In this document: positions 1-64,000 of the stretch, one piece after another
Layout: the number at the start of each line of letters is the position of its first letter
How positions within the stretch are numbered: the first letter of the stretch is position 1
Origin: Candidatus Woesebacteria bacterium GW2011_GWB1_33_22
Lineage (GTDB): Bacteria; Patescibacteriota; Microgenomatia; UBA8517
Direction of reading: 5' to 3'
DNA length: 64,000 nt
Assembly: GCA_000989765.1 (NCBI GenBank)
Contig: LBOW01000002.1
Coordinates: 70,843 to 134,842 of the forward strand
Notes under the pieces: model-generated
The model's database searches: none
Seen by the model: only the letters and a program-made list of their open reading frames with translations
What the model was told of the DNA's origin: nothing
Translations under genes and position numbers: made by a program

Positions 1-1398
1 AGAACAATTTTTGAGTTAACTGAAGCCAAAAGAAGAGCCCATATCTTAGAAGGATTAAAAATTGCACTTGACAACTTAGATGCTGTCATAAAAACAATTA
101 GAGAAAGCAAAACCCAAGAGGAAGCAAAAGAGAATTTGATGAAGCGTTTTAAGCTTTCTGAGATCCAGTCTACCGCAATCCTTGATATGCAACTTCGAAG
201 ACTTGCTGCACTGGAGCGAGAAAAAATAGAAAACGAATATGAAGATATTAAAAAGTTAATTGATAGTTTAATTGCAATACTAAAAGATCCACAAAGAATT
301 TTAGAAATTATTAATACTGAACTTTCAGAACTCAAGGCAAAATTTGGAGACTCAAGAAAAACAAAAATTTATAAAAGTAAAATTGGGGAATTTTCTGAAG
401 AAGATTTAGTTGCCAAAGAAGATGTTTTGGTAACTGTAACTCGGACAGGTTACATTAAAAGAGTTTCAAGAAATGCTTACAAGGCTCAAAGACGAGGTGG
501 AAAGGGAGTAATTGGAATGACCACCAAAGAAGAAGATGAAATTGATCACTTAGTTACAGCTAGCACACATGATCAGATATTATTCTTTACTAATAAAGGT
601 CGTGTTTTTGGTGCAAAAGCGTATGAGATTCCAGAAAGCTCACGGCAAGCAAAGGGGCAGGCACTTGTTAATTTTTTAAATCTTGAACAGGGAGAAGATA
701 TTAAATCTATTTTACCAATGGATAAAGAATCAAGTGCCAAGAATTTAATATTGGCAACTGCGTCGGGGATAATTAAAAAGACAGAACTTAAACAGTTTGA
801 AAACTTAAGAACAAATGGGCTTATTGCTATTAAACTACAAGGGACTGATTCTTTAATTTCTGCCCATTTAACTTTTGGGTCAGATAACATTATGCTTCTA
901 ACTCAAAAGGGGATGTCTATTAGATTTCCGGAAGGGAACGTTCGGCCAATGGGTAGGGCTACAACTGGCGTAACAGGTGTTAAGATGACAGCAGGGGATA
1001 GTGTAATTGGCATGGAAGTTTTTCCTGAAAAATTAGGAGTACCTGTTGATAAAAGAAAAAAGGTCTTTAGAGATATTTTAACTCTTTCAATTCATGGGTT
1101 AGGGAAAAGAACAAGATTTGATTTATTTCCAATTCAAAAAAGAGCAGGGAAAGGGGTTAAAGCTTGTATAGTTTCAGCTAAAACTGGAGACTTGGCTTGT
1201 GCATCTTTAGTTACAGAAAACTCTGATCAACTTGTAATTACTTCTAAAAAAGGGCAAGTGATTAAACTTCCAGTTAAAAATATTCCACAATTAGGCAGAG
1301 TAACACAAGGGGTTATTATCATGCGATTTGCAAATAAAGGAGATTCCATCGCCGCCGCCACAGTCCTTGAAAAAACAGGGGATGAGGAAGAAGAATAA
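1..1398 (+). CDS. gyrA: DNA gyrase subunit A, C-terminal part (5' end lies outside the window)
   Basis: The frame is open from nt 1. RAHILEGL and QRRGGKGV motifs and repeated beta-pinwheel blades are typical of the GyrA C-terminal domain. Confidence 0.9.
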   Translation, partial: RTIFELTEAKRRAHILEGLKIALDNLDAVIKTIRESKTQEEAKENLMKRFKLSEIQSTAILDMQLRRLAALEREKIENEYEDIKKLIDSLIAILKDPQRILEIINTELSELKAKFGDSRKTKIYKSKIGEFSEEDLVAKEDVLVTVTRTGYIKRVSRNAYKAQRRGGKGVIGMTTKEEDEIDHLVTASTHDQILFFTNKGRVFGAKAYEIPESSRQAKGQALVNFLNLEQGEDIKSILPMDKESSAKNLILATASGIIKKTELKQFENLRTNGLIAIKLQGTDSLISAHLTFGSDNIMLLTQKGMSIRFPEGNVRPMGRATTGVTGVKMTAGDSVIGMEVFPEKLGVPVDKRKKVFRDILTLSIHGLGKRTRFDLFPIQKRAGKGVKACIVSAKTGDLACASLVTENSDQLVITSKKGQVIKLPVKNIPQLGRVTQGVIIMRFANKGDSIAAATVLEKTGDEEEE

Positions 1399-1401
1399 AT
1401 A

Positions 1402-1623
1402 TCAGACCTTTAACTTCTCATTCGAATCTAAAATATATTTTCTAAGTTTATTTGCTTCATCTGGAGTAAGTCCTTCTTCTGGTCGAAAAATTCCTACCAT
1501 TTGAGCTTGGTTTACTTGCACCATATGTGTATTTAAACCAAAACTTTTAAATTTGGATCCTAGACTGTTTTCAAGTAGATCATCAATTTGTCTTTTCAAA
1601 CTCAATAAAACTCTTTCTGTCAT
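1402..1623 (-). CDS. hypothetical small protein (73 aa)
   Basis: ORF only; no recognisable motif. Confidence 0.35.
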   Translation of the reverse strand: MTERVLLSLKRQIDDLLENSLGSKFKSFGLNTHMVQVNQAQMVGIFRPEEGLTPDEANKLRKYILDSNEKLKV

Positions 1624-1683
1624 TTGGAGGTATTTTACTTCTTCTTACTTCTTTTTGTCAAATTTTTCTGGTATATTTAAATC

Positions 1684-2412
1684 ATGAAGAAAATAGGAGG
1701 TGTATTTTTATTTTTTATACTTCTTTTTGCCTACTCCAAATGGGGGCCATCACTTCCAATTTCAGTTTTAACTCAAACAAAAGGTGAACCCTTAATGGTA
1801 ACTGAAACTGGTAAAGTTGCTGTTACTCCCGACGTTGCAAAAATTACTGTAGGAGTTGAAGGTCAAGGTCAAAGCTTAAAATTGGTTCAAAGCGATATAA
1901 ATGTTAAATCCAAAAAAATTGTCGATGAATTAAAGAAACTTGGAATTGAGGAAAAAAACATTAAAACAGTAAGTTACAATGTTTATCCAGAATATGACTA
2001 TCAAAATAGTCCATATAGAATTAATGGCTACAGAATTTCTACTTCATACGAAATCAAAATAGAAGATTTTGAAAAGATAAATGACGCAGTCGTTGTAGCT
2101 ACAAACAATGGGGCAAACATGATTGGTAATATTTCTTTTGAAGTAAATGACAAAACTAAAGAGGAATTGACCAACAAGGCTAGAGAAGAAGCTGTAGAAA
2201 AAGCAAAAACAAAAGCCAAAGGTCTTGCCAATTCTGCAGGTATTACTTTAGGGAAAATTATTAATGTTTCCGAATCTGGAGGTTTTGAACCAAGACCTAT
2301 TTTAATGTATGACAAAGCCATTTCAGGTTCCGAACCCGTAACAACAGCTAATATTACTCCAGGAGAAACTGAAATAGAAGTAACAATTACTCTTTCCTAC
2401 GAAATTAGATAG
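1684..2412 (+). CDS. SIMPL/DUF541 family periplasmic protein
   Basis: N-terminal TM/signal, then the conserved SIMPL pattern (TPDVAKITVGVEGQG ... ISFEV) and an RBS-like ggagg upstream. Confidence 0.65.
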   Translation: MKKIGGVFLFFILLFAYSKWGPSLPISVLTQTKGEPLMVTETGKVAVTPDVAKITVGVEGQGQSLKLVQSDINVKSKKIVDELKKLGIEEKNIKTVSYNVYPEYDYQNSPYRINGYRISTSYEIKIEDFEKINDAVVVATNNGANMIGNISFEVNDKTKEELTNKAREEAVEKAKTKAKGLANSAGITLGKIINVSESGGFEPRPILMYDKAISGSEPVTTANITPGETEIEVTITLSYEIR

Positions 2413-3391
2413 CCTTTTTGATATATTCTTTAATGCTTTGTCCTTCTCTTGTTTGTAATATATAGGCTCCGCCAGAACTTTTAGCTGAAACTAATACATT
2501 TTCTTCACTTAGGTTAATATAGGAAACAGAATATTCAAGTGGATTGCCAATTTCTTGCAAAATATCATTAACCATTTCTACTGTTAGATTAGTATTTACA
2601 AAAGAAAATGCAGAAGCAAAACTTTTGACATTTGCTTTTTGAAGTATTGCTTTTAATATTTCAAACTGCCGTCTGGAACGATCAAAGTCACTACTCCCAT
2701 GCCTACTTCTGGCGTATTTTAAAGCTTCCTCACCATTCATCTGGTGAGGTCCAACTCCATAACTAATTGATTCATATCTACATGTAAATTGTTTTTCAAG
2801 TTCAAAACCTGAATATTTTTGATGAAATTCTTCTACCTTTTCAGGCGAAAAACCACATAGTTCGTTTTCAAGCCCCTTAACAGGATAAAAATTGTCAGTA
2901 TATGCTTTTTTAACATCTACTGTTATCCCACCTATAGAATTAATCATCTTCATAAACGAAATAAAATCAATAGATATAAAGTTAGATATTGAAAGACCAG
3001 TAACATCAACCACTGCATCTTTAAGTGATGGATCAGCGTTTATCTTATGTCCCGAAAACCAAAGATCTCTGGGAATTGAAATTAGATTTACCTTTTTATC
3101 AGTCACATTAACCGACACAATTATAATAGCATCCATTAAACCTCCACCTGAATGTCCTGCACCCCCATGACCAGTCAGTAAAACATTTAAAAATTTAGCA
3201 TTTTTTGTAGTAACCCTATCTTCCACTATTATTTCAGGTAGGGGATAAGAGTTTGTTTGGATGCTGGCAATTGATGATTGATTATTAGTTACAAACTTTG
3301 TATAGCCATAAGTCCCAAGATACATACCAATTAAAAAAACAGGTAAAACTAAAAGAAATACAAAATTAGGACTTTCTAATAATTTTTTCAT
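2405..3391 (-). CDS. LytR-CpsA-Psr (LCP) family cell-envelope phosphotransferase
   Basis: N-terminal TM plus LCP-domain motifs (SIPRDLW, GGxxxxxxTVxxxxGI, ALxYARSRH). Confidence 0.75.
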
Positions 3392-5598
3392 TTACCCCTC
3401 CCGTGGAACTGTTCATGGATTTCATGAAGTTGTTTATTGGTAACATGTGTATAAATCTGAGTAGTTGAAATGTTTTTATGTCCCAACATTTCTTGAACGC
3501 TTCTTATATCGGCTCCTGCATTAAGTAAATCTGTCGCGTATGAGTTATGACTTACAATTCCATCAGTAAATAAATTTTCAGTATCTAAGACAGTAAAATC
3601 AAAAACATTATATCTAAATGAAGGTAGTTTTTTGATTTTTTTAACCTTTAACCATTTATAATTTTTGGATCTATATAATTGCTTTAATAAGTTGAGTTTT
3701 TGATCTTTATAACCAAAATTTTCAATCTGTCTAATAAATTTAATTAGGGTAGATCTTAACGGAACAATCTTATCTAAATATCGATTTGATTTTATATTTT
3801 CATTCTTTTGCATAGCATATCTAAATCCTATTTTTCCATTCTCTTCTAAATCAATAAATATAGACTTCAGGACCGATTGAGCTGGTATTTTTTCTTCTTC
3901 CCAAATTGAATTATCTAATAATGTTTTACCTTTTAAGGTTGGGATTAATTTAATAAACAATTTCTGATCATTTTTACTAATAATTTGGAGGGTGTAAAAC
4001 AAGTGCCTGAATAATTTACCTTGAGGTAATTTGACCGTTCTGTCTCTCTCCATCAAATGAGCATCTATACCAAGCCTCAAAAGTAACATTTGGATATCTT
4101 TCAAAAAATCCTTAGACGAGGAAAAGATTCTTGGCGCTCCATTAGAATTTCCTTCAGCATCGTAAATTCCAGCTATAAATTCTTTTATTTCATCAATAGT
4201 TGAATTCATTATCAAATAGGGCACACGTCTATCTTTTGAATGTTCATGCAAATTTAAATCCTTCTGCAAAAAATTTACAAATTGATCTGAATAAAAATTC
4301 AATCTAAACGAATTTGTTTTTGGATTGGGTTCAATTCTAGCTTCAGCATTTAATAAATCTCTGATAATTTTTTGATATAACTCAAGAATTGTTTTATTCT
4401 TATCGTGGATAATTACCCCTCTTCGAACTTTACTAATTACACCATCTCCTAAAATATATCCGACTAATCTGGATATCTTTGGATCTATGAATTTTAAACC
4501 TTTTATTTTAACTCTCCGAATTCCTAACACATAATCGTTTACTTTTAAATTTTTGACAAATATTTCGTTAATTCCATTACTTCTTAAGGTAAACAGCCTA
4601 TGGTTATTAGAACAAACTAATTCGTATCCATCAGCCCAAACTGAGTAAAGATCCGATAAATGAGATTCCTTACCAGAAATTTTAGTTTTAGTTATCTTAT
4701 CATTCACCAGATTTAATCCCAAAATGTCTGATTGGTTTTGATAATATAAATTTCGAGCTGAAATAATTTGATCTTTTAAAAATATCCTTGTTTCAGGATG
4801 AACACAGTGGCGGATCCCGTGAGGCGTAATTTCAACAGGTAATTTAATTTTGTGTACATATTTTTTAACCAATCGTTCCACTGATCGGGGAGTGAGGCGC
4901 ATTTTTTCGCCTGCCTGCGCAGGCAGGTCAGGAGTATCAATAAACTTTCCTTTATGTCGTATAAACAAAGGTTTAAAATGATCTTTTCTTTCATTTAAAT
5001 ATTTTTTTAAGTAATCAGCAGAACGAGAAGAAAGAAAAACAACTCTTGCTCTTCCTCCCTTACCAGTAATTCCAAATTCACGTCTTTCAAAATCTATTTT
5101 TTCAATATTAAGGTTTGTTAGTTCAGATACACGTAAACCTGTTGAAAATAAAACTTCCAAAATTGCTTTGTCTCTAATCCCTTGAATGTCTGACATTGTT
5201 GGAGCATTAAGAAGTCTATCTACTTGTTCACCATTTAAAAATTTAACTTGTCTGTCTGGAATTTTAGGTAGTTCAATTTTATCAGGTGCCATAACTTGAT
5301 AGTCATTCCTTATTAGCCATTTTAAAAAGGATCGGAGAGCAATAGCGTGATATCCTTGAGTCTTCTTTCCCAAACCAAGTTTAGCGAGGTATGCCCTAAA
5401 GTCATGAATCGCGTCCTGTTTTATGTCTTCTAATTTAGCATTTGCCTTTTTAGCATTTAACCAGATTGATAATCTGGTTAGGTAATGTTTGTAATTTCTA
5501 ATTGTAAGAGGGGAGCAACCTTTTTCGACAGATAAATAATCCAAAAACTCATCTATTTTTTTTGCTATCTCTGTTATTTTTCCTTGGGCATCTAACAT
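3388..5598 (-). CDS. XerC/XerD-like tyrosine recombinase interrupted by a ~421 aa intein
   Basis: N-terminal SAM-like domain; catalytic Arg (LRVSEL), HGIRH, and a C-extein [34 protein letters not shown] carrying the catalytic Tyr. A Cys...HN|S intein with two LAGLIDADG motifs sits between RH and S. Confidence 0.8.
3544..4806 (-). mobile_element. intein with LAGLIDADG homing-endonuclease domain inside the tyrosine recombinase
   Basis: Begins Cys (after HGIRH) and ends His-Asn followed by Ser+1. Motifs [12 protein letters not shown] and [12 protein letters not shown]. Confidence 0.75.
4910..4927. repeat. palindromic mini-element CCTGCCTGCGCAGGCAGG (family B) inside the recombinase gene
   Basis: Perfect 18-nt palindrome; encodes PAQAGE in-frame. 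Confidence 0.8.
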
Positions 5599-5648
5599 CT
5601 TTATTTAGGATATAAGTTTTTGAAGATTGTGTCAACAACATTGTACGA

Positions 5649-6227
5649 CTATATTGCAAGGTCAGACCTTGCAATATCATAATCTTGATGTAGTCCAAAT
5701 AGCTTGAACCATAAATCCATATCTGGAAATTCTATAACCCTGTCGTTACCTTTAAATTTACCCATCTCTAAGGCTCTAGGGAAAATCATTAAGTTAGCAT
5801 CGGACTGTTTGAGTACTTCTGTCGCGGATGAGATGGAATCATCAAAATGTATCATTGAACAATGCTGGCATGCTATATGCCCCTTAAAGACATCGCCATT
5901 CATGTATGTACTAGAACGAATAAAGATGTTTTTTGTATCTATCCATGGATAATTACTATTTAGCCACTTTAAAGTAACATCGGCAAGTTCGGGTACTCTA
6001 GTTGTAACTACCAATTGACTAACTCCATGATCAAAAGCCAATTTTGAATAAGTTTGTATCGGTAAGTTTGGTTTGGCTCGCATAAGCACATCCACATCTG
6101 CCCAGACTTCAGCTTCTGTTTTTGAAGCCTCTTCAAAATTTGCTCCTTTTGCTTTTGCCCAATGAGCCAGTGCAAGCCACTGATCGATTCGTCTATCTTG
6201 AAAATCAAAACCATTCGAAAAGATCAC
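5649..6227 (-). CDS. hypothetical protein (192 aa)
   Basis: ORF. The C-terminus (IARSDLAI) is encoded by a palindromic mini-element. Confidence 0.4.
   Translation of the reverse strand: MIFSNGFDFQDRRIDQWLALAHWAKAKGANFEEASKTEAEVWADVDVLMRAKPNLPIQTYSKLAFDHGVSQLVVTTRVPELADVTLKWLNSNYPWIDTKNIFIRSSTYMNGDVFKGHIACQHCSMIHFDDSISSATEVLKQSDANLMIFPRALEMGKFKGNDRVIEFPDMDLWFKLFGLHQDYDIARSDLAI
5653..5675. repeat. palindromic mini-element ATTGCAAGGTCAGACCTTGCAAT (family A)
   Basis: Perfect palindrome forming the 3' end of the 5649..6227 coding sequence. Identical copies at 21324 and 61431. Confidence 0.8.
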
Positions 6228-6351
6228 GAAGTAACACTATCTGCTTATTTGACAAGGTTTCTATAAATGTATGGGCATTCTCTGCAGTCATGCCTGAATG
6301 ATATAGTAAAAAATATTTTTGTCAAAATTTTCACGATTTTCACGAGACAAA

Positions 6352-6374
6352 TAAAAAATAGGGGAGAGTCCCCC
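6352..6374 (-). terminator. intrinsic terminator-like hairpin read on the minus strand
   Basis: GGGGAGAGTCCCCC hairpin followed on the minus strand by TATTTTTTATTT. Confidence 0.4.
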
Positions 6375-6975
6375 GCTAGGAGGATAAAAATTAAGGACTA
6401 AAGATTAATCATTAAAGCGCCTTCACCAAATCGATTTTAAGGCCTGTCTGGAGCAAAAGACGTATAACTAGTCTCTTGACTTTATCCCAACATTTCGGGC
6501 TAACTAAACACTTCTCCGTTTTTTAAAATTTAGGGGAGTCGAACAAGCAACTAGAAGCTAGAATCTAGAAACTAGATATAAGACATAAAGAACATAAAAA
6601 CAGCAAGAAAAACTTGAGTTGCAGTATCATAAAAATAATTATTAATTCTTAATTGTTAACTATTAATTAATTTACTACACTACACTCAGCAATTTACTTT
6701 ACGTCGTAAAAGTATTATTGTACGACATTATATTAAGGTTAATTGTTAAGGGTTAATAACTAAGAGAACTACTGTTGAAGTCATTAAGCAGATTAAGGGA
6801 ATTTAAAGAAATTAATTATATGTTTCATACTAATTCCTAATTACTAATCTCTAGTACCTACTTTTGACTTATCCACATTATGTATCAAACTATATCATCC
6901 GTGAAAACTATCATCAGCCCCGTGAAAATATATATCAATATATTATTATAGGATATCTAGTCCTCCACTTCCCCA

Positions 6976-7749
6976 CTACCCGCCCCATCTGGTGGCAAAA
7001 AACATTCCGATAAGGACAATTAAACCTAATGTTAAGTACTCTCTAGTAATTGATGGGAAAAGTCTATCTTCAAGTTTGGCCTGACCCAAGCCCAATAAAA
7101 GATATACCCCACTAGTTAAGAAAAGTGAACCGACAACGACTGTTACTGGCCAGAAATAGATAAGGGTTACAAGTTCAGCAATTATCAAACTTGAAGTTAA
7201 AGATAAAATCAATATGTTTTTCTCAAGTTTTTTTTCAAGGTTAATTGACCAATACCCTTGAATTAATAAAAGAAAAGATAAAATAAAACTTAGGCTAGCA
7301 TTAATAAAGATAGTTTGTTTAATTGAAAAGATAGCATCAAAAATTAAAAAACTGGTAATGAGGGTTAAAACAAATCCAACTCCCCTAGCAGCCCTTAAAA
7401 GACCAATTGTTCTAAGTGATGAGGACACTGTGTATATATTCATTGTTGAGGACAAAACATAAATACCAATCGCATAAAAAATTACGATGGGAATTCTGGT
7501 GAACATGTTTGCTGGTAATAAAAACCAAAAAATACCTACACTTAAGGTAAAAAGCATAGGCAAAACCAGTGACACCCAAGTCATATTTTTACCTAAACCT
7601 TCGTAAAAAGACCAGGCTGAGAAGGCTCCTGTCAATAAAACTAATAGCGAAATTGCGGGAAATTTAAATTTTCCTTCCAAAAATTGTATAAAAACAAAGC
7701 CAATAGAAAGTACAATAGAACTAATCAAAAAACGAAGTTTTTTAGACAT
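6976..7749 (-). CDS. integral membrane protein (multi-TM), hypothetical
   Basis: About 8 hydrophobic segments. Confidence 0.5.
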   Translation of the reverse strand: MSKKLRFLISSIVLSIGFVFIQFLEGKFKFPAISLLVLLTGAFSAWSFYEGLGKNMTWVSLVLPMLFTLSVGIFWFLLPANMFTRIPIVIFYAIGIYVLSSTMNIYTVSSSLRTIGLLRAARGVGFVLTLITSFLIFDAIFSIKQTIFINASLSFILSFLLLIQGYWSINLEKKLEKNILILSLTSSLIIAELVTLIYFWPVTVVVGSLFLTSGVYLLLGLGQAKLEDRLFPSITREYLTLGLIVLIGMFFATRWGG

Positions 7750-7754
7750 AAATA

Positions 7755-8465
7755 TTAAAAATTGGAATAAACCCTTTGAACATCGTCGTGATCCTCAAGA
7801 CTCTCTAAGAAAAATGTTATTTTAGCAGTTTGATTGTCATCAGAAATGTTAGAATAGGTTTTTGGTATCATATTAAGCTCGGTTTTTAAAACTTTAAAGC
7901 CAGCACTAACAACTTTTTCACTAATTTCTTTTAAATGGTCTGGAGTTACAAAAACTTCCAAACCATCATCTATTTCCTCTATATCATCAACTCCCAAATC
8001 AATCAAAGTTAAAGTTTGTAAATCTACATCTTGAGCTTTTTCAACAAGCAAAAATCCCTTATCTGTAAAATTATATGCAACTGAATTTGGTCCGCCCATA
8101 GTTCCCCCACTCTTCTCAAATAAATTTTTTAATTCTTGGGAAGTTCTATTTTTATTATCTGTTGCACAATCAACAATTACATAGATACCAAATGGACCAA
8201 AACCCTCATATCTAATTTCTTCATAACTATCAGCTTTTTCTGAGGCAGTTTTTAATATTCTATCAATGTTTTCCTTGGGCATGTTACTTTCCCTTGCTTT
8301 ATCTATAGCAACTCTTAATTTGAAGTTCATGTCAGGATTTGGGCTTCCACCTGACTTAACAGAAATAGTAATCATCTTAGATAGCTTACCAAAGACATTG
8401 CTCTTTTGTGCATCTTTTAATCCTTTTTGTCTTTTAATGGTTGCAAAATGTGAGTGCCCTGACAT
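7755..8465 (-). CDS. yebC: YebC/PmpR family DNA-binding transcriptional regulator
   Basis: MSGHSHFATIKRQKG N-terminus and the conserved YebC core. Confidence 0.85.
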   Translation of the reverse strand: MSGHSHFATIKRQKGLKDAQKSNVFGKLSKMITISVKSGGSPNPDMNFKLRVAIDKARESNMPKENIDRILKTASEKADSYEEIRYEGFGPFGIYVIVDCATDNKNRTSQELKNLFEKSGGTMGGPNSVAYNFTDKGFLLVEKAQDVDLQTLTLIDLGVDDIEEIDDGLEVFVTPDHLKEISEKVVSAGFKVLKTELNMIPKTYSNISDDNQTAKITFFLESLEDHDDVQRVYSNF

Positions 8466-8497
8466 ACTATATAGCAACAATTATACAATAAAAATTT

Positions 8498-9148
8498 ATG
8501 GAAGAGAACCTGACCCAAAAAGCAATAGAATTAGCATTAAAATGTGACTGGACTGAAGCAGTTAAAATAAACTTGAAAATTTTAAGGACAAATCCGAATG
8601 ATATTGACACCTTAAATAGATTATCAAGATCATATTATGAAAACGGAGATCTAATTAAGGCTAAAAAGACTTCTCTTAAGGTATTAAGGAATGATAAGAA
8701 TAACAGTATTGCCATGAAGGCGGTGGAAAAATATAAGCTAAAACTTCCACGAAGTACTAAGGATCACAGGAATGTTGATCCTTCAGTTTTTATCGAAGAA
8801 CCAGGAAAAACAAAATTAATTAACCTAATTAATCTTGGATCAAGTTACACCTGTGCCTGCCTTAGCTCTGGAGATGAAATAATTCTAGCTACCCACACCC
8901 ACAAGGTCTCCTTAACAAATCTTGATGGAAAATATATTGGAAAACTTCCAGATGATTTATCTGCAAAATTAAGAAGACTTATTAAGGGTGGAAATGAATA
9001 TAGAGTTTATGTAAAATCTGTTGATGGAAAAAACGTTAAAGTTTTGATCAAAGAAACAAGTCGTGGTGATGAATTTAAAAACACTCAATCCTTTCCAAGA
9101 GAGCTTTCAGAATCTGTCACTGAAACTTTTTCCGATTCTGATCTTTAA
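8498..9148 (+). CDS. TPR-like repeat protein with C-terminal beta domain, hypothetical
   Basis: TPR-like helical repeats at the N-terminus. Confidence 0.4.
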   Translation: MEENLTQKAIELALKCDWTEAVKINLKILRTNPNDIDTLNRLSRSYYENGDLIKAKKTSLKVLRNDKNNSIAMKAVEKYKLKLPRSTKDHRNVDPSVFIEEPGKTKLINLINLGSSYTCACLSSGDEIILATHTHKVSLTNLDGKYIGKLPDDLSAKLRRLIKGGNEYRVYVKSVDGKNVKVLIKETSRGDEFKNTQSFPRELSESVTETFSDSDL

Positions 9149-9832
9149 ATCAATGGTTTGGTTTAAATCAATAAAACTTTGACAATTAAAAATTTTTGAT
9201 ACAATTTCATTGTAATTTTTATTACTACCTATCACCTCACAGTCTAATTTTTCATCATATCCTTTGGAATAATCTGCAGTTTTAAAACCTATTATTTCTA
9301 AGATTTTAGAGACGTCTTCAGCAACTCCATTTTCACCAGTCAAGTTCTCTATTCGTACTTTTGGCATTCGTTGAGCTACATAAGGATTGACAAAATTAAT
9401 AAGAATTGAGTCTTTTACTGTTTTTGATGTTAGAGAATAATCATAGTCATTTTTTTTATCAAATAACCAAAAAACCTTTATTGTTTGATATAAATTTAGG
9501 TTTGTTGAATCACCATCCTTCCAAAGATAGACCGGAATATTAAAATTCTTAACAATTGTTTCAGTTACAAGTTTACCATTATACTTCTCCTTTTCTCCTA
9601 AAATCCAAAGGCTTGCTAATTTATATTCACCAAAATTTCTTGAAGATTCTAGATTGAAATTTTTATCAATAAAAATTTTTATTAGATCATCCTTTAAAGG
9701 ATCCACAACAATTATCTCAGCATTACCATCTTTATTGTTAATATAAGTAAACTTATCTAATGTTTTCACTTTAAAAAACAAAAAAGTTAAAAAAAATAAT
9801 GCTATAAGTAACAAAAATCTAGATCTTCGCAT
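9107..9832 (-). CDS. hypothetical secreted/membrane-anchored protein
   Basis: N-terminal hydrophobic signal-anchor. Confidence 0.4.
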   Translation of the reverse strand: MRRSRFLLLIALFFLTFLFFKVKTLDKFTYINNKDGNAEIIVVDPLKDDLIKIFIDKNFNLESSRNFGEYKLASLWILGEKEKYNGKLVTETIVKNFNIPVYLWKDGDSTNLNLYQTIKVFWLFDKKNDYDYSLTSKTVKDSILINFVNPYVAQRMPKVRIENLTGENGVAEDVSKILEIIGFKTADYSKGYDEKLDCEVIGSNKNYNEIVSKIFNCQSFIDLNQTIDLKIRIGKSFSDRF

Positions 9833-11492
9833 GTGACAATCTAATGCTTTTAATATTCCTATTAACTTCGTCTTTACTCTTACCCATAGAAATTAAAATA
9901 TTTTTGATAATTGATGTTGCGGCTTCAAACTCTGGTTGAACCAATTTATCAACTCTTAATAGTTTTAATTTTTCCCAATCTTCATCTAGATGAACTCTCG
10001 AAATAATTTTTGTGTTTGGAGATAGATTTTGGATATGGGCAATAACCGATTCTTGAGAAATTCTATCAGGAATCGCCACAATTACGGCCTTGGCAGATGA
10101 CACATTAGCCATTTCTAGAACCTCTTTTTCGGTAGGGTCTCCATAAATTGCCTTAATTCCTTTTTGCAGACAGTTGGTAATTATTTCTTGATCATAATCA
10201 ACAACCAAAAAATCAATCCCATTGTCATTTAATGCTTTACCAACCCATCCCCCCACTCTACCAAAACCCAAAATAATGATGTGGTCTTTAAGATTATTTC
10301 GAGTATTTGAACTTCTTTCAAGTGACGAAAACATCTTAAACCTGTTTTTTAATAATCGCCATAATTTAAATGCGTTTGCGTAAACGAGTGGAGAAACTAG
10401 AAGAGTAATCAAACCAACGGCAACCCCCGTTGAAGAAGTTTCTTTTGGCATAAGATGTAAAATAGTACTAGAACCAAAAATAATAAATGCAAACTCTCCT
10501 ACTTGAGAAAGTCCTAAGGCTGTCAAAACCATAGTCTTACCATTAAATCTAAAAATATAATTAATAATTAGTATCACAACAAATTTAACTAAAATAATGA
10601 GAATTGATATTGCAATAATCATTCCTAAATTAACAAAAACTACTTGAGGTGTAACAAAAAATCCCAATGTCACAAAAAAAAGCGCGACAAACAAATTTTT
10701 TAAAGGTCTTGTCTCAGCAAAAACCGCATGGTTTTCTTGAGATTCAGATATTACAAAACCTGCAATAAAAGCGCCCAATGCCGGCGAAATTCCAAAAAAG
10801 GTTGCAAGAAGTGCGGTTCCTACAGCCAAGGAAACTGAGGTTAAAAGTAAAAGTTCTCTCGAATTAAGAGCTGCAATTTTATGAATTATAAAAGGAACTA
10901 CGCTCTTACCCAAGATAACTGCTACAAGAATTAAAAAGATTGATTTTGTAAAGGCTAAAATTACAGGTAGAAAAACTGCTTCTTCACTGCTAACTAAAAA
11001 GGGTAATAATATCATTATCGGAACAACAGCCAAATCCTGAATAAGAAGCCACCCCACCATTAACTTTCCATGAACACTATCACTTTCACCCCTGTCAAAG
11101 AGCATCTTAATAATTACAGCAGTAGACGACATCGAAAAACCAATTGATAAAACCAGTGATGATATATTATCGATTCCAAAAAGCTTCAGGAGAAAATATA
11201 AAACTATTGTAACAATAACCATCTGCAAAATAGATGCAGCAAAGATTCGTTTCAAAAGACCTTTAAATTTATTAATTGAGAATTCTAATCCTATTGAGAA
11301 TAAAAGCAGTATTGAACCCAAGTCAGCAAGTCTCTCTAGACCATAATTTTTGATTGGAAAAATTGCACCAGCAACAACCCCTGCTAAAATATAGCCAACA
11401 ATTGCTGGAGCTTTAAATTTTTTTGCAACAAAACCTCCCAAAAGTGCAAAAACAGTAACTAAGAAAAGCCCAAGGGTAAAAGAATTTTCCAT
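9819..11492 (-). CDS. CPA2-family cation:proton antiporter (KefB-like) with C-terminal RCK/TrkA-N domain
   Basis: About 12 TM helices plus a Rossmann GxGxxG motif (IIILGFGRVGGWVG). Confidence 0.8.
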   Translation of the reverse strand: MENSFTLGLFLVTVFALLGGFVAKKFKAPAIVGYILAGVVAGAIFPIKNYGLERLADLGSILLLFSIGLEFSINKFKGLLKRIFAASILQMVIVTIVLYFLLKLFGIDNISSLVLSIGFSMSSTAVIIKMLFDRGESDSVHGKLMVGWLLIQDLAVVPIMILLPFLVSSEEAVFLPVILAFTKSIFLILVAVILGKSVVPFIIHKIAALNSRELLLLTSVSLAVGTALLATFFGISPALGAFIAGFVISESQENHAVFAETRPLKNLFVALFFVTLGFFVTPQVVFVNLGMIIAISILIILVKFVVILIINYIFRFNGKTMVLTALGLSQVGEFAFIIFGSSTILHLMPKETSSTGVAVGLITLLVSPLVYANAFKLWRLLKNRFKMFSSLERSSNTRNNLKDHIIILGFGRVGGWVGKALNDNGIDFLVVDYDQEIITNCLQKGIKAIYGDPTEKEVLEMANVSSAKAVIVAIPDRISQESVIAHIQNLSPNTKIISRVHLDEDWEKLKLLRVDKLVQPEFEAATSIIKNILISMGKSKDEVNRNIKSIRLSHAKI

Positions 11493-11506
11493 TTCTAATA
11501 TTAATC

Positions 11507-12205
11507 TTATGTTAATTTAGATAACTTTACTAGAGCTTCACCAAGATCCTCAGGCAAATCTATTTTAAAACTTACTTTTTTTTGAGTTTTTGGATGATTA
11601 AAAGATATTTCTCCAGCATGTAAAAAGAGTCTACTACACCATTTTCTATCTTTTCGAGCAGTTTTTCTGCCAGCATAAAACTCATCGGCAACTATTGGAA
11701 AACCTATATGTTTTAAATGAATTCTAATCTGATGAGTCCTCCCCGTTTTTGGCTTCAATTCTAATAATGTAAAATCGTTATAATATTTTATAACTTTATA
11801 TTCCGTTACGGCTTCTCTCCCACCAATTAGTACACCAAATCTATCTCTTCTCCATGGTAACCTACCTACTGGCTCATTAATTAAACCTTCTGGTTGCTCT
11901 ATTTTTCCATGAACTAAAGAGGTGTATGTTTTACTAACCAACCTCTCTTTAAATTGCCTCTGAAGGTCCTCAAAGGCACTTTGGGTCTTGGCCACAAGTA
12001 ATATTCCAGAAGTTTCTTTATCAAGTCTGTGAACAATCCCGTTTCGAAATTGAAAATTGTTAATTGAAAATTGTAAATTCTCTGCTATCCATTCTTGTAT
12101 AACAGGTTGATTTTTAGTAGTATTAGCAGAGTCTGTAATCCAGCCTGAAGGCTTCTCCAAAATAAAAAGAGACTCGTCTTCAAAAATTACTTTTGGGTTT
12201 TGCAT
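11507..12205 (-). CDS. RluA-family pseudouridine synthase
   Basis: Catalytic motif HRLDKETSGILLVAKT. Confidence 0.85.
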   Translation of the reverse strand: MQNPKVIFEDESLFILEKPSGWITDSANTTKNQPVIQEWIAENLQFSINNFQFRNGIVHRLDKETSGILLVAKTQSAFEDLQRQFKERLVSKTYTSLVHGKIEQPEGLINEPVGRLPWRRDRFGVLIGGREAVTEYKVIKYYNDFTLLELKPKTGRTHQIRIHLKHIGFPIVADEFYAGRKTARKDRKWCSRLFLHAGEISFNHPKTQKKVSFKIDLPEDLGEALVKLSKLT

Positions 12206-13179
12206 TAGAATATAAATTCCAAGACTATAAAAACAATATACATTAAAACTAAAATTAAAGCTTCAAATCTGTCCAGTCTATGCTTGCTACGAATAAAAAA
12301 CCAAAAAGTTAAAAATATGACAACGAAGGCAATTACCCCATTTCTATAATCTATAAAGGAAACAATATTAATTGGACTTATAACCGCAGTCAAACCAACA
12401 ATGAGTGTTGAGTTAGCAATTGTTGAACCTAGTAAATTTCCAAAAAACATTTTTGGTTCGCCGTTTTTAACACTTTTTAAAGAAAAAATAAGTTCAGGTA
12501 GCGACGTGCCTATAGCTAGAACAATTAGACTAATGACAAAAATGGGTATACCAAAAGAAATTGCCATGCTTTGTGAAGACTGGATTATCATTTGTGATGA
12601 AAAAAGCATTAAAGCCAGACTTACAAACATCTTTCCATACTCTTTACTAATATCAAAATCAATGTGGTTAATCTCTCTTAAAAACTTGTAGAAAAAGCTT
12701 TCTTGACTGTGCTGGTTGGTAACTTCTGCAAATTTTTCTTTGAAAAAACTAGCAGTGTAACTTGCATAAACAAAAAGAAGAACCAGTCCATCAACTCTTC
12801 CCAGTATTCCATCTGCAGCAAGTGCCATAGGTAATACTCCTGCTACAAGCGCTGTAAAAACATCTCTTTTAAGATAATCACCATGAACGTTTATTTTTCC
12901 TAGTAATAGAGCAACTATGCCAGTTATGACTGCTGTATTGGCAATATTACTTCCTAGGACTACTCCCAAAGAAATATTTGGCGACCCTTCAATGGCTGAT
13001 GTAATACCTACAAAAAGTTCTGGAAGAGAGGTTCCAACAGCAAGAATAATTGCAGAGATTGCAAAAACACCAATCTTACTTTTCCTTGCAATTCTTCTTA
13101 AGGAAACGATCACCCACTCTGCAGATTTAATTAATACAAATGAAAAAAAGACTAGGCCTAAAATCTGAAAAGAAATCAT
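12205..13179 (-). CDS. Ca2+/Na+ antiporter (CaCA/YrbG family)
   Basis: Two alpha-repeat motifs GTSLPEL. Confidence 0.8.
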   Translation of the reverse strand: MISFQILGLVFFSFVLIKSAEWVIVSLRRIARKSKIGVFAISAIILAVGTSLPELFVGITSAIEGSPNISLGVVLGSNIANTAVITGIVALLLGKINVHGDYLKRDVFTALVAGVLPMALAADGILGRVDGLVLLFVYASYTASFFKEKFAEVTNQHSQESFFYKFLREINHIDFDISKEYGKMFVSLALMLFSSQMIIQSSQSMAISFGIPIFVISLIVLAIGTSLPELIFSLKSVKNGEPKMFFGNLLGSTIANSTLIVGLTAVISPINIVSFIDYRNGVIAFVVIFLTFWFFIRSKHRLDRFEALILVLMYIVFIVLEFIF

Positions 13180-13204
13180 GAAGAAATTATACTATAAATC
13201 TATC

Positions 13205-13603
13205 TCAACTACTTTTTTCTTTTAATAGTTTTTTAATTAAATCTTTATCAAAAGTTTTAAAGTCAATCGCATTTTTGCTTTTTGCATAAACCAAGTTGTA
13301 ACAGTCAACTAAACCTAGACTTGAACCCGCGTAGATGTTTACTGCTTTTTCCAACAAATCAGAATTTTCAATTTCTATAAACTTCAGGCTTAATATCTTT
13401 TTCAGGGTTTGTATTACCTTTTCTTTATCTTTCTTAAATTGTCCAAGGATAACCCAATATACTTCAAAAAAAACAATTACAGAAGTAAACGGAGAAAATT
13501 TACCATCAGCAGATTTTAAAAAAAACTCTTTAGCTTCATTGTGTTGATTTGTAACATCAGCTAGTAAAAAACGTAAAAAGAAATTTGTATCAACAAAAGT
13601 CAT
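13205..13603 (-). CDS. vapC: PIN-domain toxin (VapC-like)
   Basis: N-terminal VDTNFFL and an acidic residue pattern. Overlaps the upstream antitoxin gene by 4 nt (ATGA). Confidence 0.7.
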   Translation of the reverse strand: MTFVDTNFFLRFLLADVTNQHNEAKEFFLKSADGKFSPFTSVIVFFEVYWVILGQFKKDKEKVIQTLKKILSLKFIEIENSDLLEKAVNIYAGSSLGLVDCYNLVYAKSKNAIDFKTFDKDLIKKLLKEKSS

Positions 13604-13860
13604 ATTGTGTTTTTGTAATAATCGTCTTTAGCCTTTTCAACCATTTTGTTTAAACTTAAATTCTTATATTCGCTTGTAACAGGCACTGAACCAGCCATAT
13701 CTTCAACCAACTGGCTCATTGGTTTTATTGTTATTAATCCTGCGTCTGCATCTACAACGTTAATTAAAAGTCTTTGTTGAGGTTTGTAATTTACAATTTT
13801 AAATAAATTTGATGGTATGGTAAATTGTCTCTTGCTAGTAATTGTAGCTAAATAATTCAT
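13600..13860 (-). CDS. vapB: AbrB/MazE-family antitoxin (VapB-like)
   Basis: SpoVT/AbrB-like swapped-hairpin motif (TSKRQFTIPSNLFKIV). Start placed at the internal Met MNYLATI. Confidence 0.6.
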   Translation of the reverse strand: MNYLATITSKRQFTIPSNLFKIVNYKPQQRLLINVVDADAGLITIKPMSQLVEDMAGSVPVTSEYKNLSLNKMVEKAKDDYYKNTI

Positions 13861-13913
13861 ATGCAAGGAGATTATATAATAGCAAGGAATACTTGTCAAT
13901 ACAAGGAAAAAAA

Positions 13914-14285
13914 TTACTTTTCTCTTTTCTTCTCACAAGAAACACACATTGTGGCCTCAGGAAAAACTGCTAAACGATCAGTATCAATCATCTTGCCACA
14001 GTCTTCACAAATTCCATACTTACCAATTTTGACTCTTTCGAGTGCTTTTTTTATTTGCTTTGATTTCCTATTTAATTCTTCTTTAATAGCCGTTACCCTT
14101 GCGTGTCCAAACTGTTCTTCAGCTTCAGTATCAGTTGCAGCATTGTCGAGATCTCTTGTTTTATCATTAAACGGATCTTCTGAGGAAATTTTCTTCTTGT
14201 TAATTTTTAAAGAAGCAAGTCTAGCGGTCAAAAAATCTCCAACGGGTTTTAATAAATTTTTGGGAAATGTGAGTTGTCTAGCCAT
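13914..14285 (-). CDS. DksA/TraR-family C4-type zinc-finger protein
   Basis: Coiled-coil followed by CEDCGKxI...CVSC. Confidence 0.7.
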   Translation of the reverse strand: MARQLTFPKNLLKPVGDFLTARLASLKINKKKISSEDPFNDKTRDLDNAATDTEAEEQFGHARVTAIKEELNRKSKQIKKALERVKIGKYGICEDCGKMIDTDRLAVFPEATMCVSCEKKREK

Positions 14286-14844
14286 CACGTTTTGATAGTT
14301 TAAATAATAACAAAAAACTAATAAAAGCAATAGTACCAGAAAATAAATATTCAAATTTTTGTGCGGAAAAAAAAAGTTTGATTATAAAAAATATACCTAA
14401 AGTTGCCAAACCTGAAAAACCTACCCTACCAGACTTGTACCAAGTAAAAGTTCTATAAAAATTGTCAAAAAGAAAAAATATAAAAATAGAAGTCAAACTA
14501 ACCCAAAAGATGAGAAAGGATGAGAGATTGGAACGCATAATAGAATCGGTTAGATAAAACAATGACAACCAAGGTAAAATCGAAACAATTAAAGCATCAA
14601 GACTTTCAAATAGTTTTAATTTAAATCTAAAAATGACAATCAATTGCGCGATTGCTATTGTTAGTAGTGTAATCCAAAACCAATAGGCTACAAATAAATA
14701 CTTCGAAAATAAAGTTCCAAGTAAAATACCTAGTACTAAAACAAAACCAGAATTAAAAATTTTTTCACTTGAATAATCATCTTTTAATTTCTTCCAATAT
14801 AGGTAGAAAAATAAAAAAAATCCTAAAATATTTGCAATTACCAT
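14278..14844 (-). CDS. hypothetical integral membrane protein
   Basis: Multiple TM segments. Confidence 0.45.
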   Translation of the reverse strand: MVIANILGFFLFFYLYWKKLKDDYSSEKIFNSGFVLVLGILLGTLFSKYLFVAYWFWITLLTIAIAQLIVIFRFKLKLFESLDALIVSILPWLSLFYLTDSIMRSNLSSFLIFWVSLTSIFIFFLFDNFYRTFTWYKSGRVGFSGLATLGIFFIIKLFFSAQKFEYLFSGTIAFISFLLLFKLSKRDG

Positions 14845-14870
14845 CGTAAAGATAATATCATATTAGTTAC

Positions 14871-15332
14871 ATGCTTGAAACACCACACGTAGCACTTGGA
14901 ATTGCAATGGCAGTTAAAACTGGTAACCCTTGGGTTGCAATACCTTTATCGCTTGCTAGTCACTTTTTACTCGACAGAGTCCCACATTGGAATCCTCATT
15001 TTTATACTGAAACTCAAAAGTTTGGGCAACCTAAAAAAATTAGTACTTATATTGCAGTTGTTGATGAGATGATTGCCATTGCCTTGACTTTATTTATAGC
15101 ATATAAGTTTATGCCTGATGTAAATAAATCTTTTCTTATTCTTATTTGTTCTCTCCTTTCAGTTCTTCCAGACCAAATTAAAATTCCCTACTTTTTCTGT
15201 AACAGGCGATTTGGATTAATTAAAAAATGGGTAGATTTTGAAAGGTCAATTCAAGTTGAAGTTGGACCTGTTTGGGGAATTTTAACCCAGACTATTGTTG
15301 TTTTAGTTTCTTTTTATTGGGTCTTTAGCTAA
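14871..15332 (+). CDS. membrane-bound metal-dependent hydrolase-like protein (DUF457/YdjM-like), hypothetical
   Basis: TM segments with His-rich motifs (HFLLDRVPHWNPH). Confidence 0.4.
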   Translation: MLETPHVALGIAMAVKTGNPWVAIPLSLASHFLLDRVPHWNPHFYTETQKFGQPKKISTYIAVVDEMIAIALTLFIAYKFMPDVNKSFLILICSLLSVLPDQIKIPYFFCNRRFGLIKKWVDFERSIQVEVGPVWGILTQTIVVLVSFYWVFS

Positions 15333-15346
15333 ATTCTAGATTCTAG

Positions 15347-15919
15347 TCACTCGTTCTTAGCGCGCTCTACATATTCTCCACTTCGTGTGTCCACTCTAAT
15401 TTTTTCTCCTACTTCTATAAATAATGGAACTTTAACATCAAGTCCATTTTCAAGCTTTGCAGATTTTAAAAAGTTACTAGCAGAATTTCCTTTTACTCCA
15501 GGGTCACAATCAGTAACTTTCAAAGTTACCTTAGGAGGAAGGTCAACTGACATGGCGCGATCGTTCCAAAATAAAATATTTACTTCCTCACCCTCCTTAA
15601 CATAAAAAATATCTGTTCCTAAGATAGAAAGTGGAACTTCTATCTGATCATAACTACGAGGATCCATAAATGTGGCAACTTTGCTGTCTTTGTAAAGATA
15701 TTGTAGACTTCTTTTTTGAAGATCAATTTTTTCAAAACTTAGGTTACTTGAGAAAGCGTGTTCAATGTTAGCTCCATTTTCAAGGTTAATACAATTAACT
15801 CTTACTGTTGCTCCTCCCCTACCCATTTTAATTAGGTTATATTTGGTAACCTTAAAAGGCTTTCCTTCATAAAGAAAAGCAATCCCCGCCCTTAAGTCTG
15901 TTGCATTCACATTTGCCAT
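15347..15919 (-). CDS. efp: elongation factor P
   Basis: KPGKG-like loop (KMGRGGATV) and three OB/KOW domains. Confidence 0.85.
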   Translation of the reverse strand: MANVNATDLRAGIAFLYEGKPFKVTKYNLIKMGRGGATVRVNCINLENGANIEHAFSSNLSFEKIDLQKRSLQYLYKDSKVATFMDPRSYDQIEVPLSILGTDIFYVKEGEEVNILFWNDRAMSVDLPPKVTLKVTDCDPGVKGNSASNFLKSAKLENGLDVKVPLFIEVGEKIRVDTRSGEYVERAKNE

Positions 15920-15934
15920 ATTGTAGATATTATA

Positions 15935-16198
15935 TCAGGCTCCGACGAAAACTACATTCTGAAGTTGTTTAATTTCATCTGAATATGTAGCAATTCGTCC
16001 TGATTGCATAGTTAATTCTTCATCAAACTTTTTGAACTGTCCAGCAATAGAATCAAGTTGAGTTAGAACAATATCTAGTTTGTTGTCTGTTTTATCAAAT
16101 CTACCTTCCAAACTACTTAATTTATCATCTACTTGAGAAAATTTGTAATCCATTCTGATCCTTAATTTTTCAACTTCACTTAATTTTTTCTTGATCAT
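15935..16198 (-). CDS. hypothetical coiled-coil protein (87 aa)
   Basis: ORF only. Confidence 0.35.
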   Translation of the reverse strand: MIKKKLSEVEKLRIRMDYKFSQVDDKLSSLEGRFDKTDNKLDIVLTQLDSIAGQFKKFDEELTMQSGRIATYSDEIKQLQNVVFVGA

Positions 16199-16258
16199 TA
16201 TTTAAATATATTCTTTGAAAAGAAAAGTGTCAATGATACAATATGAATCAAGATTCTT

Positions 16259-16346
16259 GGCTGGGTGGCGAAATGGCAGACGCGCAGGTCTCAAAAACCT
16301 GTGAGGATAACACCTCATGAGGGTTCGACTCCCTCCCCAGCCACCA
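16259..16346 (+). tRNA. tRNA-Leu(CAA), type II with long variable arm, CCA encoded
   Basis: Acceptor GGCTGGG/CCCAGCC, anticodon loop CTCAAAA, T-loop TTCGACT. Confidence 0.8.
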
Positions 16347-16386
16347 CGTTTAACGTGGTAATCGGTACGCTTAGCGTACCACAAAA

Positions 16387-18984
16387 TTATTTTGTGTGTT
16401 TTGTGTCACGAGGATAAAACTTAATTCTATCTCCCTTGAAGAATAATGGAACTGAAGCAAGGGGTCCGTTTCTGTGTTTAGCTATATCTAAAACTATATT
16501 TTCATTATTGTCTTCATCTTCACGCCACAAAAACATAACCACATCTGAGTCCTGTTCAATGCTGTTATGAACGATAATATCGTTAGCTACAAAATTAGCA
16601 TTTTTAGGTACTGTTGCATCATAAACCTTTTTAATTCCTTGAAATTCAATTGAACGAACTTCATCCCAATAAATATCTGATTGAGCAAATTTTCTTAATT
16701 CTTGATTTTTTAACTCTTTATAAATAGATAAAAGTCTATTTCTACCAATCCCATTTTCATATCTTTGAGTTCCACTATATGCCCAGTTCATTCTTTTGTG
16801 AAATTCTCTTGTGGTAATATTGTTTTGCTTTAGCAAAATTTTAATATAATCCCATATTTCTTTTGGTATTACATCATTATTTGGATTTTCTGTAATATTT
16901 TCCAAAAAGTTTATTGCTTTTTTGACTTGCTCTTTTTTATTACCAACACAACCTATATCATGCAAGAATTTTAATTGTTCGATTTTCCCTTGAACATAAA
17001 CATTCCATATATCTTCATAGCCCACTTTTGATGTTTTCCCTATTTTAGATATTATTCCTAAACGCAATAACAAATGTTGAACTTGTTTTATCAAATCTTT
17101 ATTCCCTGAGGCATAATAAACTGATACTTTTGACTTTTTACCAATTTGCGTGTGGATACAACCATCAGTAGCCCATAAGTGTTTTAAAAATAACTTAATT
17201 TTTTTGCTATTCAGCTCAAAAATTTGATCAGGAATAATCTTTTCTCTTGAATGTTGACCATATACTCCTAATTCCTCATCCAACCATTTTACAAGTGGAT
17301 TTCTTTTTCCTCTAGCCAATCTTTCAGAAGCAGATAAATAAAGATGATACCAATTTTCTTGTTTTACAATTCTTGGAGTGATTGAGAACTCTTTAACAGC
17401 TGCTTTTTTAACAATTGAAATTAGTTTCATATCTGAATTTGTATAATGAATCGGTTGTCTTTTTACATAACAGCCATCGCCAATCATGTGTGCCAAAACA
17501 ATCAATTTATCGTTGGATATGTTTGCTTTGCCAATAACAGATAAAATTCTCGGTATCGCTAATCTATCACCGATTTTTAATTCGTCAAGCCGTATCCAAT
17601 TATTCAATTTTAAAAATTTATGATTAGCAGAAGCTGTTATTTCTCTACCACTCTTAAGAACTAATTTGTAAACCTTCTTTATCCCGCTAAAAAAGACTTT
17701 TGTTATTATTGATTCTTCCAGTTTTAAATTTGAATTCAATGTACTAACTTGAAGGTTATTTTTACCAATTAATGAATCGATTCGTACGCGTTTACCAGAT
17801 GGATATAAAGTTATTAAACTATTTCCTAAAAGGCATCCAGATTCACGAAGGTCCGAAAGTTGGGGCTTTCTGGTTCCTCTCTGTTCCACTCCACGAGATA
17901 ATTGTGATAGAGCAAGAACTGGAACTTTAAGCTCTCTTGCTAAGTTTTTAAGTCCTTGAGAAATTTCACTAACCTCTTGAACTCTGTTTTCTAAATTCCT
18001 GCTTCTAGCAAGTTGCAGATAATCTACAATTATTAAATCAAGTCCATGTTCTACTTGAAGACGTCTTGCTTTTGTTCTCATTTCTAAGATAGAAAGTGCT
18101 GGAGTATCATCAATGTAAAGGGATGCTTCAGCTAAGATCCCCATAGCATTTGAAAGTTTAGTAAAGTCATCCTCTGTTAATTTTCCGGTCTTTAACCTCC
18201 AAGCATCAATATCTGCTTGAGCAACGAGAAGCCTATCTACCAATTCTTCCTTGCTCATTTCCAGAGAGAAAAAGCCTACATTTTTTTTGTCAACTACGGC
18301 AGCGTTTTGTGCAATACCCAAAGCAAAAGATGTTTTACCAATAGAAGGTCTAGCTGCTAAAATAATTAAATTACTTTTTTGTAAACCAGCCAGAGCATTA
18401 TCTAAAGTTTCAAATCCTGTTGAGATACCTCTTAAACCCTCCCCTTGTTTATGAAGCTCGTCAAGCCGATCAAAACTTTCAGCCAAGGTATCACGAACGG
18501 AAGTAAAAGCTTTAGTTAAATGTTTTTGAGTTAATGAGAAAACTTCAGATTCGGCTTTATCTAAAAGTTCTGCTGAAGAAACTCCCTCATCAGTTGAAAA
18601 ATCCAATAAGCGTGAGGCTGCCTTCATTAAAGCTCTTTTAACGGCTAAGTCTTTAACTATTTTTCCATAATGTTCGACGTGAGCTGCAGTTGGAACTTTG
18701 TTAGCAACATCAGTTAAGTATGATGCTCCACCAATTTTTTTTAAATTTTTGTTTTTCTTTAGTTTTTCAGTAACTGTTAAAACGTCAACGGGAGATCTTT
18801 CTTCAAAAAGAGATAACATTGCTTCATATATTTCTTTATGACGTTCATCATAGAAGTCTTCAGAAAGTAAGAAGTCGGCAACAGCAATAACCGCATCTTT
18901 ATCAAGAAGGAGTGCACCAAGGACACTTTGTTCAGCCTCAACACTGTGGGGTGGTACTCTAATTTGATTATTATCTTGAGCCAT
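16387..18984 (-). CDS. dnaB: replicative DNA helicase DnaB interrupted by a ~424 aa intein
   Basis: Walker A ARPSIGKTSF; the RecA-like core is split at RESG|C...HN|SIEQDSDVVMF. Confidence 0.9.
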   Translation of the reverse strand: MAQDNNQIRVPPHSVEAEQSVLGALLLDKDAVIAVADFLLSEDFYDERHKEIYEAMLSLFEERSPVDVLTVTEKLKKNKNLKKIGGASYLTDVANKVPTAAHVEHYGKIVKDLAVKRALMKAASRLLDFSTDEGVSSAELLDKAESEVFSLTQKHLTKAFTSVRDTLAESFDRLDELHKQGEGLRGISTGFETLDNALAGLQKSNLIILAARPSIGKTSFALGIAQNAAVVDKKNVGFFSLEMSKEELVDRLLVAQADIDAWRLKTGKLTEDDFTKLSNAMGILAEASLYIDDTPALSILEMRTKARRLQVEHGLDLIIVDYLQLARSRNLENRVQEVSEISQGLKNLARELKVPVLALSQLSRGVEQRGTRKPQLSDLRESGCLLGNSLITLYPSGKRVRIDSLIGKNNLQVSTLNSNLKLEESIITKVFFSGIKKVYKLVLKSGREITASANHKFLKLNNWIRLDELKIGDRLAIPRILSVIGKANISNDKLIVLAHMIGDGCYVKRQPIHYTNSDMKLISIVKKAAVKEFSITPRIVKQENWYHLYLSASERLARGKRNPLVKWLDEELGVYGQHSREKIIPDQIFELNSKKIKLFLKHLWATDGCIHTQIGKKSKVSVYYASGNKDLIKQVQHLLLRLGIISKIGKTSKVGYEDIWNVYVQGKIEQLKFLHDIGCVGNKKEQVKKAINFLENITENPNNDVIPKEIWDYIKILLKQNNITTREFHKRMNWAYSGTQRYENGIGRNRLLSIYKELKNQELRKFAQSDIYWDEVRSIEFQGIKKVYDATVPKNANFVANDIIVHNSIEQDSDVVMFLWREDEDNNENIVLDIAKHRNGPLASVPLFFKGDRIKFYPRDTKHTK
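16564..17835 (-). mobile_element. DnaB intein with LAGLIDADG homing-endonuclease domain
   Basis: Starts Cys after DLRESG, ends VHN before SIEQD. Motifs LAHMIGDGCY and LKHLWATDGCIH. Confidence 0.8.
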
Positions 18985-19012
18985 AAATATTTTCCCTTTG
19001 GAGCAGAATTTG

Positions 19013-19044
19013 TTAGAATCTAGAATCTAGTGACTAGAATCTAG
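19013..19044. repeat. CTAG-rich palindromic intergenic motif (TAGAATCTAGA repeats)
   Basis: TAGAATCTAGAATCTAGTGACTAGAATCTAGA lies between the dnaB start and the upstream gene end. Confidence 0.6.
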
Positions 19045-19527
19045 AACAACGATCGTCGTCGGAGTTTCTTCAATAATTTCTTCCTTTTTAAGATTAAATT
19101 TGGGCATTTTTTCAACAGTCATTCCACTTTCTTTTAAAAACTTGTCTAATTCTTCTTGATTGTTTTGCCCAAAGGGTATTACATAGTAACTTTCAAGTTG
19201 TTGCATCATCACAATTGATGTTGCACAAACGGGTAGTAATAAAATATCAACATCACCCACTGCTGAAACTTTTGAATCGGCAAGTTTCTTAGTTAAATTA
19301 TTTAAGTTACAAATTCTTAACCCATCTACTTCATAAATAAATAAATTTCCTTCCTCTGTTTGCAAGCCGATTACAGAAATTCCTGAAACTTCATATTCCC
19401 CCGCCCCTAAAAGCTCTTTTGAAGAAGTGCCGTCTGATGTTTCTATCGACACTCCATCTGGCTTTGAGTATAAAACACCAGTCCTACCTTTAATTCTAAA
19501 TTCATTATTTTTAATTGTTATATCCAT
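19027..19527 (-). CDS. hypothetical protein, possibly a degenerate MBL-fold-like domain
   Basis: Weak resemblance to the C-terminal half of UPF0173-type hydrolases (DVDILLLPV...YVIPFG), but no HxHxDH motif. Confidence 0.35.
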   Translation of the reverse strand: MDITIKNNEFRIKGRTGVLYSKPDGVSIETSDGTSSKELLGAGEYEVSGISVIGLQTEEGNLFIYEVDGLRICNLNNLTKKLADSKVSAVGDVDILLLPVCATSIVMMQQLESYYVIPFGQNNQEELDKFLKESGMTVEKMPKFNLKKEEIIEETPTTIVVLDSSH

Positions 19528-19608
19528 ACTATATTTACCTTATCACTTTATATCTTAAAACTGAAATGTTGACAAGGGGGCACTTTTAACCGTATATTAA
19601 CAAACGCT

Positions 19609-20439
19609 ATGAGAAAAGAAACAATTTTAGCCATATTAGCGGGAATCTCTATTGGATTAATTTTTGCTTTTGGTAGTTGGAGGCTTATTAAAAACATAAA
19701 AAGAAATGTACCAGTTTCAACCTCCAGACCTACTCCTATACAAAAAACAGATTTATTTGTAACTTTAGACAAACTATCTAGCTTTGATGTAATTGTAGAT
19801 AAAGAATACAGACTTACTGGATTAACCAATCCAAATTCAAACGTTTTAGTAATAACTGAGGAAAAAGATTTTTTAACCAAATCAAATGCAAAGGGCTCTT
19901 TTGAAATTATTGTAACTTTCCCACAGAATTTAAGTGAAGTTAAAATTAATGATACAAAAATAAACCTAGTTTTTTCCTCAGAATTTAAAGAATTAGGTGC
20001 CACTTCCTATGTTGGAACAGTTACAGATATAACAGGGGGTACAATTCAAATTAAAGATCCCCAAGGTGAAATTAAACAAGCCTCAGTAGAGGATGATACA
20101 AAATATATAAATACTTTGAAAAAAAATATTGAGGTCAAATCAACTGACCTTGCAATTGGAGATTACATTGTTGCCATGGGGTTTATTAATGGCAACAAAG
20201 TTTTAAAAACCAAAAGAATTTTAATAACTTCTCCAATGGAAGAAAATAAGTTTGAGGCTAAATTAATAACAATTGAAAAATTAACCAAAACAAAAATTAA
20301 TGATATTACACTACCCAAAAAATGGGTTGGACCCAATGTTAAAGATTTAGAAATTGGACAAAAAATAATTGTTACAGGAAAAACAGAAAACGACATTTTC
20401 TCTTTGCGAAGTATTTTCGTTCCGGATCTAGTAAGGTGA
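19609..20439 (+). CDS. hypothetical membrane-anchored secreted protein
   Basis: N-terminal TM; ends in a TGA stop that lies inside a hairpin. Confidence 0.45.
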   Translation: MRKETILAILAGISIGLIFAFGSWRLIKNIKRNVPVSTSRPTPIQKTDLFVTLDKLSSFDVIVDKEYRLTGLTNPNSNVLVITEEKDFLTKSNAKGSFEIIVTFPQNLSEVKINDTKINLVFSSEFKELGATSYVGTVTDITGGTIQIKDPQGEIKQASVEDDTKYINTLKKNIEVKSTDLAIGDYIVAMGFINGNKVLKTKRILITSPMEENKFEAKLITIEKLTKTKINDITLPKKWVGPNVKDLEIGQKIIVTGKTENDIFSLRSIFVPDLVR

Positions 20440-20478
20440 GACCTTAAAAGTTAATCTGTAAAAAGGTCTCACCTTAAC
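20436..20478. terminator. 11-bp perfect stem-loop (GGTGAGACCTT...AAGGTCTCACC)
   Basis: Perfect inverted repeat directly after the 19609..20439 stop; no strong T-run follows. Confidence 0.4.
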
Positions 20479-20490
20479 AGAAGTTAAAAT

Positions 20491-20518
20491 TTGACAGGAC
20501 GATATTTCTTGATATAAT
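20491..20518 (+). promoter_or_regulatory. sigma70-type promoter TTGACA-N16-TG-TATAAT
   Basis: Near-consensus -35 and extended -10. The TTGATATAAT core is the same as in front of the tRNA genes. Confidence 0.6.
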
Positions 20519-20524
20519 ACATTT

Positions 20525-20690
20525 TACATTTAAATAAATTCGTTACGAGCTTCAGTCACGCGAAGCCAGAAGCAGGTCAAAATACCTGACGCAGGGAAAA
20601 GCGTAAAAAGACACCAACCATTGTCACCGCAAAGTAGAGATGGAAATAAAAAATATTTAAGGCGCGGAGAGCGTCTTTTTTGTTTTTTGT
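20525..20690 (+). ncRNA. candidate small RNA of unknown family
   Basis: Consensus promoter upstream, a local GC-rich region with hairpins, and an intrinsic terminator (GGCGCggagaGCGTC + TTTTTTGTTTTTT) at 20661..20688. Confidence 0.35.
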
Positions 20691-20770
20691 GATATATCTC
20701 GTTTGATCTGACAAACGGGATTTTTATTGTGTTAATTTTGATTTTTGATTTTTGAATTTTTAATTATTAT

Positions 20771-20843
20771 GGTGGGTGTAGTGTAGTTGGAAACACGCAG
20801 GCCTGTGAAGCCTGAATCAGGGGATCATTCCCCCTCCCCCACC
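20771..20843 (+). tRNA. probable tRNA-His(GTG) with G-1
   Basis: G(-1)GTGGGTG acceptor, D-arm GTGT/ACAC, anticodon loop CTGTGAA. The T-loop (ATCATTC) is atypical and there is one acceptor mismatch. Confidence 0.5.
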
Positions 20844-20861
20844 CAAAGAAATGGTGTATCA

Positions 20862-22019
20862 ATGAATCAATTCATTGATACAGAAATGAAGGTGAAAAAC
20901 ATAAATACTACTGAAATATTAAAAACTTTAGTCTCAATCCCCTCTTGGGTTGATGGTAAAACCAATGAAATAAAGGTTGGCAATTGGATAGTGGATTTTT
21001 TGAAAGAAAATTCTAAATTAAAAGTTACTAAACAAAATATCGGAAACGGCAGATTTAATATTTTGGCTCAAAATTCAAATAAAATTGATGTTTTGGTAAC
21101 TGGACACATGGATACAGTACAACCAAATTCAGGATGGACAAGAAATCCTATTAAACCAGAAGTTGTAGGAAACAAACTTTATGGACTAGGAACAACAGAT
21201 ATGAAATCAGGTATCGCAATAATGCTTTATCTCACAACTTTAGCGAAGTTAAAAAACAACGCTGGATTTTTATTTTATTGCGATGAAGAATATGATTTTT
21301 TGGGAATGAAGTCTTTCATCAAATATTGCAAGGTCAGACCTTGCAATATTAAGCCAAAATTAATAATTTCTCTTGACGGAGAAGGACTCCAAATTGAAAA
21401 TTCCTGCAGAGGCTTGATTGAGTTAAAAATTAAAGCACAAGGAAAGGCGGGTCATGCAGCCAATCCAAAATCAGGAATTAATGCAATCACTGAATCTTTC
21501 AAAGTTATTAATAATCTTAAGAAATGGCTTAAAACTTTTAGATCAAAGGAACTTGGAAACTCGACGTTAAACATTGCTTATATAAACGGAGGTGGTGATC
21601 AAGGTAATATAATTGCCGAAAAGTGTGAATATATTGTAGAAATTCGAGTTGCTAATGAAAATTTAGATGCAACTAAAGTTAAAGATTTTATAATCAAAGA
21701 ATCTGAAAATCTTAGTCTTAAAATTGATGAAGTTAAAGTTAGACATGATTTAGGCAATTGGATTACCAAAAAGGAAGATTTAAAAGAAATTATTAAAATT
21801 TCTGATAATAAAAATGTTAAAAGTGCAAAAAAGTCAGGTTATATTGACATTCAAATGCTTTGGCAAGAATTTAATAAAATTCCAACTTTCTCTTTTGGGG
21901 CTGGAGAAAAAGGTATGTCTCACAGAGCTGATGAATATGTGCAGATATCAAATATTAATAAGGCTCAAAAGTTTTTTGAAAAATTACTAACAAATAAAAT
22001 ATTATCTGTAGTAAAATAA
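20862..22019 (+). CDS. M20-family metallopeptidase (ArgE/DapE-like)
   Basis: HMDTV motif with Asp/Glu/His metal ligands. The start is moved to MNQFID because the longer ORF would overlap tRNA-His. Confidence 0.7.
   Translation: MNQFIDTEMKVKNINTTEILKTLVSIPSWVDGKTNEIKVGNWIVDFLKENSKLKVTKQNIGNGRFNILAQNSNKIDVLVTGHMDTVQPNSGWTRNPIKPEVVGNKLYGLGTTDMKSGIAIMLYLTTLAKLKNNAGFLFYCDEEYDFLGMKSFIKYCKVRPCNIKPKLIISLDGEGLQIENSCRGLIELKIKAQGKAGHAANPKSGINAITESFKVINNLKKWLKTFRSKELGNSTLNIAYINGGGDQGNIIAEKCEYIVEIRVANENLDATKVKDFIIKESENLSLKIDEVKVRHDLGNWITKKEDLKEIIKISDNKNVKSAKKSGYIDIQMLWQEFNKIPTFSFGAGEKGMSHRADEYVQISNINKAQKFFEKLLTNKILSVVK
21324..21348. repeat. 25-nt perfect palindrome TATTGCAAGGTCAGACCTTGCAATA inside the coding sequence
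   Basis: Same element as at 5653..5675 and 61431..61453. Confidence 0.8.
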
Positions 22020-22023
22020 AATT

Positions 22024-23235
22024 ATGTCAAATAATTTACAAACATTAAAAGGATTTAGGGACTTTTTGCCCAGTGAAGTATATAAACGAAACTGGGTTAA
22101 GGATATTATGGTTAAAACGGCTGAACGCTGGGGATACGAACCAATTGAAACCCCCACACTTGAGTCATATTTTCTATTCAAAGGTGAGGTTGGTGAAGAT
22201 GAAAAAATGTTTTACAAGTTCAAGGACTTAGGCGATCGTGATGTAATGCTTCGTTATGATCAAACAGTTCCAACATGCAGGTTTGTTGCGAACAATCAAA
22301 ACAGTTTGGTTTTTCCTTTCAAACGTTATCAATTTCAATCTGTATTTAGAGCTGAAAATACTCAAAGGGGAAGATACAGGGAATTTACGCAATTTGATCT
22401 TGATATTTTTGGTGTTGCTGGCCCTACTGCAGATGCTGAGGTTATTGCCGAAAACATTGACACATATCTTTCGATCGGTTTTAAAAAACCCGTAATCATA
22501 TTTAATAACCGCGATCTCATGAAAGGTGTCCCCTACGAAGCAATTACGGCCATTGATAAATTGAAAAAAATAGGGCCAGAGGGGGTAATTTCCGACATGG
22601 TCAAAAAAGGAATTGCCAACTCAAAAGCTAAAGAATACTTAAAATTTGTCTCTCAAATAAAACCAGATGAAACTATAAAAACAATTATTGAATATTTAGA
22701 GAAGTCAGGTTTTAGTCGTGAGTTCTATCGCTTCGAACCCACTCTTGCCAGATCATTTTCATATTCCCAGGGTCCAATATGGGAAATCGTCATCGAGGAT
22801 TACAAAGTAGGCTCTGTTGGTGGTGGTGAACGCTACGACGGGATGATGAAAAGATTGACAGGTCTTGATATACCCGCAACAGGAATAGCTTTCGGATTCG
22901 ACAGAACAGTTGAAGCAGCGGATGAATTAGGATTAATCAAAGTAAATAATGTTAATACTAAAGTTTTAGTAACTGTTTTTTCACCTAATTTATTGGATGA
23001 ATCTTTAAAGACAGCAAGGTTTTTAAGACAAAATAATATTAAAACTGGGATTTATCCTGATCCAAACGTAAAGCTTGATAAACAACTAAAATATGCAGAT
23101 AAAAAACAAATTCCATACGTAATTATAATTGGTCAAGACGAGGTAGAAAATAAAGTAATTACCTTAAAAAACTTGCAGACAAAAGAACAAAAGAAAGTTA
23201 CAATAGATGAAGTATGCAGATTACTCCTCGTGTAA
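22024..23235 (+). CDS. hisS: histidyl-tRNA synthetase
   Basis: Class II motifs, GFRDFLP, and the HisA/HisB region. Confidence 0.9.
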   Translation: MSNNLQTLKGFRDFLPSEVYKRNWVKDIMVKTAERWGYEPIETPTLESYFLFKGEVGEDEKMFYKFKDLGDRDVMLRYDQTVPTCRFVANNQNSLVFPFKRYQFQSVFRAENTQRGRYREFTQFDLDIFGVAGPTADAEVIAENIDTYLSIGFKKPVIIFNNRDLMKGVPYEAITAIDKLKKIGPEGVISDMVKKGIANSKAKEYLKFVSQIKPDETIKTIIEYLEKSGFSREFYRFEPTLARSFSYSQGPIWEIVIEDYKVGSVGGGERYDGMMKRLTGLDIPATGIAFGFDRTVEAADELGLIKVNNVNTKVLVTVFSPNLLDESLKTARFLRQNNIKTGIYPDPNVKLDKQLKYADKKQIPYVIIIGQDEVENKVITLKNLQTKEQKKVTIDEVCRLLLV

Positions 23236-24119
23236 AAGCTTACATTATGCTCCTTGGAGTTGCCCTAATTTGGGGAATTGCAGGTCCAGTTATTAAACTA
23301 ACTTTAGTTGGTATTCCCCCACTACTTTTCATTACATATAGATTTGGAATTGCAACATTGGTCGCATTGCCTTTTTTAATACCCAAACTCTATAACTTGA
23401 AAAAGAATTTTTGGTTACTTCTTCTGTATGGTTTTTTAAATTCAACTGCCACCTTAGGATTGTTGTTTTGGGGAACAGATAAAACAACTCTTCTTGATAT
23501 GAGTCTTCTTTCCCTTTTTGGTCCGCTTTTGATGGTTACATTGGGAGCCTTTTTTTTGAAAGAACATGTGACTATAAAGGAAAAAATAGGGATTGCTATC
23601 GCTTTTTTGGGATCCCTTATTATTGCCCTTGAGCCAATTTCACATAATGGCCAAGGAGAACAAAGATTAATTGGAAACCTTTTAATATTTGGTTCTTTAA
23701 TTTGTGGTGCAACTTCTGCACTTTTGGTTAAAAAACTAATGAGGGAAAATATTCCCCCATTTTTTTTAGTTAATTTTTCGTTTGTTGTCGGTTTTCTAAC
23801 CCTTTTGCCTTTTTTATTGCTTTTTGAACCATTTAGCATTTGGCATTTAGCATTTGGCATTGCGCCCAAATACCATTTGGGCGTTTTATATATGGCATTG
23901 ATATCTGGAACACTTGCCTATGCACTTGATAACTTGGCTCTAAAAACAATTGAGCTTTCTGAAGCTGCACTTTTTGCCTACATTCACCCAGCCATCTCTG
24001 CAATCGCAGCTTTAGTTATTTTAGGTGACAAGGTAACTATACAATTAGGACTAGGTGCAGCAGTTGCAATTTTTGGAGTAGCCATTGCCGAGATCAAGAA
24101 AAAAAGATACAATACCTGA
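23214..24119 (+). CDS. EamA/DMT-family transporter
   Basis: Ten TM helices in two EamA repeats. Confidence 0.7.
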
Positions 24120-24120
24120 T

Positions 24121-24438
24121 ATGAAAACTGCAATTCATCCTAAATGGTTTAAAGAAGCAAAAGTTACTTGTGCTTGTGGAAATACATTCACTGTAGGTGC
24201 TACAACTGAAGAAGTTCGTGTTGATGTTTGTAGTAAATGTCACCCTTTCTATACTGGACAAATGAAATTTCTGGATACTGCAGGTAGAGTTGAAAAGTTT
24301 AAAACAAGAGTAACAGGTAAGGCTACCAAAAACATCAGTAAGGCCGACAAAAGAAAAGCTAAAAGAGAAAAAAGAATTCAGGAAGAACTAAATAGACCAG
24401 ACACACTTGAGGCTCTTCGTAAAAATGTATCCAAATAA
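24121..24438 (+). CDS. rpmE: 50S ribosomal protein L31 with Lys-rich C-terminal tail
   Basis: MKTAIHPKW...CxCG...[13 protein letters not shown]. Confidence 0.85.
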
Positions 24439-25129
24439 TCAAATAGTATATTTAGAAATTCGCGGTGCTACTGGTGGAGACGAAGCCAAACTTTGGGGAC
24501 AGGACCTACTTCGTATGTATTCTAGATTTGCAACCAAGAAAACCTGGAAACAGTCCCAAATTGATGAACTAACCTTAAAAATAACAGGATTTGGAGTTTT
24601 TGATGACTTAAAAAATGAATCAGGAGTTCATAGAGTACAAAGAGTACCAACAACTGAGAAAAGAGGAAGAATCCACACCTCAACTGCAACAGTAGTAGTT
24701 CTGCCTGAAGTTAAAGAAACTGATGTTAATATTAACCCAAGTGACCTGGAATGGCAGTTTACAACAGCTGGAGGTCATGGAGGACAGAATGTTAACAAGG
24801 TGTCTACGGCTGTCAGACTACGGCACATACCAACTGGTATTGTGGTCCAATCAAGAGAGGAAAGATTTCAAGAGCAAAATAGACTCATAGCTCTTTCACT
24901 TTTAAGATCCAAGCTTTGGGAAAAACAAGAAGAAGAGAAATTAAAAACTATTGCAGGTTACAGAAGTGCAATTGGTAAAGGCATGAGATCTGAAAAGATA
25001 AGAACCTATAACTTTCCACAGGATAGAATTACAGATCATAGGTTAAAAAAATCCTGGGGCAACCTTGAATCAATTGTTGAAGGAAACTTAGAAAAAATAG
25101 TTGAACTTACAAAAAGTTTAATATCTTAA
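24407..25129 (+). CDS. prfA: peptide chain release factor, RF1-like, lacking the usual N-terminal domain (240 aa)
   Basis: GGQ motif ([11 protein letters not shown]) and an RF1-type PxT-like region ([13 protein letters not shown]). Confidence 0.75.
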
Positions 25130-25373
25130 GACTTTCAATTACTGATGAGTTCCCAGTATTTGTCAATTTGATTCTTCCATTGAATGAATTATAAAGAGGG
25201 GTTAAAAATTCATCAGCCCAGGAGGGGGTTAAGACTTCAACTCCTGTAAAATCAACCTCAATCTTTTCATTTTCATTCACTTCTCGTAATGTTGGATTAA
25301 AGGCAAGTGACGCCTCCTTACCAGCAGGCCTTGAAACCAGTGTTGTACCAAATTTATTAAGGTTAATTACCAT
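25107..25373 (-). CDS. DUF4325 (STAS-like) domain protein
   Basis: Pattern IEVDFTGVEVLTPSWADEF typical of DUF4325 partners of GHKL ATPases. Confidence 0.6.
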   Translation of the reverse strand: MVINLNKFGTTLVSRPAGKEASLAFNPTLREVNENEKIEVDFTGVEVLTPSWADEFLTPLYNSFNGRIKLTNTGNSSVIESLKILNFL

Positions 25374-25376
25374 ATT

Positions 25377-26099
25377 TTAATATTCTACAACAGCCAAACA
25401 ACCTCGTATAGGTTCACTTGTTTCCTCAACCTCGATATCAGTATTATTATTATCAAGATTTATAGCAGAGTCCCCTGTTTGAAAAAATAACTTTATAGGG
25501 TTTTGGGTTACGACATTGCGAACAAATTTTAAACCATTACCTCGACTTTCCGGAGCTCTACCTGAAACTGTTTCTGTAAAGGCGACAATTAAAGCTTCAT
25601 TATGACTAGATAAGCTAGGGATCGTCTTTTTCAAGGTCGCAAGGATACCGAGACCTCTATCAGCAAGTACTATCCTTTTTTCTGATAAAGAATATGCAAA
25701 ATATACCCCCAAGATATCAGGCCAATTACCTAAATTATGATCAAACGAATTATTTCCAATCTCTCCAATAATGGCCGATATCAAAGACGATAAGTTTGAG
25801 TTTAAATCCTTAATTAAATTTGCCTGAAAGTGTTCGAGCCTTGCCTGAAAAACATCGCGAGTTTTACAAAAATATTCTGATTCAGGTTCATATCCTAAAT
25901 TGCTTGTAGCCCATTTTCGAGCAACTGCCAATTGATCATTTATAAATAAATTAATATCAGATATTCGATAATATCGATTTCCATGAGGCTTAATACGCAC
26001 TGAGGAAAATTTTCCATTTTTATCCCATCTACGTAAGGTATCAATAGAAACACCCAGTAATTTTACTGCTTGCCCAATTGAAACTAAACTTTTATCCAT
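25377..26099 (-). CDS. MerR/excisionase-type HTH fused to a GHKL-type (RsbW/SpoIIAB-like) ATPase domain
   Basis: N-terminal HTH (IGQAVKLLGVSIDTLRRWDKNGK...RYY); C-terminal N-box (EIGNNSFDH), G1 (DRGLGI) and G2 (GNGLKFV). Confidence 0.6.
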   Translation of the reverse strand: MDKSLVSIGQAVKLLGVSIDTLRRWDKNGKFSSVRIKPHGNRYYRISDINLFINDQLAVARKWATSNLGYEPESEYFCKTRDVFQARLEHFQANLIKDLNSNLSSLISAIIGEIGNNSFDHNLGNWPDILGVYFAYSLSEKRIVLADRGLGILATLKKTIPSLSSHNEALIVAFTETVSGRAPESRGNGLKFVRNVVTQNPIKLFFQTGDSAINLDNNNTDIEVEETSEPIRGCLAVVEY

Positions 26100-26187
26100 C
26101 TGTCTATTATATACTATCTATGCAAATATTCCTAAATCTATGCATTTTCTGCAACCTTGAATCCACCAAAAATCTAAATTCTAACTC

Positions 26188-27450
26188 CTAGATACTAGTT
26201 ACTAGTTTTATAGCTTCCTCAAGTTGTTCGTCAACAGTGGTCTCTGAATTATCCTCAACTTTAATATCTGGAGTTATCCCTTTTTCATTTACCCACACGC
26301 CCTTCGGCGTGAGCCATTTTGCAGTTGTAATATGAAGTGAACTTCCTTTTTCAAGTTGTAGTGGTTCTTGAATTGTTCCTTTACCAAAAGTAGTCTCCCC
26401 TATTAATTTATAACCCTTAACTTCACTTAATGCACCAGCAAGTATTTCGGAGGCAGAAGCACTACCTGCATTAATTAAGATTACAACTTTTTTATTTGTA
26501 AAGTTTCCAATCCTATCTGTTTTAAAATCATTTTTGACCAAACCCCTGTCTTCAATAACAACAACTGAGCCTTTTGTTAAAAACTCTCCAGCAATATCAA
26601 CCGAGCCCTGTAAATATCCTCCAGGATTATTTCTAAGATCCAAAATTATCCCTTCACATTTAGCATTTAGCATTTGGCATTTAGCATTGATGGTAGCAAC
26701 TGCTTTGTTCCATTCAGTATCAGTATCTGCACCAAATTTCAAAAGTTTAATGTGCGCAATTGTGTCATTTTCTCCTGCCTGCGCAGGTGAGTCTATAAAT
26801 TTTACAATGACCGAAGGCACGTCAAGTTTGGCTCTTTCTACAGTAACAGTAATTGGTTCATTTGACCCATCTCTTAAAAGAAGTAATGTTACCTTAGTAT
26901 TTGCCTTCCCTCTAATAATTTTAACGGCATCGCTAAGTGTAATTCCTGAGGTTCCTGTATCAATCTTTTTAACTTCATCTTTAATGCCAACAATAAAATC
27001 CCCAGCTTTAATTCCAGCCTTTTCTGCTGGTGAACCAGGCAGTGGAGCAATAACTGCTAAATTCTTACCCTTAAACCCTATTTGAATTCCAACACCTTCA
27101 AATGAACCAGAGAGATCTTCTTCAATAACTTTATTTTCTTCAGGGGGAAGAAAAGCTGTGTATGGATCGCCCAAGGAAGCCACCATACCAGAAATTGCAC
27201 CATAGACCATTTTTGATATGTTTACTTTAGACTTGTCATAGTATGAAGAATCTAGTGTATCCCAAACTCTCCAAAAAAGAGAAAAATCTACATCACTTCT
27301 ATTTTTGGGAATTTCTCTTGAAATTTTAACTTTTGGAAAACTAGCGCTTTCTAATCTAAATCCATTAAAACCTAAAAAATAACCTGAAGAAAAAATTACT
27401 CCAATTAAAATAACAACAAGAATTGTTTTACGAACGGCAGGAAAATTCAT
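26188..27450 (-). CDS. ctpA: S41-family C-terminal processing peptidase with PDZ domain
   Basis: PDZ domain plus S41 motifs (LDLRNNPGG, TASASE). Confidence 0.85.
   Translation of the reverse strand: MNFPAVRKTILVVILIGVIFSSGYFLGFNGFRLESASFPKVKISREIPKNRSDVDFSLFWRVWDTLDSSYYDKSKVNISKMVYGAISGMVASLGDPYTAFLPPEENKVIEEDLSGSFEGVGIQIGFKGKNLAVIAPLPGSPAEKAGIKAGDFIVGIKDEVKKIDTGTSGITLSDAVKIIRGKANTKVTLLLLRDGSNEPITVTVERAKLDVPSVIVKFIDSPAQAGENDTIAHIKLLKFGADTDTEWNKAVATINAKCQMLNAKCEGIILDLRNNPGGYLQGSVDIAGEFLTKGSVVVIEDRGLVKNDFKTDRIGNFTNKKVVILINAGSASASEILAGALSEVKGYKLIGETTFGKGTIQEPLQLEKGSSLHITTAKWLTPKGVWVNEKGITPDIKVEDNSETTVDEQLEEAIKLVTSI
26774..26787. repeat. family B mini-element variant (CCTGCCTGCGCAGG) inside the S41 peptidase gene
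   Basis: Encodes SPAQAGE in-frame. Confidence 0.75.
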
Positions 27451-27686
27451 TAGTATGGTAGTAAGGCCAAAAATCGAGCCCTCTTAACCTCAGATGCTAA
27501 TTTACGTTGATGTTTTGCACAAACTCCGCTTCTTTCCCTTGAGAATATTCTTCCCCTGTCCGAAAGATACTTTGCCAAGTTCTCATAATCCTTGTAATCA
27601 GGATCCTTTTTAGCATCGCAAAAAAGGCACCTTGTGGAAAGTGGTCTTTCTTTAATTATTTTTCGTCTTTGTTTTAGTTTTGCCAT
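27450..27686 (-). CDS. rpsR: 30S ribosomal protein S18
   Basis: CLFCD...DYKDYENLAKYLSDRGRI...AKHQRKLASEVKRARFLALLPY. Confidence 0.9.
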   Translation of the reverse strand: MAKLKQRRKIIKERPLSTRCLFCDAKKDPDYKDYENLAKYLSDRGRIFSRERSGVCAKHQRKLASEVKRARFLALLPY

Positions 27687-27692
27687 TTATTC

Positions 27693-28145
27693 TTAAAATG
27701 GAATATCATCAGACACTTGCTCTTCTGGTTTAACATTTTCCTTTTTGTCATTTATTTTTTCAACAGGCTCTGTCAGAGGTTCATCTGGAACATTAAATTC
27801 ACTTGATTCTGTTGGCTTAGAATCCAATAAAATCATATCGTTTATAACAACTTCCGATATATATTTTGTTACTCCCTCCTTATCTTGATAACTTCTGTTA
27901 CTTAGTCTTCCTTCTACATATACTTTTCTACCTTTTTTCAAAAGTTGCCCACAAATTTCAGCTAATTTATTCCAAGAAACAATTCTTGTAAAATCAGCTT
28001 CGTCTTTTTTCTCACCACTATCTGTTGTCCAGCTTCTGTTTGTGGCAACAGTAAAAGAACAAACTGCCATACCAGTTCCTGTATATTTTAACTCAGGATC
28101 TCGGGTTAGATTGCCAATTAGTTGTACTTTGTTGAGTGATTTCAT
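27693..28145 (-). CDS. ssb: single-stranded DNA-binding protein
   Basis: OB fold and the C-terminal acidic tail DDIPF. Confidence 0.9.
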   Translation of the reverse strand: MKSLNKVQLIGNLTRDPELKYTGTGMAVCSFTVATNRSWTTDSGEKKDEADFTRIVSWNKLAEICGQLLKKGRKVYVEGRLSNRSYQDKEGVTKYISEVVINDMILLDSKPTESSEFNVPDEPLTEPVEKINDKKENVKPEEQVSDDIPF

Positions 28146-28146
28146 A

Positions 28147-28428
28147 TTATACTTTTACAATCAAAAATCTTAAAATAGATTCTTCAGTTTTTAATTTTAC
28201 GTCAAAAGGTTTAACTGATTCAACTGGTAATTCAAGTGGAATATGAAGATAAGCTCCTTCTTTATTTTTCTTTATTTCATGAAACATTTCTTTTACTCCC
28301 CAGTCTTCGACTTTATCCATCTGACCTTTAAATAATTTAACAATCTTTTCCAAAGACTCTAAAACAGCCTTCTTCTTGGCAGAAGTTACTTTGCCTTCCA
28401 AAATTAAAGTTAATTCATAGTTTTTCAT
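28147..28428 (-). CDS. rpsF: 30S ribosomal protein S6
   Basis: MKNYELTLIL start; part of the S6-SSB-S18 operon order. Confidence 0.8.
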   Translation of the reverse strand: MKNYELTLILEGKVTSAKKKAVLESLEKIVKLFKGQMDKVEDWGVKEMFHEIKKNKEGAYLHIPLELPVESVKPFDVKLKTEESILRFLIVKV

Positions 28429-28444
28429 AACTTGAGCTAGTATA

Positions 28445-29383
28445 CTAAGAACCAATCTTAAATTCAATAACGTCTCCATCACAAACTATATAGTTTCTTC
28501 CTTCACTTCTTACTTTACCCAATTCTCTATTTTGTTTCCAGCCTCCATTACTAACAAAGTCATTAAAATCACAAACATCAGCTTTAATAAATTTATTACC
28601 AAAGTCAGTATGAATTACTTGGCTTGCCCTGACGGCTGGCCAGCCAGACGGAAGGGTCCAAGCCCTAACTTCTTTTTCTCCTGCTGTTAGAAAGGTTATT
28701 AAACCCAATGTCTTAAATGCTCTTTGAATTAGTTTATCCAAAGCAGAAGAATCGGTTCCCAATTCTTTCAAATATTCTTTTTGTTCTTCTACGGGTAATT
28801 CAACAAGTTCAGCTTCAATTTTTGCACAAACAGCAACAACTTGATCTTTTTCTAATCCAAGCTCTTCTGCATATTTAGATTCTAGATTCTGACTACTAGC
28901 CACCTCTCCCTCGTCAATGTTTAAAACAACCAAGAAAGGCTTATTTTTAAAAGATGGGGCATCTGGATGCTCTAAATCTGCAAGATCTAATTCTAATTTA
29001 AGTATTTCTAGGTCAGACTTGGGGTCTTTTACTCCTTGCTTGATTATGTCTGGATCTGAAAAGGCACGTAAAACAAAACAAATAGCCGTCACCTCTCTAA
29101 TATGATTTAAGAATTTATTCCCCAAACCCTCGCCTTTACTGGCTCCTTCAATTAAACCTGCAATATCAACAAACTCACAAGTTGCAGGAACAATGGGAGC
29201 ATTATTATAAATTGGACTTAATTTATTTAATCTTTCATCTGGAACTGGAACCACTCCTATATTTGGTTCTATCGTAGCAAATGGAAAATTAGCAACATAT
29301 GCTTGTTGCTTTTTTAAAAGAGCATTAAACAGTGTGGACTTGCCCACGTTTGGTAACCCCACTATCCCTACAGATAAACTCAT
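28445..29383 (-). CDS. ychF: ribosome-binding ATPase YchF (Obg-family GTPase)
   Basis: GLPNVGKSTLFNAL G1 motif and a TGS-like C-terminus. Confidence 0.85.
   Translation of the reverse strand: MSLSVGIVGLPNVGKSTLFNALLKKQQAYVANFPFATIEPNIGVVPVPDERLNKLSPIYNNAPIVPATCEFVDIAGLIEGASKGEGLGNKFLNHIREVTAICFVLRAFSDPDIIKQGVKDPKSDLEILKLELDLADLEHPDAPSFKNKPFLVVLNIDEGEVASSQNLESKYAEELGLEKDQVVAVCAKIEAELVELPVEEQKEYLKELGTDSSALDKLIQRAFKTLGLITFLTAGEKEVRAWTLPSGWPAVRASQVIHTDFGNKFIKADVCDFNDFVSNGGWKQNRELGKVRSEGRNYIVCDGDVIEFKIGS
28619..28668. repeat. GC-rich imperfect palindrome inside ychF (CTTGGCTTGCCCTGACGGCTGGCCAGCCAGACGGAAGGGTCCAAGCC)
   Basis: Contains the perfect core GGCTGGCCAGCC and flanking GGCTTG/CAAGCC arms. 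Encodes ...TLPSGWPAVRAS... Confidence 0.65.
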
Positions 29384-29477
29384 TTAGTAACTCCTTTATT
29401 GACTTTGTTTTTTTGCATTGTTATACTTCTATTACAAAAGACGAGGGAGAGACCGGTTTCGGCTCGAGCTCGTTTTT

Positions 29478-30161
29478 TTACATTTTAGGAATTATACAGA
29501 ATGGTTCAATATTTTTATAGAACCGCATTTTCTTTTCTTTTGCTAATTGCGGTAAATGCCACAATTTAGAATCAAGTAATTTAATAATTTTGTCTTCATA
29601 TGTACCAATTTTAAATGTTTGTTTCTTTATAAGCCTTAAATACTTACATTTTGCTGCATAAGCGAAAAGGTCGGCTAACTGTTCTTCTGTGTCGTGATTT
29701 ATTTTGGTTACAAATGAGATTGAGGTTAATAGTTCTTGAATAGTTTTATAATTAATATCAATTTGTTTATTCCCTGGTGATAAAAAATATGAAAAAGTGT
29801 TTAGATAATATCTATCTTTTTCGGCAGTTGCTGATTCAATATTTATTTTACCTTTTGCATTAGCAATACCTAAAAGCCAAGTTACAAAATGTAAAAAAAT
29901 CAAATTACTCGTTTCTTTCTTTTTAGATTTATTCTTGTTGAATATCGAGAAAGAGCCTTCATTCCTAGCAATTTCTCTTGAATGGAAAACAACATCTGTA
30001 TGCCCCCAATATTTAAATTTAATTTGATCTGCCTGAATTTTTAATAAATCTCTCTGACTTTCTTCAACTGTGCAACCAGAAAGCACATACACCTCAGATT
30101 GCTTACTTATCGGATTTGCTTGACCAAGTTCATCAATAAACAATTCATAATATTTCGACAT
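29478..30161 (-). CDS. DUF3800-like protein
   Basis: N-terminal YELFIDELG, as in the DUF3800 (IDESG) family. Confidence 0.45.
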   Translation of the reverse strand: MSKYYELFIDELGQANPISKQSEVYVLSGCTVEESQRDLLKIQADQIKFKYWGHTDVVFHSREIARNEGSFSIFNKNKSKKKETSNLIFLHFVTWLLGIANAKGKINIESATAEKDRYYLNTFSYFLSPGNKQIDINYKTIQELLTSISFVTKINHDTEEQLADLFAYAAKCKYLRLIKKQTFKIGTYEDKIIKLLDSKLWHLPQLAKEKKMRFYKNIEPFCIIPKM

Positions 30162-30209
30162 AATTTATTTTAACAAGATTTAATAAATTACTTTTGAAGA
30201 CAAAATTAT

Positions 30210-30968
30210 TTAGCTTTCGTGAGGGATTATTAGTAATGTCAAAATAATAATTATAGAACCTAAAATTAATGGAAGTATTGATTTAATTCTATGAAGTTTT
30301 TGTTCTTTGATTTTTGGTAAAAAATCACTTGCCCCTAAATATAAAAATACTCCGGCAGAAACAGCCATTAAAGAACCGTTTAAATAATCGTTACTATTAA
30401 AGAAGTAAACAAGAAAAGCTCCAACTATTGTTGTTAATGATGAAAAAATATTAACTAAAAGAATCTTAGAGTTTCTCCATCCTGCTTTTAATAATATTCC
30501 AAAATCACCTATCTCATGAGGAACTTCATGTAAGAATGTTGAAAGGGCTGTGATTAATCCCAAGTTTGGACTAATCATAAAACTTGCCCCTATTGCAACA
30601 CCATCAATAAAATTATGAATTGTATCACCAAATATAACAAGACCAACTGAAGAGTCCTTAACTTCATGATGATCTTCACCATCTCCGTGATGATGAATGC
30701 CAAAAAACAAATGCTCAAATAAATAAACTCCTAAAAATGAAGCTAAAACTATCCAGTAGGTCACCTCACCAATTTCCTGTTCAGATTCTGGAATCAAACC
30801 AACTAATGAAACTGTAACCAAAACTCCAGCAGCAAAAGGAACAGAATATTTTTCTAAAATTGAGGATAATGTCCTATTAAACAAAAAAATTACACCACCA
30901 AAAAGGGCAATTAAACTTCCCAGAAGTGCCAATAAAAATAAATTTATTGTTTCATTCATAAGCTTCAC
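30210..30968 (-). CDS. zupT: ZIP-family zinc/metal transporter (ZupT-like)
   Basis: HNFIDGVAIG and HEVPHEIGDFG motifs; the cytoplasmic loop carries a palindromic His-rich stretch. Confidence 0.8.
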   Translation of the reverse strand: MKLMNETINLFLLALLGSLIALFGGVIFLFNRTLSSILEKYSVPFAAGVLVTVSLVGLIPESEQEIGEVTYWIVLASFLGVYLFEHLFFGIHHHGDGEDHHEVKDSSVGLVIFGDTIHNFIDGVAIGASFMISPNLGLITALSTFLHEVPHEIGDFGILLKAGWRNSKILLVNIFSSLTTIVGAFLVYFFNSNDYLNGSLMAVSAGVFLYLGASDFLPKIKEQKLHRIKSILPLILGSIIIILTLLIIPHES

Positions 30969-30984
30969 TCATGCTTTTTTATGA

Positions 30985-32208
30985 TCATAAGACTAAGGTA
31001 AGTGATACAAGAATCATAATTAATCCAAAACCTGCACCGAGTATTGTTGGTAAATTGGCTCCTGTTACAGGAACTGGCGCTGTTGTTGCGGTCCCAGAAC
31101 CTGTTGCTTTGGTTGTGGAAGTTGGTGTAGCAGTTTTAGTTCCACTTGAAGATGTTCCTGTTGCTGTTACTGTAGGAGTTGCGGTATTAGATGATATTGA
31201 AGTAGATGTTGAAGTCGAGGTAGGCGTTGTAACAATGTCTGCACACGAAATTGTAAAATTATCAAACTTTGCGGTTGTTGCTGGAAGAGGGTTGCCAGTT
31301 ACCGGCATAGCAATGAGGTTGATAATCAAATCATCAGTTAGTGTGGTTGTAAAAACAATTAATTCTGTAAAACTCGACGACGTAGATAGTTTATATGAAG
31401 TTGTAATTTTACCCGACTTTCTTTCAACCTTAAAGCTAACACTGTCTGTCCCATTAATTGTCACAGATTTGTTTTGGTTCCCCGGAACAAAATTGCTAGC
31501 CACGTTATGCACCTCTTGTTTAATATTTCTTCCAACTGTAACTATTTTTGATCCGTCTGAACTTACTAAGCTAAGTGTTCCAGTAACCGCCCCTGTCCCC
31601 GTTTTAGTAAGAGTGGGTAGATCAAAAGTAATCGTAAAATCTCCTGTTATATATTTGTTACTAGTAATTTTAGATCCAGTTTGTTGCCCTGATGTCACAT
31701 CGAGAACTAATTGACCAGAAGACACTTTTGCATCTCCAACTTTGCTCCATTTAGTTGAATCAATTGTGCTATCAAAAGTATCAGAAAAATTGTCTGAACA
31801 GGTCATTGTTCCAAAAGAAGGTGTTGTTGGTGTAGCTAGATTTTGACATTTTGTCAGATCTTTGGTCCAACTACCACCAGCCGTAGGGCAACAAAAATTA
31901 TCATTTCCACAAACTTCAGTTCTTCCTGCCAAAATACACCTAGACTCTTTAGGGGTATTATCTCCCTCAGGTGGATTACAATTGCGTAGTAAATTTGGAT
32001 CTGTCGTAGCACAATCTTGGACTTCTGGACATTGAGCTTGTTGGGCCTTTTCTCGTACGTCCTGTTGTTGTCTAACTAATAAAATACCAGCAATTATTCC
32101 TAAAGATAAAACAACAATACCAATTATTGCACTTAAAATTTTCCAATTAACTTTAGCCTTCCCTTTTGGGCTGGATAAACCTACAACTTTAATGTCCCCT
32201 TCTGCCAT
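30985..32208 (-). CDS. Cys-rich, Thr/Ser-rich cell-surface protein with N- and C-terminal hydrophobic anchors
   Basis: N-terminal TM, Cys-rich domain, long TPTSTSTST linker, C-terminal PVTGANLPTILGAGFGLIMILV. Confidence 0.5.
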   Translation of the reverse strand: MAEGDIKVVGLSSPKGKAKVNWKILSAIIGIVVLSLGIIAGILLVRQQQDVREKAQQAQCPEVQDCATTDPNLLRNCNPPEGDNTPKESRCILAGRTEVCGNDNFCCPTAGGSWTKDLTKCQNLATPTTPSFGTMTCSDNFSDTFDSTIDSTKWSKVGDAKVSSGQLVLDVTSGQQTGSKITSNKYITGDFTITFDLPTLTKTGTGAVTGTLSLVSSDGSKIVTVGRNIKQEVHNVASNFVPGNQNKSVTINGTDSVSFKVERKSGKITTSYKLSTSSSFTELIVFTTTLTDDLIINLIAMPVTGNPLPATTAKFDNFTISCADIVTTPTSTSTSTSISSNTATPTVTATGTSSSGTKTATPTSTTKATGSGTATTAPVPVTGANLPTILGAGFGLIMILVSLTLVL

Positions 32209-32272
32209 AGATTAATAATGTCACATTTTAGGTCTTGAAATCAAGGGCCTAAATCTATTAAATAACATAAGT

Positions 32273-32596
32273 ATGGCAACAAAATATAAAGATTATTTTG
32301 ACAGAATGATACTTACCAACAAATCAAAATTTGATGATTTTAATAAACTGTATAACCAATATATTAAAGACCAAGGCAATCTCCAAGATAAATACAACAC
32401 CGAAGGTAAGAAAATATTAGAGATCATTAGAGAATGGGAAAATAAACTCTGTTCACAAACTGAAAAGGCTGGTTTTGGAAATTATACTACAAATTTGTCT
32501 GAAAAATTTATGCAAGAAGTTAGAAAAACATATCCCTTAATTGATTATATCGGGGTCATAGTTCCCAAATTTAAGATTAACAAAATTAATTTTTAG
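32273..32596 (+). CDS. hypothetical protein (107 aa)
   Basis: ORF only. Confidence 0.3.
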   Translation: MATKYKDYFDRMILTNKSKFDDFNKLYNQYIKDQGNLQDKYNTEGKKILEIIREWENKLCSQTEKAGFGNYTTNLSEKFMQEVRKTYPLIDYIGVIVPKFKINKINF

Positions 32597-33153
32597 TAAA
32601 TAATTTTTATTCTTCCACCTCCAAAGGTTACTTCAAAAGTGTTTAATGATTTTACCTGAACTCGATAAAGATTATTGTTTGCCCAAAAATTTAAACTTCC
32701 CGAATAACTTTGGGTTAGATCTGCTTTATTTGAAATAGATACTTCACTCCCATTTACAGCAATCCCATGAGTTACATCATATAGTCGGGCATAAACCGTT
32801 CCATTACCATGTGCCACTTTTAAAGAAGCCGACCATGTTAAATAAGGTGTCTTGCCATAATCCGCTGTATTTAAATAGAACTCAGTTCCAGGAGCATCGT
32901 ACCAAGAAGATGATGTGGTTGTTATCGGTCCTGTTATTGGAATATAGGTAGTTTGGTTCGTTTTAGTAACTGTCACTGTTGGAACGGGTGTTATAAAAAC
33001 TGTTTTAATAACTTCTTCAACTTTAGTTTCAGCAGGAGCGGAGCTTGGAGTAACATAAACAATTTCTTTTGGTTTTTGATAAAAAAGTAACCAAAAAAAG
33101 CCACCAATTAGTAAAATTGTTAATACAAAATTAATATAAACTATTATTTTCAT
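32593..33153 (-). CDS. hypothetical secreted protein with N-terminal TM
   Basis: Signal-anchor followed by a beta-rich sequence. Confidence 0.4.
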   Translation of the reverse strand: MKIIVYINFVLTILLIGGFFWLLFYQKPKEIVYVTPSSAPAETKVEEVIKTVFITPVPTVTVTKTNQTTYIPITGPITTTSSSWYDAPGTEFYLNTADYGKTPYLTWSASLKVAHGNGTVYARLYDVTHGIAVNGSEVSISNKADLTQSYSGSLNFWANNNLYRVQVKSLNTFEVTFGGGRIKIIY

Positions 33154-34391
33154 TTAAGATTTAATCCTAAAACTTCATCAAAAGAAACTGCTAGATCATA
33201 TTTATCTCTTGATGGTATATTTGATTTTAACACCTCAAACATTACAGCCATGGCCTTGCTTGTATTTAAGTCGTCGTTAATCGCTTGATTAAACTTATCT
33301 CTAAATTCTAATATTTTATTATTCTTTTCTTCAGAAAGTATTGTTCTAGCCGTAGTCTGTAGACTGTAGACTGTTTGTTGTAATCGTTTCAAACCTTTTG
33401 AAGCACCATCTAGTGCTTGCCATGTAAAATTCATTGGCTTTTTATAGTGTGCCCCTAAGTATAAATACCGTAGAGCAAGAGGATCAAAACCTCTCTTCAC
33501 AATATCTGATATCGTGTAAAAATTACCCAATGATTTACTCATTTTAGTCCCATCTACTGTCAAAAATGCAGAATGTATCCAAAATTTACTAAAAGGTTTC
33601 TTACCAGTTGCACCCTCACTTTGAGCAATTTCATTAGGGTGATGAATTGATAAATGATCTTCTCCTCCTGTATGAATATCTATTTGTTCACCTAAATATT
33701 TCATACTCATTGCAGAACACTCAATATGCCACCCGGGAAACCCATCTCCCCAAGGACTTTCCCAATGCATAGTATGGTTCACAAAGCTACCTACTCTTTT
33801 AAACCATAATGCGAAATCCGCATTATTTCTTTTGTTAGGATCAGTTTTTACTTCGTCCCTAACAGCTATACGTTTTTCACTAATTTTTTGACCAAGCATT
33901 TTTCCATAATCTGTAAACTTTGAGACGTTGAAGTAAACAGCCTCTTCTGTGTCGTATGCATATCCATTTTCAAACAATTTTTCAATTAACTTTATTTGTT
34001 CTTTAATGTGATCTGTAGCTTTACAAATTATGGTTGGGCGCAGAAAATTAAGTGCATCCATAGACTCGTAAAAACTTTTAGTAAAATACTCTGCGACTTC
34101 CCAAACTGTTTTACCTTGCTTTTTAGCCCCTTTTTCGAGTTTATCCTCACCGTCATCAGCATCAGATACTAAATGCCCTACATCTGTAACATTTTGAACA
34201 TGATTAACTTTGTAACCATTAAATTCTAAAGTTCTTCTTAAAATGTCATCCATCAAAAATTTTCGGCCGTGTCCAATATGTGCATAATCATAGACAGTTG
34301 GTCCGCAAGTATACAATTTAATTGGCCTGCCCTGAGCAGAGCCGAAGGGTTCTTTCTTTTTGGTTAACGAATTATATAAATATAAATCCAT
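33150..34391 (-). CDS. cysS: cysteinyl-tRNA synthetase
   Basis: HIGH (HIGHGR) and KMSKS (KMSKSLGN) motifs; the Zn-binding Cys in YTCGPTVYD. Confidence 0.9.
34325..34352. repeat. family C-like mini-element (CCCTGAGCAGAGCCGAAGGG) inside cysS
   Basis: Encodes GSAQGRP in-frame near the N-terminus. Confidence 0.65.
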
Positions 34392-34430
34392 GTTTTTATT
34401 GTAACATTTTATGAACTAAGTTTACCCACT

Positions 34431-34452
34431 AAAAAAGCTCCCTTTGGGGAGC
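34431..34452 (-). terminator. intrinsic terminator (minus strand) after the 34634..35116 gene
   Basis: GCTCCC-TTT-GGGAGC hairpin followed on the minus strand by TTTTTT. Confidence 0.55.
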
Positions 34453-34633
34453 TAACTAAAACACTAAAGCGCTCCCCTAGATCAAGGAGCTACAACAAGC
34501 AAATTTAATACTTAATTTCATATATTTATTTTACAATCCTCAATATTTAGCTGGAATAGTTATACTTCCTGATCTTGAAACTGTTGCATAAAATATTTCC
34601 ATGTTTATATATTAAATCAAACTTGTACTAAAA

Positions 34634-35116
34634 TCAACCGCTTGGGGGAACTGGTTTTTCGACACGGGTAGTTTGTTTCTGTGCGGATTGTTTTTGACCA
34701 AACATCTGACGGCCTTTTTTAGAAATAGGTTCGATCAGTTGATCAGTTACGGGTTGCGAGTTACGAGTACGAACAGCTTCAATTTGAGCTTTTAAAACAT
34801 CTTTTTGTTCATACGAAAGTTCACTAAATTCTTCTAAGGGAACGTCTTCTCCGTTTTGAATTCTCTCCATTAAATCTTTGAAAAGTTTTTCGCGTCTTAT
34901 ATCTTTGAGTTCTGATTCAAGGGCTTGCAAAGTCCTACCTTCGCTCTCAGTTTTTTGTTTCTTATATTCTTCTTCTTTCTGTAAATCCTGATGCGTATCA
35001 GGATCTGACTTTGTTTGTTCCAAATCTGCCATCTGTTCACCCGTAACCTGTGCCCTTGCAGTTTTTAGAAGTTCTAATGGTTCATCACTAAAACTTTTGG
35101 CAGGTTTTTTATTCAT
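34634..35116 (-). CDS. hypothetical charged/coiled-coil protein
   Basis: ORF with Glu/Lys/Gln-rich composition. Confidence 0.4.
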   Translation of the reverse strand: MNKKPAKSFSDEPLELLKTARAQVTGEQMADLEQTKSDPDTHQDLQKEEEYKKQKTESEGRTLQALESELKDIRREKLFKDLMERIQNGEDVPLEEFSELSYEQKDVLKAQIEAVRTRNSQPVTDQLIEPISKKGRQMFGQKQSAQKQTTRVEKPVPPSG

Positions 35117-35124
35117 AAATTTAT

Positions 35125-35742
35125 TTATAATTCTCTCCGACCCTCAAGAGCCTGAGTTAATGTTACATCATCAGCATATTCTAAGTCAGCCCCAGTTGGA
35201 ATTCCCATCCCTAATCTGCTAATAGTCAATAGTCTACTGTCTAGAGCTAATTCTTTAATTTTTTTGTTTAAATACATAGCCGTTGCTTCGCCTTCCATTG
35301 TTGGATTTGTAGCAATAATTACTTCTGTGATTAGTGACTGGTGACTTGTGATTCGTGAGAGCAAACTTTCAATAAAAATTTCGTCCGGCCCAATGTTATC
35401 GAGTGGGTTAATTGCCCCATGAAGCACATGATAAAGGCCTCTGTATTTACCACTTCTTTCAAAAGCAATTAAGTCAAGTGGTTGTTCTACTACTAAAATT
35501 GTTGTTTTGTCGCGCATCGCGTCTGAACAGATATTACAAGGGTCAGTTTCTCCTACATTTTTACAAGTCGAACAAAGTAAAGTATTTTTTTTCAAATTTG
35601 TTAAATTTAGACTAAAATCATCAAGTTCTCTTTGTGGAACATGAAGTAAATAGTATGTCAGTCTTTGCGCTGACTTTGGTCCAATTCCTGGAAGTTTCTC
35701 AAACGATTCAATAAGCGAAGAAATAGCCTTTGGTATTTTCAT
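35125..35742 (-). CDS. recR: recombination protein RecR
   Basis: HhH motif (LPGIGPKSAQR), C4 zinc finger and Toprim domain. An alternative start lies at 35763. Confidence 0.85.
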   Translation of the reverse strand: MKIPKAISSLIESFEKLPGIGPKSAQRLTYYLLHVPQRELDDFSLNLTNLKKNTLLCSTCKNVGETDPCNICSDAMRDKTTILVVEQPLDLIAFERSGKYRGLYHVLHGAINPLDNIGPDEIFIESLLSRITSHQSLITEVIIATNPTMEGEATAMYLNKKIKELALDSRLLTISRLGMGIPTGADLEYADDVTLTQALEGRREL

Positions 35743-35746
35743 GAAG

Positions 35747-36034
35747 TTACTTTCCAAGTCCACCTAATAAACCTGAAAGTCCACCACCCATTTCCATCAT
35801 TTTTTTAGCTGCTTCTTTTTGAACTTTTTTCATGACCTCATTAATAAGTTCAACTAGATCATTAAAATCTTGCCCATCTTTTTTAATATATCTGATCTTC
35901 TGATCACCAGTTACAGAAACCGACCAACCTTTTTTCTCCAAGGTTTCAATTATTTTTTCAAGCTCTTTCTGCAAAGCATTTGCCTGCTGGCGCATTTTGT
36001 TAAGTTCCCCCAATTGTTTAAATTTATCAAACAT
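35747..36034 (-). CDS. ybaB: nucleoid-associated protein YbaB/EbfC
   Basis: Conserved YbaB core and a Gly-rich C-terminus. Confidence 0.85.
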   Translation of the reverse strand: MFDKFKQLGELNKMRQQANALQKELEKIIETLEKKGWSVSVTGDQKIRYIKKDGQDFNDLVELINEVMKKVQKEAAKKMMEMGGGLSGLLGGLGK

Positions 36035-36057
36035 AAAAATAGTAATTAGATATTAGA

Positions 36058-36084
36058 AACTAGTGTCTAGATTCTAGCTACTGG
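36058..36084. repeat. CTAG-rich palindromic intergenic motif
   Basis: AACTAGTGTCTAGATTCTAGCTACTGG lies between ybaB and the dnaX fragment. Confidence 0.5.
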
Positions 36085-36389
36085 AATATCTCCTCTGCTG
36101 CTGTCATTATATTTTGATTTAAACTTTCCGTCAACTCTGATTTTGCAGGAACATCAACTAACCCTATTTCAATGGTTATCTGTTTGGAAAGAATGCTTAA
36201 AATCGAATCTTCAATCAATTTTTTATTTTTGTTTTCTTCCAACTTGTCTTTATGAAATTTATAATAAACTGCCAATTTTAATTTATCACCATCTAAGTTT
36301 TTAAGTTGAGAGGAGCGAAGTAGGGCCTCAATTGAAGGACTAATTGGTTTAATGTTAGAAAGGATTTTGTTCCAAGTAGTTTCATCCAT
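36078..36389 (-). CDS. DnaX C-terminal domain encoded as a separate ORF
   Basis: Start ATG overlaps the dnaX TAA stop (TAATG). Sequence resembles the tau/gamma C-terminal helical domain. Confidence 0.5.
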   Translation of the reverse strand: MDETTWNKILSNIKPISPSIEALLRSSQLKNLDGDKLKLAVYYKFHKDKLEENKNKKLIEDSILSILSKQITIEIGLVDVPAKSELTESLNQNIMTAAEEIFQ

Positions 36390-37369
36390 TACTCTTCCAG
36401 TTTACACCACTTGGTGAGGGCCACTTCAAGGGGCAGTTCTTCAATTGGAGTAACTTTATTAAATTCTTGTGCCCCAAGTATGTATTCAATTAAGGTTATT
36501 ACCTTACTATCTTCAGTCTGCAAAAGTTTTTGCTGAAGTTTCTCTAGGATATCTTTTGTTATCCTGTCAATTCCATTACCCTCTTTAATCGCATCCTCTA
36601 TTTTAGAAATAACATCTTTACTATTTTTTTCAAATAAACTTTTTATTAATTCATCTACATTGAAACTTCCTACATTTTTCAAAAAACCGCTATCTTTTGC
36701 ATAAAGTTCCAATAATTTAACAGCATCTCTAAACGAACCTTCTGATAATTTAATAATCTGATCTAGTTCTTCGTTCTTAATTAACATAACCGACTTCGTA
36801 ATAAACTTTTCTTTTTTAATTATTCGTTTCAGTGATCTTTTTGTTTCTTCAGTGGTTGCTTTGGTAAATTGAATTAAAGTAGTTCTACTTTTAATAGTAT
36901 CAATCAATTTTTCTGGGTTGGTTGTAGCTAAAATAAAATAAACATGATCTGGAGGTTCCTCTAAAGTTTTGAGAAGTGCATTACTAGCCTCAGTTGTTAA
37001 CATGTGAGCCTCATCAATAATATATATTTTTGCTTTGGCTTTTACTGGTGCAAGCCTAATTGTATCTCTTAAAACTCGTATGTCGTCAATTCCTCGATTA
37101 CTAGCAGCATCCATTTCTATTACATCGATGTTTGACCCCTTTGTAATAGATATACATTGTTCGCATTTGTTACATATTTTTTTTGATTCACAGTTTATTA
37201 CTTTGGCTAAAATTCTAGCAGCTGAAGTTTTACCAGTTCCTTTGGGTCCTGCAAATAAAAATGCATGAGGAATATTACCTGATTTGACAATGCTAGTTAA
37301 AGATTCTCTGACAGACTGCATATCAAGTTCTTCAATAGTCTGTGGTCTATATTTTAAGTAAAATGTCAT
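36389..37369 (-). CDS. dnaX: DNA polymerase III subunit gamma/tau, AAA+ core (326 aa)
   Basis: Walker A GPKGTGKTS, a zinc module (CxxC...C..C) and sensor motifs. Confidence 0.85.
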   Translation of the reverse strand: MTFYLKYRPQTIEELDMQSVRESLTSIVKSGNIPHAFLFAGPKGTGKTSAARILAKVINCESKKICNKCEQCISITKGSNIDVIEMDAASNRGIDDIRVLRDTIRLAPVKAKAKIYIIDEAHMLTTEASNALLKTLEEPPDHVYFILATTNPEKLIDTIKSRTTLIQFTKATTEETKRSLKRIIKKEKFITKSVMLIKNEELDQIIKLSEGSFRDAVKLLELYAKDSGFLKNVGSFNVDELIKSLFEKNSKDVISKIEDAIKEGNGIDRITKDILEKLQQKLLQTEDSKVITLIEYILGAQEFNKVTPIEELPLEVALTKWCKLEE

Positions 37370-37743
37370 TCTAGATGATGAACACCTAATAAATGCAACG
37401 CAGAATGTTCCACTAGCTCTAGTACTTTTTCTTCGATTAATTTATTTTCCATACTTGCTTCTTTAACAACTACAGGAAAACAAACAACAATTTCACCTAA
37501 ATTAATTTTATCACTCGGAAATTTCATAGATTCAGAATTGACAAACGAAAAGACATTGTGTAATTTTGTATCTTTGTAATATTTCTTGGCTAAAATTTGC
37601 ATTTCTTTTTCATTAACAAAAGAAACAATTACTTCTGAATCCGAAACAATTCCATGCTCAATAAAAAACTTTCTCAAAAAACTTTTTACTTTAACTGCAC
37701 TAATTGGATAATTACTTTGTTTTGCTATTTTAACGTCTATCAT
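37366..37743 (-). CDS. ybeY: endoribonuclease YbeY
   Basis: HSALHLLGVHH metal-binding motif. Confidence 0.8.
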   Translation of the reverse strand: MIDVKIAKQSNYPISAVKVKSFLRKFFIEHGIVSDSEVIVSFVNEKEMQILAKKYYKDTKLHNVFSFVNSESMKFPSDKINLGEIVVCFPVVVKEASMENKLIEEKVLELVEHSALHLLGVHHLE

Positions 37744-38192
37744 GACAGTTTTGACCTCACAATTTCGGCTACTTTAGATCCGTCAACTCCAGGAGATTTT
37801 AATTTAACCTCTGCAATTACTCGACCTAAATCCTGTATTGTCTTTGCGTTTAACTGGCTTATTGAATCACTGATTAACTGATTTACTTCTTCATCACTTA
37901 ATTCTGGTGGTAAAAATTCTTGTAAAATATTAAGTTCTTCTTGTTCTAGGGTAATCCTTTCTTCAATACCATCATGTTTACCCTGAGCTTGCCAAAGGGC
38001 TTCTATTGCATCTTTTCTTTTTCTTGCTTCCTTTCTTATAACATTTTGTTCATCTGTTTCTGTTAATTCTTTTTGTAATTTAATTTTTTCATAATTAAAT
38101 TCGCTAGATAACATACGAAGTGTTGAAAGTCTAACACTATCATGTACCTTCATAGCCTCCCCTATTAGTTTTGTAATTTTTTGGCTAATCAT
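37740..38192 (-). CDS. GatB/YqeY domain protein
   Basis: YqeY-family helical protein pattern. Confidence 0.7.
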   Translation of the reverse strand: MISQKITKLIGEAMKVHDSVRLSTLRMLSSEFNYEKIKLQKELTETDEQNVIRKEARKRKDAIEALWQAQGKHDGIEERITLEQEELNILQEFLPPELSDEEVNQLISDSISQLNAKTIQDLGRVIAEVKLKSPGVDGSKVAEIVRSKLS

Positions 38193-38193
38193 G

Positions 38194-38499
38194 TTAATTA
38201 AAATTTGCCATAAAATGAAAATGCAAATGGTTAACTTCCAAAAGTTTGCCCCAATTTACTCTAAACTGAAATTCATCTAATTTTAATTCTTTTTGCAATT
38301 TAAGTGCGATATTTTTTGCTTCAATTAATAAATTGTCAGTAGATGATGTTATGTCTGCAATGTGATTTTTTGAAACAATTAAAAAATGTGTTTTCGCGGA
38401 TGGTTTGATATCAGCAATCACAATAAAATTGTGAGTTTCTTTTTTAATATCAGATGGTATTTCTCTTCTTACAATTTTACAAAAAATACAATCATTCAT
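38194..38499 (-). CDS. HIT-family (histidine triad) protein
   Basis: Motifs CIFCKI and HLHFHFM. Confidence 0.8.
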   Translation of the reverse strand: MNDCIFCKIVRREIPSDIKKETHNFIVIADIKPSAKTHFLIVSKNHIADITSSTDNLLIEAKNIALKLQKELKLDEFQFRVNWGKLLEVNHLHFHFMANFN

Positions 38500-38500
38500 A

Positions 38501-39712
38501 TTATTTTATTTTTTTAATAACTTCCTCGAAATCTAGAAGTTCTGTTTTGTCTGAAGTGCGTTCTTTGTATTCAATTTCACCTGCCTGCGCAGACAGGTCT
38601 CCAGTTTTATCAGACACAACAAGTCTTACTGGAATACCGATTAAATCAGCATCATTAAACTTTTGCCCCGCAGGAACGTCTCTGTCATCAAACAAAACAT
38701 CAATTCCAGCGTTTTTAAGTTTTTCATAAATATCTTCACCCTTACCACTTAACCCAATCAAATGAACCTGAAAAGGACTAATCTCTTTGTTCCAAATTAT
38801 ACCTTTGTTATCATGACTCACCTCTACCCAAGTACCCATAACCCTGGTTGGTCCAATTCCATAACTTCCAAACCAGATTGGTTTTTTCTTCCCGTCTTCA
38901 TCAGTAAAATAAGCTCTCATTCTCTCTGCATACCAAGTTCCTAATGGAAAAATATTCCCCACCTCAATTGCTTTTGAACTTTTGTAATCTTTTTTATCCC
39001 CTTTCAACACTTCTTCATTAATTGCTTCTGGATCACCATCTCTCCAATAAATTGTATCTTCTCCAGCATCCGAAAGAACTTGAAACTCATGGGTAAACTT
39101 GTCAGTAAATACACCACCAGAAGCTTTGGTCACTTTAAAATTAAATCCTAATCTTCTAAAAATTTTCGAATATGCATCTTTTACTTTTTCGTAGTACTCC
39201 ATCAAGTTTTCTTCAGTTGTATGAGCTGAATATAAATCTTTCATCATAAATTCACGTCCACGTAATATCCCAGATTTTGCGCGTAGTTCATTTCTAAACT
39301 TAGTCGAAAAATGATAGACGGAAACAGGTAAATCTTTATAACTAGTTATGTTTTTACGAAGAAGATCCATCACAATTTCCTCATGTGTAAATGAAAGTGC
39401 ATATTCCTTCTGCCTTGGATCCGAAAGTTTATACATAATATCATTGGCCTTATCCCACCTACCAGTTTCATTCCAAATTTCTTTTGGATGCAAAAGTGGC
39501 ATTAACATTTCCTGTGCCCCTATAGCATTCATTTCTTCCCTAATTATCTGATTAATTTTTGTAACAACTTTCCAGCCCATAGGCAATAGGGTCCAGCTCC
39601 CAGCCATTAATTGATCCATAAAACCCGCCCGGACCAAAAGTTTATGATTTATTGATTCAGCGTCTTTAGGCGCTTCTTTTCTTGTTTTAGGAAATAGTGA
39701 TGATTGCTTCAT
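38501..39712 (-). CDS. proS: prolyl-tRNA synthetase, short archaeal/eukaryote-like class II form
   Basis: Class II motifs and an anticodon-binding domain. Confidence 0.85.
   Translation of the reverse strand: MKQSSLFPKTRKEAPKDAESINHKLLVRAGFMDQLMAGSWTLLPMGWKVVTKINQIIREEMNAIGAQEMLMPLLHPKEIWNETGRWDKANDIMYKLSDPRQKEYALSFTHEEIVMDLLRKNITSYKDLPVSVYHFSTKFRNELRAKSGILRGREFMMKDLYSAHTTEENLMEYYEKVKDAYSKIFRRLGFNFKVTKASGGVFTDKFTHEFQVLSDAGEDTIYWRDGDPEAINEEVLKGDKKDYKSSKAIEVGNIFPLGTWYAERMRAYFTDEDGKKKPIWFGSYGIGPTRVMGTWVEVSHDNKGIIWNKEISPFQVHLIGLSGKGEDIYEKLKNAGIDVLFDDRDVPAGQKFNDADLIGIPVRLVVSDKTGDLSAQAGEIEYKERTSDKTELLDFEEVIKKIK
38580..38597. repeat. family B mini-element variant (CCTGCCTGCGCAGACAGG) inside proS
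   Basis: Encodes SAQAGE in-frame. Confidence 0.75.
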
Positions 39713-39739
39713 ATGAACTTATTGTATCACTTCATTGTC

Positions 39740-40828
39740 TCATTTCACCATGTTCTCAAGGAAGCCTGAAATGGAACCGGCAGAAATTAATCCTCTTATA
39801 TCTTTAATAGTTATGGCCAAAATTAGCCCCAACAAAATTATCATACCAATAGAATGAATTGCAACCTCGACTTTTGGAATTACTTTTCTGCCTATAACTT
39901 TTTCTATAAAAATAAATAAAAGTCTTCCGCCGTCAAGAGCTGGAAAAGGCAAGATATTTAAAATTGCAAGATTAACTGAAATTATCCCTAAAAGATTAAT
40001 TAATGGTAAAATTCCTGTTTTTGCAACTTCTGAAGTAATTGCAAATACGCCAACTGGACCTGAAATATCTTTAGGAGACTGCCCGTTAAACATATCTGTA
40101 AAAATTGTATAGAATCCAACTACAACATTTTTTCCCCAAAATAGGGCTTCCTTAAATCCATAATAGGCTCCATAAAAAGGCCTTTGCCAAACTGCTGGAA
40201 AATATATTTCAGTCGATGAAATTGTTACCCCCAAAGATCCTTCCCCTTGAGGAGGATTAATTCTCGGTACAAGACTAACTTTTCTATCACCCAAGTCAAG
40301 TGTAATTTTCTTGCCTTTCTTAGATTCGACTTTAGTCACAAATTCCGAAACACTTTTAACCTCTTCACCATCAACTTTTTTGACAATATCCCCAACTATC
40401 AATTTAGCTAGTTGCGCGGGAGAGTTTGTTGTTATATCTAAAATTTTAACTACTTCAGTATTTTTTGGTATTCCTGAAAAGGAATAGACAATCGCAAATG
40501 CAAATATCCCCAATAAAAAATTCATAATAACCCCTGCAACGATAACTGCTATCTTAATCTTCTTTGATTTATATACAAAGGCTCTTTCTTTTTTAGTTAC
40601 TCCTTCTTCTGACATCTCCCCATGAAGTTTTACAAAACCCCCAAAAGGAAGAAGATTAATTGACCAAAGAGTTTCCCCTATTTTTTTACCGAAAATGCGA
40701 GGTGGCAAGCCAAATCCAAACTCTTCAACTAAAATTCCATTTTTCTTGGCAACAATGTAATGCCCAAACTCATGAACTATTACTAAAATAGAAAGAACTA
40801 AAAAGAAAATCAAAATTGACCAAAACAT
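39740..40828 (-). CDS. rseP: RIP metalloprotease RseP (site-2 protease, M50) with PDZ domain
   Basis: HEFGHY motif, PDZ domain and LDGG motif. Confidence 0.85.
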   Translation of the reverse strand: MFWSILIFFLVLSILVIVHEFGHYIVAKKNGILVEEFGFGLPPRIFGKKIGETLWSINLLPFGGFVKLHGEMSEEGVTKKERAFVYKSKKIKIAVIVAGVIMNFLLGIFAFAIVYSFSGIPKNTEVVKILDITTNSPAQLAKLIVGDIVKKVDGEEVKSVSEFVTKVESKKGKKITLDLGDRKVSLVPRINPPQGEGSLGVTISSTEIYFPAVWQRPFYGAYYGFKEALFWGKNVVVGFYTIFTDMFNGQSPKDISGPVGVFAITSEVAKTGILPLINLLGIISVNLAILNILPFPALDGGRLLFIFIEKVIGRKVIPKVEVAIHSIGMIILLGLILAITIKDIRGLISAGSISGFLENMVK

Positions 40829-40850
40829 ATTACAAGAGTATATTTAAAAT

Positions 40851-41048
40851 ATGTTAACTAAACAAGATTTAAATGCTATTGGAGGATTGGTTGAGGAAAA
40901 ACTTATTCCAGTTCGAAAGGATATCAAAAAAATTCAAAAAACCCTCGACTTTACAATTGATCATTTTGATAAAAATAATATCAAAATTGTAGAAAATGTT
41001 AGAGATATTCAATTCCGACTAGATTATCCAGTCATGGATTATGTTTAA
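40851..41048 (+). CDS. hypothetical small protein (65 aa)
   Basis: ORF only. Confidence 0.3.
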   Translation: MLTKQDLNAIGGLVEEKLIPVRKDIKKIQKTLDFTIDHFDKNNIKIVENVRDIQFRLDYPVMDYV

Positions 41049-41054
41049 GTTTTT

Positions 41055-41609
41055 TCAAATTTGGAGTAAGTCTGCTTTTTTGGCTTCGCCCAAACTTTCT
41101 AATTTGGCAATATGAGAATCTGTTAATTCTTGAAGTGTTTTTTCATCACTAAACTTTTCATCTTCTGTAATCTCTTTACTTTCAAACTTTTTCTTTATTT
41201 CATGCATTTCATCAGCCCTAACTTGACGGATCATTACCTTACCGTTTTCAAGTTTAGAAGATAAGAGTTTAACATATTTTTCTCTGTCTTCAGTTGTCAT
41301 TGGAGGAATTGAAATTCTAATTACCTCGCCATCGATCGAAGGATTAAAACCTAAGTTTGCTTCAAGTAGACCTTTTCTGATGTCCCCAATAATTGATTTG
41401 TCCCATGGAGAAATAACAATTTGAGTTGGGTCCGTAACTGTAATTGAAGCAAGCTCCATAACCTTTAAAAATTGTGTGCCGCCATATGCAGGGCAGACAA
41501 TATTTTCAACCATTGCTGAAGTTGCACGACCAGTTCTTATTCCAGAGATATCAGAAGCCACAAGATCAACTACTTTTTGAAATTTTTGTATTACCGAAGG
41601 ATCTATCAT
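41055..41609 (-). CDS. frr: ribosome recycling factor
   Basis: Conserved RRF core. Confidence 0.9.
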   Translation of the reverse strand: MIDPSVIQKFQKVVDLVASDISGIRTGRATSAMVENIVCPAYGGTQFLKVMELASITVTDPTQIVISPWDKSIIGDIRKGLLEANLGFNPSIDGEVIRISIPPMTTEDREKYVKLLSSKLENGKVMIRQVRADEMHEIKKKFESKEITEDEKFSDEKTLQELTDSHIAKLESLGEAKKADLLQI

Positions 41610-42058
41610 TCTTTGCCAAGTTCTATTCGAACTACTCTACCCAGTTTAATATTTTCCCCAGTTTTTGCAATAACCTCTTTAATTAAATCTCCTATTTTTT
41701 TGCTTGGGTCTTTGATAAATTCTTGTTTCTCTATCTCTTTTTCTCCCATTCCTGCAACTTGAAGAGCAATGTCTTTTCCTAAAGCTTCAAAAAGATCGTT
41801 TCTAGCTACAAAATCGGTCTCTGAAAATAGTTCAACTAAAACGCCAACTTTACCTGTGTGGTGTGCGTAAGTAAACACTTTTCCTTGTTTTGTTTCTCTT
41901 TCCGATCGCTTGGCAACTTTCTCGTAACCTTCTTTCTTCAAAATTTCTAGAGCCGTAGACCGATTGCCATTAGCTTCTTCAAGCACTTGCTTGACACGCA
42001 TTACTCCAGCCCCAGTCTCTTCTCTTAATTTTTTGATCAAATCTGCATTTATCTTCAT
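41606..42058 (-). CDS. tsf: elongation factor Ts, short form (150 aa)
   Basis: N-terminal UBA-like LIKKLREETGAGVM. Confidence 0.85.
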   Translation of the reverse strand: MKINADLIKKLREETGAGVMRVKQVLEEANGNRSTALEILKKEGYEKVAKRSERETKQGKVFTYAHHTGKVGVLVELFSETDFVARNDLFEALGKDIALQVAGMGEKEIEKQEFIKDPSKKIGDLIKEVIAKTGENIKLGRVVRIELGKE

Positions 42059-42765
42059 TTTTTTACTTTTGAAGTTTTTGGCACTTTTTGACCCTCAAGA
42101 ATTGCTTGTTTGATATATTCCAAAACCAAATGAAGTGCTTTAGTTGCATCATCATTCATTGGTATAGGGAAATCTACCATGTTAGGATCTGAATTAGTAT
42201 CAACAATACCAACTACTTTGATTTTCTTTCTATTTGCTTCATGAATTGCAGTTATTTCTTTTCTAATATCAACAACAATTAAAAGATCAGGTACTGCTTT
42301 TAAGTTTGTAATACCTCCAAAAAATCTCTCAAGTCTATCTTTTTCTCTTTCTATTAAAACTCTTTCTTTCTTTGTATATTTGGCATAATAGCCATTTATA
42401 AGTTTTTCTTTAATATCTGCAAGCTTGTCAAGAGATTTTTTAATTTGATTAAAGTTGGTAATTGTTCCACCAAGCCATCGTTCAGTAACTATGGAAATTC
42501 CTGTCTCCTTACCAATTTCCAAAGCTTTGTCTTTAGCTTGTTTTTTAGTAGCCAGAAGTAAAATAGTTTTGCCTTCTTGAATAGTTTTAGTAATTTCAGC
42601 CAAAGCAATTTCTAAAGATTCTTTAGTTTTAACCAAATCAAAGATATGAACGCCATCTTGTTCACCATATACAAACTCTTTTACTTTTGGATTCCAACGT
42701 CTAACCTGGTGACCAAAATGAGCACCACTTTCAAGTAAATCTTCTAATGAAATTTTAATAGCCAT
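42055..42765 (-). CDS. rpsB: 30S ribosomal protein S2
   Basis: GAHFGHQVRRWNPK. Confidence 0.9.
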   Translation of the reverse strand: MAIKISLEDLLESGAHFGHQVRRWNPKVKEFVYGEQDGVHIFDLVKTKESLEIALAEITKTIQEGKTILLLATKKQAKDKALEIGKETGISIVTERWLGGTITNFNQIKKSLDKLADIKEKLINGYYAKYTKKERVLIEREKDRLERFFGGITNLKAVPDLLIVVDIRKEITAIHEANRKKIKVVGIVDTNSDPNMVDFPIPMNDDATKALHLVLEYIKQAILEGQKVPKTSKVKK

Positions 42766-42787
42766 GGAGTGTATTTTAATTTAAAGA

Positions 42788-43309
42788 TTAGAGTTTAACA
42801 AGTGCTTGTTTGTTTATTTTAATATTTTCCAGTGCAGACTTCCCCGCAGCATGAGCCAAGTAAATTGCAGTTTTAGCATCAGAAATTGCATTTTTATTCC
42901 CAATTTTACTAATTCTATATGCCAATTTTTCTAAACTTTGTGAGATCTTTCTAACTTCCATTGGAACCTCAATTGCATATTTTAGAGTTTTAGTTATTTC
43001 TTGTTTTCTCTTTTTATCTGTAGACGGTAGTCTATAAGCTATAAGCACCTTATCATACGCTTTCTTATCTTCCTCTGCCAATTTGGTTAGTTTCTCTTTT
43101 AATTCGACAACATTTTTATGGATCCTAATAATGTCTTTTTTATTTTTTTCATATTTTTCTTTACCCAAAGTTAAATTACAAACCATTTCAACTAAAGATG
43201 CCGCAAAAGCTCCTGAAAGTGCAGCCACAACTCCACCTCCAGGTGTTGGATTTTTACTCCCCAACTCTTTTTGAAATTGTTTTAAGGTTTTGGAATTGAT
43301 TACTCCCAT
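42788..43309 (-). CDS. formiminotetrahydrofolate cyclodeaminase (FTCD C-terminal domain) as a stand-alone ORF
   Basis: PTPGGGVVAALSGAFAASL motif. Confidence 0.75.
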   Translation of the reverse strand: MGVINSKTLKQFQKELGSKNPTPGGGVVAALSGAFAASLVEMVCNLTLGKEKYEKNKKDIIRIHKNVVELKEKLTKLAEEDKKAYDKVLIAYRLPSTDKKRKQEITKTLKYAIEVPMEVRKISQSLEKLAYRISKIGNKNAISDAKTAIYLAHAAGKSALENIKINKQALVKL

Positions 43310-44187
43310 AGTCTCTTTTCTAATACTTGATCACCTTTAAAGGTTGAACCTTTAAAGGTTGTTCGAATAGCTTTTACAAGCGCTTCAAGCGGAATCATAC
43401 CATAAATTTCTGAAGATTTGATCCCAACTCCTAAGTTTTTAGCTTCTTTTTCTATCTCTCTGTATGCTTTATCAAAGTTTGTTATTTCAAAATCAACCAA
43501 ATTCATAGAAACTTGAGCCATCCCATCAACTTCAAAACCTAATGCTTTAACAGCTTTAAGTCCCCCATCTTTTTCTCTTATCTTTTTTGCAATTTCTTTT
43601 GCAATATTAACATCATTCGTTTCCAAATTAACATTATAGGCAACCAAATATTTCCTGGCCCCAATTACAACCGCTCCCGCAGTTGGATGTGGTTTATCTG
43701 GTCCATAATCAGGCTTACGCATAACTTTTTTAATCCCTTCATATTCTCCAACCCTGACATCTGCCAAGTTTCTATATTCCTCTTTTTTAGCTGAAGCTTC
43801 ATACATAAAAACTGGAATTTTAAGTTCGTCTGCAACTTTTTTGGCTAGTTTATTTGAAAGTTTTACACATTCTTCCATCGAAACGCCTGAGACAGGAACA
43901 AAGGGAACGACGTCAACGGCTCCAATTCTTGGATGCTCGCCAACATGGGAATTCATGTCTATTAACTTTGAAGCTACTTTAATTGATTCAAAAACAGAAT
44001 TCAAAACATCCTCAGGAGAACCTACTATAGTAAATAGCATTCTATTATGTGAAGCATTGTACTCAAGTTCAAACACCTTAACTGGTTTACCCTGAGCTTG
44101 CCGAAGGGAAGCATCAAAAATCGCATTTATAATTTTTTTATTTTTGCCTTCACTAAAATTCGGCACACACTCAACAATCTTTTGCAT
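43300..44187 (-). CDS. ftcD: glutamate formimidoyltransferase (FTCD N-terminal domain)
   Basis: IVECVPNFSEGKN start; contains the inserted RQAQGKP mini-element. Confidence 0.8.
   Translation of the reverse strand: MQKIVECVPNFSEGKNKKIINAIFDASLRQAQGKPVKVFELEYNASHNRMLFTIVGSPEDVLNSVFESIKVASKLIDMNSHVGEHPRIGAVDVVPFVPVSGVSMEECVKLSNKLAKKVADELKIPVFMYEASAKKEEYRNLADVRVGEYEGIKKVMRKPDYGPDKPHPTAGAVVIGARKYLVAYNVNLETNDVNIAKEIAKKIREKDGGLKAVKALGFEVDGMAQVSMNLVDFEITNFDKAYREIEKEAKNLGVGIKSSEIYGMIPLEALVKAIRTTFKGSTFKGDQVLEKRLWE
44089..44112. repeat. family C mini-element (ACCCTGAGCTTGCCGAAGGGAAGC) inside ftcD
   Basis: Encodes LRQAQGKP in-frame. Confidence 0.75.
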
Positions 44188-44208
44188 TTTTATATTATAA
44201 CTTAAAAT

Positions 44209-44857
44209 TCAATAAATTCTTTCTTTAGATCGTCCTTCAAGTATCTCTTGTTCAACAAAGGCTTTTGCTCTTGCCTTCAAAAACCATAAAGCATCGCTGT
44301 CACGATAAAAGGGGTTTCTTAAATTTTCTATTACAATATCGTATTTCATATTTTGTACTGACATATCAGAAAAATTATTCGCATGAGTTGACCTGTCTGA
44401 AACAAGAAATATTGTTTCTACCTGCTGAATATCTTGTTTTGTTTCTATTGCGTGCTCTTGAAAAGCTTTAATGTTTATTGGTTCTCGTATATCGACAAAC
44501 GCCACTCTTGGAACAGAAAGTTGATAAATTTTATTTAACATTAACCCATGAATTAACATCGGATTCCATTCCGTCATCTTAGTTTTAAGATCAGACATTA
44601 TACCTCTCCAATAATCATTCTTTGTTACCCCATCCCAGTCGTCTGACGTAACTTCTTTTTTTAAAAGTGTTAAAGTGCCTATGTTGTTCCTAAACTCATC
44701 TCCCCAAGTACTAAATGGTTTTAAAATATCTTTTACAGGATCAACTGATGACGCATGCAAGAAGTTAATACCTCTCTCTCAATATTTGTCCAACTTGTTT
44801 TCCAAATTCAGATTTTCCACTTTCAGGCAACCCATTTACAACATATATCTTGTTCAT
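44209..44857 (-). pseudogene. T4 gp1-like dNMP kinase (P-loop), frameshifted at a (CT)5/(GA)5 tract
   Basis: 31 aa Walker A segment MNKIYVVNGLPESGKSEFGK ends at TAA. The 183 aa remainder continues in another frame across cctctctctc. Confidence 0.55.
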
Positions 44858-44905
44858 ATCTAGACGCAAGTTACCCTAGAGTAGACAAAACTTCAAGGAG
44901 GGAAA

Positions 44906-45850
44906 TTATTCTAAAAGCCCAAACTTCTTAATTTTATCAATGAATTCCTCTGTTTCTCTTTTATTTTTAAGCCCTTTCTCATTTGCAATTTGTCTAATTT
45001 CCTCTGATGAAAAAACAACTCCTCGCTTATTTAACATATCAATTAAGATTTCTCTCTCAGGTCTAGTAACTTTGGTTGCATTAAGTTGATAATCGTCGAA
45101 CGCCTCCCAAGTAAGAGGAAATGCATCTTTAATGACCATCGCCATATTGTTTGCATATTCACGGATTTCATATTGGGCATGTGGATCCATTCTAAGTTTT
45201 AAAAAATGAAGCATATTGTGTAAATTTGTTTTCCAATACCATTCTGTATAACTAGCAACGGGTAAAACAGTTCGTGCAAGTTCTCTTGCTAGGCCAAAAC
45301 CAGCACCATTCTCACCCAACAATTCTTGGTATAAATTATTTGCATCTTTATAAAAATCTGATAATTTAACCTTAATTTCTTCAGCAACATCTGGATTTAC
45401 TGCATTTCCTCTATCTTGTTTATTATTAACTGATTGGACAGAAATTACATCTGGTTCCGGAATGTAAAACTCATCTTTTACGATTGAATATCTTGCTGAA
45501 TATTCATTCAAGCTAGCAGTTCTATGTCTTACCCATTGTCTTGCTACAAAAATCGGCATCTTTGCATGAAATTTAATCTCAGGCATTTCGAAAGGAGAGG
45601 TATGCTCATTCCTCATTAGATATCTTAAAAGTCCTCTAGTTTCACTGGCTTTTCTAGTACCTTCACCATATGAAACCCTAGCTGCTTGTTCAATAGATTC
45701 GTCTGTCCCAGAATAATCAACTAAGTATAAAAATCCATGATCCAATACTGGGACAACGACTCCCATCCATTCTTCAGCCCCAATATTAACTGGACGTAGA
45801 GTTTCATTACGAGAAAGGTCTAATCTACAAAAGTGACTTCTATCAGTCAT
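44906..45850 (-). CDS. thyX: flavin-dependent thymidylate synthase
   Basis: ThyX motif RHRTASLNEYSARY. Confidence 0.9.
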   Translation of the reverse strand: MTDRSHFCRLDLSRNETLRPVNIGAEEWMGVVVPVLDHGFLYLVDYSGTDESIEQAARVSYGEGTRKASETRGLLRYLMRNEHTSPFEMPEIKFHAKMPIFVARQWVRHRTASLNEYSARYSIVKDEFYIPEPDVISVQSVNNKQDRGNAVNPDVAEEIKVKLSDFYKDANNLYQELLGENGAGFGLARELARTVLPVASYTEWYWKTNLHNMLHFLKLRMDPHAQYEIREYANNMAMVIKDAFPLTWEAFDDYQLNATKVTRPEREILIDMLNKRGVVFSSEEIRQIANEKGLKNKRETEEFIDKIKKFGLLE

Positions 45851-46073
45851 GTTTGCAAATTACCCTAACTTCACTAAAACTTCAAGGAGGAAAATTATTT
45901 TTTTAACTATCTTTTAATCTTTTTGAAGTCTATAAAAAGTTTGTCATCATCATAATTGGCCTTTAGCTCAACTTTCTTTCCTAAAAATCCAAATTTTCGT
46001 CTTATTTCAACTGGAATTGTAAATCGTCCATTTGTTACTTTAACTGTATAAGTTTTATTAATCATTTGATTTA

Positions 46074-46403
46074 CTATCTATTATCTCCACTACCATGAAG
46101 AACATTTCTTTCCATCCTTGAAGCAAGTTTTTCTACATTTGCCTTTGCTACTTCTGAAAGTTTAATTCCCAAATCTGTTGACAGTTGAGCCAAATACCAT
46201 AGAACATCCCCTAACTCTTTTTTAATTTCGTTTCTTTTCTCTTTTGTTAAAATTCCCCCATCATCCCTCATTACCTTTTTTATTTTTCCAACAACTTCGC
46301 CTGCTTCATCTGCCAAGCCTAATGCAGGATATACAAACTTTTGACCAATTACAGGGTAAATTGCTGTTTTGTTTGCTTCTTTTTGATATTCATCAAAATC
46401 CAT
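46074..46403 (-). CDS. MazG-like nucleotide pyrophosphohydrolase
   Basis: EAGEV and ELGDVLWYL motifs. Confidence 0.75.
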   Translation of the reverse strand: MDFDEYQKEANKTAIYPVIGQKFVYPALGLADEAGEVVGKIKKVMRDDGGILTKEKRNEIKKELGDVLWYLAQLSTDLGIKLSEVAKANVEKLASRMERNVLHGSGDNR

Positions 46404-46455
46404 AAATTTAATTTTAACACTTTAACTTTTGTTTATTAACTGCTAAAAATACATA

Positions 46456-47007
46456 ATGCTAATTATTGGAATTACAGGAACTTTGGGAGCTGGGAAAGGA
46501 ACTATTGTTGAATATTTAGTTAAAAACAAAAACTTCAAACATTATTCTGTAAGTGGATATTTAAAGGAAGAATTACAAAAAAGAAATTTAGAAATAAATA
46601 GAACTAATCTACAAGATGTTGGCAATGAACTGCGCGAAAAATTTGGACCAGACTACATTACTCAACAACTGTTTAATCTCGCAAACAAAAAGAAAGAGAA
46701 TTCAATAATTGAAAGTATTAGAAACCCAAAAGAAGCTGAATTTATTAAATCACATGGCGGAATTATGTTTGCAATTATTGCTGATCAAAAAACAAGATAT
46801 GAAAGAATAAGAGAAAGGCAATCTGAAAAAGACTCTGTAACATTTGATGAATTCATAAAACAAGAGATGAGAGAAATGCAAAATACAGACCCAAATGCAC
46901 AAAATCTTCCAAAATGTATTGAAATGAGCGATTATTTATTTAATAATGATGGTAGTTTAGAAAACTTATATGAAGAAATTGAAAAAAGTCCGCCCATCAT
47001 GGGATAA
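46456..47007 (+). CDS. P-loop nucleotide/nucleoside kinase (dNMP-kinase or CoaE-like)
   Basis: Walker A GITGTLGAGKGT; overlaps the dCMP deaminase gene. Confidence 0.6.
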   Translation: MLIIGITGTLGAGKGTIVEYLVKNKNFKHYSVSGYLKEELQKRNLEINRTNLQDVGNELREKFGPDYITQQLFNLANKKKENSIIESIRNPKEAEFIKSHGGIMFAIIADQKTRYERIRERQSEKDSVTFDEFIKQEMREMQNTDPNAQNLPKCIEMSDYLFNNDGSLENLYEEIEKSPPIMG

Positions 47008-47452
47008 ATACTTTTTGGAAATAATGCAAACCGTATCCAAGAGAGGAACTTGTGATAGAGGTCATGCTTCTTGTGTCTTTGTAAAGAATAAACAAATTTT
47101 AGTAACTGGATACGCAGGATCACCTGTTGGTTTTCCACATTGTGATGAAATTGGACACCAACTAAAAAAGATAATTCACGAGGACGGAACGATTACTGAA
47201 CACTGTGTCAGAACAGTTCATGCTGAACAAAATGCAATTTGCCAAGCTGCAAAAAGAGGTGTATCTCTTGAAGGATCTACGGTCTATGTAAACATGACCC
47301 CTTGTAGAACTTGTGCAATGTTACTTATAAATACAGGCATTAAAAGAGTAATAGCCCAAAACAAATATCATGCAGGAGCTGAAAGTGAAGCAATGTTTAA
47401 AATAGCAAAAATTAAATTGGAATTTATTTCTTCTGAAACTGTAAGATATTAG
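46970..47452 (+). CDS. dCMP deaminase (ComEB-type)
   Basis: Zinc motifs HAEQNA and PCRTCA; N-terminal RPSWDKYF. Confidence 0.85.
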   Translation: MKKLKKVRPSWDKYFLEIMQTVSKRGTCDRGHASCVFVKNKQILVTGYAGSPVGFPHCDEIGHQLKKIIHEDGTITEHCVRTVHAEQNAICQAAKRGVSLEGSTVYVNMTPCRTCAMLLINTGIKRVIAQNKYHAGAESEAMFKIAKIKLEFISSETVRY

Positions 47453-49400
47453 GTTTCTTCCAACTAGCAAATTTACAATCGGGGTAACGGCTACAGCCGT
47501 AAAACTTGCCTTTTTTTGATTTCTTGACAACAATCTCGCCAGTTTTACAATCTGGACATTTGATACCCACTTTATCCAAAAACTTTTCAGTATGTTTACA
47601 CTCTGGGAAAGTAGAGCAACTAATAAACTTGCCGAATCTTCCAACTCGTATAACTAGCTCCCCATCTTTACAGTCAGGACATTTTTTACCTAACTTTTCT
47701 GTTTCTATTTTTACTCTTTCTGCTGTTTTTTCAACAGATTTTAATTTCTTTTCAAAGGGAGTCCAAAACTTCTTCATTTCAGTTTCCCATTTTATTTTGC
47801 CGAGAGCTATGTTATCCAAATCCTCCTCCATTTCCGCTGTAAAACCGAAATCTAGTTCTATTGGAAAGTTTTTAACTAAAAATTCTGTTACAGCAAAACC
47901 AATTGTTGTAGGAATAAATACTTTATCAATTTTTTCCACATAACTTCTAATTTGAATTGTTGTAATAATTGGAGCATATGTAGAAGGTCTTCCAATTCCC
48001 AATTTTTCCAATGTCTTAATTAAAGATGCCTCATTATATCTTGGAGGAGCTAAAGTGAATTTTTGATCTGCCCAAATTCGTACTTTGTCTAGTTTTTCGT
48101 CTTTGTTAACTTCAGGAAGTAAAACTATTTCTGTATCAATTGGAAACAAAACTCTCCAACCGTCAAATTTCATTATTTGCCCACTAGCACGTAATGAATA
48201 TTGAATTAGTTTACCCTGAGCTTGCCGAAGGGCTTCTACATCAATTGTTGTTTCGTTGTAAATTGCGGGATTCATTTGACAAGACATAAATCTTTTCCAA
48301 ATTAATTCATATAGTTTCTGTTCACTTTGTTCCAATTTTAAATTTTGATTTTTGACTTTTGAATTTACGACCGTAGGTCGTATCGCTTCATGTGCTTCCT
48401 GCGCCGATTTACTGTGAGTTTTGTAAAAATGTGGCTTTTCTGGAAGATATTCTTTTCCATACTCTTTTTCAATAAATCCTCTTGCAGTGTTAACAGCATC
48501 AAGTGAAAGATTTAAAGAATCCGTTCTATGGTAGGTAATTAAACCCTCTTCATATAACTTTTGAGCAACACTCATTGTCTTTTTAGCACTCCAACCAAAA
48601 AGTCTTGCACCAGCTTGTGTCAATGTTGAAGTTGTAAAAGGAGGATAAGGACTTTTTCTAACTTCTCTTTTCTTAACATCAGATACTTTATATTCTGCCT
48701 TTTCTAAATCAGCAAGTATCTTATCCGCAGTAGTTTTATCATGTATCTCTTGTTTAATTAACTGGACTACAAATTTTGCATTTTGATTTTTGCATTTTAA
48801 ATTTGCATATATTTCCCAATATTCTTCTGGCTTAAAAGCCTTTATTTCCATTTCGCGGTCAACTATTAGTCTTACGGCAACTGACTGAACTCTACCAGCA
48901 GACAACCCTCTTCTTACTTTTTTCCAAAGAAGAGGTGAGAGTTTATAACCCACCAACCTATCCAGTACTCTTCTTGAGATTTGAGCATCAACAAGATTCC
49001 TATTTATAACTGTTGGGTTACTAAGTGCATGTTCTACTGCTTGTTTAGTTATTTCATGGAAAGTTATGCGTTTAATTTTTGATTTTTGATTTTTGATTTT
49101 TAAATTTGAACTGATCACGTCCTCGACGTGAGCTGCGATAGCTTCCCCTTCACGGTCAGGATCTGTAGCTATAAAAATCTGCTCTGCGCTTTTGGCTTTT
49201 TGCTTTAAGCTTTTAATAACTGCTTTTTTCTTTTCTATTTCTTGATAATCTGGTTTAAAATCATGTTCTATATCAATACTTAATTTACTTTTAGGTAAGT
49301 CTTTAATATGGCCACGGGTCGAATCCACTTCATAATCACTACCCAAAAACTTGGATAGCGTATTTGCCTTTGTTGGACTTTCAACTATTATTAGTTTCAT
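47424..49400 (-). CDS. topA: DNA topoisomerase I with C-terminal zinc ribbons
   Basis: Toprim N-terminus (IVESPTKA), catalytic Tyr region and C4 zinc fingers. Confidence 0.9.
   Translation of the reverse strand: MKLIIVESPTKANTLSKFLGSDYEVDSTRGHIKDLPKSKLSIDIEHDFKPDYQEIEKKKAVIKSLKQKAKSAEQIFIATDPDREGEAIAAHVEDVISSNLKIKNQKSKIKRITFHEITKQAVEHALSNPTVINRNLVDAQISRRVLDRLVGYKLSPLLWKKVRRGLSAGRVQSVAVRLIVDREMEIKAFKPEEYWEIYANLKCKNQNAKFVVQLIKQEIHDKTTADKILADLEKAEYKVSDVKKREVRKSPYPPFTTSTLTQAGARLFGWSAKKTMSVAQKLYEEGLITYHRTDSLNLSLDAVNTARGFIEKEYGKEYLPEKPHFYKTHSKSAQEAHEAIRPTVVNSKVKNQNLKLEQSEQKLYELIWKRFMSCQMNPAIYNETTIDVEALRQAQGKLIQYSLRASGQIMKFDGWRVLFPIDTEIVLLPEVNKDEKLDKVRIWADQKFTLAPPRYNEASLIKTLEKLGIGRPSTYAPIITTIQIRSYVEKIDKVFIPTTIGFAVTEFLVKNFPIELDFGFTAEMEEDLDNIALGKIKWETEMKKFWTPFEKKLKSVEKTAERVKIETEKLGKKCPDCKDGELVIRVGRFGKFISCSTFPECKHTEKFLDKVGIKCPDCKTGEIVVKKSKKGKFYGCSRYPDCKFASWKKPNILQFQKK
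48213..48236. repeat. family C mini-element (ACCCTGAGCTTGCCGAAGGGCTTC) inside topA
   Basis: Encodes LRQAQGKL in-frame; 20/20 nt core identical to the ftcD copy. Confidence 0.8.
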
Positions 49401-49956
49401 TTAAATAATTTACTATTCTCTTAGGACTTTGTACACTAGTTGCTCCATTTTCAATTAAATAATTAGTCGCTTCGCTTCCTGCAATTGCAAAAACTTCTAC
49501 TCCATCGTTTGCTGCATGATTTGCGGTAGAGATTGTACCAGATCGCGCTCGTCCTTCAATAACTAAGACTGCTTGGGATAATTTTACTATTAACTGATTT
49601 CTTGCTAGAAAATTTTTGCCCTCAGGTTTTGTACCATAAGGAAAACCGGATACTAAAGCGCCATTTTTTGAAATTTCATCAGCTAATTTCTTGTTTTCGG
49701 GGGGATAAATAATATCAAGGCCAGAACCAATTACAGCAATTGTTCTACCTCCACAATTTAGAGCTGTAAGGTGCGCAATTGTATCAATTCCGCGCGCCAA
49801 CCCCGAGACAATTGTTATTTTATTTTTAACAAGTTCTTTAACAAACTTTTCGGTTAATTTTTTTCCTCTTTCAGTAAGTAGTCTAGTTCCCACAACCGCC
49901 ACCGCCCTTCTGTCTTCTTTTTTTAATTTTCCCAGTATATAAAGATCACTTTTCAT
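49381..49956 (-). CDS. dprA: DNA processing protein DprA (Rossmann-like domain only)
   Basis: VAVVGTR...SGLARGIDTIAH. Confidence 0.85.
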   Translation of the reverse strand: MKSDLYILGKLKKEDRRAVAVVGTRLLTERGKKLTEKFVKELVKNKITIVSGLARGIDTIAHLTALNCGGRTIAVIGSGLDIIYPPENKKLADEISKNGALVSGFPYGTKPEGKNFLARNQLIVKLSQAVLVIEGRARSGTISTANHAANDGVEVFAIAGSEATNYLIENGATSVQSPKRIVNYLNETNNS

Positions 49957-49959
49957 TAT

Positions 49960-50257
49960 TTAAGTATTAATTGCCGAGAATCTTTTTTATCAAATTATCT
50001 GCTTCTTCAATTTGTTCTGCTTTAGTTCTATTTCCCAGGGATCCTTTTCCACTACTAGAATATTTATCAATAAAAACTTTAACTTCTTCTACTAACTCAG
50101 AAGGTATATTACCCTTGTTAATTTCATAACCTAACTGACCAAGCAAACCTTGCCATCAATTCTTTCTCACTTTAAGTAACCCTTTACCTCGAACAATTTC
50201 GTCAGGAATTTCATTAGAGCACTTATCTTTTAAAAACGATAAATATTCCCTGTTCAT
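49960..50257 (-). pseudogene. small ORF (~98 codons) interrupted by a single in-frame TGA
   Basis: MNREYLSFLKDKCSNEIPDEIVRGKGLLKVRKN-TGA-WQGLLGQLGYEINKG...ADNLIKKILGN, all in one frame. Confidence 0.4.
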
Positions 50258-50337
50258 AAACGATATTTTATACTATTTTAATTTTTAAAATACTCAAACT
50301 CTTAAGTATGGCAAATCCGACATAATAGGTATGGACT

Positions 50338-51225
50338 TCAAGACAAACGCTCAAGCATCTTTATGGTGTCTATTTCTAATTTAGAAACTGCACACCACTT
50401 TTTACCAAGATCTTTAATTGATGCGCCAAAATGATAAATTGATTTGTTATCGGTAATTAGAAAACGATCGTGGAAAAAATTCAATTTCTTAATTACTATT
50501 GATGGATATTGAGAATTATATTTTTTAAGATCTAGCAACAGATTGGAATTAACATCTTTAGAATAAATTGTAACAGTCACCTTAGTTTTACGCTTACTCA
50601 AAAGCATGAGAACTGTTTCGTCAACAAAATTATCAATCAAAATAATTTCTTGTTTAGCAGACTTAATAAGTTTTGAGACAAATACATATGCATCAAAAGT
50701 TTGGCCGTCAAAAAATAGATTTTGCTTAGGAGTATCTTTGTTGCTAGCTAAAGCATCAAAGACTTGATTAAATTTTTTATCAGTTTCATTTTTATCAGAA
50801 ATTTGCTTTTGCTCGATGTTATCAATTCTGGCAAAAAGTTGTGAGTTAACTTGAATTAATTTACGCATAGAAACAAATTCAGACATAATCTGAATACTAA
50901 TATGAATAGCGATATCACTATTAAGAACGCCTGAAAGCATAGCGACACCCTGCTCAGTAAATGCGAATGGTAATTTACGACGACCTCCGTGTTTTTTTGA
51001 TATCGCAAATTGCGATATCAAGTTTGAAGTCACAATTTGTGACTTCAAATTATCATATTCAATATTAGTAATTTGAAAACAAAATTCTTGAGGAAATCTA
51101 GATTTATTTCTTTTAACTTGTTCGTTTAATCTCATTGTACTAGTGCCATACAATGAGGCCAAATCTTCATCTAGCATAACTTGAACCCCACGAACTAAAT
51201 AAATATGAGAGCGGATATCAAGCAT
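50338..51225 (-). CDS. ORF6N-domain protein (phage antirepressor/RhuM-like architecture)
   Basis: N-terminal IYLVRGVQVMLDEDLASLYG...RNKSRFPQEF. Confidence 0.7.
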   Translation of the reverse strand: MLDIRSHIYLVRGVQVMLDEDLASLYGTSTMRLNEQVKRNKSRFPQEFCFQITNIEYDNLKSQIVTSNLISQFAISKKHGGRRKLPFAFTEQGVAMLSGVLNSDIAIHISIQIMSEFVSMRKLIQVNSQLFARIDNIEQKQISDKNETDKKFNQVFDALASNKDTPKQNLFFDGQTFDAYVFVSKLIKSAKQEIILIDNFVDETVLMLLSKRKTKVTVTIYSKDVNSNLLLDLKKYNSQYPSIVIKKLNFFHDRFLITDNKSIYHFGASIKDLGKKWCAVSKLEIDTIKMLERLS

Positions 51226-51267
51226 TAATTAACTATAATTTGTTTAATAAAAAGAATCAATTACAAT

Positions 51268-52728
51268 CTAATTCTTAAAATAATCATCAAAAATACTTCT
51301 GGCAATAGGACCTGCAACTTTACTTCCTTCTCCTGATTTTTCAACCATTACAGTTAACACCAAATCATCAAGGGATGCCACAAACCATGCATGAGTTTTA
51401 CCATCTTCATTTGTTTCTGCAGTACCTGTTTTGCATAAAACAGTAGAACCTTTCCAATCAAAAAAGGTGTATCCTGTGCCACCAGTAGTGCAAGCTTTTT
51501 TCATTCCTTCTTCAATTAATTTTAAATTTTGATTTTTGATCTTTAAATTTACACAAGATGTATCCCCAATAATTTTTAAGTTACAAAGTTTACCACCATT
51601 TAAAACCACTAAATCTGCCCTATGAATTCCAACTGGCGTAACAGCTAAATCTCCTTGGCCAATTGAAAAATGGTATGTATTTCCTAAAAACCATTTTTCT
51701 TTTTTTGTCTTTTGTTTCCAGTCAGGGGACGGAACTAATGATAAAACTTCACCAGAAATATCAATATCTGTTAATTTTGTTAACCCAAATTTTTTCATCC
51801 AGTCAACAAGCGAATTAATGCCTACACGTTCTCCAATTGTGTAAAAGAAGGTATCAGTTGACCTAGCAAGAGCGCGTGTTACATCAACTTCTCCTTCCCT
51901 GCCACCATACTGAGTAAAGTACCAATTAGTATATGAATAGTTTCCATAAATTGATTCAACTGTTACAACACCTGTATCATTAAAGCGAAAGTTTTCATCT
52001 ATCTTTCCATCTTCAAGTGCCGCCACGGCAATTAAAGGTTTAAAGATAGAACCAGGATGATATAAACCTCCAATTGATCTATTAAAAAGTGGTAATTGTG
52101 AATCAGTAAGTGCTTTTTTTATGTCATTTGGATCAAAAGATGGAGATGAAAATAAGGCCAAAACATGCCCTTTTTTGTCAGTTGCTACAACTGACCCTAA
52201 TTTTTCTTCCATTTCTTTTGCAATAGTTTTTTGCAAATTGTAATCAATATTAGTTTTCAGATTCTGTCCAAAAATGGGTTTTTTAATACCAATCTTTCTT
52301 ATTTTTTCTCCAAGACTATTAACTTCAACTAACTCCTCGCCATCAACGCCTGAAAGAATGCAATTATATCTTTCCTGCAACCCTCCACGACCTACAATCT
52401 GACCTAATTTAAAAGGGCCTTTTTCTATGCAATTGGGATCAATCTTACCTACTTCATTTTCATTTGTTTCAGAAAGATAACCAATAATATGAGAAAAGTC
52501 AGGTCCATCCAGAACCTCTCCTCCTCGAGCAAGTATTTTTCCACGGGGGGCTGTGATTTTTATTCTTTCAATTCGATTACCTTCAGAGAGATTTCTGTAA
52601 AAATCACCTTTGATTATTTGAAGTTCAACAAGCCTTCCAACTAAAACCAAAAAGCCTAAAATTAAAACCCCCCTTAAAAACCAAGAAAACCAAGACTGAT
52701 TTTTATTAGAAACGGCCAACGTCTGCAT
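51268..52728 (-). CDS. mrdA: class B penicillin-binding protein (PBP2/FtsI-type transpeptidase)
   Basis: STDTFF-like, SxN and KTGT(A) motifs; N-terminal TM. Confidence 0.85.
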   Translation of the reverse strand: MQTLAVSNKNQSWFSWFLRGVLILGFLVLVGRLVELQIIKGDFYRNLSEGNRIERIKITAPRGKILARGGEVLDGPDFSHIIGYLSETNENEVGKIDPNCIEKGPFKLGQIVGRGGLQERYNCILSGVDGEELVEVNSLGEKIRKIGIKKPIFGQNLKTNIDYNLQKTIAKEMEEKLGSVVATDKKGHVLALFSSPSFDPNDIKKALTDSQLPLFNRSIGGLYHPGSIFKPLIAVAALEDGKIDENFRFNDTGVVTVESIYGNYSYTNWYFTQYGGREGEVDVTRALARSTDTFFYTIGERVGINSLVDWMKKFGLTKLTDIDISGEVLSLVPSPDWKQKTKKEKWFLGNTYHFSIGQGDLAVTPVGIHRADLVVLNGGKLCNLKIIGDTSCVNLKIKNQNLKLIEEGMKKACTTGGTGYTFFDWKGSTVLCKTGTAETNEDGKTHAWFVASLDDLVLTVMVEKSGEGSKVAGPIARSIFDDYFKN

Positions 52729-52746
52729 GAATCAATAATACTACTC

Positions 52747-53856
52747 CTATAACCCTTTTGTAATTCTAATTCTATTTAATAAAATTGGATTTTCTAAAAG
52801 CATGCCACAACCTCTGACTACGCAAGTTAATGGGTCTTCTGCAATATGTACTGGCATTTTTGTTGCATCAGAGATTGCTTTATCAATTCCATGAATCATA
52901 GCACCACCACCTGCTAAATAAATTCCTCGTTCCATAATATCACTTACCAGTTCTGGTGGAGTTTCCTCTAATACATCTGAGATGCCTGTAATTATTTCAT
53001 GAATTATTGGTCCCAAGGCTTCCCTAATCTCCTCATCTGTTAGTTTTACAGAACGGGGTAATCCATTTTCCAAATCTCTTCCTCTAACTACTTGATTTTT
53101 AGGTTTAGAAGAATTGGCTTCGCCACCAAAATTTGTCGCAGAACCTATTGCAATCTTTACAACCTCTGCAGAAGGTTGACCCAAAAGAAGAGAGTATTTT
53201 AATTTGACATAATTAATAATTGCTTCATCCATTTCGTCTCCTGCAATTCTTAATGACTTTCCAATTACTGTCCCACCTAGTGAAATAACAGCAATTTCAG
53301 AAGTCCCGCCTCCGATATCTACGATGAAATTACCTTCTGCAGAATTAACTTCCAAATTTGCTCCTATTGCAGCAGCCATTGGTTCTTCAACTAAATCAAC
53401 ACGCCTGCACCCCGCATCCATACAAGCGTCAGCTACAGCTCTTCTTTCCACATCTGTAACTCCTGATGGAATTCCAACAATAACATGAGGTCTTGGAATC
53501 TTAGGTAAATTCCCTCCTGTTTCATGGACCTTTTTAATATAGTGAAGAAGTATTGAAGTGGTTGCATCAAAGTCAGCAACAACTCCATTTTTAAGAGGTC
53601 TAATTACCTCAATCGAGGTAGGCGCACGGCCTAACATTTTTTTAGCAGAAGATCCTATAGCTAATATTTCCTTTGTTTTTTTGTTTCTTGCAACAACCGA
53701 AGGTTCACGAATTGAAACACCTTTACCTTTAATATAAACGAGTGTATTAGCAGTCCCCAAATCAATTCCAAGGTCGGTTGAAAAAAAACCTAGGATTAAA
53801 TTAATAGGATTTGGTATACTTTTAAAAATAGACATGATTCCTGTACTTTTTAACAT
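52747..53856 (-). CDS. mreB: rod shape-determining protein MreB
   Basis: DLGTANTLVY; actin-like ATPase. Confidence 0.85.
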   Translation of the reverse strand: MLKSTGIMSIFKSIPNPINLILGFFSTDLGIDLGTANTLVYIKGKGVSIREPSVVARNKKTKEILAIGSSAKKMLGRAPTSIEVIRPLKNGVVADFDATTSILLHYIKKVHETGGNLPKIPRPHVIVGIPSGVTDVERRAVADACMDAGCRRVDLVEEPMAAAIGANLEVNSAEGNFIVDIGGGTSEIAVISLGGTVIGKSLRIAGDEMDEAIINYVKLKYSLLLGQPSAEVVKIAIGSATNFGGEANSSKPKNQVVRGRDLENGLPRSVKLTDEEIREALGPIIHEIITGISDVLEETPPELVSDIMERGIYLAGGGAMIHGIDKAISDATKMPVHIAEDPLTCVVRGCGMLLENPILLNRIRITKGL

Positions 53857-55723
53857 ATTATTTGCCTTTATTCCACTTATATTTTTTAAAACCACTTCAG
53901 AACTTTTTGAATTTAATAAAATTATAATACTTTATATTTCTACAGTATTAATTGTTGCTGTCTGGTTGTACAAGTGTATGATTGCCAAGAAATTCATCTT
54001 TAGTCGTACAATATTAGACTGGCCATTAGTTATATATTTGCTTGTTTATTTAGTGTCTACTATCTTTTCAATTGATCCCAGAACATCTTTATTAGGGTAT
54101 TATTCAAGATTCAACGGAGGTTTGTTATCCCAAATTTGTTATGTCCTATTATATTGGGCATTTGTTTCAAATCTAAACAAAAGGCAATCTTTGCATTCTA
54201 CATACTACATTCTACTTTCTACTGCAATTGCAAGTATTTTAGCAATTGGCGAGCATTTTGGCATATTTACAACTTGCGGTTTAATGAAACTCGGATTTAC
54301 AGAATCCTGTTGGGTTCAAGATGTACAATCGAGAGTTTTCTCTACACTTGGACAACCCAATTGGCTTGCAGCATTACTAGTTGCATTAATTCCTATTACA
54401 TGGGCATATAGCCTACGGCATACAGCATATGGCCTACTCTCTATTTTATTTTTTGTAACTTTGTTATTTACAAAGTCAAGATCAGGAATACTTGCCTTTG
54501 GCTTTGAATTTATTATTTTTTGGGGAATTAATTTGTACTTTTCTAAACTTAAACATATAAAGGTGTTTTTAAGCTTAACCTTTTTGTTTGCTTTGATCTA
54601 TCTTATATTTCAATCCCCATTTACAGGCAAAGATATTCTTTCCTCACAAACAGTAGGGCCCGTATTAGAAGTTGGTGGAACTGAATCAGGAACTATTAGA
54701 AAATATGTTTGGTTGGGTGCTTTAAACGTTTTTAAATCTCATCCAATTTTAGGAACTGGACCTGAGACTTTCGCTTTTTCCTTTCCAATGTATAAACCCA
54801 TGGAACACAATTTAACTTCAGAGTGGGATTTCATTTATAACAAAGCACATAATGAATTTTTAAATTATTTAGCAAATACAGGTATCCTAGGTTTTTTGTC
54901 TTACCTGACAATTATAATTACTTCAATTATTATTTTTATAAAATCTAAAAAATATGATTTTTTAGCAGGTTATGTCGGAATATTAGTAACAAACTTTTTT
55001 GGTTTTTCAGTAGTTCCAGTATCATTATTGTTTTTTTTATTTCCAGCTATGGCGGTAGTAAGTAGTATGCAGGAAGTAGAATGGGTAAAACAAAAAAAAA
55101 TTAATATTAACCAATGGTTTTTAGTTTTTGTTGTGTTGCTTTCTACATTCTACATTCTACATTCTACATTCCGCTACTTCATAGCGGATATTCACTTTAA
55201 TAAAGCAAAACTCTTTAACAAATCAGGAAATTTGCCTATGGCTAAACAGGAAATTTTGAAATCTTTAAAAATTTCCCCAAATGAACCACTTTATTTAAAC
55301 GAAATGGCAGTTGCTGACAATAATATTGAGATATCTCAAAAAGCATTGCTACTTTCCCCTTACAATATTAATTTAGTGAGGTCACTCTCGGGGATTTACA
55401 ATAGAAATAGTAACCCTGCAAAGGCAATTGAAGTTTTACAATCTTTTCTAATTAATACTCCAAGCGATCCAAAGAATTATTATCAAATTGGTATTTATTA
55501 TTTAAAAATAAATGATTTAAACAACGCAGCCGTTTATTTTACAAAATCAGTAGAATTAAAACCTAATTATAAAGATGCAAGGTTTGCATTAGGACTGACA
55601 TATATAGATTTAAAAGAATTTGAATTAGCTAAAAATGAATTAAAATATATATTAGAAAAAATAGACTCCAAAGATGAACTAACTCAAAAATATTTAGACA
55701 ATCTTCTTCAGGCTCAAAAATGA
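53834..55723 (+). CDS. O-antigen ligase-like (Wzy_C) membrane protein with C-terminal TPR repeats
   Basis: Multi-TM Wzy_C core and C-terminal TPRs. The start is uncertain; a later Met at about 53978 is possible. Confidence 0.7.
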   Translation: MIPVLFNILFAFIPLIFFKTTSELFEFNKIIILYISTVLIVAVWLYKCMIAKKFIFSRTILDWPLVIYLLVYLVSTIFSIDPRTSLLGYYSRFNGGLLSQICYVLLYWAFVSNLNKRQSLHSTYYILLSTAIASILAIGEHFGIFTTCGLMKLGFTESCWVQDVQSRVFSTLGQPNWLAALLVALIPITWAYSLRHTAYGLLSILFFVTLLFTKSRSGILAFGFEFIIFWGINLYFSKLKHIKVFLSLTFLFALIYLIFQSPFTGKDILSSQTVGPVLEVGGTESGTIRKYVWLGALNVFKSHPILGTGPETFAFSFPMYKPMEHNLTSEWDFIYNKAHNEFLNYLANTGILGFLSYLTIIITSIIIFIKSKKYDFLAGYVGILVTNFFGFSVVPVSLLFFLFPAMAVVSSMQEVEWVKQKKININQWFLVFVVLLSTFYILHSTFRYFIADIHFNKAKLFNKSGNLPMAKQEILKSLKISPNEPLYLNEMAVADNNIEISQKALLLSPYNINLVRSLSGIYNRNSNPAKAIEVLQSFLINTPSDPKNYYQIGIYYLKINDLNNAAVYFTKSVELKPNYKDARFALGLTYIDLKEFELAKNELKYILEKIDSKDELTQKYLDNLLQAQK

Positions 55724-55728
55724 TATAA
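55720..55728 (+). promoter_or_regulatory. extended -10 element TGATATAAT immediately upstream of the def ATG
   Basis: The -10 sits 7 nt before ATG 55736, which implies a leaderless or very short-leader def mRNA. Confidence 0.45.
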
Positions 55729-55735
55729 TTACTTC

Positions 55736-56272
55736 ATGGTACAAAAAATAGTCCAGTCGGGAGACAAAAAGTTAAGAGAAATAAGTAAACCTGTTCGATC
55801 TTTTGATCGAAAAATTCTAAACTTGATTCAGAATCTACGTGACACACTTGAGATTCAAAATGACCCAGAAGGTGTTGGTCTTGCAGCTCCTCAAATAGGA
55901 GTAAATTTGCGTGTTTTTGCTGTAAATTACAAAGATTTTAAAAGAATTGTAGTTAATCCAACAATAATAGCGATTGGCGAAAAGCGTACAGTGAACAGGG
56001 AAAACAAAAAAACAAAGAACGAGATTCTTGAGGGCTGCCTTTCGCTTCCCCATTATTATGGACCATTAAAAAGAGAAACTTACATAAAACTGAAATATTT
56101 GGATGAATTTGGAAAAGAAACTATAGAAGAATTTAAAGATTTTAATGCTCAAATAATTTTACATGAAATTGATCATTTAAATGGAATTTTGTTCGTTGAT
56201 AGACTCTTAGAGCAAAAAAAGAAATTATATAAATTAGATGAAAATGATGAGTGGGAGGAGGTAGAAATCTAG
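55736..56272 (+). CDS. def: peptide deformylase
   Basis: GVGLAAPQIG, EGCLS and HEIDHLNG motifs. Confidence 0.9.
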   Translation: MVQKIVQSGDKKLREISKPVRSFDRKILNLIQNLRDTLEIQNDPEGVGLAAPQIGVNLRVFAVNYKDFKRIVVNPTIIAIGEKRTVNRENKKTKNEILEGCLSLPHYYGPLKRETYIKLKYLDEFGKETIEEFKDFNAQIILHEIDHLNGILFVDRLLEQKKKLYKLDENDEWEEVEI

Positions 56273-56320
56273 AAATTAACCTAATTATTCTAATGTCTAA
56301 TTAACCTAAAAAACACAAAA

Positions 56321-56674
56321 ATGACACAAGACCAAAAGTTTGATCTCGAAGAAAGAACAGCTAAATTTGGTGAATCAATAATTGAATTTTGTTTAAAAAT
56401 TAAAAAGAACGAAATTACAAGCCCATTAATTACACAGCTTGTTAAATCATCCACTAGTGTTGGTGCAAATTATTGTGAAGCTGACGATGCAGAAAGTGGA
56501 AGAGACTTTAAACATAAAATTGGCATATGTAAAAAGGAAGCTCGAGAATCAAAACACTTTTTGAGAATGTTTGCAAAAACTAATCCAGAATTTACTGATC
56601 AAATTAGGAATTTATGGCAAGAGGCTAAAGAACTTCATTTGATTTTTAATACAATTTATAGGAAAGTTAAATAA
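56321..56674 (+). CDS. four-helix-bundle protein (23S rRNA IVS-encoded protein family, TIGR02436)
   Basis: SVGANYCEADDAES...ICKKEARESKHFLRM. Confidence 0.7.
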   Translation: MTQDQKFDLEERTAKFGESIIEFCLKIKKNEITSPLITQLVKSSTSVGANYCEADDAESGRDFKHKIGICKKEARESKHFLRMFAKTNPEFTDQIRNLWQEAKELHLIFNTIYRKVK

Positions 56675-56732
56675 TTATGTCATTTATTAGATCAATTAGT
56701 ATAATTAGTACAATTAGGAATTGGAGCATCAT

Positions 56733-57566
56733 ATGCGACTGATTTTTTTTGGTACACCTGATTATGTTTTACCAGTTTTAGATATTTTGAATAAGTATCA
56801 CGAGGTTGTTGCGGTAGTTACACAACCCCCAAAACCTGTAGGCAGAGAGAAAATTATCGAATATTCTTCCGTTGATAAATGGGCTTTCAAGAAAAAAATT
56901 GATAGGTTTTTTGATTTTACCGATTTACCAGAAGCTGACCTTGGCATCTGTGCAGCTTTTGGAATGATAATTCCAAAAGAAATTTTAAACCATTTCAAAT
57001 TTGGAATTTTAAATATTCACCCATCAATCTTACCTAAATATAGAGGTGCATCCCCAATTCAGTCAGCAATTTCCAATCTTGATACAGAGACTGGTGTCAC
57101 AATTATTAAAATGGATGAAAAAATGGACCATGGACCGATTGTATCTTCATTCAAATGTGATATTTTACCTACTGACACTTTTGAAACCTTAAGAATTCGA
57201 TTATTTGAACAAGCCTCTGAATTTCTAATTAACCTAATTCCTAATTATTCTAAAAATAAAATTAACTTGAAACCGCAGGATCATGACAAAGCGACTTTTT
57301 GCAAAATTGTGAGTAAACAAGATGGATTTGTCAATTTAGAAAAAGACAATCCACAAGTAATTGAGGCAAAACTAAGAGCTTATTTCCCTTGGCCAGGGGT
57401 GTGGACCCTTCTTCGCCAAGACTCATCAGGGCAAGCTAAACGGTTAAAAATTCTAAAATGTCATTTAGAAAACAATGAATTAGTTTTAGATGAAGTTCAA
57501 CTTGAGGGAAAAAATCCTGTATCTTGGAAACAATTCAAATCTGCCTATCCAGAATCTAGATTCTAG
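56733..57566 (+). CDS. fmt: methionyl-tRNA formyltransferase
   Basis: MRLIFFGTPDY and the formyltransferase motif NIHPSILPKYRG. Confidence 0.9.
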   Translation: MRLIFFGTPDYVLPVLDILNKYHEVVAVVTQPPKPVGREKIIEYSSVDKWAFKKKIDRFFDFTDLPEADLGICAAFGMIIPKEILNHFKFGILNIHPSILPKYRGASPIQSAISNLDTETGVTIIKMDEKMDHGPIVSSFKCDILPTDTFETLRIRLFEQASEFLINLIPNYSKNKINLKPQDHDKATFCKIVSKQDGFVNLEKDNPQVIEAKLRAYFPWPGVWTLLRQDSSGQAKRLKILKCHLENNELVLDEVQLEGKNPVSWKQFKSAYPESRF

Positions 57567-57580
57567 CTTCTAGCAACTAG
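57551..57580. repeat. CTAG-rich palindromic intergenic motif between convergent fmt and rpmB
   Basis: AGAATCTAGATTCTAGCTTCTAGCAACTAG. Confidence 0.55.
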
Positions 57581-57769
57581 TTACTTCTTAAGTTTCTTAA
57601 GACAACTTGTACAAAGTTTTTGGCCTTTATACATTTGAAGATTTGGGGAAAATAACCTTTTTGTTTCTTGCGCTCTTTTCTTCCATCTTTTTCCTGCAAC
57701 ACCACGTCCATGGGATTGACTAGATCCAAAGACTTTTACCTTGTCGCAATTCTCACAGATCATACTCAT
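57581..57769 (-). CDS. rpmB: 50S ribosomal protein L28 (Cys-containing form)
   Basis: MSMICENCDK...SQSHGRGVAGKRWKKRAQETKRLFSPNLQ. Confidence 0.8.
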   Translation of the reverse strand: MSMICENCDKVKVFGSSQSHGRGVAGKRWKKRAQETKRLFSPNLQMYKGQKLCTSCLKKLKK

Positions 57770-57808
57770 AGTGGCAAATTATACTAAGAAAATGGTAAAG
57801 TTACAATT

Positions 57809-58432
57809 ATGACTTTAATTTGGATTTTGGCCTTTGTTGTTGCTATTACAATTCATGAAGCTTCTCATGCTTACATGGCAGACAGATTGGGTGATCCAAC
57901 AGCAAGATTAATGGGCAGACTTTCTTTAAATCCTTTAGTTCATTATGATCCAATTGGAACCACACTTCTTTTAATTCTTTCAATAATGAGGTCTTTGGGA
58001 GCTCCAGTTATTCCTTTTGGCTGGGCAAAACCTGTGGAAGTTGATCAATACAATTTAAAAAACCCAAGAAGGGACTCTGCTATAATTTCTTTTGCAGGCC
58101 CTGCTTCAAACTTGATTCTGGCCTTAACTCTTTCAATTATTGCCAGATTTATACCGATTTTTGCCATAATTGCAGTTCCGTTTGTAATTTTAAACGTTTC
58201 ACTAGCTATTTTTAATCTAATTCCAATCCATCCTTTAGATGGAGGTAAAATATTAGTAGGAATACTTCCAAAACAATATGCATACCAAACTGAATCCTTT
58301 TTAAATAGATTTGGAACAATTATTTTAATTTTATTAATTTTGCCCTCGTTTGGAGGTTCATCTTTTGTGTCTTCCATAATTTCTCCAGTTATTAATTTAT
58401 TTCTTAAAATATTACTTCCAAATTTGATATAA
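57809..58432 (+). CDS. site-2 protease-family (M50) membrane metalloprotease
   Basis: HEASHA motif in a TM segment; multiple TM helices. Confidence 0.7.
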   Translation: MTLIWILAFVVAITIHEASHAYMADRLGDPTARLMGRLSLNPLVHYDPIGTTLLLILSIMRSLGAPVIPFGWAKPVEVDQYNLKNPRRDSAIISFAGPASNLILALTLSIIARFIPIFAIIAVPFVILNVSLAIFNLIPIHPLDGGKILVGILPKQYAYQTESFLNRFGTIILILLILPSFGGSSFVSSIISPVINLFLKILLPNLI

Positions 58433-58433
58433 T
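58424..58433 (+). promoter_or_regulatory. TTGATATAAT consensus promoter
   Basis: Identical core to the promoters of the tRNA genes. Would start a transcript at about 58440. Confidence 0.45.
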
Positions 58434-58591
58434 ATATTTGGTCCTGTTTGATTAGAGTTGAGGTCAGATTTTCCTGACTAAATCGTTGAATTGGGAGAAC
58501 AGTTTCTAGGGTTATAATGATTTTAGATAGTTCACCCACCTGGAGTAATTCAGGAAATTCACCGAGGCTCTTTTCTTACAGGGCCATTTTT

Positions 58592-58601
58592 TTGATATAA
58601 T
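58592..58601 (+). promoter_or_regulatory. TTGATATAAT promoter of tRNA-Thr
   Basis: The -10 lies 8 nt upstream of the tRNA 5' end. Confidence 0.6.
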
Positions 58602-58609
58602 ACCTCTAC

Positions 58610-58681
58610 GCCTCCTTAGCTCAATGGTAGAGCAACGGTTTTGTAAACCGTCGACGACCGTTCGATTTCGGTCAGGAGGCT
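58610..58681 (+). tRNA. tRNA-Thr(TGT)
   Basis: Acceptor GCCTCCT/AGGAGGC, D-arm GCTC-AATGGTA-GAGC, anticodon loop TTTGTAA; CCA not encoded. Confidence 0.7.
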
Positions 58682-58740
58682 CAAATCTTTGGACTTAGTT
58701 AGTATTGACTTCGTGAACAATTCGGTATAAATTTTTATTT

Positions 58741-59529
58741 ATGACCTCTTCAGCTGATGAATTTTATACTGATCCAGAATACAAGAAGAAACAATCGGAG
58801 ATCTCCAAAAGAAATTGGAAAGCAGGTATATATGACAGCAAGATCATTCCTCTAATCAAAAGGCACTGTAAAAATTCAAGCTGTAGCAATGTTTTTTTAG
58901 CGAAACCAAATGATCGTAAAATTTATTGCTCTCAACATTGTTCTGCTCTTGTAAACAACTCGGGAAGAAAAATGTCTGACTTAACTAAAATGAAGATTTC
59001 AAACACTCTAAAGTTATTGCCAATTAGTAAACGGGGAACTCATTTTTCGAAACCAAAAGTCCAAATGAATTGTCTTAATTGTAATAAGACGTTTGAACTA
59101 GTACCGTACTTAGCAAAAAGACAAAAATACTGCAGTATTCACTGTAATATCGTCAGACTTGGTAGAAAAACTACCTCACCAAAAGCTTCTAAAGGTAAAA
59201 ACGGAGTTAGAAACGATATTAGTCCGAACATTAATTTTTACAGTACATGGGAAGCGAATATTGCCAGGGTTTATAACTTAGTAGGATTGCAGTGGCAATA
59301 CTCCCCTACAATTTTTGACTTAGGAGAACATACCTACAGACCGGATTTTTACTTACCCAACTTTGATACTTATGTAGAAATCAAAAACTATCTTGGTGGT
59401 TATTCTTTGATGAGAGATACTCTTTTTAGACAAAAATACCCAGATATCAAACTAGAATTAATACTTAAGAAACATTACATTAATATAAAGAAAAACTATA
59501 AAGACCTGGTAGATAAGTGGGAGTATTGA
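58741..59529 (+). CDS. protein with two Cys4 zinc ribbons and a C-terminal PD-(D/E)xK nuclease-like domain
   Basis: Two repeats of CxNxxCxN...YCSxHC; C-terminal ...E...PDFYL...YVEIK. Confidence 0.5.
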   Translation: MTSSADEFYTDPEYKKKQSEISKRNWKAGIYDSKIIPLIKRHCKNSSCSNVFLAKPNDRKIYCSQHCSALVNNSGRKMSDLTKMKISNTLKLLPISKRGTHFSKPKVQMNCLNCNKTFELVPYLAKRQKYCSIHCNIVRLGRKTTSPKASKGKNGVRNDISPNINFYSTWEANIARVYNLVGLQWQYSPTIFDLGEHTYRPDFYLPNFDTYVEIKNYLGGYSLMRDTLFRQKYPDIKLELILKKHYINIKKNYKDLVDKWEY

Positions 59530-59536
59530 TATAATA
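59527..59536 (+). promoter_or_regulatory. TTGATATAAT promoter of tRNA-Tyr
   Basis: Consensus extended -10 about 15 nt upstream of the tRNA. Confidence 0.55.
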
Positions 59537-59551
59537 CAATCTGTATTTTTA

Positions 59552-59634
59552 GCCAAGGTGGTAGAGTGGTCAATTACACGAGTCTGTAGAACTCGCTCCG
59601 AAAGGATACCTAGGTTCGAATCCTAGCCTTGGCA
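59552..59634 (+). tRNA. tRNA-Tyr(GTA), type II
   Basis: Acceptor GCCAAGG/CCTTGGC, anticodon loop CTGTAGA, long variable arm, T-loop TTCGAAT. Confidence 0.75.
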
Positions 59635-59696
59635 CAAAAAATGGCAGATTTTGACTAAAAATACGGGTTAATTCTCGCAAGAAGATAAAAGGGCAA

Positions 59697-59939
59697 TTAC
59701 CTTGGCCACTTAAAATTTTCTTTTAATGCTTTTGTTGTATCCGCATTGTGTTGAACACTTCGAAGAACACCTGATCCTTCCTCTACTTGTTGAGTAACCC
59801 CGACTGCATCTAAGGCATTTTGAATAATTGCCATATGTCCACCCTGATCAGCTATTAATTTACGGAATCGTTCAGAATCTAACTCACCATTCGCTGCAAT
59901 ACCTGCCCTAACATTAGATCCATCTTTTTGCATGACCAC
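59697..59939 (-). CDS. hypothetical 80 aa ORF, possibly a gene fragment
   Basis: ORF with locally higher GC; no recognised domain. Confidence 0.25.
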   Translation of the reverse strand: MVMQKDGSNVRAGIAANGELDSERFRKLIADQGGHMAIIQNALDAVGVTQQVEEGSGVLRSVQHNADTTKALKENFKWPR

Positions 59940-60081
59940 TTTAATATCATCTGAAATTACAACTTGTTGGGTGATAGGTTAATAGTAACCATTATGTTTC
60001 TGAAACCACCTTTCTAGAATTTAAGACTTTTCTGAGGTATTATTGAAACAATTGGCAGAGGCCCGACCATAGTAATAATCT

Positions 60082-61113
60082 ATGGCACAAGTATATTTTA
60101 AAATGAAAACTGCACTTTTTGATTATTCTTTACCCAAAAATTTAATTGCCAATTCCCCCATCTCACCTCGAGATCATTCAAAATTAATGGTAATTGATAG
60201 AAAAAATGAGACTATAGCACACAAACACTTTTATGATTTAGTAGATTTATTAGACAAAAACGATGTTTTAGTTTTAAATAACACCAAAGTTTTTCCAGCA
60301 CGTTTTTTTGGTAAAAAAGAAACGGGTGGAAAGTTGGAAATACTTTTAAATAAATCAGTTGATGATTTTACTTGGGAAGCTCTAACAAAACCTGGTATTA
60401 AAGTGGGTGTAAAAGTTTTATTTAGTGGCTTTAGTGCAGAAGTTATAAAAAGAGATACAGAAATTCACTATTTGAAATTTAATTTAAATAAAAACGACTT
60501 ACTTACAAAACTTACTGAAGTTGGAATAACTCCACTACCTCCATATATCAATCCTCAAGAAAATGAAAATATCTTAAGGAAAGAATACCAAACTGTTTAT
60601 GCCAAAAGTGAAGGTTCAGTTGCAGCTCCAACTGCAGGTTTTCACTTTACAAAAGATTTAATTAAAAAGCTTAAAAAGAAAGGGGTTACCTTTGAATATG
60701 TAACACTCCATGTTGGTCTTGGAACCTTTGCTCCTGTTAAAACTACTAATTTAGAAGATCATAAAATGCATTCAGAAGAGTTCACTGTCTCAAAAGAAAC
60801 AATCAAAAGATTAAAACAAGCAAAAGAAAATAACAAAAGAATAATTTCTGTTGGAACCACATCAACTAGAGTTTTGGAAACTTTAGCTCATAATGATTTT
60901 AAAAATACAGGATCAACAAACATTTTTATTTACCCAGGATATAAATTTAAGTTTATTGACGGCCTTATTACCAACTTTCATCTTCCCAAATCAACTCTTC
61001 TTGCATTAGTTTATACTCTTGGCGGAATTAATCTTATGAAAAAAGCATATAAAGAGGCAATTTTAAAAAATTATCGTTTTTACTCTTTTGGAGATAGTTC
61101 AATTATTCTGTGA
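60082..61113 (+). CDS. queA: S-adenosylmethionine:tRNA ribosyltransferase-isomerase
   Basis: N-terminal FDYSLPKNLIA...SPRDHSKLMV and the conserved QueA core. Confidence 0.85.
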   Translation: MAQVYFKMKTALFDYSLPKNLIANSPISPRDHSKLMVIDRKNETIAHKHFYDLVDLLDKNDVLVLNNTKVFPARFFGKKETGGKLEILLNKSVDDFTWEALTKPGIKVGVKVLFSGFSAEVIKRDTEIHYLKFNLNKNDLLTKLTEVGITPLPPYINPQENENILRKEYQTVYAKSEGSVAAPTAGFHFTKDLIKKLKKKGVTFEYVTLHVGLGTFAPVKTTNLEDHKMHSEEFTVSKETIKRLKQAKENNKRIISVGTTSTRVLETLAHNDFKNTGSTNIFIYPGYKFKFIDGLITNFHLPKSTLLALVYTLGGINLMKKAYKEAILKNYRFYSFGDSSIIL

Positions 61114-61969
61114 AGATTTCAGGTTGACCAATGAGAGGTGTATATGTTTTATACTCTTCTCGTTTAACAAGCTCAGGTCCTTCGAATGTTATTTTGACAA
61201 CTAATCCTTTTTTAGTTTCTTCACTCCACATTTGGTCAAAAACAAAATTACCCAAAGAATAATATATTGGTTTACCTTTATACTCTTCATAGTTTTGCAC
61301 CCAATGGGGATGGTGCCCAATAATTACATCTGCCCCATTTTCTATCATTCGTTTTGCTACTCTAGTCTGTAGACTATTAGCTATCGACCTATATTCCTCC
61401 CCCCAATGCACACCCACAATCAATATATCAATTGCAAGGTCAGACCTTGCAATCTGGGCCAAGTCACTGTCTAAACTACTATATCCAAATGTATAATTAA
61501 AACCCAAGAAACCAAACTTTGTGCCGTTTATTTCTTTGATAACTAAGTTATTCTCCCCCACATAGTCAATCCCCATTTCGCTTAAATATGTTTTAGTTTC
61601 TTCCAAACCTTCTTTTCCATAATTACCTGAATGGTTATTGGCAAGAGTTACAACATCAATACCTGCAAAATTTAATCCCTTTGCAATTTCTGGCGTCGTG
61701 CAAAATGTAAACCCCCCCACATGTCTTTTGCAATCCTTAACAATCGGATTTTCTAAATTAACAAAAGTTATATCTGCACTTTTTAATAAATCTGCAGTTT
61801 TCTTAAATGAGTAAAATGGATCATTATTATCTAAGGTAGCACCCATTACAGACCTTCCAAGCATTATATCCCCTGTAAATAAAATTGTAGTTTGAGGTTT
61901 AGATACATGACTAGAAGGAATTAAAAATAAAAAGAAAGCAAGTATAGAAGAAATAAGCTTATCTATCAT
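61103..61969 (-). CDS. CapA/PgsA-family metallophosphatase-like protein
   Basis: GDIMLGR, NLENP and GHHPHW motifs; contains the ARSDLA palindromic mini-element. Confidence 0.75.
   Translation of the reverse strand: MIDKLISSILAFFLFLIPSSHVSKPQTTILFTGDIMLGRSVMGATLDNNDPFYSFKKTADLLKSADITFVNLENPIVKDCKRHVGGFTFCTTPEIAKGLNFAGIDVVTLANNHSGNYGKEGLEETKTYLSEMGIDYVGENNLVIKEINGTKFGFLGFNYTFGYSSLDSDLAQIARSDLAIDILIVGVHWGEEYRSIANSLQTRVAKRMIENGADVIIGHHPHWVQNYEEYKGKPIYYSLGNFVFDQMWSEETKKGLVVKITFEGPELVKREEYKTYTPLIGQPEIFTE
61431..61453. repeat. palindromic mini-element ATTGCAAGGTCAGACCTTGCAAT (family A) inside the CapA-like gene
   Basis: Encodes QIARSDLAID in-frame. Confidence 0.8.
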
Positions 61970-61977
61970 GATATAAT
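61969..61977 (+). promoter_or_regulatory. TGATATAAT extended -10 promoter upstream of a tRNA-like gene and rpmG
   Basis: Consensus element 14 nt before the tRNA-like sequence. Confidence 0.5.
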
Positions 61978-61990
61978 CATATCACTTTAA

Positions 61991-62062
61991 GCCTAGATAG
62001 CTCAGTTGGTAGAGCGTGCCCATGGTAAGGGTAAGGTCGCCAGTTCAATCCTGGCTCAGAAT
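61991..62062 (+). tRNA. tRNA-Thr(GGT)-like gene whose 3' acceptor strand does not pair with the 5' strand
   Basis: Canonical D-arm (GCTCAGTTGGTAGAGC), anticodon arm (loop ATGGTAA) and T-arm (GCCAG-TTCAATC-CTGGC). But 5' GCCTAGA is followed at the 3' side by TCAGAAT. Confidence 0.45.
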
Positions 62063-62070
62063 TAGTAGGA

Positions 62071-62223
62071 ATGATTTGTTCTACCTGTAAATCACAAAAC
62101 TACGTGACAGACAGAAACAAAGTTAATATGGATTTAAAAGGAAAAGCAAAACTTGAATTAAAAAAATTCTGCCAAACTTGCAAAAAAGTAACTAACCACA
62201 AAGAAACTAGTAAGTTAAAATAA
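62071..62223 (+). CDS. rpmG: 50S ribosomal protein L33 (Cys4 zinc-ribbon form), 50 aa, absent from the ORF track
   Basis: MICSTCKSQNYVTDRNKVNMDLKGKAKLELKKFCQTCKKVTNHKETSKLK. Confidence 0.8.
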   Translation: MICSTCKSQNYVTDRNKVNMDLKGKAKLELKKFCQTCKKVTNHKETSKLK

Positions 62224-62237
62224 CTATATCAAATATT

Positions 62238-62510
62238 ATGGGACTGTTTTCGATAAAAATAGCGACTGCAGAAGACTATACAAAACTACAAGGTGGTATA
62301 CCAGAAGTAAAAATCGAGGATGGGCTTACTGTTGTTACCCATAAATATCCCAAAGGTGAGGGAATGGAGGTTCGAAGTCATATTGACCACGGAACAGTGA
62401 TAATTAATAACACAAAATTTAAGGTGGATTTACTGAGGAAATTTCATGGTGAACCGTGCGAGAAAAATAGTAAACTTGTTGGGGGTAAGGGGTATGATAG
62501 AAAAGACTAG
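62238..62510 (+). CDS. hypothetical protein (90 aa)
   Basis: ORF only. Confidence 0.3.
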   Translation: MGLFSIKIATAEDYTKLQGGIPEVKIEDGLTVVTHKYPKGEGMEVRSHIDHGTVIINNTKFKVDLLRKFHGEPCEKNSKLVGGKGYDRKD

Positions 62511-62712
62511 ATTATAATTTAACTAATTAATCAATCATTTTTTTAGACAAATTTTCTTGTTCTCCTCATCATTATTCCCTCTAATCTTGTAGGGTCCATC
62601 AAACCACCACCTAAAATATTAACAATTTCGTTTCTCAACTTCTCATCTGTCCATTTAATATATTCTGACACTATATGTAGAAATCTTCTCATTTTTTTCC
62701 AAAATTGCAAAT

Positions 62713-63003
62713 TTATAATTCCCTTCCCCTTCTTTCAAACTCAATAATTCGGTCTTCTAATCCTTCTATATGGGCTAGAAATTTATTTCCACCATCACTA
62801 GCCATAAAACCAATCACTCCTCCAGAAGTACAAATATGGTCAGGAAAACTTTTGCTTAGAATTTCTGTTACTCGATGTCTACCATTAATACCAACATCTT
62901 CAGCCACTAAATCTGTATTTAATATTTTTCTTCCCCATGCTCTTTTAATAATAGCTCTTGCAATTTGAAATTTTTGTGAGTCCCTGCGTGGTCCATTTGA
63001 CAT
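62713..63003 (-). CDS. hypothetical protein (96 aa). A 49-aa ORF at 62543..62692 follows in another frame and may be part of the same disrupted gene.
   Basis: ORF; the glycine-rich GGVIGFMASDGG suggests a small nucleotide/phosphate-binding fold. Confidence 0.35.
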   Translation of the reverse strand: MSNGPRRDSQKFQIARAIIKRAWGRKILNTDLVAEDVGINGRHRVTEILSKSFPDHICTSGGVIGFMASDGGNKFLAHIEGLEDRIIEFERRGREL

Positions 63004-63061
63004 ATTTTATTAAGTGGATATTCTATTCTTATAATCCCTCAGAATCAATTAGAAGTTACAT

Positions 63062-63071
63062 TTGATATAAT
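63062..63071 (+). promoter_or_regulatory. TTGATATAAT promoter of tRNA-Trp
   Basis: Consensus element 19 nt upstream of the tRNA. Confidence 0.55.
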
Positions 63072-63089
63072 ACTTAAAGGATATTAGAT

Positions 63090-63160
63090 AAGGTCGTCGT
63101 TCAACGGCAGGACAGCGGTCTCCAAAACCGCTAATGAAAGTTCGACTCTTTCCGACCTTG
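63090..63160 (+). tRNA. tRNA-Trp(CCA)
   Basis: Acceptor AAGGTCG/CGACCTT, anticodon loop CTCCAAA, T-arm GAAAG-TTCGACT-CTTTC. Confidence 0.75.
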
Positions 63161-63449
63161 CAAAGAAGGAAATACGATCAATTAAGGTCCTTTTTAAGTA
63201 CGGTTTTAGTTGGCGAAACCAAAAGGAAGAAAAACAAAAAGACTTAAAATTTTCGACAGCGTCAGCTGTCGCGCGCCCTACTTTTACTTTAATTTGTAAA
63301 GAAAAGTCCTACTTTTATCATATTGCGTGAAGTAAAAAGTTCAACTGAATATAAACATATCAATTTCGCAATAAAAATAATAAAACCAGGATTAATATGT
63401 CGCTACTCTTAGAAATGATTTTAGGAAATTAATAACAATTACTTCGCCA

Positions 63450-63725
63450 TTGTTTGGTTCTCCTCCTGCAAAATTAGTCAAATCTTGGGGTGAAACATAT
63501 AGACAACTTTCTCCAAAAAGTGATTTTCTAAAAAGCGTTGTTCAAATCAAACCGCCTGAAAATAAAGTGTTAAGTATTTTTTCTGAACAAGATATGAAAG
63601 CGCCATTCAAAAATATAGAAACTTTAAATTGGACAGTTATGATGGTCGAATCAAATTCTCATGGACAAATTCATAGTGATTATAAAGTTCTTGAGAAATA
63701 TATAAATAGTGAAATTGGATTGTAA
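63450..63725 (+). CDS. hypothetical protein (91 aa)
   Basis: ORF only. Confidence 0.3.
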   Translation: MFGSPPAKLVKSWGETYRQLSPKSDFLKSVVQIKPPENKVLSIFSEQDMKAPFKNIETLNWTVMMVESNSHGQIHSDYKVLEKYINSEIGL

Positions 63726-64000
63726 TCTTTTAAAGTTCTTAGTTAAAGGCCTTATAACTCCAAGTGGAAAAGATAATCCATTAATCCAATCCTCGATACA
63801 TTGTTTGTTGTATTCAGGTTTATACAAAAGATCGTTGTCAATTAACATTTTTATCTCGTCAGGTGTAAAAAATTTATAGTTATCTATTTCTCCTGCAGTC
63901 GGTTTTATTTTACCGATAGTTATTCTTGCTCTAAATACAAACCCAATTCCTGTTTTTGTACCTCCTCTACCAATTGTATAAATTCCTAAAACATCAATGA
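63651..64000 (-). CDS. hypothetical protein, C-terminal part (gene continues beyond the window end)
   Basis: The frame is open from nt 64000 down to the stop at 63651. Confidence 0.4.
   Translation of the reverse strand, partial: IDVLGIYTIGRGGTKTGIGFVFRARITIGKIKPTAGEIDNYKFFTPDEIKMLIDNDLLYKPEYNKQCIEDWINGLSFPLGVIRPLTKNFKRLQSNFTIYIFLKNFIITMNLSMRI

Follow-up and report, generated by a model that had tools for sequence, protein, structure and literature searches.

As a rule, inteins settle where DNA-metabolism enzymes are most conserved. The inteins of solved structure that come closest to the element reported here, TliVMA (7QSS), PI-PfuI (1DQ3), PI-PkoII (2CW7) and PI-SceI (1VDE), each consist of a Hint domain broken by a two-motif LAGLIDADG endonuclease, and their hosts are V-ATPase, ribonucleotide reductase and DNA polymerase. 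The inteins of DnaB, RecA/RadA and MCM likewise occupy highly conserved catalytic motifs of DNA-metabolism proteins, in their case ATPases, and are patchily distributed.

Xer proteins resolve chromosome dimers at dif sites, working singly or in pairs. These tyrosine recombinases carry the catalytic set R-K-H-R-[H/W]-Y in their C-terminal domain, and include single-recombinase systems such as XerH and XerS (PMC5357621). Recombinases have been combined with inteins by design: in split Cre and split phiC31 integrase, DnaE inteins introduced at chosen sites splice in trans, so that activity depends on the joining of two inactive halves (PMC3973285, PMC6868429). A full-text literature search returned only such engineered split-intein recombinases and unrelated co-mentions, and no description of a natural intein in a Xer or other tyrosine recombinase. 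To our knowledge, no characterised Xer protein carries an intein. Here we describe one in the Xer-type gene of Candidatus Woesebacteria bacterium GW2011_GWB1_33_22, found in a 64-kb stretch of contig LBOW01000002.1 that was analysed as a whole (64,000 nucleotides, hereafter the window).

Results

The gene is a single uninterrupted reading frame whose 736-aa product is 100% identical to protein A2130_00760 of Candidatus Woesebacteria bacterium GWC2_33_12. Its parts, in window coordinates, are as follows.

3388..5598, minus strand: xer precursor gene, a single open frame of 736 codons plus stop
4807..5598, minus strand: N-extein, aa 1-264, SAM-like N-terminal domain and first part of the catalytic domain, ending PHGIRH
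5131..5133, 5059..5061, 4819..4821 and 4810..4812, minus strand: N-extein catalytic residues R156, K180, H260 and R263, respectively
3544..4806, minus strand: intein, aa 265-685 (421 aa, 1263 nt), Hint splicing domain with inserted LAGLIDADG homing-endonuclease domain
4600..4611, minus strand: block B, S-N-N-H, aa 330-333, TxxH-type motif of the N-terminal splicing region
4432..4467, minus strand: LAGLIDADG motif 1 (12 residues), aa 378-389, acidic residue D385 (LVGYILGD385G)
4141..4176, minus strand: LAGLIDADG motif 2 (12 residues), aa 475-486, acidic residue E482 (IAGIYDAE482G)
3544..3606, minus strand: blocks F and G, aa 665-685, C-terminal splicing region, VFDFTV...TDGIVSHN
3388..3543, minus strand: C-extein, aa 686-736 plus stop (51 aa), starting SYATDLL, with +1 nucleophile Ser686
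3478..3480 and 3451..3453, minus strand: C-extein catalytic residues H707 and Tyr716, respectively, with the IYTHV motif at aa 715

The first-pass annotation had read this frame as a LAGLIDADG intein of 421 residues inside a XerC/XerD-type tyrosine recombinase, and its account of the insert is borne out by domain searches, predicted fold and comparison with an intein-free ortholog. Domain matches in the 736-aa frame are far above chance. Pfam Intein_splicing scores 50.4 bits (cut-off 35.8), LAGLIDADG_3 scores 56 bits over two stretches (cut-off 22.5), Phage_int_SAM_1 scores 53.8, and the Phage_integrase match of 128 bits is divided into two stretches. NCBIfam intein_Cterm is above its cut-off (19.7 versus 15.6), with intein_Nterm falling under its own (17.8 versus 24.5). 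The two proposed LAGLIDADG motifs and the Hint blocks are all present, as are the residues required of the Cys1...His-Asn-Ser+1 element of about 1.26 kb that had been described. The intein, whose C-terminus reads DGIVSHN, has a GC content of 27.9%, against 35.1% for the exteins. Its only two cysteines are C1, which opens its N-terminal sequence, and C65 (intein numbering), which directly precedes block B. Scanning for promoters and terminators near the gene gave counts no higher than chance.

Conservation was counted over 107 full-length intein homologs. Cys1 (Cys265 of the precursor, right after HGIRH) is Cys in all 107 and is also invariant in alignment A2, and the block F aspartate D667 and terminal H684 and N685 are equally without exception. 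Block B reads [ST]xxH throughout, its His invariant and its first position taken by Ser 83 times and by Thr 24 times. At position +1, Ser is found in 106 homologs and Cys in the remaining one; D385 is kept in 106/107, E482 is Glu or Asp in 106/107, and C65 is Cys in 90.

An AlphaFold model of the intein (pLDDT 89.6, pTM 0.90) retrieved the TliVMA intein (7qss, E 3e-24, TM 0.69), PI-PfuI (1dq3), PI-PkoII and PI-SceI as top Foldseek matches, and a profile search of PDB sequences returned the same inteins. The endonuclease portion of the model resembles I-DmoI (23% identity; TM 0.70 on the target) as well as the corresponding domains of PI-PfuI and TliVMA. The Xer intein shares with the TliVMA, PI-PfuI, PI-PkoII and PI-SceI inteins the interrupted Hint architecture, Cys1, a TxxH-type block B, the terminal His-Asn, the +1 nucleophile and a size of roughly 420-450 aa, although its block B starts with Ser, sequence identity is only 10-19%, and its host is a recombinase. 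The insert is thus a canonical class-1 intein with a two-motif LAGLIDADG homing endonuclease; it is ordinary of its class, but the kind of protein that hosts it is new, a site-specific tyrosine recombinase rather than the ATPases that carry the DnaB, RecA/RadA and MCM inteins.

Joined without the intein, the exteins hold a full R-K-H-R-H-Y set (R156, K180, H260, R263, H286 and Y295 in spliced numbering), rebuilding the complete catalytic core as had been proposed. In precursor numbering these are R156, K180, H260, R263, H707 and Y716, and all six are invariant in 69 homologs. Like E. coli XerD (1A0P) and XerA (4A8E, 5HXY), the spliced extein combines a SAM-like N-domain with this catalytic set; end-to-end alignments were obtained with XerD 1a0p (E 2e-42), whose catalytic residues line up with those of the extein, and with XerA 4a8e. 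The assignment to XerC or XerD could not be kept in full: the spliced extein misses both NCBIfam equivalog cut-offs (XerD, 258.1 versus 329.6; XerC, 256.7 versus 335.15), and the proper name is therefore Xer-type. It does pass NF040815 (recomb_XerA_Arch, ‘site-specific tyrosine recombinase/integron integrase’), at 227 bits versus 220. No second tyrosine recombinase was found within the 64-kb window, and matches to the bacterial dif consensus in the window were at chance level (9 at three mismatches, with 4.5 expected by chance).

A syntenic ortholog from which just those 421 residues are missing fixes the limits of the intein exactly. This 309-aa protein, from a sister Woesebacteria genome, reads ...PHSIRH-SYATDLL... 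without interruption (the hyphen marking the insertion point), which agrees with the proposed split between HGIRH and Ser. The two loci share the gene order Na/H exchanger ... YebC, DUF5656, 233-aa ORF, xer, LytR, SIMPL, GyrA. Intein-free orthologs reach 88% BLASTP identity, or about 90% in the extein alignment, and the best 120 extein matches all have the intein-free length of 287-335 aa; close orthologs do not have the insert, which is therefore not an accessory domain of a recombinase subfamily. Insertion falls one residue past the second catalytic Arg, equivalent by alignment to the point between H248 and A249 of E. coli XerD (XerD residues as we numbered them along the E. coli protein). 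The N-extein consequently carries R156, K180, H260 and R263, leaving the third His and the nucleophilic Tyr to the 51-aa C-extein. A position beside a catalytic Arg fits the rule that inteins favour the most conserved parts of enzymes.

Both intein and exteins are under purifying selection. The nonsynonymous proportion is 0.12-0.27 for the intein and 0.05-0.21 for the extein, with synonymous sites saturated at 0.66-0.85; since saturation affects every available pair, no dN/dS ratio is given and the contrast is one of low pN against saturated pS. Presence of the intein is patchy. On an extein tree of 165 tips (trees are neighbour-joining, without support values), intein-plus and intein-minus alleles are interspersed and at least 19 changes of presence or absence are required; the query falls in a four-tip clade with two alleles of each kind. 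Some pairs have near-identical exteins yet divergent inteins (for example, dN 0.053 versus 0.27). Intein and extein identities are nonetheless correlated (r 0.72-0.82), indicating that much of the history was vertical.

The Xer-site intein occurs in at least 274 protein clusters in sequence databases, and about 70 species-representative CPR genomes have it at the identical position. The complete CPR genome CP066689.1 is one of its carriers. The first-pass annotation had called the site unusual, which holds for the literature, where we found none described, but not for the databases, where it is common; JGI already annotates some copies as ‘site-specific recombinase XerD/intein/homing endonuclease’. 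The same intein is also found in DPANN archaeal XerA and in some non-Xer tyrosine recombinases. The flanking genes of the DPANN-labelled contigs are themselves uninformative, and domain of origin was settled through intein-free orthologs. Between archaeal XerA and bacterial proteins the inteins are 41-50% identical and the exteins 30-34%, and this greater likeness of the inteins points to inter-domain transfer. In IMG/VR only three related loci were found, which is suggestive of phage vectors and no more.

Discussion

We consider it highly probable that this is a selfish class-1 homing-endonuclease intein, residing in the chromosomal Xer-type gene of a CPR bacterium and tolerated by its host because it splices, with both splicing and homing inferred. 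Under the proposed mechanism, an N-S acyl shift at His264-Cys265 would be followed by transesterification to Ser686 and cyclisation of Asn685, and an O-N shift would complete splicing. Splicing is expected to yield an active Xer protein of 315 aa, with the sequence ...HGIRH-SYATDLL..., together with the 421-aa endonuclease in free form, and purifying selection on the exteins of intein-bearing alleles lends it indirect support. The released endonuclease would cleave intein-free xer alleles at the conserved site encoding HxxRH-S, and repair from the intein-bearing copy would then spread the element by homing. The intein is probably still mobile. Its patchy distribution and the discordance between intein and extein are indirect signs of homing, and nearly all acidic residues of the endonuclease are kept, though these may have been preserved for some other purpose.

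The unspliced precursor is predicted to be inactive or poorly active. Dependence of recombinase activity on splicing, which the first-pass annotation had also claimed, is a sound inference from the positions of the catalytic residues. A model of the precursor, in which pLDDT drops below 50 at the junction and across the C-extein, gives a weak hint that the active site may not form before splicing. The interrupted Xer protein would in this respect resemble split Cre and split phiC31 integrase, but its intein is natural, presumed to act in cis, and brings its own homing endonuclease.

The same features invite another reading, in which the intein has been domesticated and conditional splicing, responsive for example to redox state or metal ions, gates Xer activity and hence chromosome-dimer resolution or cell division in these small symbiotic cells. 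In favour of this are the age and wide distribution of the intein and the purifying selection acting on it. It adjoins the catalytic Arg, so splicing must control activity; its only cysteines are C1 and the largely conserved C65; every one of the approximately 170 alleles seen keeps the endonuclease, with no endonuclease-free mini-intein among them; and the parts of the precursor modelled with low confidence are the junction and the C-extein. Against this, close relatives manage without the intein: of the clusters with at least 75% extein identity to the query, 61 lack it and only two bear it. The repeated gains or losses on the extein tree, the occurrence of the same element in recombinases unrelated to this one and in a second domain of life, and the conserved acidic residues of the endonuclease, which are what a mobile, selfish element needs, all weigh in the same direction. 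We regard regulation as an unlikely explanation. A regulatory role would be compatible with a selfish origin.

A more speculative extension, which we consider doubtful, is that a retained conditional-splicing switch, perhaps built on the conserved C1/C65 pair, times chromosome-dimer resolution in the ultra-small cells of CPR and DPANN organisms, and that the nesting of archaeal inteins within bacterial diversity records repeated direct exchange of DNA between episymbionts.

It is very improbable that the element is dead, that is, no longer splices and leaves this xer copy disrupted and non-functional. A second xer might exist elsewhere in the genome, outside the 64-kb window that was searched. 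But the frame is open across all 736 codons, no splicing residue is lost here or in any of the 107 homologs, the catalytic set of six is complete, and the locus is that of the syntenic chromosomal xer. The exteins of intein-bearing alleles moreover remain under strong purifying selection (dN 0.05-0.25, dS saturated). The remaining proposal, that the insert is no intein but a normal accessory domain of a recombinase subfamily, such as a DNA-binding domain, or an assembly chimera, has only the large size of the insert in its favour and is next to inconceivable given Hint blocks A, B, F and G, the Pfam and NCBIfam intein matches, the PI-PfuI/TliVMA fold, orthologs at about 90% extein identity without exactly these residues, and the recurrence of the identical 736-aa protein on 21 contigs from several sources, with homologs in more than 100 lineages.

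With this element, the list of intein host proteins extends to site-specific tyrosine recombinases, namely Xer/XerA and some further integrase-like enzymes, and there is now a natural counterpart to the split-intein recombinases of synthetic biology. The family is large, always full length, with its endonuclease residues intact, and common to CPR bacteria and DPANN archaea, which makes it useful as a marker of gene flow between these uncultured lineages and well suited as a natural system in which to study the homing cycle. Both a splicing-dependent recombinase and a rare-cutting endonuclease, each of them new, could come from it. In annotation, genes of this type fall under family cut-offs and, unless the intein is recognised, are often labelled ‘hypothetical protein’ or ‘LAGLIDADG family homing endonuclease’.

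The window contains a further intein, in DnaB (16564..17835; site type RESG-C...HN-SIEQD, hyphens marking the junctions). The Xer intein was considered as a copy of this neighbour and rejected as a recent one, the two being 23% identical. Its nearest relatives outside recombinases are the inteins of archaeal MCM and RadA.

The xer precursor and its insertion

The xer gene is a single unbroken frame whose product has a 100% identical counterpart in Candidatus Woesebacteria bacterium GWC2_33_12 (CPR/Patescibacteria), a protein present on 21 contigs. Pfam finds in this precursor an N-terminal SAM-like domain (53.8 bits) and a Phage_integrase catalytic domain in two stretches (128 bits), together with Intein_splicing (50.4 bits against a cut-off of 35.8) and LAGLIDADG_3, also in two stretches (56 bits against 22.5). 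The top NCBIfam families are XerD and XerC, each again in two stretches, and intein_Cterm exceeds its cut-off. The sequence strings quoted in the first-pass annotation are all present at their places in this frame, which is organised as follows.

3388..5598, minus strand: xer precursor, 736 codons
aa 1-264, minus strand: N-extein, ending ...PHGIRH
3544..4806, minus strand: intein, aa 265-685 (421 aa), from Cys1 to DGIVSHN
aa 686-736, minus strand: C-extein, starting SYATDLL

In Woesebacteria GW2011_GWA1_33_30 the gene order around xer matches that of the window (Na/H exchanger, two small ORFs, YebC, DUF5656, a 233-aa ORF, xer, LytR, SIMPL, GyrA), the sole difference being an additional Fic gene, and xer itself runs unbroken across the insertion site (...PHSIRH/SYATDLL...). 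The 421 residues thus make up a discrete insertion in an orthologous chromosomal gene, and this intein-free ortholog rules out both a domain peculiar to a recombinase subfamily and an assembly artefact. With the joined exteins as query, the best 120 matches have an intein-free length of 287-335 aa, and the best intein-free matches reach 88% BLASTP identity (~90% in the extein alignment). The intein is lower in GC than the exteins (27.9% against 35.1%). The Fic-domain gene occupies positions 6933..7946 of the sister locus, between xer and lytR; the window has no Fic gene between these two, which overlap by 4 nt (3388..3391).

Intein anatomy and fold

Across 107 full-length homologs (42-83% overall identity), Cys1, the block B (S/T)xxH motif, the block F Asp and the terminal His-Asn are each conserved in 107/107. 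The +1 residue is Ser in 106 and Cys in one, the first LAGLIDADG acidic residue (D385) is found in 106/107, and the second (E482) is E or D in 106/107. An independent alignment of 69 of the 107 with a second tool confirmed the invariant residues. Judged by these residues, the insert has every feature that class-1 splicing and an active endonuclease would require. An intein-only AlphaFold model (pLDDT 89.6, pTM 0.90) has as its top Foldseek match the TliVMA intein (7qss, E 3e-24, TM 0.69), followed by PI-PfuI, PI-PkoII and PI-SceI, all endonuclease-bearing inteins; the central domain matches I-DmoI, and a profile search of PDB sequences returned the same inteins. Both its build and its mechanism are those of ordinary LAGLIDADG-bearing class-1 inteins, and, as is usual for inteins, it interrupts a catalytic motif of a protein that acts in DNA metabolism. 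Domain matches, conserved residues, fold and the syntenic intein-free ortholog together confirm an intein in a Xer-type tyrosine recombinase, and the interpretation put forward in the first-pass annotation is supported overall.

The intein has only two cysteines, C1 (codon 4804..4806) and C65 (codon 4612..4614). The latter immediately precedes block B and is Cys in 90 of the 107 homologs; the two could form a redox-sensitive pair.

Consequences for the recombinase

The joined exteins match E. coli XerD (1a0p, E 2e-42) over their full length, as they do Pyrococcus XerA (4a8e). In XerD numbering (our own count on the E. coli sequence) the insertion site corresponds to the H248/A249 junction, one residue past the catalytic R247, a position that divides the catalytic residues between the exteins: R156, K180, H260 and R263 fall in the N-extein, and H707, the third His, and Y716, the Tyr nucleophile, in the 51-aa C-extein. 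Before splicing, the enzyme would be expected to have little or no activity. A weak hint in the same direction comes from a model of the full-length precursor, in which the intein is confident and the junction (254-263) and C-extein (687-721) have pLDDT <50. Splicing, endonuclease activity and the dependence of recombination on splicing are well-founded expectations.

The score of the spliced extein reaches the equivalog cut-off of neither XerC nor XerD, and the only NCBIfam cut-off passed is that of NF040815 ('site-specific tyrosine recombinase/integron integrase'). 'Xer-type' is the accurate name, and neither 'XerC' nor 'XerD' is established. Neither a second tyrosine recombinase nor a dif-like site above chance level was found in the 64-kb window.

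Selection and mobility

Every pair compared is saturated at synonymous sites (pS 0.66-0.85) and shows little nonsynonymous change (pN 0.12-0.27 for inteins, 0.05-0.21 for exteins), so both inteins and exteins are maintained as working proteins, which for the exteins is sensible only if splicing restores function. All of the ~170 alleles have inteins of 405-430 aa, with no endonuclease-free mini-intein among them. Intein identity correlates with extein identity (r 0.72-0.82), indicating that much of the intein's history is vertical.

Movement has left clear signs as well. At ≥75% extein identity to the query, 61 clusters are intein-free and only two intein-bearing; a 165-tip neighbour-joining extein tree, without support values, requires at least 19 changes between the two states and places the query in a four-tip clade with two tips of each. 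Some pairs have very similar exteins and divergent inteins (dN 0.053 against 0.27, 0.085 against 0.33), whereas in others the two diverge equally. The intein may have a regulatory role, a reading that this patchy distribution does not favour.

Distribution in CPR bacteria and DPANN archaea

Scanning one genome per species, we found the intein at the identical RH/C...HN/S site in ~70 representative genomes, whose record titles span many CPR groups: Woese-, Gottesman-, Roizman-, Nomura-, Yanofsky-, Peregrini-, Kaiser-, Azam-, Taylor-, Brenner-, Lipton- and Nealsonbacteria, Kazan and Saccharibacteria. Eight loci (L005, L006, L007, L014, L017, L025, L030, L067) combine a CPR-type Xer and the intein, yet are titled Gammaproteobacteria, Pseudomonadales or Nevskiaceae; these MAGs are probably CPR contigs given the wrong label or bin.

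Five intein-bearing contigs labelled as DPANN archaea (L016, L020, L021, L026, L032) have the intein at the same site of XerA. The three scanned (L016, L021, L026) have short exteins of 268-283 aa that score highest, and above cut-off, as archaeal XerA. All named intein-free relatives of L021 are Pacearchaeota, Nanoarchaeota or 'archaeon', and one adjoins PolD DP1/DP2 and Cdc6/Orc1, neighbours which show that the host clade is archaeal. The archaeal xer locus noted with these copies is:

L087, 10001..10828: archaeal xer

Between archaeal and bacterial copies the inteins are 41-50% identical and the exteins only 30-34%; in pairs of bacterial copies it is normally the exteins that are more alike. 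A neighbour-joining intein tree, which carries no support values, nests the archaeal copies at two places within bacterial diversity. These sequence comparisons point to inter-domain transfer of the intein between CPR and DPANN.

Other hosts, possible vectors and prior knowledge

In an exhaustive profile search, 281 representatives reached E ≤1e-30. The highest-scoring of these sit in recombinases, among them short tyrosine recombinases outside the Xer group that are interrupted at the same position, and the nearest non-recombinase hosts of related inteins are archaeal MCM and RadA. Six of the short recombinases (P0258, P0260, P0261, P0263, P0266, P0284) bear homologous inteins at ...RH/C...HN/S, have weak Phage_integrase scores and gave no detectable SAM-like domain. 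The shared position suggests that the conserved HxxRH motif is a homing site common to recombinase families.

Three related loci lie on IMG/VR viral contigs, one being a Xer-like gene with the intein beside replication-type genes. This gene (L084, 3266..5425; 39% identity) adjoins a KaiC-like ATPase and a DnaD/HTH_36 gene; a second locus (L085, 3188..5407) encodes an ATPase with RecA-like motifs, recognised by eye, that carries a related intein (35% identity). Such elements are possible vectors for intein spread.

Full-text literature searches turned up inteins in tyrosine or other site-specific recombinases only as engineered designs, split-intein Cre and phiC31; no natural case was found. 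Inteins go unmentioned in the reviews of tyrosine recombinases and Xer so retrieved, and the main text of a 2015-16 intein survey does not name integrase or Xer hosts. The novelty lies in the class of host protein. Databases already contain copies, some of which JGI annotates as 'site-specific recombinase XerD/intein/homing endonuclease'.

Two neighbouring genes in the window are of related interest.

16387..18984, minus strand: DnaB helicase, 865 aa, with a LAGLIDADG intein at aa 384-807 (424 aa, nt 16564..17835)
1..1398, plus strand: gyrA, open from base 1 and so cut by the window edge

The DnaB intein (RESG/C...VHN/SIEQD) occupies the classic DnaB site and shares only 23% identity with the Xer intein; at least two unrelated inteins thus lie within 15 kb of this small genome. 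NCBIfam holds a 'GyrA_w_intein' model; for the 873-aa GyrA of the sister genome, only topoisomerase and gyrase domains are recorded.

Follow-up and report, generated by a model that had tools for sequence, protein, structure and literature searches.

A GC-rich palindrome of 18 bp, CCTGCCTGCGCAGGCAGG, was found by direct reading and pattern search at three places in the window, by which we mean the whole 64,000-nucleotide stretch that was analysed, part of a Woesebacteria (CPR) genome with an average GC content of 33% over this stretch. At the three sites we probably see one mobile element, GC-rich, palindromic, ultra-short and non-autonomous, which would be mobilised in trans, insert without regard to reading frame and be kept by selection. 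A site that receives it gains exactly 18 bp, and no duplication of the target by 2 bp or more accompanies the gain. Copies are found within coding sequences, where each of the three frames is used, as well as between genes and in genes for structured RNAs; some lie beside or inside earlier copies.

The insert in three unrelated genes

The window copies and the genes that hold them are given below, with brackets enclosing the element in the minus-strand readings. An earlier note had reported a near-identical GC-rich palindrome in the recombinase, the S41 peptidase and proS, and it was indeed recovered at all three places.

Host gene 1: 3388..5598, minus strand, XerC/D-type tyrosine recombinase interrupted by a LAGLIDADG intein, 736 aa
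Copy 1: 4910..4927, minus strand, 0 mismatches, perfect 18-bp palindrome CCTGCCTGCGCAGGCAGG; GA[C CTG CCT GCG CAG GCA GG]C gives LPAQAG, flanked by ...DTPD and EKMRL... in the tyrosine recombinase
Host gene 2: 26188..27450, minus strand, S41 carboxy-terminal processing peptidase, 420 aa (PF03572, PDZ)
Copy 2: 26774..26791, minus strand, 3 mismatches, 14 nt identical to the canonical element; GA[C TCA CCT GCG CAG GCA GG]A gives SPAQAG, in a hypervariable loop of the S41 (Ctp) peptidase
Host gene 3: 38501..39712, minus strand, prolyl-tRNA synthetase (ProRS), 403 aa (PF00587, PF03129)
Copy 3: 38580..38597, minus strand, 1 mismatch, CCTGCCTGCGCAGACAGG, the "T" sub-variant; GA[C CTG TCT GCG CAG GCA GG]T gives LSAQAG, in a beta-hairpin turn of the ProRS anticodon-binding domain

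The 18-bp core can be written (CCTG)2-C|G-(CAGG)2. All three copies lie in minus-strand ORFs at the same codon offset, xxC CTG CCT GCG CAG GCA GGx, and encode the pattern L/S-P/S-A-Q-A-G, the ProRS copy reading D-LSAQAG-E. The S41 copy had been placed at 26774..26787, which is the exactly shared 14-nt part, whereas the full copy covers 26774-26791. Of the peptide first proposed, P/S-A-Q-A-G-E, the AQAG core stands but the trailing E belongs to the host, and the conserved unit is LPAQAG (18 nt). The leading D is likewise a host residue: insert-free orthologs already have D and K/E, and in L002 the insert is followed by K.

That the motif occurs above random expectation was borne out, as no match with 3 mismatches or fewer appeared in 100 dinucleotide-preserving shuffles. 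Allowing up to 5 mismatches added no further copy of the 18-mer in the window, from which a 20-mer variant (see below) is likewise absent. Public assemblies made independently from the same strain (L206, L207) contain all three copies unchanged (100% identity), the recombinase copy (4910..4927) being identical in L207; since these assemblies come from different samples and studies, the window copies are not assembly artefacts. Another GC-rich palindrome in the window (28626-28651, in YchF) turned out to be neither an insertion nor a member of the 18-mer family.

Alignments of about 120 sequences per host gene revealed clean six-codon gains. Candidatus Woesebacteria bacterium GWC2_33_12 has a protein 100% identical to the window ProRS, and the insert was found in 3 of 120 ProRS orthologs, the remainder reading GD|KIE. 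In nucleotides, 12 relatives have the empty ProRS site GGA GAY|AAA ATT, to which the filled site adds exactly 18 nt; comparing the two showed no duplicated target bases (2 bp or more) beside this gain. For the S41 peptidase, the insert was restricted to the identical entry (1/120): SPAQAG was seen in 0 of the 119 others, and orthologs at 80-84% identity have FI---E or GE where it sits. As for the recombinase (Pfam families Phage_int_SAM_1, Phage_integrase, Intein_splicing and LAGLIDADG_3), the insert is present in 1 of 119 aligned orthologs, the other 118 reading ...PTTPD|EKMRL... without it, and a 36-nt relative of the element stands at the site of the window copy. With these counts for the three genes, we concluded, in line with the earlier note, that the segment is a lineage-restricted indel and not a conserved feature. 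A similar pattern was seen in EF-Ts, where 3 orthologs have the insert and about 60 lack it.

In the AlphaFold model of ProRS, the insert residues 373-378 form a turn between strands 362-366 and 380-384, and pLDDT falls below 50 at residues 374-377. The model thus points to a surface loop, a beta-hairpin turn, as the location of the ProRS copy, in agreement with what had been anticipated. The initial comparison with Rickettsia palindromic elements (RPEs), of which these would be far shorter in-frame counterparts in unrelated genes, also survived, the 18-nt insertions being shown by the orthologs.

A 20-mer relative, CCTGCCTGCCGGCAGGCAGG, has the same termini around a 20-nt core, adds a net 21 nt and encodes LPAGRQG; the 36-nt relative at the recombinase site also shares its termini with the 18-mer. 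The 18, 20/21 and 36 nt forms make up one family, in which the ends are conserved and the centre varies. A filled site gains a DNA hairpin of -5 to -8.5 kcal/mol, which is missing from the empty one. Tandem or nested copies were found (L190, L194, L108), with no REPIN-like spacing. Other sequence families behave similarly, for instance PPAGGE in DnaX and CysRS.

Distribution, reading frame and flanks

Eight more copies, at other sites, were detected in 1.38 Mb of other Microgenomates genomes, so that the check for different positions in related genomes, suggested in the earlier note, came out positive, and the same 18-mer was found on at least 120 metagenome contigs. The density is 3 per 64 kb (1 per 21 kb) in the window, against 8 per 1.38 Mb (~1 per 170 kb) in relatives; extra DNA from the element-rich L009 genome yielded zero additional copies. 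In 1.44 Mb of Microgenomates DNA, the 18-mer is the sole recurrent GC-rich palindrome. Its protein hosts are dozens of unrelated housekeeping proteins, including UvrA, HtrA, RNase J, GatB, ParB, the CCA-adding enzyme and DapF, and among them are the essential single-copy ProRS, EF-Ts, DnaE and IleRS. Copies were also found in intergenic DNA, in RNase P RNA (an 18-nt insertion in a hairpin loop) and in tRNA-like genes. The identical 18-mer spans genomes of 30-50% GC, a sameness that is unusual for a selfish repeat family, as such families normally diverge between hosts. A literature search returned no paper mentioning LPAQAG or describing such elements in CPR.

Matches in viral contigs were mostly GC-rich, and hence uninformative. 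Paired copies spaced by 656/658 bp in these contigs were considered as a composite unit, which was discarded: they come from two GC-rich phages, each sampled twice, in which the palindromes are intergenic hairpins.

All six reading frames of the 18-mer are free of stop codons. Among 60 confident low-GC ORF copies, the three frames are represented 47 : 9 : 4, with 47/60 in the LPAQAG frame. The statement that the frame is always the same is therefore correct in the window, and elsewhere holds only for a strong majority. We consider that the LPAQAG frame is the selected majority and not a rule, since the other two frames, intergenic DNA and RNA genes are also hit. Some 47 LPAQAG-frame copies stand against about 15 that are apparently non-coding. 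Blind insertion followed by selection predicts more intergenic than coding copies, and the opposite was seen, which implies either a hidden target bias or a faster loss of unconstrained copies.

The residues around the insert are consistently Gly/Asp before and Lys/Glu after it. The flank G-R|Y-R-A was present at 13 of the 47 LPAQAG-frame copies, a 12-fold enrichment over the background of 2.3%, and at just 1 of 31 copies in other frames or intergenic DNA. This limitation to LPAQAG-frame copies indicates selection rather than targeting, and a target-site specificity deduced from the G-R|Y-R-A-A flank bias was consequently rejected, the bias being attributed mainly to selection. A pyrimidine directly follows the element at 14 of 18 Gly-preceded sites (p = 0.014), a bias that is neutral for the protein. 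It is modest, and suggests some DNA-level preference, or an element extending over 20 bp.

Mobility and competing explanations

Recurrence at one site was observed in three genes: in ProRS the carriers (window, P0002 and P0004, plus L069) are not monophyletic, in EF-Ts the insert is found in L009 and in L017/L038, and in the recombinase the site is shared with P0352. The T sub-variant is itself common to non-sister ProRS lineages with the insert. Blind insertion alone does not predict such recurrence. At strain level no empty/filled polymorphism was seen, copies being fixed in the strains sampled. Some copies are decayed (L009, L038 and the window S41 copy), and the peptide of older copies drifts, for example to LPAQIS or SPAQAG. 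When the ProRS copies of the window and L002 were compared, 6 of 6 silent sites were identical inside the element, against 56% in the flanks. Altogether, evidence for a DNA-level constraint after insertion is weak and mixed.

These observations bear on a first alternative, in which the palindrome is a DNA recognition site, such as a DNA-uptake sequence or the target of a competence or recombination protein, and alleles spread by natural transformation with little or no transposition. It would account for an identical 18-mer over divergent lineages and GC contents, for the single insertion allele, T sub-variant included, in non-sister ProRS and likewise at the EF-Ts and recombinase sites, and for the 6/6 silent sites within the ProRS copy. 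A dependence of CPR bacteria on DNA uptake is generally assumed, and DprA is encoded in the window. Uptake bias, however, cannot create clean +18 bp gains in unrelated genes. Known uptake sequences occur about once per kb, and the densities reported above are low in comparison; moreover, copies decay once inserted and no recombination tract was detectable around the ProRS copy. We regard this alternative as unlikely. A role as DNA-binding target or recombination hotspot, both raised in the earlier note, or as uptake target may be an added property of the element, and alone cannot explain clean +18 bp gains at unrelated loci.

A second and clearly less probable alternative is that the 18-mer (9 + 9 nt) and the 20/21-nt variants are scars, in which the terminal inverted repeats of a larger, excised transposon were brought together and the variable centre was produced by end-joining. 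The structure itself fits, with two abutted 9-nt inverted termini around a centre of 0 nt, CG or longer, and so do the net lengths in ORFs (18, 21 and 36), all multiples of three, as if selection filtered the scars. Against it, no parent element between half-sites CCTGCCTGC ... GCAGGCAGG was found in 2.9 Mb, all loci being searched: the half-site pairs considered as transposon ends were all separate insertions in ordinary housekeeping genes (CysRS, UvrA/UvrC, GyrA). A full transposon in essential single-copy hosts such as ProRS, EF-Ts, DnaE and IleRS would also be lethal before excision, the scar would have to come without target-site duplication, and perfect 18-mers far outnumber the other forms, where variable end-joining predicts otherwise.

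LPAQAG could, thirdly, be a peptide motif selected at the protein level (a protease site, a docking motif or a flexible linker) that arose by convergence, the DNA similarity being secondary. The strong frame bias (47/60), the consistent Gly/Asp and Lys/Glu neighbours and the decayed copies that keep the peptide through silent changes (L038) speak for this. Yet the copies agree base by base in GC-rich codons that are rare in a genome of 33% GC, an agreement that convergence would not give, and LPAQAG built from AT-rich synonymous codons at independent sites is completely absent. Hosts have no common function or location, copies also occupy both remaining frames, intergenic DNA and RNA genes, and the peptide drifts in older copies, so that we hold a protein-level origin to be very improbable. 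Chance, ordinary conservation and an assembly or adapter artefact have a practically negligible probability and were rejected, given 0 matches in 100 shuffles, orthologs without the segment, and copies that are identical across independent assemblies and in-frame inside intact conserved genes.

We return to the reading as a mobile element, which would be mobilised in trans. Its insertion would be essentially blind to frame and target. Purifying selection would then retain mainly those copies that encode the bland L-P-A-Q-A-G in surface loops running from a Gly/Asp turn to Lys/Glu, or that fall in RNA hairpin loops, after which the palindrome would decay as neutral sequence. Mobilisation, the weakest step of this scheme, may act in trans on a single-stranded hairpin form, the putative enzyme being a structure- or sequence-specific nuclease or transposase of the peel-and-paste kind. 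To our knowledge, peel-and-paste is the only known bacterial mechanism that combines hairpin recognition, the absence of target duplication and precise excision. The presence of a single insertion allele among non-sister lineages would probably result from short-patch homologous recombination after DNA uptake, or from repeated precise loss.

No transposase is encoded in the window, and tblastn with an approximate IS200 TnpA query gave no IS200/RAYT-type HUH-Y1 homologue in 2.9 Mb, that is ~20 kb per genome, a sample which is a tiny fraction of the genomes concerned. Three of 10 GIY-YIG ORFs, the candidate protein being about 85 aa, have a palindrome of the family no more than 152 bp upstream (L106, L131, L269, with 28-150 bp between protein and copy). 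These three palindromes all lie within structured-RNA genes, which tolerate inserts too, and a small GIY-YIG nuclease as the mobiliser is only a lead. A bolder version, which we consider doubtful, is that the 18-mer and its 20/21- and 36-nt relatives are the smallest bacterial mobile element yet, one half of a new RAYT-REP-like partnership between nuclease and hairpin, in which a small stand-alone nuclease (candidate GIY-YIG) would cut the single-stranded hairpin and paste it into genes and RNA genes across CPR, and alleles would "home" to the same site in other lineages via uptake and short-patch recombination. If true, a six-residue signature in essential proteins would trace gene flow among uncultured ultra-small bacteria.

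As a mobile element, the 18-mer of these ultra-small groundwater bacteria would be among the shortest described, and its occurrence in CPR/Patescibacteria concerns a very large branch whose reduced genomes are thought to be poor in repetitive DNA. It poses a mechanistic question, namely which enzyme moves an 18-nt hairpin without target duplication. It would also let insertion, loss and the lateral transfer of alleles be followed by simple counting in organisms that cannot be grown in culture, and would show which loops of dozens of conserved proteins, of RNase P RNA and of tRNA naturally tolerate insertions. For annotation, the warning is that a short "indel" specific to one lineage in a CPR housekeeping protein may be mobile DNA, and not adaptive protein evolution.

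Comparison with known systems

With 18 nt, the insert falls far below the size of any known self-splicing element, intein or intron, and it would be read through in-frame. HIP1 (GCGATCGC) of cyanobacteria is a short over-represented palindromic word, inside genes and common to related genomes, with possible DNA-level functions (PMC5861425). The 18-mer resembles HIP1 and the DUS and USS words in being short, GC-rich or palindromic, over-represented and located within genes. These 8-12-mers, however, arise via substitution and occur in all frames at ~1 per gene or kb, whereas the 18-mer is inserted, at least 20 times rarer, and frame-filtered. MITEs differ as well, being 50-500 bp long, with terminal inverted repeats, a target-site duplication and an origin from an IS that has the same ends; for the 18-bp element, neither a duplication of at least 2 bp nor a parent IS between half-sites was found.

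REPs are short GC-rich hairpin palindromes, dispersed in many copies, non-autonomous, devoid of target duplications, and clustered by insertion next to or into existing copies (PMC3116915). The 18-mer is likewise a short GC-rich hairpin palindrome in many copies with no target duplication. In contrast, REPs are extragenic and the 18-mer is mostly in ORFs (60 confident ORF copies vs ~15 non-coding). REPs are imperfect, usually 20-40 nt long, with a conserved 5' tetranucleotide, and species-specific, while the 18-mer is perfect and cross-lineage; and they replicate as inverted doublets (REPINs), while copies of the 18-mer are nearly all singlets. REPs also flank a RAYT gene; no RAYT-like gene was seen in the small sample of 2.9 Mb.

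Closest in size are the SDRs. Elhai et al. reportedly described in 2008 the SDR1-8 repeats of heterocystous cyanobacteria as hairpins of 21-27 nt, apparently mobile, encoding no protein and self-nested; an RNA intermediate was reportedly proposed. By this description, their size and nesting would be similar to those of the 18-mer. They differ from it in having other sequences and in being confined to one cyanobacterial subgroup, mostly within other repeats or intergenic DNA, and we know of no in-frame SDR insertion in a conserved protein. Yeast mitochondrial GC clusters and Neurospora PstI palindromes are mobile GC-rich palindromes in an AT-rich genome, occasionally in-frame in coding sequence. 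They are organellar, about 30-60 bp long, of several classes and mostly intergenic, and are unrelated to the 18-mer in sequence and host.

Until now, selfish palindromic DNA in essential genes was a curiosity known from Rickettsia and some organelles, its elements measuring 100 bp or more. RPEs were reportedly first described in Science in 2000. Their consensus sequences are long and AT-rich, and an 18-nt GC-rich palindrome cannot be homologous to them. RPEs are palindromic repeats found in-frame in unrelated, often essential protein genes, where translation turns them into additional peptide stretches that the protein tolerates, and also in RNA genes and intergenic DNA (PMC10969869). They are specific to Rickettsia and AT-rich like their host, whereas the 18-mer is GC-rich in AT-rich Woesebacteria/Microgenomates; and they measure about 100-150 bp, or tens of residues, against six codons for the 18-mer and 21 and 36 nt for its relatives. 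The likeness is that of an in-frame palindromic insert tolerated in surface regions, as the alignments, the frames and the ProRS model indicate for the 18-mer, and the evolutionary logic, selfish DNA surviving within ORFs, is the same; with 18 bp and six codons, the 18-mer would be about the physical minimum for a selfish palindrome inside genes.

Three in-frame copies in the window

The 18-bp GC-rich palindrome CCTGCCTGCGCAGGCAGG was found in three unrelated genes, as claimed in the earlier note:

Copy 1: 4910-4927, in the minus-strand ORF of the tyrosine recombinase; exact; D-LPAQAG-E
Copy 2: 26774-26791, in the minus-strand ORF of the S41 peptidase; 3 mismatches, first 14 nt identical; D-SPAQAG-E
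Copy 3: 38580-38597, in the minus-strand ORF of ProRS; 1 mismatch; D-LSAQAG-E

The copies were also said to share one frame, and their codon offset is indeed identical (coding strand xxC CTG CCT GCG CAG GCA GGx). No further copy was found in the window at up to 5 mismatches, and 100 dinucleotide-preserving shuffles of it gave no match at ≤3 mismatches. GC content is 33% (30-36% over 2-kb windows), and among repeated GC-rich 11-mers the element family alone occurs more than twice. As the codons GCG, CAG, CTG and GGC are unusual in a genome this rich in AT, the similarity among copies lies at the DNA level. Independent assemblies of the strain, made from different samples, contain all three copies without any change.

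Most orthologs of the host proteins lack the extra residues. In ProRS, 117 of 120 read ...VVSDKTGD|KIEYKER..., and the six added residues occur only in the window's own protein and in the orthologs P0002 and P0004. At the DNA level, twelve relatives have the empty site GGA GAY|AAA ATT, and filled sites read GGA GA[C CTG TCT GCG CAG GCA GG]T AAA/GAA, exactly 18 nt more, with no target duplication of 2 bp or longer between filled and empty sites. SPAQAG is present in none of the 119 other S41 orthologs, the closest of which (80-84% identity) have FI---E or GE at the corresponding hypervariable loop. Recombinase orthologs read ...PTTPD|EKMRL..., the insert of the window's protein lying between D and E. 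These are therefore lineage-restricted inserts and not conserved residues. Since orthologs without insert already have the flanking D and E/K, these belong to the host; of the peptide P/S-A-Q-A-G-E proposed in the earlier note, the part through G stands, as the end of six inserted residues, and the E does not. The insertion unit is 18 nt, or six codons. Insertion is exact and without target duplication.

In the AlphaFold2 structure predicted for ProRS of the window (alignment of 59 sequences, mean pLDDT 73), LSAQAG (residues 373-378) occupies a beta-hairpin turn between strands 362-366 and 380-384, in line with the surface loops suggested previously. This turn is the sole segment of the C-terminal anticodon-binding domain with a pLDDT below 50. 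The observation is real, and its first interpretation was essentially right.

Other features of the window were recorded. LAGLIDADG-type inteins (Pfam Intein_splicing + LAGLIDADG_3) are present in the Xer-type recombinase (3388-5598) and the DnaB helicase (16387-18984), so that the recombinase hosts two unrelated intervening elements. Public contigs of the strain, otherwise 100% identical to the window, have an extra 86 bp at 6212/6213 (L207 15281-15366, within a 242-aa ORF) and an extra 55 bp at 62057/62058 (L208 18225-18279, covering the sequence directly downstream of a tRNA-like stretch plus the rpmG/L33 start codon); neither of these AT-rich segments is related to the palindrome, and the ORFs at both places are truncated in the window. 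An ORF standing on its own at 56321-56674, flanked by the peptide deformylase gene and fmt, encodes a 23S_rRNA_IVP (four-helix-bundle) domain, typical of rRNA intervening-sequence proteins. Finally, the YchF-like GTPase gene (28445-29383, minus strand) contains at 28626-28651 a GC-rich near-palindromic patch, CCG TCT GGC TGG CCA GCC GTC AGG GC, which replaces a usually conserved stretch at unchanged length (orthologs WTIKNGITASNAAGVIHTDF, window WTLPSGWPAVRASQVIHTDF). It was rejected as a family copy, being neither an insertion nor of the CCTGCCTGC family.

Spread, reading frames and decay

Related genomes carry the element elsewhere, mostly at other sites. Among 80 loci around ProRS from other Microgenomates genomes (1.38 Mb), eight further copies (≤3 mismatches) were found, all with the codon offset of the window copies: one in L002, at the same ProRS site, three in L009, one in L017, two in L038 and one in L046. 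Three of the eight fill one common site of EF-Ts (in L009, L017 and L038), in an N-terminal domain loop between G-D/N and E-K-K; about 60 other EF-Ts orthologs, the window's own included, have no insert.

At least 120 public metagenome contigs, many groundwater-derived, contain CCTGYCTGCGCAGRCAGG. Among the matches listed that fall in confident ORFs, on contigs with less than 50% GC, the frame is LPAQAG in 47 copies, CLRRQ in 9 and PACAGR in 4; all frames of the palindrome are free of stop codons. The hosts are unrelated housekeeping enzymes (UvrA, an HtrA-type protease, RNase J, GatB, deoxyhypusine synthase, together with ParB, the CCA-adding enzyme, a 5'-3' exonuclease, DapF and an RluA-type synthase), to which inspection added IleRS, DnaE, topoisomerase I, UvrC and CysRS. 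About 15 of the matches listed fall between genes or within very short ORFs. Structured RNA genes are also hit: RNase P RNA of locus L131 (Rfam class A, E = 6.6e-26) carries 18 inserted nt that the model lacks, in the terminal loop of one of its helices, and tRNA-like sequences of L106 and L269 have copies within the D arm or directly after it. Targets thus include all frames and non-coding DNA, the bland LPAQAG frame is in strong excess, and inserts are located in loops. Matches in GC-rich contigs, including most of 64 in viral contigs, are intergenic hairpins or near chance, and were not counted as the same phenomenon. In phage-like viral contigs of 57-67% GC (L220/L221, L238/L267, L258), the same 18-mer and its 20-mer relative, described below, form intergenic hairpins flanking genes, sometimes several on one contig (six 20-mers in 29.5 kb).

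Older copies decay: one in L009 reads LPAQIS, L038 shows silent changes, and the S41 copy of the window differs at three positions. The flank pattern G-R|Y-R-A, that is Gly/Asp before and Lys/Glu/Asp after, was found in 13 of the 47 LPAQAG-frame copies, compared to 2.3% of codon junctions in the same host ORFs (12-fold enrichment), and in 1 of 31 other-frame and intergenic copies, both orientations considered, where we call it absent. Being confined to LPAQAG-frame copies, it was attributed mainly to selection for surface turns rather than to enzyme specificity. A protein-neutral signal was seen at the base following Gly-preceded copies: 14 of 18 have a pyrimidine there (49% expected, p = 0.014) and 8 of 18 a C (23% expected). 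This points to an extent of 20 bp (G-18mer-C) or else to a weak preference for GR|Y. Among the matches listed, there are about three coding copies for each intergenic one; this is in tension with blind insertion, which predicts more intergenic than coding copies, unless those under no constraint disappear or decay more quickly.

Relatives, recurrence and mobilisation

The same arms enclose a central CG in a 20-mer, CCTGCCTGC-CG-GCAGGCAGG, which is present in L068, L028, L079 and L108; in the L068 ProRS it reads G-LPAGRQ, with a net gain of 21 nt over orthologs. A 36-nt relative, LPASLREALQAG, lies exactly at the window's recombinase insertion site in P0352 (L201 10001-11008), a distant ortholog (64% identity). 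It reads C CTG CCC GCA TCG CTA CGC GAA GCG TTG CAG GCG GG, the element's termini plus an internal ACGC-GAA-GCGT hairpin. It represents a longer member of the family or else an 18-mer whose centre received a second insertion. Copies are tandem or adjacent in L190, L194 and L108. At the window's SPAQAG loop, S41 orthologs P0130, P0138, P0157, P0164 and P0193 and the L203/L205 genes have different inserts of 6-8 residues (DPPAGEAG, DPSEGEAG and similar; DNA GAC CCG CCA GCA GGC GAG GCA GGC), which by their sequence look like decayed 20/21-mer relatives. One S41 ortholog has LSAQAG at another site. In locus L134 (1300-1345 and 3840-3890) the core lies inside a longer palindrome, GTCATTCCCGCCTGTGCAGGCAGGCGGGAATGAC, and a second copy has ...GGCGGGAATGA after it, which hints at longer composite hairpin elements with a common core.

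A de novo scan of 1.44 Mb gave the element as the sole GC-rich palindrome recurring across genomes. Other sequence families behave alike: TCCGCCGGCCGGCGGA (PPAGGE) is in DnaX and CysRS of L037 (12990 and 19233) and DnaX of L033 and L036, with a near-variant, PLAGGE, in L053, and a different palindrome, GCGCTAAGCGCTTAGCGC, occupies the same DnaX Zn-finger loop at L069 14561. This loop of the zinc module, from the first Cys to PCxxC, is a length-hypervariable hotspot over about 60 Microgenomates genomes. In-frame inserts of short GC-rich palindromes thus appear to be general in these genomes.

The three insert-bearing ProRS alleles are not a clade: P0004 is 91-92% identical to the insert-free P0003 and P0007 and only 83% to the window's allele, yet the three alleles with the insert share the T sub-variant (CTG TCT...). 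A diverged copy occupies the identical site in the distant ProRS of L069, the EF-Ts site is filled in non-sister lineages, and the recombinase site is filled both in the window (18-mer) and in P0352. Blind insertion plus selection does not predict such recurrence. It may result from short-patch homologous transfer following DNA uptake; silent-site identity is weakly higher in the element (6/6) than in its flanks (56%), and a sliding-window comparison gave no clear recombination tract around the ProRS insert, the identity of 0.92 between the window and L002 just upstream falling in a segment conserved in all pairs. Alternatively, it may reflect a real site preference, or an old insertion followed by many precise losses.

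We hold it very probable that the copies are sequence-specific insertions with a mobile origin. A DNA hairpin of -5 to -8.5 kcal/mol can fold where the element is present but not at the empty site. This hairpin form would be mobilised in trans, insertion being blind to frame and followed by selection, a full picture that we consider moderately probable. Among known bacterial mechanisms, only the HUH-Y1 single-strand 'peel-and-paste' recognises hairpins, leaves no target duplication and also excises precisely; its enzymes are those of IS200/IS605, and RAYT for REP/REPIN (PMC3116915). No HUH-Y1-type gene was found in the DNA searched, about 20 kb per genome, and the window encodes nothing beyond housekeeping genes, two inteins, DprA, a PIN protein and the like. 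In 3 of 10 GIY-YIG loci, a family palindrome is followed at a distance of 28-152 bp by the gene of a small GIY-YIG protein (Pfam PF01541), an ORF of about 78-88 aa within a structured-RNA gene:

L131 9154-9802: insert of 246 nt in an RNase P RNA helix
L269 480-1420: ORF after the anticodon-stem region of a tRNA-like 5' half, the half being duplicated downstream
L106 11300-11860: same arrangement as in L269

This proximity exceeds chance, yet all three sit within structured-RNA genes that tolerate any insert, and we take it as a lead. L269 also contains a group I intron (1182-1416).

Comparison with known systems

Cyanobacterial small dispersed repeats, of 21-27 nt, nest within themselves; they are the nearest in size to the present element, which nests likewise. 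Among organelles, the GC clusters of yeast mitochondria are an analogue. The literature searched made no mention of the LPAQAG peptide or of such elements in CPR bacteria, and we regard the palindrome as a new and extremely short variant of intragenic palindromic selfish DNA, previously undescribed in this lineage. HIP1 and uptake sequences are different: they arise by substitution and occur far more densely (PMC5861425). REP sequences have a similar form but are by definition extragenic and organised in doublets (PMC3116915); the element described here is mostly intragenic and nearly always single. The closest analogue in way of working is the Rickettsia palindromic element, inserted in frame in unrelated genes as tolerated surface peptides; the likeness drawn in the earlier note holds for this in-frame logic, between elements that have no relation in sequence or host and of which ours is, as was said, far shorter, 18 bp versus about 150 bp (PMC10969869).

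What the first reader, a model, noticed from the sequence alone, without database searches (positions are those of the whole stretch)
5653..5675. Family A perfect palindrome ATTGCAAGGTCAGACCTTGCAAT present three times, always inside coding sequence
Identical 23-25 nt perfect palindromes occur at 5653 (the C-terminus ...DIARSDLAI of a hypothetical protein), 21324 (M20 peptidase, ...CKVRPCNIK...) and 61431 (CapA-like, ...QIARSDLAID...). One palindrome is read in both orientations, giving ARSDLA or CKVRPC. Exact nucleotide identity across unrelated genes indicates recent spread of a tiny mobile or copy-pasted element rather than selection on the protein.
Basis: seen in the sequence. Interest (0 to 1): 0.7.

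Follow-up and report, generated by a model that had tools for sequence, protein, structure and literature searches.

The report
Transposase-linked hairpin repeat inside genes
The 23-base palindrome is a small hairpin repeat (REP-like) linked to an IS200-type tyrosine transposase that is common in ultra-small Patescibacteria. Copies sit in frame inside ordinary genes, and these three are old copies kept uniform, not recent insertions.

Summary
ATTGCAAGGTCAGACCTTGCAAT occurs exactly three times in the window (5653, 21325, 61431), where shuffles give none.

The core TTGCAAGGTCNGACCTTGCAA occurs 54 more times in 25 assemblies among 185,579 species genomes. Nearly all are Patescibacteria, and the flanks are unrelated.

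In six of those loci the palindrome brackets a gene for an IS200-like Y1 (HUH) transposase, the REP/RAYT layout. Among 80 metagenomic relatives of that transposase, perfect palindromes are six-fold enriched next to the gene. They share the apex RGGYY-N-RRCCY. The window's own genome has such a transposase about 4 kb beyond position 1, but its flanking hairpins are related rather than identical.

"Recent spread" is not supported. All three sites hold variant or decayed copies in relatives:
- CapA shows no indel.
- M20 gains only 3 codons.
- The third copy is an extragenic repeat read through after the stop codon was lost.

The arms co-vary: there are no one-mismatch variants and many compensatory pairs. 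The window's three copies share AAGG/CCTT, while relatives have AGGG/CCCT. This points to concerted maintenance.

I class it as a new variant of a known kind. It has no GTAG/CGTC tag, is fully symmetric, is identical across phylum-level lineages, and is frequently intragenic.

The parts
5651..5677 (.). REP-like palindrome, copy 1. It is a 27-nt perfect palindrome ATATTGCAAGGTC-A-GACCTTGCAATAT, with the 23-mer core at 5653-5675. It forms the last 8 codons (IARSDLAI) and overlaps the stop codon of ORF 5649-6227(-).
   Evidence: As ssDNA it folds into a hairpin of -11.2 kcal/mol, z = -8.5. A relative, L134, has its stop codon followed by a variant palindrome TTGCAGGGTTTCACCCTGCAA at the same place.
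21322..21350 (.). REP-like palindrome, copy 2. It is a 29-nt perfect palindrome with the core at 21325-21347. It encodes YCKVRPCN in the M20 peptidase.
   Evidence: In orthologs the site holds a compensated copy (L046), decayed copies (L050, L047) or no copy (L049). In the AlphaFold model it lies at a helix C-terminus plus loop, residues 156-163.
61431..61453 (.). REP-like palindrome, copy 3. It is 23 nt long and encodes IARSDLAI in the CapA/PGA_cap gene.
   Evidence: There is no indel relative to 20 orthologs. Relatives L051-L053 carry decayed AGGG/CCCT-type copies at the same codons. In the model it lies at a helix end plus loop, residues 173-180.
5649..6227 (-). Host gene 1, a conserved hypothetical protein. 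Its C-terminus is extended by 9 aa (DIARSDLAI) through the palindrome. The window copy is also N-terminally truncated by an 86-nt gap relative to otherwise identical contigs.
20862..22019 (+). Host gene 2, an M20/M25/M40 peptidase.
   Evidence: Pfam Peptidase_M20 and M20_dimer. Orthologs.
61103..61969 (-). Host gene 3, a CapA/PGA_cap family protein.
   Evidence: Pfam PGA_cap, E = 2.1e-60. Orthologs.
43333..43359 (.). A second palindrome family with the same apex, ACCTTTAAAGGTT-G-AACCTTTAAAGGT. It lies in frame (TTFKGSTFKG) near the 3' end of the formiminotransferase gene 43300-44187(-).
   Evidence: The same family, CACCTTCCAAGGTC-G-GACCTTTAAAGGTG, occupies the M20 loop in a different clade of orthologs (L141).

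Best explanation
The palindrome is a REP-type element. It is the hairpin-forming DNA repeat that goes with a clade of IS200/IS605-superfamily Y1 (HUH) tyrosine transposases (RAYT-like, about 205-230 aa) that is widespread in Patescibacteria.

Proposed mechanism:
1. On single-stranded DNA the 21-29 nt sequence folds into a hairpin with a 10-13 bp stem. The apex, RGGYY-N-RRCCY (here GGTC-N-GACC), is the part conserved across the transposase clade.
2. The transposase is inferred to bind and cut/rejoin such hairpins. This would spread copies and re-copy or homogenise existing ones.
3. The 21-nt core is 7 codons long and has no stop codon in any frame, except TGA when the centre base is T in one frame. 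Copies that land at a helix end, a loop or a protein terminus therefore survive as short peptide patches (LQGxTLQ, CKVxPC, ARSDLA).

In this genome the three copies are old residents of their sites. They are kept perfect and identical by arm-to-arm and copy-to-copy co-variation, not by recent insertion.

Shown:
- the repeat's distribution;
- its position on both sides of the transposase genes;
- the transposase family assignment;
- co-variation of the arms;
- the age of the three sites;
- their structural context.

Inferred:
- that the transposase mobilises or homogenises the repeat;
- that ssDNA is the substrate;
- that the transposase found 4 kb outside the window is the one acting on this family.
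For: Distribution:
- The 20-specified-base core has 57 exact copies with unrelated flanks, 54 of them in 25 assemblies and 3 in the window. About 0.5 chance hits are expected in 596 Gb.
- One assembly has 10 copies.

Link to the transposase:
- In L003, L005, L012, L022, L029 and L036 the palindrome flanks a gene with Pfam Y1_Tnp at 27-47 bits, where the cutoff is 23.
- These genes carry the motifs YHIYNRGV, MPNHFHLL (HUH) and YIHLNP.
- A profile of these proteins aligns the HUH motif and the Tyr helix to ISDra2 TnpA, PDB 2XM3.
- In 80 metagenomic relatives, perfect palindromes with stems of at least 9 bp occur at 0.94/kb within 150 nt of the gene and 0.15/kb elsewhere.
- 37 of the 80 loci have at least one. 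They lie at about -40 to -80 upstream and +20 to +50 downstream. The sequences are locus-specific but share the apex.
- The window's genome encodes such a protein about 4.0-4.7 kb beyond window position 1. It is 61% identical to the L005 protein, whose three palindromes are the exact window 23-mer.

Hairpin constraint:
- Among 82 copies and variants there are 0 with one mismatch and 12 with two. Six of the twelve are exact compensatory pairs.
- The M20 ortholog L046 has a perfect compensated palindrome.
- The ssDNA folds have z-scores of -4.7 to -8.5.

No target-site duplication is present, as in IS200/IS605.

Intragenic tolerance: both modelled patches lie at a helix end plus loop.

Independent hits:
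- The same M20 loop is occupied by two different palindrome families in two clades.
- A relative's dnaX carries the palindrome where the window's dnaX does not.
Against: - The transposase next to the window is flanked by related but different hairpins: AATCACAAGGTTGGTCCTTGTG.., ATGTGAGGGTTGAACCCTCACAT and an internal TACAACAAGGTTGATCCTTGTTGTA. The cognate enzyme for this family in this genome is therefore not identified.
- No transposase gene lies in the window.
- The classical REP hallmark, a GTAG or CGTC tag at one end, is absent (PMC3733652).
- The proteins score only 36 bits against NCBIfam REP_Tyr_transpos, where the cutoff is 80.
- Copy number is modest, 3 per 64 kb and at most 10 exact copies per assembly. 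Classical REPs number in the hundreds.
- Length changes in coding sequence (0, +3, +4 and +6 codons) do not fit simple insertion of a fixed 21-27 nt unit.
- Mobilisation has not been shown for any member.
Confidence: 0.72

Rival explanations
1. The transposase gene plus its flanking palindromes is an ordinary autonomous IS200/IS605-type insertion sequence. The palindromes would be its left- and right-end hairpins. The dispersed solo palindromes would be leftovers (solo ends or footprints) or minimal non-autonomous derivatives, not a REP population served by a resident, single-copy RAYT.
For: - The proteins match Pfam Y1_Tnp but fall below the RAYT equivalog cutoff.
- The best PDB hit is an IS transposase, ISDra2 TnpA.
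- Upstream and downstream copies often have complementary centre bases. That pattern is expected for inverted ends. It was seen in 6 of 9 informative loci.
- There is no target-site duplication.
Against: - Solo copies outnumber transposase-linked ones. 39 of 45 genome loci have no transposase within the fetched 8 kb.
- The window's copies are single hairpins in three genes, with no trace of a second end or of transposase remnants.
- Their sites are conserved in relatives over 17-28% protein divergence.
- Whether the gene is single-copy or multi-copy per genome was not tested.
Confidence: 0.12
2. The hairpin is kept mainly for an RNA-level role, such as transcription termination, mRNA stabilisation or processing, or translational control. 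Its link to the transposase would be secondary.
For: - About 40% of copies look intergenic, although coding density in these genomes is near 90%.
- Some copies sit directly after a stop codon or a tRNA gene (L013 3509, L134).
- Flanks are mildly A-rich on the 5' side and T-rich on the 3' side.
- The asymmetric variants TTGCAAGGTC/GACCCCGCAA keep pairing only as G·T(U) wobbles on one strand.
- The literature reports a similar bias for classical REPs (PMC3733652).
Against: - No Rfam family matches.
- About 60% of copies lie inside ORFs, where a terminator would be harmful.
- The element is strand-symmetric.
- The same 21-mer is identical across phylum-level lineages, which a generic hairpin function does not require.
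- It brackets transposase genes on both sides and also sits inside them.
Confidence: 0.08
3. The palindrome is the operator of a dimeric DNA-binding regulator, or another double-stranded DNA protein-binding site, and is conserved by selection at each site.
For: - It is a perfect two-fold symmetric site with 10-11 bp half-sites and a free centre base.
- In several loci a copy lies 14-80 nt upstream of the transposase start codon, where it could auto-regulate.
Against: - Sites lie in the middle of unrelated coding sequences and at variable genes in each genome.
- Compensatory arm changes and G·T-wobble variants fit a folded single strand better than a fixed recognition sequence.
- No regulator gene is consistently adjacent.
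Confidence: 0.04
4. The palindrome is a DNA uptake sequence for natural transformation, or else a sequencing or assembly artefact such as an adapter or linker palindrome.
For: - Patescibacteria are thought to depend on DNA uptake (general knowledge).
- Palindromic linkers do exist in some library preparations.
Against: - Density is about 1 per 21 kb, where uptake sequences occur at roughly 1 per kb (general knowledge of DUS/USS).
- The copies are in frame in conserved genes.
- They are present in independent assemblies from many studies, including three that are 100% identical over the region.
- They show evolutionary decay and compensation across orthologs.
- The sequence gave no hit in any library or methods text.
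Confidence: 0.01

Closest known systems
REP / RAYT systems ('REPtrons', REPINs) of Proteobacteria (E. coli TnpA-REP, Pseudomonas RAYTs)
   Same: - A short dispersed palindromic repeat that folds into a hairpin.
- A Y1/HUH IS200-like transposase gene bracketed by the repeats.
- Several repeat families per genome.
- No target-site duplication.
- Occasional intragenic copies, which are reported for GTAG and CGTC REPs (PMC3733652).
   Different: - There is no GTAG or CGTC tag, and the element is fully symmetric with only a free centre base.
- Copy number is low.
- The identical 21-mer is shared by phylum-level lineages rather than being species-specific.
- About 60% of copies lie in ORFs.
- In-frame copies lie inside the transposase ORF at two recurrent positions.
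- The proteins are longer (205-230 aa) and fall below the NCBIfam RAYT equivalog cutoff.
IS200/IS605 family insertion sequences (IS608, ISDra2) and their palindrome-associated derivatives (PATEs)
   Same: - A Y1 HUH transposase with the catalytic Tyr on the C-terminal helix.
- Recognition of subterminal hairpins on ssDNA.
- No inverted terminal repeats in the classical sense and no target-site duplication.
- The best structural-sequence match is ISDra2 TnpA.
   Different: - IS ends are imperfect hairpins plus a cleavage tetra- or pentanucleotide.
- Dispersed units are the whole IS or left-end plus right-end pairs, not single perfect 23-nt palindromes.
- Multi-copy status of the gene was not tested here.
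Rickettsia palindromic elements (RPE) and intragenic CGTC/GTAG REPs (Opitutus terrae, R. conorii)
   Same: Palindromic repeats inserted in frame in functional, often conserved genes. The encoded peptide is tolerated in surface regions.
   Different: - Classical RPE-1 elements are 100-150 bp, and these are 21-29 nt.
- RPE/CGTC elements have no dedicated transposase (PMC3733652). Here a transposase clade is bracketed by the repeats.
- Here the arrival often changes protein length by less than the element's length (0 to +6 codons).
DNA uptake sequences (Neisseria DUS, Pasteurellaceae USS)
   Same: A short conserved DNA word found in coding and non-coding DNA. It shapes encoded peptides and often occurs as inverted pairs.
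   Different: Density is about 20-fold lower. The unit itself is a full palindrome, and it is linked to a transposase gene. This option was considered and rejected.

Membership tests
REP/RAYT (REPtron) systems | A short (about 20-40 nt) palindromic repeat able to form a stable stem-loop | tested here: met
   The palindromes are 23-29 nt and perfect. The ssDNA hairpins have free energies of -9.7 to -12.3 kcal/mol and z-scores of -4.7 to -8.5.
REP/RAYT (REPtron) systems | Repeats flank a gene for a Y1/HUH IS200-like transposase | tested here: met
   This exact palindrome flanks the gene in six genome loci. Related palindromes are six-fold enriched next to 80 metagenomic homologs. In the window's own genome the nearby transposase has related, not identical, flanking hairpins.
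REP/RAYT (REPtron) systems | A conserved GTAG (or CGTC) tetranucleotide at one end of the repeat | tested here: not met
   The flanks of 57 copies show only a weak T/A preference and no tag, and the element is symmetric. The definition is taken from PMC3733652.
REP/RAYT (REPtron) systems | Many dispersed copies per genome, mostly extragenic | tested here: inconclusive
   There are 3 copies in 64 kb, and 1-10 exact copies per assembly in fragments only. About 60% lie in ORFs. No whole genome could be scanned.
REP/RAYT (REPtron) systems | The transposase belongs to the RAYT equivalog (NCBIfam NF047646) | tested here: not met
   The score is 36 bits against a cutoff of 80.
REP/RAYT (REPtron) systems | The transposase is single-copy and vertically inherited (domesticated) rather than multi-copy | not tested
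   Only fragments of genomes were available.
IS200/IS605 superfamily Y1 transposases | A Y1_Tnp domain with an HUH motif and a catalytic tyrosine | tested here: met
   Pfam PF01797 scores 27-47 bits, above the gathering score of 23. MPNHFHLL and YIHLNP are invariant in alignment A4. They align to the HUH motif and Tyr helix of ISDra2 TnpA 2XM3, E = 0.016.
IS200/IS605 superfamily Y1 transposases | Binds and cleaves hairpin ssDNA and moves the element | not testable with these tools
   This needs biochemistry or genetics.
MITEs | Terminal inverted repeats around an internal segment (70-300 bp), with target-site duplication | tested here: not met
   The element is 23-29 nt with no internal segment and no direct repeats at the borders.
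Rickettsia palindromic elements | An in-frame palindromic insertion of 100-150 bp in coding sequence | tested here: not met
   The element is in frame and palindromic, but it is only 21-29 nt and causes net length changes of 0 to +9 codons.
DNA uptake sequences | About one copy per kb, genome-wide | tested here: not met
   There are 3 copies in 64 kb.

The most novel reading that the evidence does not exclude
Patescibacteria may carry a distinct hairpin/transposase system in which the enzyme does more than scatter hairpins. It would also re-write them in place.
- Copies at old sites would be replaced by the lineage's current master sequence, and mismatched arms would be symmetrised.
- New copies would enter coding DNA as templated patches that overwrite about as many bases as they add (0 to +6 codons).
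- The in-frame copies at two fixed positions inside the transposase gene would be part of its control.

That would make this a natural, sequence-specific short-patch editor of protein-coding genes, shared horizontally across the radiation.
Probability: 0.15. Interest if true: 0.8.

Novelty: new variant of a known kind. Interest (0 to 1): 0.5.

Why it matters
REP/RAYT systems have been described mainly in Proteobacteria and a few other phyla. I found no paper in the held library that links them to the Candidate Phyla Radiation.

This variant raises several points:
- **Spread between lineages.** An untagged, fully symmetric variant with the same 21-mer in Saccharibacteria, Microgenomates and Parcubacteria-type genomes implies either horizontal spread or an unusually conserved enzyme-hairpin pair.
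- **Effect on small genomes.** These genomes are about 1 Mb. The element puts 7-9 residue patches into essential, conserved proteins: dnaX, an M20 peptidase, CapA and the transposase itself.
- **Annotation.** Such patches can mislead ortholog alignments and create apparent 'lineage-specific motifs'.
- **A test case.** The ortholog series shows old sites, compensated arms and genome-wide co-variation. It gives a concrete case for testing whether RAYT-type enzymes homogenise their hairpins, which is an open point in REP biology.

Tried and rejected
- **Chance.** Rejected: no matches in any of 100 shuffles.
- **Protein-level selection.** Rejected: all three frames are used, and intergenic copies exist.
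- **Phage-borne element.** There are no exact matches in 2.9 million viral contigs.
- **Known RNA family.** Rfam finds only tRNAs in the window.
- **Known sequence in the literature.** The 10-mer occurs only in unrelated primer lists. Searches pairing RAYT/REPIN with CPR terms found nothing relevant.
- **Target-site duplication.** None is present at any of the three copies.
- **Simple fixed-length insertion.** Rejected by the ortholog alignments: 0 codons in CapA, +3 and +6 in M20, +4 in dnaX.
- **Recent insertion.** Rejected, because all three sites are occupied in relatives.
- **Single-sequence PDB search of the transposase.** It gave nothing meaningful. Only the profile reached ISDra2 TnpA, and weakly.
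- **Cross-domain and Gammaproteobacteria occurrence.**
  - One 'Gammaproteobacteria' record (L043) is syntenic with this window at 50-86% aa identity, so its label is wrong.
  - The other three 'Gammaproteobacteria' loci and the 'Woesearchaeota' record were not verified, and I do not rely on them.
- **A transposase in the window.** None was found by tblastn.

Full report
**1. The observation**

The 23-mer ATTGCAAGGTCAGACCTTGCAAT occurs exactly at 5653-5675, 21325-21347 and 61431-61453. None of 100 dinucleotide-preserving shuffles gave a match, even with 3 mismatches allowed. Perfect symmetry extends to 27 nt at 5651-5677 and 29 nt at 21322-21350.

The window is 33% G+C and gene-dense. The host ORFs are:
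- a conserved hypothetical protein at 5649-6227(-), with the palindrome as its last 8 codons;
- an M20 peptidase on the + strand;
- a PGA_cap/CapA protein at 61103-61969(-).

The peptides ARSDLA and CKVRPC come from two different frames of the palindrome. Orientation is irrelevant, because the sequence reads the same on both strands apart from the centre base.

**2. Where else it occurs**

I scanned one genome for each of 185,579 species with TTGCAAGGTCNGACCTTGCAA, which has 20 specified bases and about 0.5 chance hits expected.
- The scan found 45 stretches in 25 assemblies, holding 54 exact copies.
- The record titles name Saccharibacteria, Woesebacteria, Daviesbacteria, Chisholmbacteria, Moraniibacteriota and unclassified Patescibacteria.
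- One record is titled 'Woesearchaeota' and a few 'Gammaproteobacteria'. One of the latter (L043) is syntenic with this window at 50-86% aa identity, so its label is wrong. I did not verify the others.
- Flanks are unrelated between sites, and the centre base takes all four values.
- Viral contigs hold no copy.
- About 35 of the 57 copies lie well inside long ORFs, using all three frames (18 LQGxTLQ, 6 CKVxPC, 11 ARSDLA). About 22 look intergenic. The element is therefore enriched in the small intergenic fraction but is very often coding.

**3. What it is attached to**

In L003 the palindrome lies at both ends of, and inside, a 219-aa ORF. That ORF matches Pfam Y1_Tnp (IS200-like transposase) at 28.9 bits, above the gathering score of 23. 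It matches NCBIfam REP-associated tyrosine transposase at only 36 bits, below the cutoff of 80.
- tblastn finds homologs (34-42% identity) in L005, L012, L022, L029 and L036. Each is bracketed by this palindrome.
- The six proteins share YHIYNRGV, MPNHFHLL (the HUH motif) and YIHLNP.
- Their profile aligns the HUH motif and the tyrosine helix to ISDra2 TnpA, PDB 2XM3, at E = 0.016.

I then scanned metagenome contigs with this alignment. At least 556 relatives turned up, and I examined the best 80.
- Perfect palindromes with stems of at least 9 bp occur at 0.94 per kb within 150 nt of the gene and at 0.15 per kb elsewhere.
- 37 of the 80 loci have at least one.
- The usual geometry is one copy 40-80 nt upstream and one 20-50 nt downstream.
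- In many loci in-frame copies also sit inside the ORF, at about +150 nt (the loop before HUH) and about +450 nt (after the Tyr helix).
- The sequences differ between loci but share the apex RGGYY-N-RRCCY, for example ACTGCAAGGTCCAACCTTGCAGT, CCTGCGAGGTCCGACCTCGCAGG and ACTGTACAAGGTTCAACCTTGTACAGT.

This is the REP/RAYT ('REPtron') layout known from other phyla (PMC3733652).

**4. The window's own genome**

The window is 100% identical to ENA contig k141_512447 and to NCBI GCA_001793665.1 contig MGII01000018.1. The ortholog name given by NCBI is Candidatus Woesebacteria bacterium GWC2_33_12.

About 4.0-4.7 kb beyond window position 1 lies a 211-aa Y1_Tnp gene scoring 37.2 bits. It sits past gyrA, a malic enzyme gene, an RNase H-like gene and a pyrophosphatase gene.
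- It is 61% identical to the L005 protein, whose upstream, internal and downstream palindromes are the exact window 23-mer.
- Its own hairpins are related but not identical:
  - AATCACAAGGTTGGTCCTTGTG..., twice downstream and once upstream;
  - ATGTGAGGGTTGAACCCTCACAT;
  - an internal in-frame TACAACAAGGTTGATCCTTGTTGTA at the usual +150 position.
- The cognate enzyme for the window's family is therefore plausible but not established.
- The window holds no transposase gene.

**5. The hairpin is constrained as a hairpin**

Among the 82 copies and variants found in all fetched DNA, none differs from the core by exactly one base. Twelve differ by two.
- Six of those twelve are exact compensatory pairs:
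  - TTGCGAGGTC/GACCTCGCAA;
  - TTGCAGGGTC/GACCCTGCAA;
  - TTGTAAGGTC/GACCTTACAA.
- A second random change has about a 2% chance of being the exact partner.
- A recurrent asymmetric variant, TTGCAAGGTC/GACCCCGCAA, keeps pairing only as G·T on one strand.
- The palindrome often extends beyond the core with locus-specific sequence. 17 of 57 copies extend by at least 3 bp, where about 2% would by chance.
- As ssDNA the three window copies fold at -9.7 to -12.3 kcal/mol.
- In transposase loci the centre bases of the upstream and downstream copies are complementary in six cases, the same in three, and never otherwise. The centre base is therefore inherited and marks orientation.

**6. The three window sites are old**

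*M20 peptidase.*
- Most orthologs read FIKEYKN(K/R)-IKPK.
- The window's closest relatives carry the element in the same frame. L046 (82% aa identity) has TGC AGG GTC CGA CCC TGC, a perfect palindrome with a compensated pair.
- L050 and L047 have decayed copies with AAGG on the left and CCCT on the right.
- L049 (79% identity) has none.
- The net change is +3 codons: 15 nt are replaced by 24.
- A separate clade has a second palindrome family in the same loop (+6 codons): CACCTTCCAAGGTC-G-GACCTTTAAAGGTG. This matches the family seen at window 43333-43359.

*CapA.*
- There is no indel in 20 orthologs.
- Relatives at 71-73% identity carry decayed AGGG/CCCT-type copies at the same codons, for example CAGGGTC-A-GACCCTG in L053.
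- Distant orthologs read IKESDPKVD, with the central Ser-Asp conserved.

*Hypothetical gene.*
- Orthologs end at ...LHQDY.
- The 83%-identical relative L134 has its stop codon followed at once by TTGCAGGGTTTCACCCTGCAA.
- The window lineage lost the stop and reads through the palindrome, adding 9 aa.

None of the three is therefore a recent insertion. All three window copies nevertheless share AAGG/CCTT, the flanking A/T and the centre base. The copies at the same sites in relatives are AGGG/CCCT or mixed. That pattern points to concerted change within a genome, either re-copying from a master or selection to match one enzyme. I infer this; it is not demonstrated.

A converse polymorphism also exists. 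The relative L043 carries the palindrome in the zinc-module region of dnaX (CECKDCKVRPCNKCEQC), while the window reads CESK----KICNKCEQC, a difference of 4 codons.

**7. Why coding copies survive**

The core is 7 codons long and is open in every frame, except TGA when the centre base is T in one frame. In AlphaFold models (pLDDT 84.5 and 87.8) both internal patches occupy the C-terminal turn of a helix plus the loop before a beta-strand: M20 residues 156-163 and CapA residues 173-180.

**8. Comparison with known systems**

The layout and enzyme class match REP/RAYT systems, and intragenic REPs are documented (PMC3733652). The differences are:
- no GTAG or CGTC tag;
- complete two-fold symmetry;
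- low copy number;
- identity of the core across phylum-level lineages;
- a high intragenic fraction;
- length changes smaller than the element;
- recurrent in-frame copies inside the transposase gene;
- proteins that fall below the RAYT equivalog cutoff.

I therefore class it as a new variant of a known kind. It works like a REP/RAYT system, but strict membership fails on the tag and on the equivalog score. An ordinary IS200/IS605 element with solo-end leftovers remains the main rival.

**9. Limits**

- No complete genome could be scanned, so copy numbers, transposase copy number and the cognate pairing in this genome are open.
- ORF calls are stop-to-stop approximations.
- Mobilisation and homogenisation are inferences.

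Noticed in passing
window 6212/6213 (inside ORF 5649-6227, minus strand): The window lacks 86 nt that are present in three otherwise 99.96-100% identical public contigs (L136 10080-10165). The gap shifts the frame and cuts off the N-terminal 50 residues of the hypothetical protein: 242 aa in P0241 against 192 aa here.
   Followed up: partly
window 43333-43359: A second perfect palindrome, ACCTTTAAAGGTT-G-AACCTTTAAAGGT, has the same apex type. It lies in frame (TTFKGSTFKG) 11-20 codons before the stop of the formiminotransferase gene. The same family occupies the M20 loop in another clade (L141).
   Followed up: partly
window 4910-4927 and 38579-38598; L087 1355-1374: A G+C-rich palindrome, CCTGCCTGCGCAGGCAGG, occurs in a 33% G+C genome, with a near copy ACCTGCCTGCGCAGACAGGT. 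Both lie inside ORFs. A similar CCTGCCTGCCGGCAGGCAGG occurs in a metagenomic transposase locus. This may be yet another hairpin family.
   Followed up: no
window 50997-51021 and 51023-51049: Two different perfect palindromes, 25 and 27 nt long, lie back to back inside the ORF6N-domain gene 50338-51225(-). Neither has the GGTY-N-RACC apex.
   Followed up: no
window 20855-20882; also 5458-5480, 23863-23883, 56956-56979: There are further perfect palindromes with stems of 9-13 bp. The first lies 11 nt after tRNA-His and may be a terminator. The window holds about a dozen such palindromes, where well under one is expected.
   Followed up: no
L003, L005, L029, L036, L066, L070, L074, L078, L090, L092, L116, L129, L130 and L139 16114-16138: The transposase genes carry in-frame copies of their own flanking palindrome at two recurrent positions. 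One is about +150 nt, in the loop before the HUH motif. The other is about +450 nt, after the Tyr helix. Each copy has the locus-specific sequence.
   Followed up: partly
L043 5451-5471 versus window 36389-37369(-): The record titled 'uncultured Gammaproteobacteria bacterium' is syntenic with this Woesebacteria window, so it is mislabelled. Its dnaX carries the palindrome in the Cys-rich zinc module (+4 codons, adding two cysteines). The window's dnaX lacks it.
   Followed up: yes
window 3388-5598(-); L138 10780-11697: The tyrosine recombinase next to the first palindrome contains an intein with a LAGLIDADG domain and is 736 aa long. A closely related strain (L138) has the 305-aa intein-free form.
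   Followed up: no
L024 5668 and 6445: Two copies lie inside one 1,500-codon ORF and share 18 nt of identical upstream flank (ACGGCACCCTAAAAGCTA). There the palindrome is part of a longer internal repeat of the protein.
   Followed up: no
L001/L004 versus L040 (5438, 5471): The same gene region (MNETISRRLS-LQGQTLQ-PALGK) has one copy in two Saccharimonas assemblies. A third assembly has two copies 33 nt apart. This looks like a tandem duplication of the palindrome plus 12 nt.
   Followed up: partly
window 61996-62057: Rfam reports a sixth tRNA-like match (43 bits, model positions 6-65) that ARAGORN did not call.
   Followed up: no
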